Virus record (IMG/VR): IMGVR_UViG_3300007255_000006 | Coordinates: 1-28,859 of that record | Source of the DNA: a virus | Lineage: Duplodnaviria; Caudoviricetes | Direction: 5' to 3' (one strand) | Length of the DNA: 28,859 bases | Shown: positions 1 to 28,859 of the stretch, piece by piece | How positions within the stretch are numbered: the stretch's first letter is position 1 | How the letters are laid out: each line of letters starts with the position of its first letter | The notes under the pieces: generated by a model | Databases searched by the model: none | What the model was told of the DNA's origin: nothing | What the model saw: the letters and a program-made list of their open reading frames with translations, nothing else | Translations under genes and position numbers: made by a program

Positions 1-101
1 TCATCATCTCTATTAATCCATTCATATTTGATAATTCTATAAATAGCTCTGACTTCTTCTAGCTTTAGCACTAATCCAGGTCTTACATCAGCAATGTTCA
101 T
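1..101 (-). CDS. hypothetical protein, 3' truncated by window edge (MNIADVRPGLVLKLEEVRAIYRIIKYEWINRDD...)
   Basis: Manually translated; ATG overlaps the upstream TGA (ATGA) and the frame stays open to base 1. Confidence 0.7.
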   Translation of the reverse strand, partial: MNIADVRPGLVLKLEEVRAIYRIIKYEWINRDD

Positions 102-1354
102 GTCCTTGCCCTTTGCTGAAGCTCTCTGAATCTGAGATAGCTCTCAAGTGGCTCACCAGATAAATGAATCATCCAATCTGAATTCTTACCAATACCAACC
201 TTAGTTCTTCTAACCCATCTCATTTCCATGAGAGTATCAATAATACGATCAATAGTAGTGCTGTCAAAATTACCATAACCTCTAACCAGAAGTTCAGTCC
301 TAGTGAGTTCTTGGTTGTCAGAGCTAATAAGATAGTCCACAACCTTCTTGGTAACCTGAGCCATTGGGTCAAGACCACCGCCTTCACTAGCCTTGCGGCT
401 AGCATAGATTAATCCTGTGACTTGCTCTATTGCTTCTTTGACGTCTGGCTCTAGGATAGTTCCACAACAATCATATCTTGCTAGACAAATGCACATAGAT
501 ATTTTCAGCACATGGTCTGGAACTCGATTGACAAACCCTGTCCTATCATTATAGATAGATTGATTAGCTCTCCACTCCCTACGCCAGCTATTGAATAGCT
601 CCCTAGCTTTCAGGTCTGGAATCATTTTCTTCTTGTTAGCGGCTATCTTAACTAGATGAGGAACATAGGTTGGAACAATATAGTTAGTAAATCTATCTTC
701 ATCAATGGATTCCTCTTCACTGTCAAGTAAGTCCAAATCTTTCGCTCTCTTCTCCTCATACACAACAAGATTACGTCCAATGTATCCTCCTTCAATGTTG
801 GCTTGTGGTATTGAATCATAAAAGTGAGCAGGGGAACTACCAAATAAGCAGGTAATGTAAGGCTCTTTAAGTTTCTCCGCACCGTCACCTTTAAGCAGGT
901 TAGTCCATTGGGGGTTGTAATTTCTATCATAGAGATCGGTAAGGATTGTAACGCTATCTGGGTCTGCAATAATAGCGGTGCTAAGCTCACCATTGACAAT
1001 AAATCCCCTCGAGTCAGTAATGATTGGTTTACCTTGAATGGACTTAGTAGTAGCCAGTTCCTTGATAATAGCCTGGATTGAACTTCTTCCTGCAATAACT
1101 CGTGTAGTCTCAGTGGCTTGGACGAGCCGTTTAGCAAGATTAACTGGAAATCCTTTACCAAGACCACTCTCCCCAAGAAGCATGACATATATATTCGGGT
1201 AGTATAGGAGATTTCCTTTTAAGGTTCTCAATGTATAAGCATTGGCTGCCGCTGATGATATACAACATACCAAACTCCAGTATAACCATGATATCGGAGT
1301 CTCTACGTCCTGATGTTCTTGCAACAGGTCTTGAATCCAAGATTTGGATTTCAT
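98..1354 (-). CDS. DUF3987-like P-loop ATPase, putative replicative helicase-type protein with C-terminal winged-helix-like region
   Basis: PNIYVMLLGESGLGKG Walker A, VNGEL at the Walker B position, GYIGRNLVV arginine-finger-like segment; directly downstream of the DNA polymerase. Confidence 0.7.
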   Translation of the reverse strand: MKSKSWIQDLLQEHQDVETPISWLYWSLVCCISSAAANAYTLRTLKGNLLYYPNIYVMLLGESGLGKGFPVNLAKRLVQATETTRVIAGRSSIQAIIKELATTKSIQGKPIITDSRGFIVNGELSTAIIADPDSVTILTDLYDRNYNPQWTNLLKGDGAEKLKEPYITCLFGSSPAHFYDSIPQANIEGGYIGRNLVVYEEKRAKDLDLLDSEEESIDEDRFTNYIVPTYVPHLVKIAANKKKMIPDLKARELFNSWRREWRANQSIYNDRTGFVNRVPDHVLKISMCICLARYDCCGTILEPDVKEAIEQVTGLIYASRKASEGGGLDPMAQVTKKVVDYLISSDNQELTRTELLVRGYGNFDSTTIDRIIDTLMEMRWVRRTKVGIGKNSDWMIHLSGEPLESYLRFRELQQRART

Positions 1355-1360
1355 TTGGAT

Positions 1361-3892
1361 TCAAGCAGCCATCTCCAATTTGACCTTTTCAAAGGCCCCG
1401 TAGTGTGTAGTAGATATTTCTATATCGCATGGGATGGTTAAGATGTAATCTCTCTTAAGACTACAGTAGAGAGAGAAGTCTATAGGAGCTTGCATGTGTT
1501 TCTTTAATAATTTAGCGTATGGCATCCAATTATTCTCAGGCACTTCCATTAGTAATTCGTCATGTTTCTCACCTATGAAGTAACCTTCTATATCATCCTG
1601 CCCTATTTCTTCCTCAATAGCGAGGGCAGCTCCTTGAACCAAATGTCCAACAGTTCTTTGTGGGATGTTCGCAAATCCTTCTTTAAATATCTCATCATCC
1701 ATTCTACCGTTAAATAAACGCACGCCACCAAAAGGATCGATAAGACAACGAGTTGATCTAATAACCTCAGTAATATCTGTCCAGAAATTGTCTTCGAGTC
1801 TGTTGTCTGCATTACGAAACTTCTCGATCATTACACCAGCTTTCCACTCACTAATGTTTATATCAATCTCAAACTTTTGTGCATCTGTGTTAAACTCTAA
1901 CATGAATCTGCCCTTACCCATCTTATAGTTACCAGCATGTCTAGTCTTCTTACCACAGAATCTCTCTGGGCCATCCTTCTCCATATCATCAACTACTGGT
2001 ATCTTGATAGGGCGTAAGTCTAAATTAGCCGTATAACCTAGAACCAATGCAGCCGTCCTGCGATGGATATCAATCTTATCGAAGACTTCTAGCAGATCCC
2101 ACTGTCTAGCTAAGACGGCTACAACTCTAGCCTCGGCTTGGCTTGCATCTGCTTTGACAAATACCTTGCCAGGTCTAGGTCTAAGCATGGACTTAATGTC
2201 TTTTGCAAGCCTGCCATGAGCTGAGATAGTGTGGAATGCAAGACCAATCTTCTTTGGACGTAACGGCTTCTTAAGGATTCCTGTAGATGACCTACAAGTT
2301 TCCGTTGCGCTGATATTATAGATAGTCTTGCATGTTCCGTCATAATCAGGGCAGAAATTAATATATCTAGATTTTTGATCTCTAATTCTTCTTTCTTCAA
2401 GAACATCTGTGAGGATTTCCTTGTGACCTTTTTTCTTGGCATGATTAGCCATTAACCTCACAATAGTTTCTTCAGCCGTTGGATTTCGTCTCATCAACTT
2501 AAACTTCATCTCTTTATAAAGAAGCTCGAATATATTGGGATAACTCTTAACATTCAAATCATGCCCAACTCGTTCTACTAGACGTTCATGAACTACACGT
2601 TGCATCTCTGTATATTTCTTCTTTAACTCTTTCTGTCTGGAGAGATCTACATCGAATCCTACATTCTCCATACGTAGATAGAATTTGTGCTTTTTCATCA
2701 TATAATCATAATAGTAAGAGAGAAGAGGAACACCATACTTCTCTCCTAATTCTATTAAATCCTTATCCTGTTCTTCATCAACTTCTTTCTCAACAGCCGA
2801 ATCCTTGGCGTTATATAGTAGTAATTTTTCGATTGGCTGTTTGCCAAGCTTAAATTCCTTTCCCTCATCCTTGTAGAAGGGCTCTCTTGTCCACAAAGAG
2901 CTGACATCACAGAGCCTCTTCTGTGGCATCTCAGGGAATATAACTCTAGTCTTAATTAATGTGTCACTAACTACATTCATGGTTCTGAAACGTCTATCAC
3001 CAAACCCTGCAAGAGTTAGCTTGAACTCATCATACTTGAAGTTATGGCCTACTAGCATCAATCTTGCTAATTGTATAGCAACCATTTTCCATACTTCGTC
3101 CATCTCATTATCACCCATATCAGTAAGTTTATGCTTTCCAATAGAGCGAAGAAGAGGAACAGATATAGCATGATGACGGTTGAAGGCGAAGCTAATACAT
3201 ACAGGAATGCAGTTGATAGACTCAATATCAGAAGTTGCTTTGTTGAGTTTCTCATACTCACTGAAGAACCTATAGAGATCAAGAGAGGAGTTTGCCACAG
3301 ACAGAGTGCGGCTTGGTAGAACAAGAGAGGAGGTAAGAGACTCTTCGACGGCTCTAATTATATCAGATTCAATCAGTTTTAGATATGTCCATTCTAATCC
3401 ACCCTTAGCTTCATCTTCACCTTCTGATCTATTAAAGAGTGCAGCAGGATGGATAGTAGGGACACACTTCGTGATGCCATCACGTGATGTTAGAATGCTG
3501 CCACGATAATCTAATATCCCACTTGGCTTACCATTCTTTTCTGTAACACCCATACCTACAATAGCTTCTAGAGCATAATTCCCAACGGCTAGAATACAGT
3601 TAGGTTTGAGTCTCTTAATCTCGTTATCCCACAGCTCTTTTATACAGTCTTCTATGTTTACACCAATCAGGTGTAATTTAGACATGTCATTGAGCGGTGG
3701 ACGAAATTTAATTACATTAGTAATGTAGCAGTCTGATCTCCTAATACCAGCCTTGAATAATAGCTCATTAAGTATCTGCCCAGTAGGACCAGAGAATGGT
3801 ATTCCAGTTTCATCTTCATGTTTACCAGGTGCTTCACCCACTATCATTAATTTAGGTTCAAGTGAACCAACGCCACCTATGTAATTGGGCAT
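1361..3892 (-). CDS. polA: family A DNA polymerase with N-terminal family-4 uracil-DNA glycosylase-like domain and 3'-5' exonuclease (SPO1-like architecture)
   Basis: UDG motifs VGEAPG..ED..G.PFSG, YITNVIKFRPP, TIHPAA; exonuclease motifs SDIES, GHNFKYD, YNAKD; polymerase motif A DASQAEAR, motif B KKTRHAGNY, motif C HDELL. Confidence 0.95.
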   Translation of the reverse strand: MPNYIGGVGSLEPKLMIVGEAPGKHEDETGIPFSGPTGQILNELLFKAGIRRSDCYITNVIKFRPPLNDMSKLHLIGVNIEDCIKELWDNEIKRLKPNCILAVGNYALEAIVGMGVTEKNGKPSGILDYRGSILTSRDGITKCVPTIHPAALFNRSEGEDEAKGGLEWTYLKLIESDIIRAVEESLTSSLVLPSRTLSVANSSLDLYRFFSEYEKLNKATSDIESINCIPVCISFAFNRHHAISVPLLRSIGKHKLTDMGDNEMDEVWKMVAIQLARLMLVGHNFKYDEFKLTLAGFGDRRFRTMNVVSDTLIKTRVIFPEMPQKRLCDVSSLWTREPFYKDEGKEFKLGKQPIEKLLLYNAKDSAVEKEVDEEQDKDLIELGEKYGVPLLSYYYDYMMKKHKFYLRMENVGFDVDLSRQKELKKKYTEMQRVVHERLVERVGHDLNVKSYPNIFELLYKEMKFKLMRRNPTAEETIVRLMANHAKKKGHKEILTDVLEERRIRDQKSRYINFCPDYDGTCKTIYNISATETCRSSTGILKKPLRPKKIGLAFHTISAHGRLAKDIKSMLRPRPGKVFVKADASQAEARVVAVLARQWDLLEVFDKIDIHRRTAALVLGYTANLDLRPIKIPVVDDMEKDGPERFCGKKTRHAGNYKMGKGRFMLEFNTDAQKFEIDINISEWKAGVMIEKFRNADNRLEDNFWTDITEVIRSTRCLIDPFGGVRLFNGRMDDEIFKEGFANIPQRTVGHLVQGAALAIEEEIGQDDIEGYFIGEKHDELLMEVPENNWMPYAKLLKKHMQAPIDFSLYCSLKRDYILTIPCDIEISTTHYGAFEKVKLEMAA

Positions 3893-3893
3893 A

Positions 3894-4172
3894 TCAATCT
3901 AATCTAATTTCTGTCATCATGTGCTTTCTTCTATTACGAATGAAGGCGAGTGCTTGATAAGCATACTTAAATTCCTTTATCTTACTCTCATGTGTCCTAA
4001 GCCAACTAGCTATCAGTAAATCTTCGCAGATACTACCTAGACTTCTCTTCAGAGTCTTGGCTGTATCTGTTATCGTCCAGCCTTCATCTTCCCTTAGTTT
4101 GTTACAGTGATAATTATGGGTTTGTATTGACCGCTCTAGCCATGTTTGTTTGATTAGTTCTTTTCTGCTCAT
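3894..4172 (-). CDS. small helix-turn-helix protein (resembles the ParB-type HTH segment)
   Basis: GWTITDTAKTLKRSLGSICEDL fits an HTH pattern; stop codon abuts the polymerase start. Confidence 0.55.
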   Translation of the reverse strand: MSRKELIKQTWLERSIQTHNYHCNKLREDEGWTITDTAKTLKRSLGSICEDLLIASWLRTHESKIKEFKYAYQALAFIRNRRKHMMTEIRLD

Positions 4173-4455
4173 TCAGCAACTCCAGCAGGTTAGAGAACTT
4201 TGTCTCTTTAGTGAAGTGAAGAGCTTTTGCCCTGCTGGGGTAGTCACGGGCAGTGAATTCTAATACTATCATCTCTCTATTTCTGATAAGTTCTTCATAG
4301 GCATCATGGTATTCATCTGAGATGAGCATCACTGGACCAATAGTAGACATAATCTTCATTACAATCTCTACATCACTAATGCCATTTTGTAGTCTGACAA
4401 ACTTAAGAATCAGTTTCTTAAGTCTATCCTTTCCTTCTTCTTTCGTTTCTATCAT
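4114..4455 (-). CDS. hypothetical protein (113 aa; start revised to MIETKEE)
   Basis: GGAGGA Shine-Dalgarno just before ATG at 4455; the upstream extension in the ORF track covers a structured spacer. Confidence 0.7.
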   Translation of the reverse strand: MIETKEEGKDRLKKLILKFVRLQNGISDVEIVMKIMSTIGPVMLISDEYHDAYEELIRNREMIVLEFTARDYPSRAKALHFTKETKFSNLLELLNEQKRTNQTNMARAVNTNP

Positions 4456-4474
4456 AACTCTTCCTCCAAAAGAG

Positions 4475-4581
4475 TCTGGGATGGTATGTGACAGCCTCTC
4501 ACTTTGCTGCTGACTTATTTTGTCCACTCGGTCTGTTTCACCCGGCTCGTGTCTAGAAGCATTATTCGCCAGCATCCCAGA
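4475..4581 (-). ncRNA. candidate structured RNA element
   Basis: Perfect 9-bp closing inverted repeat TCTGGGATG (4475-4483)/CATCCCAGA (4573-4581) enclosing several short hairpins in an intergenic gap. Confidence 0.35.
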
Positions 4582-4591
4582 ACATCTCATG

Positions 4592-4972
4592 CTAGGTCAG
4601 AGGTTTGAAGTCAACGACATCGTTGAATTCATTGCCCTTATTGCTCTTGCCGCGTTTGATGAAGATCATCAGCTTACTGTTGATAGTCTGCTCAAACAAC
4701 TGAGTGCTAAGCTCATATCCCTTAACGATGTCATATGGAAAGTTCAATGTCTTCCATAGATTCTTACCAAATCCGAGAGCCTTCTCATTGAAGAGACGGC
4801 GTGGAGTAATTCCCTTATTAGGGCCGTCGATAAGCTTGAATATGAATATACAGTTAGTGGAACCATCCGTATCAGCAGGCTCTTCTTTATATTCAATAAT
4901 CTCAGCCGGATGCCATCCGACTTCTGCTAGATCACCTTTCTTAAGATCATCTGGTGTAAGAACTGCTCTCAT
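4592..4972 (-). CDS. DUF669-like single-stranded DNA-binding protein
   Basis: GWHPAEIIEYKE N-terminus and GNEFNDVVDF C-terminus fit this OB-fold family; located downstream of an AAA_24 ATPase. Confidence 0.65.
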   Translation of the reverse strand: MRAVLTPDDLKKGDLAEVGWHPAEIIEYKEEPADTDGSTNCIFIFKLIDGPNKGITPRRLFNEKALGFGKNLWKTLNFPYDIVKGYELSTQLFEQTINSKLMIFIKRGKSNKGNEFNDVVDFKPLT

Positions 4973-4990
4973 GGTTGGTTGTCCTTTCGG

Positions 4991-5878
4991 CTAGACTTTC
5001 CACTTAGTAGCAAATGGATTGGCTAGCACTGTCTGCTCAGTCGCGCTTGCTGTTGGTTCTGCTTTAGATTCTACAATTTTACTTTGAGCAGCATCAATCG
5101 CCTCTTTCCATACTTCATAGAAAAGTTTATTAGTGAAATCTAATTCTTTATAGTGAGAACCTAGAAGTGGAGACTTAGCAAACTCATCTCCAATGCTATC
5201 CATCATAGCTACATATCTCTTAGTAGTTTTACCATCAGCATAATCATTCTGCTGACTAAAGTGATATATCTCAGTGAACCCACCAGGCACCATAGCGGCT
5301 ACCTTACTTCCATAGCTAACTAAGGAATTAACTTTCGTAACTCTCATCGAGTTACCACCACCTTCTACTCTCGTAGTAGGCAATGGATGTGCAGTCCAAA
5401 TCACATGGCATGGAAGCTTCTTAGACAAATCGATACACTGAGTAATCAATGATGTCTCTACCTTATACTCATCCCAATCAGGTAGTATATCTTTAATCTT
5501 CTTGTGCAGCTTCTTATCTTTACCAAAATTAAGAGACCAGTTAACCGCACTAGCTGTCATGAATGTTAGACTATCATTGATAACAGCAGTATATCTACAG
5601 TCCTGAACTAAATCTATAACCTTGTTTAGATACTCATTAGCATTCTCGGCAGAGTAAACCTCAAATGTAATGTTATCCATTATCTGTTCAGATTTAGCTC
5701 CAAATCGCTCTTTAGTAAAGAATGTTAGGAGTTCTATAGGACGCTTCTTATCCCAGTAAGACATGAATACAGGCCCTTGCAATGCAAAGCTAGCGGCTGC
5801 TAATGTTTTACCAAAGCCAAATGGCCCCTTAAATAGCATTGATTGTGGACTATCTAATGTAAGATCACTTGCTTTCAC
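4991..5878 (-). CDS. AAA_24/Sak4-like ATPase (recombination or annealing protein)
   Basis: GPFGFGKT Walker A, AVINDSLT Walker B, HVIWTAH motif; nuclease-ATPase-SSB gene order; GTG start with AGGAGG. Confidence 0.8.
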   Translation of the reverse strand: MKASDLTLDSPQSMLFKGPFGFGKTLAAASFALQGPVFMSYWDKKRPIELLTFFTKERFGAKSEQIMDNITFEVYSAENANEYLNKVIDLVQDCRYTAVINDSLTFMTASAVNWSLNFGKDKKLHKKIKDILPDWDEYKVETSLITQCIDLSKKLPCHVIWTAHPLPTTRVEGGGNSMRVTKVNSLVSYGSKVAAMVPGGFTEIYHFSQQNDYADGKTTKRYVAMMDSIGDEFAKSPLLGSHYKELDFTNKLFYEVWKEAIDAAQSKIVESKAEPTASATEQTVLANPFATKWKV

Positions 5879-6041
5879 TTATCTGCCTCCTTAAACGTCT
5901 CACTTCCCTTATAAGCCTAAACAACAATCTCCTACGCCTATTTTCCTTTAGGCTCTTAGCTAGAAACCTTTTAGCTTCTTTACCGCATAGATGATATACA
6001 TGGACATCCAAGCATGGTCCTCCTAATTCTACACCTATCAT
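5865..6041 (-). CDS. small basic protein, 58 aa (MIGVELGGPCLDVHVYHLCGKEAKRFLAKSLKENRRRRLLFRLIREVRRLRRQISESK)
   Basis: Manually translated; ATGA overlap with the upstream stop; fills the gap between flanking genes. Confidence 0.6.
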   Translation of the reverse strand: MIGVELGGPCLDVHVYHLCGKEAKRFLAKSLKENRRRRLLFRLIREVRRLRRQISESK

Positions 6042-6430
6042 ATGTCTTCCTCGTTGTCTGGCTGACCGGCTAAGTTGCTATGTATCACACCTATAAGGCG
6101 GCTACGTAGATCTCTAGCTGAGCTCTGCGTTCTAATAGCCTCCATTATGTCTTCTTTAGTTGGTAGGACTGGAACTTGCAGAGTGATAATATCTTTATCT
6201 TCATGAGAAGATTTTGGCTTGTGACACTTCTCACAATGAGGCTTAGCCAACCTAATGGAATATTCATTCATGATGAATGGCTCGCCACAACGCCAGCAAA
6301 TGGATCGTTTCCCTAATGATAAAGACGTTATAATTTTGAATTTACAATCTGGCATTGTGCAGAAGTAGACAGCACTGCCAGTCTTGTATGTATGTCTCCT
6401 TAATTTATGAACGTGTTGCTCCTTTGTCAT
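6038..6430 (-). CDS. Cys/His-rich zinc-finger protein
   Basis: HVH, CTMPDC, CWRC, CEKC motifs. Confidence 0.7.
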   Translation of the reverse strand: MTKEQHVHKLRRHTYKTGSAVYFCTMPDCKFKIITSLSLGKRSICWRCGEPFIMNEYSIRLAKPHCEKCHKPKSSHEDKDIITLQVPVLPTKEDIMEAIRTQSSARDLRSRLIGVIHSNLAGQPDNEEDI

Positions 6431-6469
6431 TGTTTCTTCTCACTAAGGATCTCTGTCAAATTTAAAAGC

Positions 6470-6650
6470 GGCAGACCCACTGAACGTCTTCGCCGTAAAT
6501 GATAGGCGTAAGCACCGTGAATGAGTCTGCCTGTCAGTCTGCTATTCGCACCTATTAAGGTCTGATTACTCAACCTTCGCGTTCAGCATTAAATCTGTAG
6601 ACCTAGCTTACTAGCTACACGATTTGTTGTAACCCACGAAGGCAGACTGA
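6470..6650 (-). ncRNA. candidate structured RNA (two adjacent long stem-loop domains)
   Basis: Inverted repeats 6470-6479/6522-6531 and 6534-6542/6642-6650 with nested helices; no convincing ORF in the 223-bp gap. Confidence 0.5.
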
Positions 6651-6653
6651 GTA

Positions 6654-7598
6654 TTAATCTTTTTTTAACTTCGCTGTAACATCCCAGGGGGACGAAACTA
6701 AAAATCCCTCAGTTAGCTTATATAGTTTATTCTCAGCACCACTAGTATCACATACCTCATAATATTCACACTTACGATTAAACTTCCAACAGCTAGTAAA
6801 ATTCATACGCCACACTCCGGTAGCTACACATTCTAGATATTCATGCAAGATACCATGAATAGTATTGTTCTTCCAATCTTCCAAAATGAGAGGATCGTAT
6901 GATAGTGGAACTCTTTTGAATTTCTCTTCAGATGGCTTAGGAGTTTTAGCCTCTGGATCATGCAAGCCAATACGATTGCAAATCAAATAATGACTGCCCG
7001 TTGCAACACAATAGTTCTGAAATTGATTGGACAAATGTGGAACTTCAAACTCACGACTGTAGGTCTTGTGGTCCATTGGAAGATTCTTGTATTCTGAAGC
7101 CCTCCCAATCTGCGGCATATTATATAGGACATCTATCTTACCAGATATGATGATACGAACATAATCATCCTCAAATAGAACGTAAGCAAATACTCTTTCT
7201 ACTTCTAATACTTCCATTTGTTCATCTTCAAATCTCCAATAATCACAGCTCTCTTCAACAGCTTGTATAACTCGTTTCGTTTCCTCTTCGTTAAGATTGC
7301 ATTGGTCTGGGTCACAGCTTACTAGACGCATTCGCTGTAAAGCTGCATGCATCCTATCATTATAGTGAATCCCTTCCTTAAGTTTATTGAAATAAACTTC
7401 TAATCCTTCATGAGCTAATCCACCTGAATCAAGGGCTTGGCTCTTCTTAGACATTGGAAGAGTTCTATTCATATTATGGTGCATATTATATCGAGCCTTA
7501 CATAGCTCGAATAGATCCCACATGCTCATATCAAGTATGATATTTACTTTACTACCTGACTTGTCTATTACTATACCATTGCTAGTCTGTTCAGTCAT
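6654..7598 (-). CDS. PD-(D/E)XK exonuclease, Cas4/AddB-like
   Basis: G.LAHEGLE, EVE, SGKID, DHKT, QFQNY motifs; one N-terminal and three C-terminal Cys (ELCKARY; SCWKFNRKCEYYEVC) fit an Fe-S staple. Confidence 0.85.
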   Translation of the reverse strand: MTEQTSNGIVIDKSGSKVNIILDMSMWDLFELCKARYNMHHNMNRTLPMSKKSQALDSGGLAHEGLEVYFNKLKEGIHYNDRMHAALQRMRLVSCDPDQCNLNEEETKRVIQAVEESCDYWRFEDEQMEVLEVERVFAYVLFEDDYVRIIISGKIDVLYNMPQIGRASEYKNLPMDHKTYSREFEVPHLSNQFQNYCVATGSHYLICNRIGLHDPEAKTPKPSEEKFKRVPLSYDPLILEDWKNNTIHGILHEYLECVATGVWRMNFTSCWKFNRKCEYYEVCDTSGAENKLYKLTEGFLVSSPWDVTAKLKKD

Positions 7599-7905
7599 TT
7601 GTTATTCTCATAGACAGATTCAAGAGAGCAGCTTCCAATCCACATGTGCAACTTCCAGGCGTAAATAGGTGGAAGCGTAAATTACCAATATTATGGTGGA
7701 TGTAGTTCGAATCTAGATAATCGCACTTGTGACATTTAAGAGCTAGGCAGCCCATTGAGTGCTGACCATACTTTTGCAGCGCCTCAATGAGCATAACAAT
7801 CTGCTCCAACAATCGTTTCTGATCACGCTGCTGAGCATCACACTGCTGTCTTAGATGTTGGATAATCAGAGCATTCTGCTGAGAATCTTCTTGAATCTTG
7901 TCCAC
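7591..7905 (-). CDS. hypothetical protein, coiled coil plus Cys/His cluster
   Basis: Overlaps both neighbours; H...C, CHKC and CTCG motifs. Confidence 0.7.
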   Translation of the reverse strand: MDKIQEDSQQNALIIQHLRQQCDAQQRDQKRLLEQIVMLIEALQKYGQHSMGCLALKCHKCDYLDSNYIHHNIGNLRFHLFTPGSCTCGLEAALLNLSMRITND

Positions 7906-8123
7906 TCTAAGTCCTCCTGCTCTTTAGGAGCACCATGAATTGAGGCATAACGCCTAAATGCCTTTTCTACTATCTGTAAGACTAAAGGCTTAAGTTCTTT
8001 CTCAATACCTTCAATATCAAATTTACTTTCTTCAGCCTTATCATGATAAGGTTGTGTATATACATTGCGGCTAAATCCTCTACTTTTTAATTTGTCCATT
8101 CTTTCTCTTTCTATCAAACTCAT
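7866..8123 (-). CDS. hypothetical protein (start may be 8099)
   Basis: Co-oriented ORF filling the operon. Confidence 0.6.
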   Translation of the reverse strand: MSLIERERMDKLKSRGFSRNVYTQPYHDKAEESKFDIEGIEKELKPLVLQIVEKAFRRYASIHGAPKEQEDLEWTRFKKILSRML

Positions 8124-8313
8124 TCCTAGCCCTGCGTGCTCTTCTAATATTCTCTATATGTTCAGTTGTCCAATTGATGACAATGAACCGAAGCACCTCT
8201 GACCGTGTCTCACCATATGTTGTTCCAACCATATCATCTATTAAGAAAGCACAACCTGGTGGTATATGAGTTACATATTTGATATTGTTAAGAGCTTCAG
8301 GCTTTCTAAACAT
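8080..8313 (-). CDS. ribbon-helix-helix (CopG/Arc-like) DNA-binding protein
   Basis: YVTHIP strand, LIDDMV helix and YGETRSEVLRFIV helix follow the RHH pattern. Confidence 0.6.
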   Translation of the reverse strand: MFRKPEALNNIKYVTHIPPGCAFLIDDMVGTTYGETRSEVLRFIVINWTTEHIENIRRARRARNEFDRKRKNGQIKK

Positions 8314-8384
8314 TTTATTTCCAATCAGATCTAATCTTTACGAAGTCATCCTTACGATAGTATTTGAACCATCTCTCAATGAAT

Positions 8385-8645
8385 CTAAGCAATTTTAGTA
8401 GCAAGAAACTCTCTCCTTCTTCTAGCAAACTCAGTTGATAGAATGCTAAGCCATTGTCTTCTCAGTTCATCAGGGGCATCATATCTAGACTTACCAAGTC
8501 CCTGAAGTTTGAGCATGGCATTCTCTAAGTGCCTATCAACCATCATATTAACTCTTGTTCGTCCATCCCACCATAGCATTCCTATATCGTCTGGCATCTC
8601 TAGTGGAAGAGCATAGAGTTCTTTTTTATTTGAATCAGACATCAA
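8385..8645 (-). CDS. hypothetical protein
   Basis: Co-oriented ORF overlapping the upstream stop. Confidence 0.65.
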   Translation of the reverse strand: MMSDSNKKELYALPLEMPDDIGMLWWDGRTRVNMMVDRHLENAMLKLQGLGKSRYDAPDELRRQWLSILSTEFARRRREFLATKIA

Positions 8646-8869
8646 TTAAACCCATTAATAAAGTCGATTACTTCTTGTCTAGTCATATGAGGCTTCATCA
8701 TTAGCTGCATTGCACATAATGATTGAAGAGTCTCATCACAAGTTTCAGGATGTTTTCTTAAATCAGACATCATAGATATGATGCCTTGATAAGGCTTATT
8801 TTCATAATCCATCTCTAATATTGCTCTTTGTTTGCACCATGCTATATGTTCTTGTCTGGTTCCACCCAT
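8642..8869 (-). CDS. hypothetical protein (75 aa; start revised to MGGTRQEH)
   Basis: GGAGGA ahead of ATG at 8869; revised start removes a long overlap with the upstream gene. Confidence 0.7.
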   Translation of the reverse strand: MGGTRQEHIAWCKQRAILEMDYENKPYQGIISMMSDLRKHPETCDETLQSLCAMQLMMKPHMTRQEVIDFINGFN

Positions 8870-8885
8870 CTCATTTCCTCCAATT

Positions 8886-9125
8886 CTAGAAGCAAGCATC
8901 ACAGGAACAGTGTGCATGTTTACCTGACTCACAGTTAGGAGATGCCTTGTGTCTAGGAGCGAACACTTCATACATATTTCTGCCTGCCCTAACGGCTGGA
9001 TAGAAATGCTCAACACAAGTCTTACAACTTGGGTCTAATTCTTCTGCCCTTTCTAATTCTCTCATATAATCAAGAATTTCTTGTGTCACACGCATCTGAG
9101 GTGAGTTTGGCAAGTTCTCGTTCAT
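8886..9125 (-). CDS. small Cys/His-rich protein (start may be 9095)
   Basis: CKTC and C-terminal H..S..C.SG...HCSCDACF. Confidence 0.7.
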   Translation of the reverse strand: MNENLPNSPQMRVTQEILDYMRELERAEELDPSCKTCVEHFYPAVRAGRNMYEVFAPRHKASPNCESGKHAHCSCDACF

Positions 9126-9648
9126 ACTCTGCTCTCCTTGCAGCTAGATTTCCAATCTGGTAGTCTATATTAGCGATAGCTACTTTAAGCCATTCTTCTC
9201 TAGACTTCTCTTCTTCCTTCTTTACTTCTTCTTTAGTCTTACCCTTTACTCTCCATACTTTATCTACCTGCTGTGTAAGCCTAGCAGATGCACCAGCATT
9301 CATAGGCTCTTTAGTATGGTTGTCGATGAAGAATGCTATCTTCTCTTTAATCTCAACAGCCACGACATGATTTGGCACTGTAATGATATACATGCCGTCG
9401 CTGTTTATGAGTGCTGAAACCACACCGAATAGAGAGCGAGCAGGAACAGGAACTGGTTGTGCTTCAAATCCAAGTCTCTTAACGGCTTCAATCAGATGTG
9501 TAGTCTGGACACTCTTGATAACTCTCTGTCCTGATACAGCACTAATCGCTGCTGCACAGCTATCTGTGCTTCGTCCAGTTAATGCGGATAATACAGATGG
9601 ACCACAATACTGGTTAAGACCAAATATGTCGTTTAGGTTGCTAGTCAT
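9070..9648 (-). CDS. papain-fold (C39-like) cysteine peptidase-like protein with C-terminal coiled coil
   Basis: QYCGPSVLSAL (Cys), NHVVAV (His), FIDN (Asp); start placed at MTSNL (9648), 9660 is an alternative. Confidence 0.5.
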   Translation of the reverse strand: MTSNLNDIFGLNQYCGPSVLSALTGRSTDSCAAAISAVSGQRVIKSVQTTHLIEAVKRLGFEAQPVPVPARSLFGVVSALINSDGMYIITVPNHVVAVEIKEKIAFFIDNHTKEPMNAGASARLTQQVDKVWRVKGKTKEEVKKEEEKSREEWLKVAIANIDYQIGNLAARRAEYERELAKLTSDACDTRNS

Positions 9649-9987
9649 TCTTCTCTCCATTCGTTAACTTGATAATCTTCAATACTAATTCATTGCTCAA
9701 TGCTTCATCTAGCTTTATGGCAGCTTGAGTATAATTGTGTAGTTCCATTGAACCAGCTGTAACTGCTCTCAATTCCTTAGCAGCCTTCAGCATTTCCATT
9801 GCTGCTCTCCCAAATGCCATCTGACATGCGGTGATGATACTTACATACTCTTGTATGCTTGATAGATATATATCAAATACCTTCTTAGTCTCATCTGTTA
9901 CCTGTTTGACGAACTCTAGATGTTCTTTAGAATCTTATTGCAATGTTCGATATGCTGCAGCTCTGCTTGTGTTAAACCCTTATTCAT
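9641..9987 (-). pseudogene. frameshifted 115-aa helical protein gene (one-base deletion, sequencing error or programmed -1 shift)
   Basis: AAGGAG plus ATG at 9987 gives 23 codons then TAG at 9918-9916; the -1 frame from CTAAAG (9930-9925) is open to TAG at 9641. Confidence 0.65.
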
Positions 9988-9997
9988 AGGAATTCTC

Positions 9998-10036
9998 CTT
10001 CTACTAACCTTCTATTCTGCTTCTATTAACCTTCTA
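9998..10036. repeat. 4 x CTTCTA (TAGAAG on the coding strand) at exact 11-bp period
   Basis: Copies start at 9998, 10009, 10020 and 10031. Confidence 0.8.
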
Positions 10037-10246
10037 CTCCCTAGTCAAGTCAATAATGTCTGCGAGCATACGCAGAGATTCACTAAACTTGCTATGTCCT
10101 ATAGGCATATGGGTCATTATGATCATCCTTAACACTTGAGAGAACCACTCTCTTACTAGAATCTTGTCGTCACTGGATAGACCTGAGAGTTTAAGCCTAT
10201 CTTCTACGATGTTAGTAATATCATCGAAGTCTTTTAGAGGTGCCAT
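10034..10246 (-). CDS. hypothetical protein
   Basis: Co-oriented ORF with GAGGA upstream. Confidence 0.7.
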   Translation of the reverse strand: MAPLKDFDDITNIVEDRLKLSGLSSDDKILVREWFSQVLRMIIMTHMPIGHSKFSESLRMLADIIDLTRE

Positions 10247-10250
10247 CTCA

Positions 10251-10421
10251 TTATTCCTCTTTCATCCAGAAGATTAACATCGCAATAAAGGATGCACCCG
10301 CTGCTATAGCTAATTTAATGTCAGCCGTAACTGACGATACATAGAATGCTGCAATACCTAGTGGTATCCAGGCTAGACATGATATTAACCCTAACCAATC
10401 TAGTATAGGTTTCTTGTTCAT
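10251..10421 (-). CDS. small membrane protein with two predicted TM helices (start revised to MNKKP)
   Basis: Two hydrophobic stretches; GGAG before ATG at 10421. Confidence 0.7.
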   Translation of the reverse strand: MNKKPILDWLGLISCLAWIPLGIAAFYVSSVTADIKLAIAAGASFIAMLIFWMKEE

Positions 10422-10422
10422 C

Positions 10423-12018
10423 TTACAATCTCCATCTCTCACGTCCTTTCGTAACTAGCATCTCTGTTAACTCTTTCATGAGACTTTGTTGGTCCCATGC
10501 TATCTCTTTATTGTCCATAGTCGCTGCTACAATAGCACGTTTCGTTTCTACTAGCTCAGTGAAATACTCATCTATCGTTCCACTAGCTATCATATAGGTG
10601 ATAGATACACTATTCTGCTGTCCAAATCTATGGAATCTAGCCTCACCTTGTTCCTCACCGGCTGGATTCCATTGTCTCTCTAACATTACAGCGTCAGAAC
10701 AGAATTGAAGATTCAATCCCTCACCAGCAGCTAGAGTGCTAGCAATCATTACTCTGATGTTACTCTCTTTGAATTTACGAACTAGCTCAGCTCTTTGGTC
10801 TCCATTCAATCCTGAATGCAGGTGAGCGGCTGGCTCATATCCTCCTTCTTTTAACCAAGGATTAAGCTGTTCTTGCAGGAGTTGAGCTACGTCTTGATGA
10901 TGTGTGAATATTACTATCTTTCTATCACAAGATAGTAAGAATTCAGTTACGTGGTCTACACAAGCTTCTACTTTACTAATTCCTGTAATATGTCTAAGCC
11001 TTCCCATTATGGCTATTGTAGCCGCACCTTTCTCAAAACTATTCATATCATCATAGAATAAATCATCTAGCTCTTGTAAAGCCTTAGCATAGGCTTTATT
11101 CAGCTTAGGGTCTAAGTCTACATGATAGAATCGACGGTCTAATGGTGGTAAGTCTTTTAGAACTTGCTCTTTAGTTCTCCTAATGATAATGTCTTTTGTA
11201 TCTTCATGGAATCTCTCAGGATTCTTTAGTCCTCCTACTTTCAGAGCCCATCCGTTATTATATGAATCACAGTAGCCATCTATGTATCTCTGATACTGTG
11301 GGAATAATGTTGGTTTCACTAGATTGAGAACTGTAAAATACTCACCAGCATTATTTTTGATAGGAGTGCCAGACATTGGTATGTGATATTCACATTTCTT
11401 AGCTATCTTCTGGACTGCCTTAGCTCTGTCAGATAGATGATTTTTGATTCTCTGACACTCATCTATCACGATAGTCTTAAGGTTTGGAACAAATTCGAAT
11501 AGATCATCCTTTTTCAGCATGTCATAAGTGACGACATATATCTGAAAGCCTGGCATTGCCTTCTCTTTACCAGACTGGATGACTTGCGTTAGAAACCTTT
11601 TCTTTTCTTCTACAGTGCCATTGGGACAACAGATTCGATCTATTTCCCACATTGTCTGCAGTTTGATTGTGGTGGGAACTACGAAGACGGCTGGAAGGAT
11701 TTTGTCGTGGTGCAGACGGAACAAGCTTAGGACCTCGATGGTCTTACCTAATCCCTGCTCATCAGCTATAATGCAGTTAAAGTTAGACTCTTCAGCAAAC
11801 TTGATGCATTCTATCTGATATGGCCTGGGCTTTGCACCATCGCTAAATACGATTGAATCGTATATGGCTTCGTTCTTGGCAACGGCTGACTCATAACTCA
11901 TCAGATGACCACATGTCAGCCGTATTAGTGTGGTTACACCTAACTTGATTCTGCCGTCTTCAACGGCTATCTTGCCACATTTAGCACATTCAGTTTTGAT
12001 TATGGTTGATAGAGCCAT
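10423..12018 (-). CDS. SNF2-family helicase/translocase with N-terminal Zn-binding motif
   Basis: RPYQ, ADEQGLGKT, IDECQ, MSGTP, IRRTK, AAGEGLNLQ, WNP, QGEARFHRFGQ; N-terminal CAKC...CGH. Confidence 0.93.
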   Translation of the reverse strand: MALSTIIKTECAKCGKIAVEDGRIKLGVTTLIRLTCGHLMSYESAVAKNEAIYDSIVFSDGAKPRPYQIECIKFAEESNFNCIIADEQGLGKTIEVLSLFRLHHDKILPAVFVVPTTIKLQTMWEIDRICCPNGTVEEKKRFLTQVIQSGKEKAMPGFQIYVVTYDMLKKDDLFEFVPNLKTIVIDECQRIKNHLSDRAKAVQKIAKKCEYHIPMSGTPIKNNAGEYFTVLNLVKPTLFPQYQRYIDGYCDSYNNGWALKVGGLKNPERFHEDTKDIIIRRTKEQVLKDLPPLDRRFYHVDLDPKLNKAYAKALQELDDLFYDDMNSFEKGAATIAIMGRLRHITGISKVEACVDHVTEFLLSCDRKIVIFTHHQDVAQLLQEQLNPWLKEGGYEPAAHLHSGLNGDQRAELVRKFKESNIRVMIASTLAAGEGLNLQFCSDAVMLERQWNPAGEEQGEARFHRFGQQNSVSITYMIASGTIDEYFTELVETKRAIVAATMDNKEIAWDQQSLMKELTEMLVTKGRERWRL

Positions 12019-12224
12019 TAGCCTATCCTTTGCTTCGTCACTTCCGATACATAAGCTACTAAAGCTATTGATTGATAGTCAGGCTCGTAGTCAGTTTCAC
12101 TATCAGACTGAACATCACAATCTATATCATCACTAGCTTTATAAAAGGCTTCCATTTTACTATCAGCCTTAACAATAATCCTCTCATAAGTTACTATGCT
12201 TCTTGTTACTGTATAGTAAGCCAT
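12018..12224 (-). CDS. small acidic protein (start revised to MAYYTV)
   Basis: AAGGA upstream; I.VKADS..EA...A pattern is common in small phage proteins. Confidence 0.65.
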   Translation of the reverse strand: MAYYTVTRSIVTYERIIVKADSKMEAFYKASDDIDCDVQSDSETDYEPDYQSIALVAYVSEVTKQRIG

Positions 12225-12228
12225 ACTC

Positions 12229-12423
12229 TTATCCTTCACCCTCTTCATCCTGAATAGTGGTGTGAACTTCATCCTGACCAACAACAAATTCATCTTTAGA
12301 GTCTAGGATTCTCTTAGCCAATTTCTCTAGTTGTCTAAGTAACTCCATAGAATCTGTCTTAATAGGCCAATTTCTTATTGTCTCCGTTATGATTTCTCTT
12401 TGAGTGTAGTTTAAGCTACTCAC
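12229..12423 (-). CDS. hypothetical protein
   Basis: Co-oriented ORF with GTG start filling the gap. Confidence 0.6.
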   Translation of the reverse strand: MSSLNYTQREIITETIRNWPIKTDSMELLRQLEKLAKRILDSKDEFVVGQDEVHTTIQDEEGEG

Positions 12424-12431
12424 TGCTTATC

Positions 12432-13163
12432 TCACTTCGTAAAGGGATTAATGAATCCCGTTGGTTTCTCAGGTGCAAGCTCTGTCTCTCGAATGACAAC
12501 AGTATTTGTCTCTTCCACTATTGTCACTTCAACAGGTGGCGGAGCAATTGGAGGTTTAGGACCAAAAGGATTCACGAATGCAGGTGTGGGAGCAGCATTG
12601 TTATCGTCATTTTTCTTGTTAGAAGCCATACTCTTTATCCTCGCCAGAATAGTTCCAGCAGATACTTTAGCTTCGGCATCTTTCCTATCCATGCCAAGCT
12701 TAACCATTTGGTCTACAAGTTTCTCTTGCTTGGATATCTTTTTCTGACGCTCTTTGATGCGATTGATTGCGTCAGTTGTAATCTCGTCAGTCTGCAATGA
12801 TGTAGAGAAGCCAGTAGCTCCCTTTTCTTTATGAGATTTAGCTTTCCTAATGCGGTCTTCATCGTCTACAGCTGTGAGTCTTGCTCGTGCTTCAAATGCT
12901 ATCTTAGCCAATTCTTCTCTGTGAGCACGCAATTCTAGCATAGTCATTTCAGAGACTGCTTGCTTCTCTGAATTGAAGAACAATGCAAATAGCTCTTCTT
13001 GTGGTGTCACGATGAAATCCTTTGTTGTTATACGTTCACCGCACTCAATGCATATCCGCCTATTGGCTTGTTTGGCTTGCATACAACGGAGAATGAAACT
13101 ACCCAAATTAGACTCACGTTCATGTAAGTATAATTGAGTGCTAATCTCATTCTCTGTTAGCAT
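12432..13163 (-). CDS. hypothetical protein with Cys cluster, coiled coil and Pro-rich tail carrying two FxNPF motifs (start revised to MLTENEI)
   Basis: CIEC motif; long helical middle; revised start removes the overlap with 13174-13482. Confidence 0.75.
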   Translation of the reverse strand: MLTENEISTQLYLHERESNLGSFILRCMQAKQANRRICIECGERITTKDFIVTPQEELFALFFNSEKQAVSEMTMLELRAHREELAKIAFEARARLTAVDDEDRIRKAKSHKEKGATGFSTSLQTDEITTDAINRIKERQKKISKQEKLVDQMVKLGMDRKDAEAKVSAGTILARIKSMASNKKNDDNNAAPTPAFVNPFGPKPPIAPPPVEVTIVEETNTVVIRETELAPEKPTGFINPFTK

Positions 13164-13173
13164 CTTCAGCCGT

Positions 13174-13482
13174 CTAGCTCTCGTCGTCGCTTGTGCTAGT
13201 TCCAGTGTGTGCGGCCAGTTCTCCAATGGAGACATACTTAATCCGCCGCGTCGCTTTCAAGAGACTTGCAAGCTTGAAAATCAGAGACGCCGGAATCTCC
13301 AATTCATCATACTCGACTTCGTCTCCATCAACTTTTGCCACTTTCGAGAGAACTACCTTACCATTCTCTTTAATTGAGGCGTTCACTCCGTTATGTTCCA
13401 CGGTGAGAGGTGAATGCACATACCTCTTAATCTTCTGTTCACCTGAATCATCGTGCAGTGATGGCCTATTCTGAAATGACAT
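13174..13482 (-). CDS. hypothetical protein whose RBS lies inside hammerhead HH1
   Basis: GAGGT 7 nt before ATG at 13482. Confidence 0.8.
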   Translation of the reverse strand: MSFQNRPSLHDDSGEQKIKRYVHSPLTVEHNGVNASIKENGKVVLSKVAKVDGDEVEYDELEIPASLIFKLASLLKATRRIKYVSIGELAAHTGTSTSDDES

Positions 13483-13486
13483 ATTT

Positions 13487-13542
13487 ACTACCTCTTCAGG
13501 CCCGTCAATTCGGGCGACTGGCTTTCGCCAGTTTCTAGTAGC
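13487..13542 (-). ncRNA. type II hammerhead ribozyme HH1 (variant core)
   Basis: GCUACU-A-GAAA-CUGGC(GAAA)GCCAG-UC-GCCCG(AAUUGA)CGGGC-CUGAAGA-GGUAGU: three stems, CUGANGA and GAAA core, GUC site; predicted cut between 13516 and 13515. Confidence 0.85.
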
Positions 13543-13569
13543 TTAAAGCATTTCTAGTAGCTTAAAGCA
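13532..13569. repeat. perfect 19-bp tandem duplication TTTCTAGTAGCTTAAAGCA x2
   Basis: Copies at 13532-13550 and 13551-13569. Confidence 0.95.
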
Positions 13570-13726
13570 CTATTCTTATCTCTGCAATCGGAATTGATGT
13601 GACCTTAGCGGCTTGGTCCATAGCCTTTACTAACACTTCAAATATATCTCCTATGTCTATGCGATACGTTATGCTGTCTACCTGACTAGGACCGGGCATT
13701 TGCTCAAATATCACTTTTACTTTCAT
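13562..13726 (-). CDS. small protein, 54 aa (MKVKVIFEQMPGPSQVDSITYRIDIGDIFEVLVKAMDQAAKVTSIPIAEIRIVL)
   Basis: Manually translated; GGAGAGGT Shine-Dalgarno. Confidence 0.75.
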   Translation of the reverse strand: MKVKVIFEQMPGPSQVDSITYRIDIGDIFEVLVKAMDQAAKVTSIPIAEIRIVL

Positions 13727-13736
13727 CTTACCTCTC

Positions 13737-14108
13737 CTATCCTTTACGGTAACACCGTGTGCTAGGTTTATCGTGACTATCTCTGTCGAAGCAGATAAAG
13801 AAGTGCAGGTGATTCACGGCGAATTGAATCGCATAATACCATGCTGGATACGATATGATGCGACCACACAAACAGCAACGAACGGCTAATGGGGATAAGC
13901 CTGTTAGTGCTTCTGGCTGTGATAACAAAAGCTTAAAGAGCTTAACCTTATGCGGCCTGAGAGACAGCATGCCACTTCCCATATGCGCGATATGCTGTAG
14001 ATTTAGCCTATTACCAAGCACTATGTTAATAGATTTATTCTCTTCACTAGCGGCTCCTTCCATACCAATGCTAGCTAGTATGTCTCGTTTAGTGCTGTCA
14101 TCTATCAC
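13737..14108 (-). CDS. hypothetical Cys-containing protein, first gene after the 14295-14323 promoter
   Basis: GTG start with AGGAG upstream; CCLC...C...C. Confidence 0.7.
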   Translation of the reverse strand: MIDDSTKRDILASIGMEGAASEENKSINIVLGNRLNLQHIAHMGSGMLSLRPHKVKLFKLLLSQPEALTGLSPLAVRCCLCGRIISYPAWYYAIQFAVNHLHFFICFDRDSHDKPSTRCYRKG

Positions 14109-14165
14109 TTCTTTTAACTCCTATTCTTTAATTGATGTGTTGAGGGTGAAACCACATGATAACAT

Positions 14166-14205
14166 GCGGGTGAACGCGGGTGACGGCGGGTGAACGCGGG
14201 TGAAC
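14166..14205 (+). repeat. 4 x 10-bp tandem repeat GCGGGTGAAC (iteron-like)
   Basis: Three exact copies plus GCGGGTGACG. Confidence 0.95.
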
Positions 14206-14229
14206 GCCACGGGGCGACGTCGGAACGGC

Positions 14230-14258
14230 CGTAAGTGCTTGCATCGCAACGGGTTAGC
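14230..14258. promoter_or_regulatory. 29-bp motif copy 1 (TAA-N4-TTG...CAA-N4-TTA, inverted IHF-like half-sites)
   Basis: 23/29 identical to 16318-16346. Confidence 0.55.
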
Positions 14259-14294
14259 CCGCAAAGCGCGCATGAATAAACCTGCACGAGTGAG

Positions 14295-14323
14295 AGTATA
14301 GCACATCGACGTGGGGATGTCAA
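14295..14323 (-). promoter_or_regulatory. sigma70-type promoter for the replication arm
   Basis: TTGACA-17 bp-TATACT with extended -10 TG. Confidence 0.9.
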
Positions 14324-14351
14324 GTGTCCTATAGTGGTGACAGTTGGTTCT

Positions 14352-14422
14352 GTTCCCCTTATGTGTATCTCTTATATATAATATATATATTAAAATATAT
14401 AGAGAAGAAAAGAGGGGGGAAC
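14352..14422. other. A/T-only core inside a nested imperfect palindrome; candidate origin unwinding element
   Basis: 30 consecutive A/T bases at 14372-14401, flanked by TCTCT/AGAGA and GTTCCCC/GGGGAAC. Confidence 0.55.
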
Positions 14423-14530
14423 CCAAAAAGACCGACACCCCACCTTCGCATACTCCCACCCACGGAGGAACGCTTTCGCCCCGGTTTCTAACCTTTTTGC
14501 TGGCGTTTCTGCGAGTTTTCGCCCTTCTGG

Positions 14531-14580
14531 CGACGTCCGAAAACGTCCACTGGCGTCCACAGACGTGTGTAGACGTCCAC
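14531..14580 (-). repeat. 5 x degenerate 10-bp-period repeat, consensus nnACGTCCAC on plus (GTGGACG on minus)
   Basis: cgacgtccga aaacgtccac tggcgtccac agacgtgtgt agacgtccac, with CGT in phase in all five units. Confidence 0.8.
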
Positions 14581-14643
14581 CTGTCTTCACCAGCATGAAC
14601 CATTTCTATTGGCGTTTTGATATGGGAGACAGCTACAAACACA

Positions 14644-14681
14644 AATAGCCTGTTAAGGTTTTTACACCCTAACAGGCTATT
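14644..14681 (-). terminator. probable intrinsic terminator, possibly bidirectional
   Basis: AATAGCCTGTTAGGG/CCTTAACAGGCTATT stem followed by TGTGTTTGT on minus; T-rich tail on plus as well. Confidence 0.7.
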
Positions 14682-14706
14682 GAGTTTTATTTCTAGTCTG
14701 GAGAGT

Positions 14707-14799
14707 CTAGAAGACTAGAATCCCCCAAACAACCGTATCTGAAAGAACGTGAATGATTGGCATTGCGAAACCCCAAACGACCGTAAGCAATTCAAACAT
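14707..14799 (-). CDS. 30-aa hydrophobic peptide MFELLTVVWGFAMPIIHVLSDTVVWGILVF, RBS inside hammerhead HH2
   Basis: Manually translated; GAGGT 5 nt before ATG; lies between HH2 and a terminator. Confidence 0.6.
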   Translation of the reverse strand: MFELLTVVWGFAMPIIHVLSDTVVWGILVF

Positions 14800-14801
14800 T
14801 T

Positions 14802-14874
14802 GCTACCTCTTCAGGCCTGTTAATTCAGGCGAAGCCTGAGACGTTTTTTAGACGCCTCAAGCTTTTCTAGTAGC
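14802..14874 (-). ncRNA. type II hammerhead ribozyme HH2 (variant core)
   Basis: GCUACU-A-GAAA-AGCUUGAGGCGU(CUAAAAA)ACGUCUCAGGCU-UC-GCCUG(AAUUAA)CAGGC-CUGAAGA-GGUAGC; UUC site; predicted cut between 14831 and 14830. Confidence 0.85.
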
Positions 14875-14889
14875 TGAGTGCGAGCGGAG

Positions 14890-15345
14890 TTACGCTTTCT
14901 TCTGGCTTGCTTCGATTCCGGGCTTGATGAGTGCTACTGCGTCTTCGATAGTGACGCCTGTAGCATTGCTGTAGTTCCTCACTACGAGTCTGAACTGGCG
15001 TTGCACTTCGTCAGTCCACGTAGGATTGACGTATTCTGCAATCGGGTCAGATGCCGCAGTATATTGCGCGTCGTTGTAGCCGTCGATGAGGAATTGAACA
15101 ATCACTTTTTCATCGCTTGTCTTCGTGATGTCCATGAAATCCGACAGGCTTGATGGAAGCGTTTCAGGCTTGCTGTCATCGAATGCTTCCCACGAGATAA
15201 CCTTCGGATTCTTACCTCGCGTCTGACCTACGCGGACGCGCGTTCCTTTGCCAGTCCTAGCCTTGTTCGTTTCCTCTGCCTTGACCGTCATTTCCTTGAC
15301 GAGTGTTTCGCGGACGTCAGCAACGGATTCAGCAACTTGTGCCAT
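14890..15345 (-). CDS. hypothetical early protein (151 aa)
   Basis: Clean ORF downstream of its own promoter; C-terminus is paralogous to 15500-15679. Confidence 0.85.
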   Translation of the reverse strand: MAQVAESVADVRETLVKEMTVKAEETNKARTGKGTRVRVGQTRGKNPKVISWEAFDDSKPETLPSSLSDFMDITKTSDEKVIVQFLIDGYNDAQYTAASDPIAEYVNPTWTDEVQRQFRLVVRNYSNATGVTIEDAVALIKPGIEASQKKA

Positions 15346-15411
15346 TTTGTCACATCTCTTTCGGTTGTCAATGAGCCGACTGGCTTGGAGACATTCCGCG
15401 CCAGTAAGAAC

Positions 15412-15440
15412 AGTCTATCACAGATAGCCGTTCTCGTCAA
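15412..15440 (-). promoter_or_regulatory. sigma70-type promoter
   Basis: TTGACG-17 bp-TAGACT with extended -10 TG. Confidence 0.75.
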
Positions 15441-15491
15441 TAGGCAATTTTTACACTGCCTACTCACGAGACAGGCTATCACACCTGTCTC
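15441..15491 (-). terminator. two hairpins after the 59-aa gene; possible terminator or stability element
   Basis: GAGACAGG/CCTGTCTC and TAGGCAGT/ATTGCCTA inverted repeats; weak U tract. Confidence 0.4.
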
Positions 15492-15499
15492 TGAAACCA

Positions 15500-15679
15500 T
15501 CACCTGCGACGTCTGTTTAGCCTATCTCTGTCTAGCGTATCCCTGATTAGTTTGGCAGCTTGAAGCAATGGTAGGCCAGTAGCAAGAGAGTAGTTTCTAA
15601 CTACTAGCCTGAATTGACGTCTCTTCTCTTGATTGCGGAAGCGACCAATTTTGTCAATGACTTTTGTTTCTTTTGACAT
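15500..15679 (-). CDS. 59-aa basic protein, paralog of the C-terminus of 14890-15345
   Basis: Manually translated: MSKETKVIDKIGRFRNQEKRRQFRLVVRNYSLATGLPLLQAAKLIRDTLDRDRLNRRRR; GAGGT Shine-Dalgarno. Confidence 0.85.
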   Translation of the reverse strand: MSKETKVIDKIGRFRNQEKRRQFRLVVRNYSLATGLPLLQAAKLIRDTLDRDRLNRRRR

Positions 15680-15681
15680 GT

Positions 15682-15936
15682 CTAAACCTCAGCGTAGTAA
15701 TCCATGGGAACAGTCCTAGCCGTTCGCTTGATGGTGCGACGGCTCATCTGACGCTCACATCCTGTTGCGATTCTTACCTCGTCGTAGTATTGCACTCCAT
15801 ACTCGGGCTCTGTCTTCGCGATCGCGGGCTTGGCAAGGATTGAATACCTCGCAGGTATGGTGCCGCAATTCTGACAGGCCAGCCGTCGAACGGAGTTAAT
15901 GCCGTGGCAGATACCACACTCATATGTCATACTCAT
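15682..15936 (-). CDS. zinc-ribbon protein
   Basis: CGIC...CQNC; GAGGA Shine-Dalgarno. Confidence 0.75.
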   Translation of the reverse strand: MSMTYECGICHGINSVRRLACQNCGTIPARYSILAKPAIAKTEPEYGVQYYDEVRIATGCERQMSRRTIKRTARTVPMDYYAEV

Positions 15937-15939
15937 GGT

Positions 15940-16020
15940 CTATCCTCTCTTCTGTCCGCAGTATTGGCAGTCCGCCTTCACTCCGATGTTACCACACTTG
16001 CTGCATTTCTTAATTGCCAT
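15940..16020 (-). CDS. 26-aa zinc-ribbon microprotein MAIKKCSKCGNIGVKADCQYCGQKRG, probably leaderless
   Basis: Two CxxCG motifs; ATG 6 nt after the -10 hexamer. Confidence 0.7.
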   Translation of the reverse strand: MAIKKCSKCGNIGVKADCQYCGQKRG

Positions 16021-16026
16021 GAGAGA

Positions 16027-16055
16027 AGTATAGCACGCGGCAGGTAGTCTGTCAA
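16027..16055 (-). promoter_or_regulatory. sigma70-type early promoter
   Basis: TTGACA-17 bp-TATACT with extended -10 TG. Confidence 0.9.
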
Positions 16056-16317
16056 TAGGAAAGATTTACTTATTCAATTGAATGATTCGGTGAATAGAAC
16101 GCTCTGGCGAGGCGGACTGGAATACACTCCCCCGGCACCCCCACCACTATATTACCACCCACACTGCTCGCGCGGACGGAGGGAATCGGCTTAATCTCAT
16201 CTTAACCGATACAAACTGCTTAAGTAATATAAGATACTATCAAGAGAGATATAAATAAAAAATGAAAATTATAAAAACTGAAATATACAACAACTGAAAT
16301 TTTCAGACGGCCACACT

Positions 16318-16346
16318 CGTAAGTCCTTCTCTCACAACAGGTTAGC
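16318..16346. promoter_or_regulatory. 29-bp motif copy 2, just upstream of the rightward promoter
   Basis: 23/29 identical to 14230-14258. Confidence 0.55.
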
Positions 16347-16360
16347 GGCTTACGGCTGAC

Positions 16361-16389
16361 TTGACTTGGCATGTTGGCCATGCTATGAT
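16361..16389 (+). promoter_or_regulatory. sigma70-type promoter for the morphogenesis arm
   Basis: TTGACT-17 bp-TATGAT with extended -10 TG. Confidence 0.8.
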
Positions 16390-16440
16390 GGAGCGTCCGC
16401 TTGGCTCACGGAGACATTTGATTCCTTTAGACAGAATCAT

Positions 16441-17037
16441 ATGATAGTTCCAGAGAAGGATGCAATCGAACGTTTATCATCACCACTTAATCTAATAAAC
16501 CGTCTACGTTCTGCAAATAATAACAATCGTAAGAATAGTGCTATGGACTTATTTCAGCCCTCCCGGCAAGGAGAAGTGCAAGAGCAGCACTCAGGGCAAC
16601 AGCATGGAGGCTTTGTAAACCCATTTGATAAAGTTGCTAACAAGCTAAGCGACAACACTGCATTAATTCCCACCAAGCATCTAAATCCTCCTACTATCAA
16701 GAACTCAAGTCCTATCATAGAACATAGTCAAGAACAACAAGCTCCAAACCTAGACACTCTGCTAGATAATGCAGACAGCAGAATCAAACTAGGTATTGCT
16801 CATGATACAGCGCTAGATACATTAGTAAGCGCTGTAGGATTATTGAAGACCAAACTAGATGATATGAAGCCAGATAAACTTCCATCCGCTATCATGGCAA
16901 CATCTAAAGTAGTTGATGCTATACAGAGACAGAGACTTGATCAAGCTAAGAATAAACAAGGTAGAGAAGTTCACTACCACTTCTACACTCCCACCCAGAA
17001 GAAGGTTGATGACTATGAAGTAATTGAAGTTGGATGA
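16441..17037 (+). CDS. hypothetical protein, candidate terminase small subunit (start revised to MIVPEKD)
   Basis: First gene of the structural arm, upstream of TerL; helical C-terminal half; the TTG start at 16366 lies inside the promoter. Confidence 0.45.
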   Translation: MIVPEKDAIERLSSPLNLINRLRSANNNNRKNSAMDLFQPSRQGEVQEQHSGQQHGGFVNPFDKVANKLSDNTALIPTKHLNPPTIKNSSPIIEHSQEQQAPNLDTLLDNADSRIKLGIAHDTALDTLVSAVGLLKTKLDDMKPDKLPSAIMATSKVVDAIQRQRLDQAKNKQGREVHYHFYTPTQKKVDDYEVIEVG

Positions 17038-17049
17038 AGAGGAGAAAAG

Positions 17050-17304
17050 ATGAGTGATGCTCTCATGATAGCATTGATTAGTGGCATACCAGCGATTCTT
17101 ACATCATTGGCGACTTTGATATTTATTATTAGGGGGAATGGTAAAATTAATGTTCTTGAGAAGACAGTTAATGGTAAGTTCACAGAGATGCTAGATGCAG
17201 TTAAGACAAGTTCTGAGGTTAAAGGTAAGGTAGATACGATAGAGAAGATCATTCAACCTTCTGCTCCTACTGCTACAATAATAACGGATAGACGAAAGGA
17301 GTGA
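17050..17304 (+). CDS. single-TM membrane protein, holin-like
   Basis: N-terminal hydrophobic helix; GAGGAG Shine-Dalgarno. Confidence 0.5.
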   Translation: MSDALMIALISGIPAILTSLATLIFIIRGNGKINVLEKTVNGKFTEMLDAVKTSSEVKGKVDTIEKIIQPSAPTATIITDRRKE

Positions 17305-17305
17305 G

Positions 17306-17560
17306 ATGCCAACCGAAGTTTTCTCAATCGGTCCAGTGTATGCCATAACTGATAACGTAATTCGAGCATTACCAGCTCATGCTACTCGTCTGTTCGTTAC
17401 GTTCTCAACGGCTACATCAGTAGATATTAGCAATGCATTAGATATGTCTAATCCTACAAATCTATTACCTGCTGCATTCAACACAGGCGGAGTCGATGTC
17501 GCAGCAGGGTTTATTCGAGTTAATGGTGGGAATGCAACAGTTCGATTAGGAGCCTACTAG
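17306..17560 (+). CDS. small beta-rich hypothetical protein, possibly virion-associated
   Basis: AAGGAG Shine-Dalgarno; T/A/G/V-rich composition. Confidence 0.6.
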   Translation: MPTEVFSIGPVYAITDNVIRALPAHATRLFVTFSTATSVDISNALDMSNPTNLLPAAFNTGGVDVAAGFIRVNGGNATVRLGAY

Positions 17561-17581
17561 AGAGTAGAAGGAGAGTAGAAG

Positions 17582-17878
17582 GTGGATTGGTTCAAAGCTC
17601 TCAAGATTCTTGGTCCTGCTATATTAATGGTAGTGCCAGGGGCACAAGCATTTATTCCTCTAATCATTGCTGGTATTGAGGTGGCTGAACATAGTGGATT
17701 GCCTGGAGCTGATAAGAAGGTGATAGCTAAAGAAGCTGTTCGAATCGGCGCAGCAACGGCGAATCAGATCGCAAAGAAAGAAGTAATCGACGTAGCACAG
17801 GCACAGAGGATTGCAGACGATACGATTGATGCAATTGTTAAAGTTACCAATATCGTCTCAGAAGTCAAGAAGAATTAA
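17582..17878 (+). CDS. holin-like membrane protein (resembles the LL-H type)
   Basis: Hydrophobic N-terminus followed by AE...GADKK..A. Confidence 0.5.
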   Translation: MDWFKALKILGPAILMVVPGAQAFIPLIIAGIEVAEHSGLPGADKKVIAKEAVRIGAATANQIAKKEVIDVAQAQRIADDTIDAIVKVTNIVSEVKKN

Positions 17879-17891
17879 ACTTAATCTTAAT

Positions 17892-19598
17892 ATGTCAATT
17901 TCAATTAGTAATGGAATTATTGCAGGCGATCCAGGAAATGGTTTATATGATGACTTCGTAAGAGAGAAGAACATTAGAGGCCATGACAAACAAGAGGACG
18001 TCTTACAACTCCCAGACGACATCTTCGAAGCCTTATATGGAGGAGCAGCGTATGGCGGCAAGAGCTGGCTCCTTACTTTATTACCAATATTTAGGGGCTT
18101 CCAAAAGTATCGAGGATTCAAGGGAATCATCCTACGACGTAAGTTCCCTGATCTTGAAAGAGAGATTATCCGACTATCTAAAGAATACTATCCACAGACC
18201 GGTGGCAAGTATAATGAACAGAAGCATAGTTGGGAATGGCCTGATTACGGCACTTATATGGACTTTGGCCATGTTCAGCACAATACTGATATTAGTATGT
18301 ATGATTCTGCTCAGTATAATTATTGCGCATTCGATGAACTTACTCATTTCGATGCTTATCCCTATCACTACATGGTGGGTAGTCGTGTTCGTCCCGGTGG
18401 TGACTTTCATATTGCTTTCGTTCGTAATGGCACTAATCCAGGTGGTCCAGGACAGACGTTCGTCTACAAAAGATTCGTAGAACCATTCCAGGACGGCTAT
18501 CGAGTTCTTAGAGATAAGGCTACTGGATTAACTCGTATCTTTATTCCTGCTTTAGCAGAGGATAATCCTTATGGAATGGAATATGATCCACTCTATGTTA
18601 AGAAACTGGAAATCCTCCGTGAAAGTTCAGAGGCTGATTACAAAGCTAAGCGATGGGGAGATTGGCATGCCTTCAAGGGATCAGTCTTCACAACTTTCAG
18701 AGCTATACGATTTCCAGGTGAGCCTAATAACGCGCTGCATGTTATTGAACCATTCGAGATTCCCGAATGGTGGCCAAGGATATTGTCTATTGACTGGGGA
18801 AAAACAGCTATGTGCTATGCAATGTGGGGCGCAATTAGCCCCGACAAGAGAGTATATGTTTATAGAGAACGAGGATGGCATGGCCGTGATATTCCCTACT
18901 GGGCCTCGGAAATTAAAGAGATACACAGTGAGCATAACGAAACACCAGTCGTCACCGTTCTATGTGGCAGTGCTTGGCAGAATCGCGGCGGGACTGAAAT
19001 TCATGAGGACTTTACTAAGTATTCATGTCTAACAGCTATTAGCTCTGAGAATACACCTGGTTCTAGAGTAGTAACCTTACAGACTGTTCATGACTTTCTT
19101 AGGTGGGAACAGAAAACAATATTAAGGTCTAAAGAGTTATTCTATGATCTTGGTAAAGCTCAAGAAATCTACAGGCGATACGGACCAGACGCTTTAGAAA
19201 GGTATCGCGCACAGTTCTTAGACGAACCTTATGAAACAAATCTTCCTATCCTGCAGATATTCAACAACTGCAAGATTCTTATTGATACTATCCCAACGGC
19301 TGTATATGATGAGAAGAGAACAGAAGACATTGCTGAATTTGATGGAGATGATCCATTAGATGATTTGCGTTACTTCTGTAAAGTTTGTCGTCGCTTCCTC
19401 GCTGGAGAGATTGGAAATATAGAGCAGCAGATGAAAGTTAATCAGATAATTCAGAACTACGAGCAGACACAAGATATGACTATGCTTCATAGACAATTGG
19501 AAACTCTTGAACATGGAAATAATATTATCAACATTGCACAACAATTAAGGCCACGAGGTATACTAGCTAGACGGAGACAGACCAGGAGAGTGCATTGA
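17892..19598 (+). CDS. terL: terminase large subunit (start revised to MSISIS)
   Basis: YGGAAYGGKS Walker A, CAFDELTHF Walker B, TNPGGPG coupling motif, SIDWG and DDPLDDLRY nuclease motifs. Confidence 0.95.
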   Translation: MSISISNGIIAGDPGNGLYDDFVREKNIRGHDKQEDVLQLPDDIFEALYGGAAYGGKSWLLTLLPIFRGFQKYRGFKGIILRRKFPDLEREIIRLSKEYYPQTGGKYNEQKHSWEWPDYGTYMDFGHVQHNTDISMYDSAQYNYCAFDELTHFDAYPYHYMVGSRVRPGGDFHIAFVRNGTNPGGPGQTFVYKRFVEPFQDGYRVLRDKATGLTRIFIPALAEDNPYGMEYDPLYVKKLEILRESSEADYKAKRWGDWHAFKGSVFTTFRAIRFPGEPNNALHVIEPFEIPEWWPRILSIDWGKTAMCYAMWGAISPDKRVYVYRERGWHGRDIPYWASEIKEIHSEHNETPVVTVLCGSAWQNRGGTEIHEDFTKYSCLTAISSENTPGSRVVTLQTVHDFLRWEQKTILRSKELFYDLGKAQEIYRRYGPDALERYRAQFLDEPYETNLPILQIFNNCKILIDTIPTAVYDEKRTEDIAEFDGDDPLDDLRYFCKVCRRFLAGEIGNIEQQMKVNQIIQNYEQTQDMTMLHRQLETLEHGNNIINIAQQLRPRGILARRRQTRRVH

Positions 19599-19954
19599 AT
19601 ATCCTCATACGATGGCTATTTGGCAAGCCTTGCACAACTTGTCTAGTTCTGCAAGAAATGCTTGAATATGAAAGAGCTAATAATAGAGAGATGCTTTCTA
19701 CTCTAACAAGTCTTCTTAAGCCAATTCCAATCATTCAGCAATCATCTACATCTCCTGTCCCAGTAAGCCGTCAGGGTATGTTGTGGAGTAGGAGAAGAAT
19801 TGAATTAGAGAAGCTAGATAGAGAAAATGCAAGAATTAGAGTTAGTAGTCCTGTGATTGGCAAGTCCGATACAGAGACTAAGCCTGAAATAACTAGAACT
19901 ATCGATGAATTAGAATCAGAATTGGGAATCTCCGAAGCGACTGAAAGGAGCTGA
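19595..19954 (+). CDS. hypothetical protein
   Basis: TTGA overlap with the terL stop; AGGAG upstream. Confidence 0.75.
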   Translation: MNILIRWLFGKPCTTCLVLQEMLEYERANNREMLSTLTSLLKPIPIIQQSSTSPVPVSRQGMLWSRRRIELEKLDRENARIRVSSPVIGKSDTETKPEITRTIDELESELGISEATERS

Positions 19955-19956
19955 GA

Positions 19957-20184
19957 ATGCCAGCCGGAACTATCACACTCACAGTCACAGCAGATACTGG
20001 TCCTAACCAGCAGATAACTGCACAGGTCATTACTGAAGTTATCAGTATGAATTTTAGATTTAAGGATGGAGCCGTTGACATCTACGCCGATAACCCACCT
20101 CGTATGCTGACTGTCCAGTATTCAGACCTAACTGGAGTTACATTCACTCCGGCATCTCGCACTGTTACAATAACAGACGTATAG
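19957..20184 (+). CDS. small Thr-rich hypothetical protein
   Basis: AAGGAG Shine-Dalgarno. Confidence 0.75.
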   Translation: MPAGTITLTVTADTGPNQQITAQVITEVISMNFRFKDGAVDIYADNPPRMLTVQYSDLTGVTFTPASRTVTITDV

Positions 20185-20200
20185 CCTTAGATAGGGTAGG

Positions 20201-20839
20201 ATGCCAAATCTACCTTCTCATGCTAAAGATGTTTGGCTCTTAAGCAATAGGGTAGAGGAGCTATCAATATATGATGTAACAGTAAAAGGTATTCCTATTG
20301 ATGGTCTACAAGGGACTGGAGTAAACATTCTTGGTAAAGGATCTATATGTATTGACACAAATACTGGAACACGATATATCAATATGGGAACTAAGGATCT
20401 TCCTACTTGGATTAGTTTTACACCAATTCCTACACTAGCTCCTTCTGGCCATGGGATATTTCGGCTAGCTAAGTTTACTTATGATCAGACATTAGATGGA
20501 GGTGGGATAGGAACTAGAACTCCAATAAATAAAGTAATCATTCCTAATGGTGCAATAATAACAGGTGGATTCTTTGTTTCATTAACTGATCTAGAATCTA
20601 GTGGAGCCGCTACTCTGGCGATAGGACTAATTGGATTAGGAAATAGTATATTAGTTCCAGCTAGAGCATATGGAGATTTTAACAATATACAAAATAATAA
20701 TATTTTACCTTGGTTCACTTCTAGTGTGATTCGTATAAATAATGGTCCAGCTACAGTTAACTTCACCATAGCTGGTGCTGCCATTACTGCAGGGCAATTA
20801 GAATTTCATTTCTTTTACTTTCTAGCTGGAGGAGTCTAA
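20201..20839 (+). CDS. Gly-rich beta-structured hypothetical protein, possibly virion-associated
   Basis: GS..IDT.TG..YIN.GT...PTW motif resembles phage structural proteins. Confidence 0.6.
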   Translation: MPNLPSHAKDVWLLSNRVEELSIYDVTVKGIPIDGLQGTGVNILGKGSICIDTNTGTRYINMGTKDLPTWISFTPIPTLAPSGHGIFRLAKFTYDQTLDGGGIGTRTPINKVIIPNGAIITGGFFVSLTDLESSGAATLAIGLIGLGNSILVPARAYGDFNNIQNNNILPWFTSSVIRINNGPATVNFTIAGAAITAGQLEFHFFYFLAGGV

Positions 20840-20840
20840 G

Positions 20841-20999
20841 ATGCCAGCGAAGTCTGGAAAGCAATATCGATTCATGCAGATGATGGCTCACAATCCTAGT
20901 AAGAAAACAACTAAGGGAGTGGGACCATCTAAAGATGTAGCTGAGGAGTTTATCCATAAGACATCTCCAGAGAAGCGAAGGCTCTTCAGCAAGAAGTAG
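20841..20999 (+). CDS. 52-aa basic protein MPAKSGKQYRFMQMMAHNPSKKTTKGVGPSKDVAEEFIHKTSPEKRRLFSKK
   Basis: Manually translated; GGAGGAG Shine-Dalgarno; MP.KS..Q.RFM...AH pattern recurs in phage head modules. Confidence 0.8.
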   Translation: MPAKSGKQYRFMQMMAHNPSKKTTKGVGPSKDVAEEFIHKTSPEKRRLFSKK

Positions 21000-21004
21000 G
21001 AATC

Positions 21005-23485
21005 ATGCCTAAGCTGGATGATGAAATTAAAAGACTGCTTAAGATAGTCGTAGATCATTTTGACTCAGAAGATAGGATTGTCAGAGAAAGACAGCTACGA
21101 CATTATAGAAGATTAAAGCTTTATTGGAATAACTTTAGTCAGATCTATTGGAGCGAATCGGCTAGAGATTATCGGATTTACGGCGCTGATGATCTAGCTT
21201 ACGATGGCAATGATCAAGAATACTACGATAGACCAGTCAATGTATTTCGTGCTTTCTTAGAAACAATTATCGCTGCTCTGTCCATTCAAATTCCAGGTAT
21301 TGTCTGCGTTCCAGATGATGCTGAAAATCCAGATGATCTGAGCACTGCTAAAGCAGGAGATAAGATTGGTGAATTGCTCTACAAACATAACGATATTATG
21401 TTCCTCTGGCTACATGCACTATATATACATTGCACTGAAGGAATGGTTGCTTGCTATGTTTATGAGAAGGAAGATAAGACATATGGCACTTATGAGGAGA
21501 AGAAATACAAGAACGAAGAAATTGAGTCTTATGTATGTCCTCATTGTGGTGAAAGACTAAAAGATGAAGTATTTCAACAGCAGCTTCAACAACAACAACT
21601 TCCACTTGATCAGCTTGGACAGATTCCAGGGCAGCAGCCTAATCAACAAGATCAGATAGTTCCTCCTGGTCCTCCAGACTTTGAAGTCTCTGAAGAGATT
21701 AGAGATGGATTTGCTCCTGATGATGATAACATAGATATTAATTCAGAGCTAGATGAACAGGGGCCTCTCTGCACTGCTTGTCTACAGAGTTTAGACCCAG
21801 AACTACAAAAGACTAAGCTTACTATTCCTAGATTTGTAGGAATGAATACCAAGCCTAAGAGCAGGATTTGCTTTGATATTAAAGGTGGCTTATATGTTAA
21901 GGTTGCGAACTATGCTAATCAGCAGAAGGACACTCCGTATCTAATCTATAGTTATGAGACTCATTACGCCAATGCTTTACATACCTATCCAAGATTACGA
22001 GATGATCTTCCCCAAGGAGGATGGGCCAAGAGTGGAGTCAATGACCCATATGAACAATATGCTCGATTGAATCCTCAATATCGCAACGCTTTTCCAGAAG
22101 AGCAAGTAACTGTTAAGAATACTTGGCTTCGCCCGGCCTCCTTCGAAATTCTTAACGAAGAGGATTGCGAAAAACTTACTAAGTTGTATCCAGATGGCGC
22201 CAAGGTGGTGATGGTTAATGATATATGTGCTGATGCCGAGAATGAATCTTTGGATGATTGTTGGACGCTTACTAGAAATCCTATACACGATTTTCTTAAT
22301 CACGATCCTATGGGAGAATTGCTTACTAATCTTCAAGATATTACGAATGATTTGATTTCTCTTACTCTACAAACTATTGAACATGGAATAACTCAAACTT
22401 GGGCAGACCCGGCTGTTGTTAATTTTGAGGCACAGACTCAGTTAGAAGCTGCTCCTGGTTATATCACTCCTACTAAATTACAGGGTGGCTCTAAGAACAT
22501 TAGTGAGTCTTTCTTCAGCACTAAGTCTGCTGCATTATCTCCAGAGATATTTCAATTCTATCAGATCGTTCAGCAGTTGGGACAGTTTGTTTCGGCTGCA
22601 ATGCCAAGTATTTTTGGTGGTAGTCAGGATTCTGGAAGTTCGAGGACTGCATCTGAATATCAAATGAGTAGAACGGCTAGTCTGCAAAGGCTACAAACTA
22701 CTTGGCGTATGTTTAGTGTGTGGTGGAAGACTATATTTGGTAAAGCTATTCCAGCCTATATGAAGCTGATTAAGAGACAGGGTGATGAGAGGATAGTTGA
22801 ACGTAAGGATTCCGGTAGCTTCGTTAATACTATTATTCGACGCGCAGAAGTTTCTGGTAAGATTGGCTCTGTTGAAATAGAGCATGGAGATACTATACCT
22901 GTTAGTGATGAACAGAAGGCTGATGTTGTTATGAAACTAATGGAACTGAATAATATGGAAATTATGAATGCTCTTACATCTCCTGAGAATCTGCCATTCA
23001 TTCGTAAAGTTGTAAAGATGCCAGAGTTTAGGCTGCCAGGTGAGGATGATAGGACTAAGCAGCATGAGGAGATTCAACTTTTAATCAACTCAGAGCCTAT
23101 CATTATACCACCAGATCCTATTCAGATAGTGATGGCCCAACAACAGGGGCAGCCACCCGTCCCCACCGAATTGCCATCGGTAGAGGTAGATCTTTTAGTT
23201 GATGATCATCAGATTGAAGCTTCTATCTGTCGTAGCTGGTTGATTAGTGAAGCTGGACGTCTTGCTAAGACTGATAATCCTAATGGATATAAGAATGTAT
23301 TACTTCATATGAAAGCTCATATGGATATTCTAGCGCAACAGCAGCAAGCTCAGATGATGGCACAAGCTGCTCAAGCATCTGGTCAACCACCGGCTAATGG
23401 CAACAATGGCCAACGAACTCCTGCTAAGCCAAAACAGGAAGAAAGAGTAAAAGAGGGAAGTGATGCCAGATCTCCCATCCAGTAA
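21005..23485 (+). CDS. portal protein (P22-like) with a Zn-ribbon/low-complexity insertion
   Basis: Size and position between terL and scaffold; P...E...D...A..G motif, SSRTAS motif, DDH...H and Q-rich tail. Confidence 0.8.
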   Translation: MPKLDDEIKRLLKIVVDHFDSEDRIVRERQLRHYRRLKLYWNNFSQIYWSESARDYRIYGADDLAYDGNDQEYYDRPVNVFRAFLETIIAALSIQIPGIVCVPDDAENPDDLSTAKAGDKIGELLYKHNDIMFLWLHALYIHCTEGMVACYVYEKEDKTYGTYEEKKYKNEEIESYVCPHCGERLKDEVFQQQLQQQQLPLDQLGQIPGQQPNQQDQIVPPGPPDFEVSEEIRDGFAPDDDNIDINSELDEQGPLCTACLQSLDPELQKTKLTIPRFVGMNTKPKSRICFDIKGGLYVKVANYANQQKDTPYLIYSYETHYANALHTYPRLRDDLPQGGWAKSGVNDPYEQYARLNPQYRNAFPEEQVTVKNTWLRPASFEILNEEDCEKLTKLYPDGAKVVMVNDICADAENESLDDCWTLTRNPIHDFLNHDPMGELLTNLQDITNDLISLTLQTIEHGITQTWADPAVVNFEAQTQLEAAPGYITPTKLQGGSKNISESFFSTKSAALSPEIFQFYQIVQQLGQFVSAAMPSIFGGSQDSGSSRTASEYQMSRTASLQRLQTTWRMFSVWWKTIFGKAIPAYMKLIKRQGDERIVERKDSGSFVNTIIRRAEVSGKIGSVEIEHGDTIPVSDEQKADVVMKLMELNNMEIMNALTSPENLPFIRKVVKMPEFRLPGEDDRTKQHEEIQLLINSEPIIIPPDPIQIVMAQQQGQPPVPTELPSVEVDLLVDDHQIEASICRSWLISEAGRLAKTDNPNGYKNVLLHMKAHMDILAQQQQAQMMAQAAQASGQPPANGNNGQRTPAKPKQEERVKEGSDARSPIQ

Positions 23486-24761
23486 TACTGGCGTAGCAGA
23501 TAAGCCTGCCGGTTCTGCTAGTAAACAATCTGCTGAGGATGTTGCTGATTTCTTTAATCTAGAAGATGATACTAGTAAAGTTAAGATTCCTGCTAAGGGT
23601 GATAAGAGTGATAAAGAAGAGATTGAAGAGGAAGATGCTGATATTGAAATTAAGGAAGATGAAGAAGAGGAAGAGAAGTTAGATTTAGAGGAAGATAAAG
23701 ATAACAAGGATAAGAAACGTGCTAAACCTGAAGGTGAAGAAGAGGAAATTGAAATAGATGCTCCTCCTAAGAAGAGGGAAATAGCAGCTAAGTATCCTAA
23801 TTTCTTTAAGGAGTTTCCTTTTATTGAAAAGATGATGTTTCGTGATAGACAATATACTGACTTATTCGGCTCATTCGATGATGCAAGAGATGTAGCTGAA
23901 CGAGCACAGGTATTAGATAGATTTGAACAAGATTTGATAAAAGGTAATACTGAGACTGTTCTTGCTCAAATTAAGAATAATGACAAGAAAGCTTTTGATA
24001 AGATTGTAGATTCTTATCTTCCTGCTCTAGCTAAGGTAGATAAAGAAGCTTACTTTGAAGTAGTTGGTAACATCGGTAAACATATGATTCACGAATTATC
24101 TCAGGAAGCTAGAAATATTATTGGTAGTAATAAAGAAGCTGGTGAAGCACTACATAATGCTGCTCTAACTCTTAATCAGTTTTTGTTTGGCACTAGCAAC
24201 TATACACCTCCTAAGCCAAGAGTTGAAAAAGTTAATGAGCAAGATGAAGAGTTGGAAAGAGAACGAACCAACTTCGTTAGGGAGAGGTTCGAGACTTCAA
24301 GAGGTGACTTGCAAACTCGTGTTGATAATACACTTAAAGCCACTATCAGTGAATATATAGATCGTAGTGGAGAGATGAGTTCCTATATTAAGAAGAATGC
24401 TATTCGCGATGCTTTGAATATGTTGCATCAGAATATTGGCAATGATACTTCTTTTAGAAAGAATCTTGACAGGCTTTGGGAGTCTGCGTTTAACGACAGA
24501 TTCTCACGCAGTTCATTAGATAGAATTAGGTCTACATATTTGGGTAAAGCCAAGCAGTTGCTCCCATCTGTAATCAAGAAGGCCAGAGCGGAAGCTCTAA
24601 AAGACTCCTCACCTCGAAAAAGTGAGGATAAAGAAGAGAAGGAAGATAAGGAAGAACGTCCTCGTAGAGGACCAATTGAATCTGGCCGTCCGCGCCAATC
24701 AGGCGGAAAAAACAAAATAGAGAAGGGTGAATCCGTCTTGGAATTCTTCTCTAGAGATTAA
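23463..24761 (+). CDS. capsid scaffolding protein
   Basis: Very acidic N-terminus, helical core and charged tail; between portal and capsid genes. Confidence 0.65.
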   Translation: MPDLPSSNTGVADKPAGSASKQSAEDVADFFNLEDDTSKVKIPAKGDKSDKEEIEEEDADIEIKEDEEEEEKLDLEEDKDNKDKKRAKPEGEEEEIEIDAPPKKREIAAKYPNFFKEFPFIEKMMFRDRQYTDLFGSFDDARDVAERAQVLDRFEQDLIKGNTETVLAQIKNNDKKAFDKIVDSYLPALAKVDKEAYFEVVGNIGKHMIHELSQEARNIIGSNKEAGEALHNAALTLNQFLFGTSNYTPPKPRVEKVNEQDEELERERTNFVRERFETSRGDLQTRVDNTLKATISEYIDRSGEMSSYIKKNAIRDALNMLHQNIGNDTSFRKNLDRLWESAFNDRFSRSSLDRIRSTYLGKAKQLLPSVIKKARAEALKDSSPRKSEDKEEKEDKEERPRRGPIESGRPRQSGGKNKIEKGESVLEFFSRD

Positions 24762-24790
24762 TCGTTTTTCCACCCGAGAGGTGATTGGAT

Positions 24791-26044
24791 ATGCCTCCTG
24801 TTATTGAATCTCAGGTAGCCGGAACAGAACTTGAAAGAGTTCTGCCGAAAGTGCAAGTTGTATATGAAAGTGATGATCACTTCTATTCAAATGTTAAGAA
24901 ACGTGATGTTGAAGTAGTAAGCTTTCGAGAGATGAGAGCACCACTGGAATTGAGGCCTGGTGGCAGATTCCAGTATTTCAATCCTAACGGTGGAGACCTT
25001 GGTCGAGGTGGTGGTCCTACTTGGGATAAGGCCGTTCTTAGGCCAGTATTTCTTTCAGAGAATATTGAATATACCAAGCTAACTCAGTGGTCTACTGATG
25101 ATAAACGTAAGGCAGTTATTAATGCTGTCCGACGACTTACTGCTGGAGCACTCATTGAACTGCGTAGGCAGATTGATGCTCAGCTTCAGCAGCCTGGAAC
25201 TGGACAGATTGGAACTATTACATCTGTAACCACCTCTGGTGGAGTAGATACATATACTTTAACTACTGATGGATTTGGTGCTCGTCTTATGAGACCTGAT
25301 CAGGTTGTCCAGGTGTATGATGCTACTATGGCTACTTTTAGAGGTAAAGGTGTAGTTACTATGTGGGATGTAGAGAATAAACAGATTAGCGTCACACCTG
25401 CCGTTGCTGGTGCAGCCGCTACTGATGTATTGATTACTGATGGACTTAGTTCACCTACTTCACTGCCAGCTCTATATGGTGTTCCATATCATCACTCTAA
25501 TGCTTCTGTTGGCACCTGGCTTGGGTTTGATCGTAGCATCACTCCCGAAATCAGAAGCAACAGAGTTAATGCTGGTAATAACCCTCTAACACTTCCACTG
25601 CCTAGACTGGCTATTAACAAGATTGGTAATAGAGTTGGAATGGACAATAACTTCAAGTGCGATGCTTGGACCCATCCGGCCCAGCAGCAGGCATATGAAG
25701 AAATTGGACAGCTAGTTTCTATCATTCATAAAGGGCCAAAAGAAGAGGCCTTGAATATGTATTTCGGCGATAACATGCAGCTCGCAGGAGCACCTGTTAA
25801 GCCACACTTTAACTGGAATAGGACTCGTATCGACTTCGTTGTTAATTCTGTATGGGGCCGTGCAGAGATTCTGCCTATTGGATTCTACACATCAGATGGA
25901 CGCAGGATTTTCGAATTGCGTGGACCATCTGGTGGTGTAGCAACCGCTGATATCTTCTATATGGTAGTTGGATTTCAGACGTTCGTTCTGAATCCTGCTG
26001 CGACTGCCTATATTGATCTCCTTGCTGTTCCCTCTGGATATTAG
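24791..26044 (+). CDS. major capsid protein
   Basis: 417 aa; GAGAGGTG Shine-Dalgarno; position after scaffold; C-terminal NPAATAYIDLLAVP typical of HK97-fold coat proteins. Confidence 0.8.
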   Translation: MPPVIESQVAGTELERVLPKVQVVYESDDHFYSNVKKRDVEVVSFREMRAPLELRPGGRFQYFNPNGGDLGRGGGPTWDKAVLRPVFLSENIEYTKLTQWSTDDKRKAVINAVRRLTAGALIELRRQIDAQLQQPGTGQIGTITSVTTSGGVDTYTLTTDGFGARLMRPDQVVQVYDATMATFRGKGVVTMWDVENKQISVTPAVAGAAATDVLITDGLSSPTSLPALYGVPYHHSNASVGTWLGFDRSITPEIRSNRVNAGNNPLTLPLPRLAINKIGNRVGMDNNFKCDAWTHPAQQQAYEEIGQLVSIIHKGPKEEALNMYFGDNMQLAGAPVKPHFNWNRTRIDFVVNSVWGRAEILPIGFYTSDGRRIFELRGPSGGVATADIFYMVVGFQTFVLNPAATAYIDLLAVPSGY

Positions 26045-26059
26045 AAAGGATTTAGCCAG

Positions 26060-26383
26060 ATGCCTGACCTGAGCTTCCAGGACATTTCAACTGTCCAGAG
26101 CGATAAGCAACCTACACCTAAGACTATTGCCTCCGCGGCTACTATCACTCCTACTGGATTTCTAACATTCGTAACTGGAACTGTTCAAGTAGCTACTATT
26201 ACACCTCCTGTATCTGGAGCTCATATGTTGGTATTTGTCTTTACTAATGCTTCACCTGGAGCATTGCTTACTACTGGTAACATTCAAAGGGCTGCACAGC
26301 CTGTTCAGAATGTTCCAGTTATATTCGTGTATGATCCTACAACTGCCAAGTATTGGGTTGGTGCTGTCAGTGCAGTAGTGTAA
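26060..26383 (+). CDS. putative capsid decoration protein, paralog 1
   Basis: Directly after the capsid gene; TIASAATI...VTGT.QV.TI motif shared with the next gene. Confidence 0.5.
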   Translation: MPDLSFQDISTVQSDKQPTPKTIASAATITPTGFLTFVTGTVQVATITPPVSGAHMLVFVFTNASPGALLTTGNIQRAAQPVQNVPVIFVYDPTTAKYWVGAVSAVV

Positions 26384-26388
26384 CACAA

Positions 26389-26427
26389 TTGAGTGGGAGG
26401 TAGAGCGGGGTCTTACCTCTCACTCAA
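26389..26427 (+). terminator. strong hairpin after the capsid and decoration genes, no U tract
   Basis: TTGAGTGGGAGGTA/TACCTCTCACTCAA inverted repeat. Confidence 0.6.
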
Positions 26428-26453
26428 CTAAATGGAATCTGGTGGAGGATGGA

Positions 26454-26747
26454 ATGATTCCAGGAATGCAGAGTCGGACTACAGAAGAGACAGTTGCTTC
26501 TGCAACTCAGATAGCCGTCAAGGCAGACTTAGTTCGTATCACTGGTGCTACTCAGGTTGATACTATTAGATCACCACTTATGGTTGATCGTGGTGGGCTT
26601 ATAATCTTCATAACTCCTACTGATGGTAATATCGTATTAGGGACTGGTGGAAATATTCTTGCAGGAGCTACTCTAATTCAGAATAGACTACATACACTTG
26701 TCTATAGTTCTACGGCTGGCAAGTGGTATATTCACGGAGTTGTGTAA
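26454..26747 (+). CDS. putative capsid decoration protein, paralog 2
   Basis: TVASATQI...ITGATQVDTI...GGNI...LVY....KWY aligns with paralog 1; GGAGG before ATG at 26454. Confidence 0.5.
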   Translation: MIPGMQSRTTEETVASATQIAVKADLVRITGATQVDTIRSPLMVDRGGLIIFITPTDGNIVLGTGGNILAGATLIQNRLHTLVYSSTAGKWYIHGVV

Positions 26748-26748
26748 G

Positions 26749-26955
26749 TTGGCAAAAACAACTCCTGATGAATCTGTTGTATTTCCTAAGCCTAAGATGC
26801 CTACTAAGCCTAAAGATGGAACAGTTGTATGGGCAACTGAATTAAATCCTGATAAGCCATTAGAATATTGCCAAAGAGTTCTAGCAGAGCATGGTGGGTT
26901 AGAATCCAACATTCCAATTGGACATGACTATTGGAGAGTTAAGAGGAACATCTAA
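26749..26955 (+). CDS. hypothetical protein (TTG start proposed)
   Basis: GGAG upstream; revised start avoids overlap; TAATG coupling to the next gene. Confidence 0.6.
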   Translation: MAKTTPDESVVFPKPKMPTKPKDGTVVWATELNPDKPLEYCQRVLAEHGGLESNIPIGHDYWRVKRNI

Positions 26956-27143
26956 TGCCAACAGATAGACTTCAAAGTGAGATTGCTGTAGGACAGATAG
27001 TTAATGTTCCTATTGTTGTTACTTCCGTAGGTGGAACTACTGCACAACCAACTATTACTGGAGCTACTAAGCATAAGAACTTTGCTGGATCTAATACTTC
27101 TATCGGACCTGTGGATGCAATTCAAGTTGTTGTAGATCACTGA
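26955..27143 (+). CDS. small hypothetical protein
   Basis: GAGGA Shine-Dalgarno; translationally coupled. Confidence 0.7.
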   Translation: MPTDRLQSEIAVGQIVNVPIVVTSVGGTTAQPTITGATKHKNFAGSNTSIGPVDAIQVVVDH

Positions 27144-27144
27144 G

Positions 27145-27699
27145 ATGGAACTAGTCGAACCTATTGATCGTATTAACCAGCAATTACAGAGAGAATTTGG
27201 TGTAGAGCCTGATGGTAGTCCACGATGGAGAGTAGTATGGTCTGAAGACATGATTGAAAAGCGCGAGATGACCCATACAGATGAAGGATGGGAGCTATTA
27301 TATCCTGAGGTTAGGGAGGTCAGAAAGTATCAACATATTACAGAAAGATACATCCTAGAGAGACAAGTTCCAGTTTTTGGACAGACTGATCTAGTTACTA
27401 AGACTAGTTACGAGCCAGCATGGACATTTCAAGATAGACATGGAGAATATCTTCCTCCTTATTTTGATGGCTGTAAACTTATTATTGAATCCATATTTGA
27501 TCAGGTTAAGAGTGCTGGCCATCATAAGAAGTATAAGGATGAGAAGGCTACTAAAGAAGCTAAGCTTAAAGAGATTGCAGATATGGAATTTAAATTATTT
27601 GGTAATGAAACTCCAGCCGGTGATGCCTTAGCACATCGCTATGGAGTTACTGACTTCAATCAGAAAGTCAATATTCCTGCTCATGACGAGCAAAAGTGA
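27145..27699 (+). CDS. hypothetical protein
   Basis: Co-oriented ORF abutting neighbours. Confidence 0.8.
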   Translation: MELVEPIDRINQQLQREFGVEPDGSPRWRVVWSEDMIEKREMTHTDEGWELLYPEVREVRKYQHITERYILERQVPVFGQTDLVTKTSYEPAWTFQDRHGEYLPPYFDGCKLIIESIFDQVKSAGHHKKYKDEKATKEAKLKEIADMEFKLFGNETPAGDALAHRYGVTDFNQKVNIPAHDEQK

Positions 27700-27705
27700 G
27701 GCATA

Positions 27706-28404
27706 ATGAGCAATGTAGGCTCTCGACAAGTAGGTGAGTTTATCATACCTAGACCAATGATTCGCACTCTTAGAAATCCTATGGATATAGCGACTATTGT
27801 TAGTATCTATCCTAAAGAAATTAATGAGGTTAAAGAGACTATTCAGCCTGGTAGATTCAAGATTCCTGCTGGAAGTTATAGCAATCCATCTATAGTTGCA
27901 ATTCCTCCTAGCTCATGGTGGAAGGACAACGATATTGAGCAACCACTATTGGAGATTCCAGTATCAGCAGTCCAAATTGCTCAGTCTCTTATTGTTGATT
28001 ATTGCAATGGTATGCTTGCATGTGATATGGCAGGTTCTATGCCAGGGCTATTCTTCGTTCCTGGAGATATTTCAAAAGAGAAGATTATGACTGATTACAA
28101 GATTAAACTTGCTGAGACTAAGAGTAAGCAGGATAATTGGTATAAGATTCTAGTTCGTCTTGCTAATAGTCTATGGGCTCGTAGTAATGGTAATCCACTA
28201 GTTATTTGGGATGAGATGCGTATGGCTGCTTCAGAATTAGGACTTGAAAATGTGCCGTGGCTTAAGATGGAAGTTCAGATGGAAATGATTAGATGCTTTG
28301 CTTGTGGAACACTAAAGAATCCTGATTTTCCTATCTGTGCAACTTGTAGAAATGTAGATATGTCTCATCCTAGAGCAAAGGACATCAAACTGGCAGCAGG
28401 ATAA
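27706..28404 (+). CDS. hypothetical protein with C-terminal zinc ribbon
   Basis: CFAC...CATC; GAGG Shine-Dalgarno. Confidence 0.8.
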   Translation: MSNVGSRQVGEFIIPRPMIRTLRNPMDIATIVSIYPKEINEVKETIQPGRFKIPAGSYSNPSIVAIPPSSWWKDNDIEQPLLEIPVSAVQIAQSLIVDYCNGMLACDMAGSMPGLFFVPGDISKEKIMTDYKIKLAETKSKQDNWYKILVRLANSLWARSNGNPLVIWDEMRMAASELGLENVPWLKMEVQMEMIRCFACGTLKNPDFPICATCRNVDMSHPRAKDIKLAAG

Positions 28405-28405
28405 G

Positions 28406-28859
28406 ATGGCAACTTGGACTAGCATGTTAGGTAGGAGTGCTGCTGCTCTTCTGAACGATGCAGATAGAGCAGTCTATACTGATGTAGTGCTACTACCATA
28501 TCTAAACATTACTTTATCGGAGCTGCAAGAGATATTTGAATTAAACAATATACCAGTTACAAACAATCATTCGGCTACTATAGCCGTCCCGACTGGTGTA
28601 ACTACTATTGGATTTACCACTGTTCCTGCTCTACCAGTCGATTTGGTAGAGATTCAAGAGCTATTTGAGAGTCAGACTGGGCAGAATAACTGGATTCCTG
28701 TAACTAAGAAGGAGTTTCTAACTGCTTCAATTCTTGGCTCTACACCTATTAGTATGTTTGGTATCTGGGCTTGGATGAATCAACAAATTACTCTTAGAGC
28801 AGCCCTTAATCCCATCGATTTGAGACTTAACTATATTAGATCTCTATTTATTGAGCTAA
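28406..28859 (+). CDS. putative head-tail adaptor, truncated by window edge (MATWTSMLGRSAAALLNDADRAVYTDVVLLPYLN...)
   Basis: Frame open to the end of the window; L.D......TD..L..YLN and LP.D motifs resemble adaptor proteins. Confidence 0.55.
   Translation, partial: MATWTSMLGRSAAALLNDADRAVYTDVVLLPYLNITLSELQEIFELNNIPVTNNHSATIAVPTGVTTIGFTTVPALPVDLVEIQELFESQTGQNNWIPVTKKEFLTASILGSTPISMFGIWAWMNQQITLRAALNPIDLRLNYIRSLFIEL

Follow-up and report, generated by a model that had tools for sequence, protein, structure and literature searches.

Hammerhead ribozyme motifs that overlap the Shine-Dalgarno sequence ahead of small phage genes

The locus and its two hammerhead motifs

The DNA analysed here, termed the window, is a viral record of 28,859 bases taken at its full length. 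It displays a tailed-phage gene set: terminase, major head protein, UDG-PolA, SNF2 helicase, exonuclease and primase. A close cultured relative was not found, and the best terminase match to cultured phages has about 32% identity. Two hammerhead motifs, termed HH1 and HH2, are situated on the minus strand among small genes, close to the point where the coding strand switches. Searches of cultured phages gave no match spanning either element. All features described below are on the minus strand.

The transcript that carries HH1 likely starts at a sigma-70-like promoter match at positions 14295–14323 (11 of 12 consensus bases, a consensus match only). The first open reading frame after this promoter-like site at 14323 is a conserved gene of 123 aa (13737–14108), with matches in 21 of 24 close relatives, i.e. 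syntenic viral loci that carry the 102-aa gene described next. A 54-aa open reading frame (13562–13726) lies upstream of HH1; it is likely accessory and has no tblastn match among the 24 relatives. Behind HH1 is a conserved gene of 102 aa (13174–13482). Its protein has 60 homologues whose N-termini align with the AUG at 13482, and judged by this alignment the gene is real. It has no Pfam match, no PHROG match and no confident Atlas match. The 102-aa gene heads a leftward run of genes that includes the SNF2 helicase, exonuclease, UDG-PolA and primase.

HH2 is preceded by a conserved gene of 151 aa (14890–15345), whose stop codon is 15 nt ahead of stem II; the comparable distance for HH1 is 19 nt. 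HH2 is followed by a 30-codon hydrophobic open reading frame (14707–14799), which we infer to be translated, and a terminator-like hairpin of 16 pairs (14644–14681) ends the unit. In two relatives (L006 and L007) the stretch from the 151-aa gene to the terminator lacks the 30-codon open reading frame. The HH2 region is nearly identical in an independent viral contig (L003/L005).

HH1 (13487–13542) and HH2 (14802–14874) were detected by pattern, fold and covariance model. Both have the same order of elements: the 5′ strand of stem II, GAAA, the stem III hairpin, GUC or UUC, the stem I hairpin, CUGAAGA, and the 3′ strand of stem II. In HH1, the strands of stem II are at 13542–13538 and 13492–13487, stem III is at 13532–13517, stem I at 13515–13500 with a 6-nt loop, and the core segment at 13499–13493. 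In HH2 the strands of stem II are at 14874–14870 and 14807–14802, stem I is at 14830–14815 and the core segment at 14814–14808. Stem II is open and loops close both stem I and stem III, which is the type II topology. The hammerhead core, C3-U-G-A-N-G-A9, G12-A-A-A15.1 and U16.1-H17, is complete in both copies. The predicted cut is between 13516 and 13515 in HH1, and between 14831 and 14830 in HH2; the 3′ products would have their 5′ ends at 13515 and 14830, the same positions that were proposed in the first-pass annotation of this DNA.

That annotation had described two minus-strand, three-stem type II motifs with CUGAAGA/GAAA cores and GUC or UUC sites, a compensatory change in stem I between the copies, and a stem III that differs in sequence and length yet still pairs. 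Each of these points was borne out: the stem I change is present, and stem III has 6 pairs in HH1 and 13 in HH2, with unlike sequences. The isolated elements fold as three-way junctions (−22.8 kcal/mol for HH1 and −31.4 kcal/mol for HH2). A descriptor scan of the window found HH1 and HH2 and nothing else, and 200 dinucleotide shuffles gave a mean of 0.06 loose matches and no strong ones. A covariance model built without the window copies scored HH1 at 62.8 bits and HH2 at 55.4 bits, the next match in the window being 11.2 bits. Chance or artefact as the origin of the two motifs is ruled out by the shuffles and the covariance-model scores. HH1 and HH2 are real and conserved, and well beyond chance.

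Three features were missed in the first-pass annotation: an extra A, the silence of Rfam, and a duplication in front of HH1. The extra A lies between stem II and G12 in both copies. The HH1 junction reads U13537, extra A13536 and GAAA at 13535–13532, and that of HH2 reads U14869, extra A14868 and GAAA at 14867–14864. With an A at position 11.1 the G10.1–C11.1 pair is absent, and neither window copy has an R10.1–Y11.1 pair beside A9 and G12. Perreault et al. (2011, PMC3088659) list G10.1–C11.1 as the most conserved pair after A15.1–U16.1, and also report a natural exception, a U–U mismatch. Since natural exceptions are known, the absence of the R10.1–Y11.1 pair marks the window elements as a hammerhead variant and does not mean exclusion from the class. 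A search with the Rfam hammerhead models, which had been suggested as a check, called no hammerhead at E ≤ 1 in the window or at E ≤ 10 in the region.

The duplication is a perfect 19-nt tandem repeat at 13532–13569, which spans the stop codon of the 54-aa open reading frame and the 5′ end of HH1. In the model, it forms a rival hairpin and so disfavours stem II of HH1, which has a probability of 0.00–0.03 in its native context; the active fold of HH1 is modelled at 6.6 kcal/mol above the minimum in naked RNA. Stem II of HH2 has a modelled probability of 0.89–0.99 in context once the start codon is transcribed.

A family of related elements

Related elements were sought with patterns that fixed CUGANGAG together with portions of stem I and loop I and specified nothing downstream of CUGANGAG; stem II, the second G of the Shine-Dalgarno (SD) sequence and the start codon were not among the requirements. 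The search yielded 37 viral, 101 metagenome and 29 GTDB loci. A filter on stems I and III left 78 distinct matches, and removal of two (L330 and L337, with a weak stem III and no stem II) left 76. After longer stretches of the array phages had been added, and elements that lay near the edge of a locus or whose stem I was not 16 nt long had been removed, the family comprises 79 distinct elements from 27 source groups including the window; sources were sorted into these groups manually, and the groups are not independent in a phylogenetic sense. None of the GTDB loci is among the retained elements. Three other patterns, too tight or too loose, had been used in exploration. The first gave 4 loci, of which 1 was structured. 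The second and third each gave at least 120 loci; among the matches listed were HH2 and one new element for the second, and 2 convincing elements for the third.

Stem II provides an independent test of covariation because it is outside both pattern and filter; stems I and III are required by the filter. In an alignment of 49 non-window elements (of the 76, chosen by stem III length) stem II is 92.7% paired, with changes on both sides in 4 of 5 pairs. The same alignment has 18 U–G pairs in stem II, which are workable on the sense strand only. When the alignment was slid as a control, pairing of the whole structure dropped to 30%–44%. Stem II is 5–9 pairs long in the family, with a bulge or an extra A at the core, and in native contexts its modelled probability exceeds 0.5 in 38 of 75 cases. 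All core letters are kept in 48 of 50 covariance-model matches. Loop I is a conserved hexaloop of the A-A-U-N-R-A type, a conservation partly forced by the search patterns. Stem III varies freely and there is no conserved sensor domain.

Two junction forms are present before GAAA. The A-C/U-C form, in 38 of 79 elements, keeps the G10.1–C11.1 pair with a bulge behind it. The U-A/C-A form, with the extra A, is the window type; it makes up 41 of the 79 elements, occurs in 20 of 26 non-window groups and is mixed with the canonical form in 6 groups. Thus natural canonical and extra-A junctions can be paired for comparison inside one array. The known type II model RF02276 gave 16 matches in 8 related loci, with scores of 23.1–34.2 bits, all below the gathering threshold of 37, so that this subfamily escapes Rfam thresholds. 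The HH1 sequence suggested that loop I might form a pseudoknot with the tail across the start codon; for the family this was rejected, as loop–tail complementarity is 2.82 as against 2.95 in permuted sequences (p = 0.96), and it reaches 4 pairs in 14 of 79 elements.

Seven viral records contain 13, 7, 9, 9, 5, 6 and 1 copies according to the covariance model, which finds none in three partial records of close relatives. The first six are arrays with all copies on the same strand. In 19 of 32 array spacers one open reading frame fills the gap, with its stop codon −8 to +3 nt from the next stem II. Across 76 elements, an upstream open reading frame of at least 40 codons stops −8 to +5 nt from stem II in 59 (background 0.10). 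Together with the SD and start codons downstream, the upstream stops define the array unit as stop codon, ribozyme, SD and start codon. The first-pass annotation had described a module used twice. Two copies are indeed present in the window, but the module is a widespread cassette element that extends beyond both sites. Selection for circular mRNAs was considered and rejected, as stem II strands of adjacent copies pair at −6.9 kcal/mol, those of non-adjacent copies at −7.1 and those of the same copy at −8.8 (36 pairs).

Shine-Dalgarno overlap and the possible effect of cleavage

In both window copies an SD-like GAGGU runs across the end of the core and stem II, as had been claimed. At HH1 it is at 13490–13494, consists of G8, A9, G10.1 and two stem II bases, and ends 7 nt before the AUG at 13482; at HH2 it is at 14809–14805, 5 nt before the AUG at 14799. 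The HH1 GAGGU gives a duplex of −7.2 kcal/mol with an anti-SD sequence of the E. coli type.

The survey of related elements proposed in the first-pass annotation shows that a start codon with an open reading frame of at least 20 codons is kept, 2–10 nt after the SD, in 74 of 79 elements (background about 0.25). Counting the first element of each non-window group, the start codon is present in 23 of 26 groups (background 0.246). As GAG is given by the core, selection for an SD has to be judged on the bases that follow it. GAGG is found in 67 of the 74 elements with a start codon and in 2 of the 5 without. Of the 6 elements with a base other than G at position 10.2, 5 have G at the free core base N7, which restores GAGGAG, as compared with 10 of 68 otherwise; the 5 cases stem from 3 source groups only. 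Pairing with the same E. coli-type anti-SD is higher than in tail-shuffled controls in 73 of 74 elements. The overlap appears to be selected and not incidental.

The first-pass annotation had proposed that translation is gated by cleavage: the gene would stay off as long as the ribozyme is intact and be turned on by its self-cleavage, in the manner of a timer or switch. Such a gate might also act as a condition sensor. The overlap on which this depends is real, conserved and apparently selected, and the masking strand belongs to the 5′ cleavage product, as the type II topology dictates, so that the partner of the SD would leave with that product. The uncleaved RNA as an effective off state has no support as yet. 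Stem II pairs no more than the 3′ part of the SD, since G8 and A9 are unpaired core bases. For 71 members the modelled energy needed to open the initiation region has a median of 7.9 kcal/mol in the precursor and 5.9 after cleavage; cleavage reduces it in 58 of the 71, with a median gain per element of 1.8 kcal/mol. The gain is at least 1.4 kcal/mol in 42 elements, at least 2.8 in 21, and nil in 13. For HH1 and HH2 the opening energy is 7.3 before cleavage and 7.3 and 7.4 after it; there is no gain because the freed core pairs with the early coding sequence. The precursor median is also close to that of 16 ordinary start sites in the window (6.8 kcal/mol, with a different base composition). 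These models, which cover secondary structure only, with tertiary contacts and kinetics outside them, weaken the case for gating without removing it. Tertiary folding of the precursor would strengthen the masked state, and the non-canonical junction could slow cleavage. The freely varying stem III is not what a condition sensor would lead one to expect. On balance gating is considered rather unlikely.

Forcing the 5′ strand of stem II open in the model, without a cut, lowers the median opening energy to 6.0 kcal/mol, much as cleavage does. This bears on a different proposal, namely that formation of stem II depends on a ribosome that terminates on the upstream gene. Within compact arrays such a ribosome would pull stem II apart, expose the SD and prevent the cut, a form of translational coupling. 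At HH1 its effect would differ: the duplication hairpin would be melted and the ribozyme could then fold. The position of the upstream stops at stem II is as expected from this, and keeping the upstream stop region single-stranded in a modelled nascent transcript raises the probability of HH1 stem II from 0.02 to 0.92. Tight packing of cassettes yields the same geometry with no selection for coupling, however; the two window copies are 15 and 19 nt away from their upstream stops, and the HH1 effect comes from modelling of one duplication in one genome. Control by the ribosome seems improbable.

The close relatives show how the two sites vary. In 22 of 24 the same 102-aa gene is present with no hammerhead detected ahead of it (shuffled controls gave 0.33 matches per replicate), which also argues against gating of this gene. 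In the other two (L450 and L454) a type III hammerhead covers its SD. Behind the 151-aa gene a type II copy is found in 1 of 18 such loci (L458), and no copy is present there in L006, L007 or L008. This patchy presence indicates that these genes can do without the module, which has been gained or lost at both slots. The placement of the SD in the open stem of different permutations, two cases so far, fits selection for release on cleavage and is in favour of gating.

The joint reading that follows from gating would be a widespread natural gate: a type II core without pseudoknot, co-opted as an SD, that keeps each gene off until it is cut, with the swap between canonical and extra-A junctions making some timers fast and others slow in arrays that reach 13 genes, and with the same logic having arisen separately as a type III form before the same gene. 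We regard this, like gating itself, as doubtful.

The patchiness may also be read in another way: extra-A copies, including HH1 and HH2, could be slow or inactive, and the module could be a portable ribosome-binding site and a repeat through which small genes are moved between phages by recombination. The non-canonical junction, the silence of Rfam on the window and the sub-threshold scores on relatives are compatible with this. In addition, the array phages have cassette genes in common, and no terminase or capsid match is common to the window phage and the array phages in the stretches compared. On the other hand, the near-complete retention of core and cleavage triplet and covariation of stems on the RNA strand are needless for a DNA repeat, and the extra-A form recurs in most groups. 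An inactive repeat is judged improbable.

The reading preferred here, with a probability of roughly 0.55, is that HH1 and HH2 are copies of a phage module of self-processing leaders, which would split polycistronic RNA into hairpin-capped, SD-ready messages. The RNA would fold while being transcribed, and for some seconds stem II would conceal a portion of the SD. Once cut after C17, the RNA would release the 5′ piece, which is attached by a helix of only 5–6 pairs (about −7 to −9 kcal/mol as modelled for the window copies). The 5′ piece would retain stem III as a 3′ hairpin, and the 3′ piece would retain stem I as a 5′ cap, with a 5′-OH end and a ready ribosome-binding site. Hairpin-capped 5′-OH ends and 3′ hairpin ends resist nucleases. 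The main role would be processing, together with standardised, context-independent expression of small accessory genes; masking would be a brief side effect that loosely ties initiation to processing, and not a regulated switch.

Several observations run counter to processing. The window copies are without G10.1–C11.1, and the family is without the loop I pseudoknot that speeds known type II forms. The prediction for naked RNA is that HH1 does not form its stem II, and across the family this stem passes a probability of 0.5 in only about half of the native contexts. Neither window copy would give a monocistronic piece on both sides, and HH1 opens a long operon.

The family ties hammerheads to translation start sites by sequence evidence that can be counted. 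If gating is true, it would be a natural counterpart of engineered SD-masking ribozymes; if it is not, the module is a natural insulator and ribosome-binding site in one piece, useful in synthetic biology.

Comparison with known hammerhead systems

The nearest known relatives are the type II hammerheads of RF02276 (Perreault et al. 2011, PMC3088659), which have in common with the family the permutation, the core letters, the cleavage triplet and the intergenic location in phages. They differ in that the known stem II has about 2 pairs, compared with the 5–9 of the family; in the pseudoknot between loop I and the tail, a feature of most described type II motifs that the family does not have; and in the use of the core and stem II as an SD, which is particular to the family. 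The type II alignment of that paper may already list family members.

The same paper reports that clustered phage hammerheads cleave in vitro and in E. coli, and single-gene mRNAs were proposed as their products. The prophage clusters of Clostridium scindens, Azorhizobium and Agrobacterium flank single genes and, like the family, have several ribozymes between small genes; the clusters tested there are triples, whereas the arrays of the family have up to 13 copies of one design, each running from stop codon to SD. In haloviruses HF1/HF2 a hammerhead is located 13 nt upstream of a start codon, and the mapped 5′ end agrees with it. The words ‘ribosome’ and ‘translation’ do not occur in the main text of that paper (PMC3088659). 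Three type II copies cleave in Desulfovibrio cells (PMC8782182). The role of hammerheads in bacteria and phages has been called an open question (PMC6155905, PMC6765202), and the latter source adds that hammerhead processing may alter stability or translation efficiency, its purpose being undefined.

Natural hammerheads tied to translation initiation have been described in viruses (PMC13725137), and in this they resemble the family; they are type I elements of eukaryotic RNA viruses with no SD, and DNA phage matches were discarded in that study. A literature search that covered few subscription papers, and none of the other 2010–2015 hammerhead surveys, turned up no account of natural phage hammerheads containing an SD and none of the extra-A junction.

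Among engineered systems, the SD-sequestering hammerheads of Klauser and Hartig (2013, PMC3664830) likewise have the SD in a ribozyme stem from which it is freed by cleavage in E. coli, a demonstration that gating of this kind can work. That system is synthetic: an S. mansoni ribozyme whose extended stem I buries the complete site, with background expression from the catalytically dead form. The family is natural and type II, its SD is partly catalytic core, and its masking is modelled as weak.

Synthetic biology has another design of this kind. Ribozyme insulators such as RiboJ cleave themselves and leave a 5′ end that is defined and carries a hairpin in front of the ribosome-binding site. 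In those synthetic insulators the ribosome-binding site is a separate part, and in the family it lies inside the ribozyme. The family probably works like known gene-flanking hammerheads and resembles engineered insulators. Phage hammerhead clusters were known from earlier work (PMC3088659); what appears to be new here is a type II variant that falls below the Rfam threshold, is fused to the ribosome-binding site and is set in arrays.

Genes behind the array ribozymes

Among the genes that follow ribozymes in four loci of array phages, which carry multiple same-strand copies (L424, L427, L429 and L432), are those for a WGR-domain protein, a DUF7168 protein, a UvrD helicase and an ATP-dependent ligase; 37 of the 44 genes show no Pfam match. 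Several are found repeatedly across array phages.

Some members of the family of type II hammerheads that overlap a Shine-Dalgarno (SD) sequence have no close start codon (L284, L285 and L275:1893–1959). The complement of the element's own core is found downstream, followed by a separate SD. Core and complement could form an inactive hairpin.

Upstream region of the 102-aa gene in relatives

Two related loci display a type III hammerhead motif directly 5′ of their homologue of the 102-aa gene (L450:2660–2735 and L454:2920–2985), and in both the SD overlaps the stem III 3′ strand. The L450 core has one extra base. In L454 the upstream open reading frame continues through the motif, and A is opposite A at 10.1/11.1, the core-adjacent junction pair of stem II. 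Four relatives with no detected hammerhead (L443, L448, L455 and L457) have a common short motif ~30–60 nt 5′ of the homologue; in its place, a small hairpin is common to L439 and L442.

Other features of the window

The non-coding stretch at window positions 14140–14640 has short direct repeats (a 10-nt unit in 4.2 copies, positions 14166–14207), a TA-rich run (14373–14401) and a strong promoter match. It may be an origin or a genome end. Positions 1361–3892 encode a DNA polymerase A with an N-terminally fused uracil-DNA glycosylase domain.

The 151-aa gene and the interval behind it

In L458 (positions 1497–1577), a type II hammerhead and a 40-codon open reading frame lie behind the 151-aa gene homologue, i.e. 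at the position of the window's second hammerhead, HH2. In L008 this interval (860–1000) is filled by a long hairpin of a different kind and a short open reading frame; neither Rfam nor the covariance model, built from family members other than the window's copies, gave a match there. Among relatives L438–L460 the 151-aa gene faces opposite ways with respect to its neighbours, which suggests an invertible segment.
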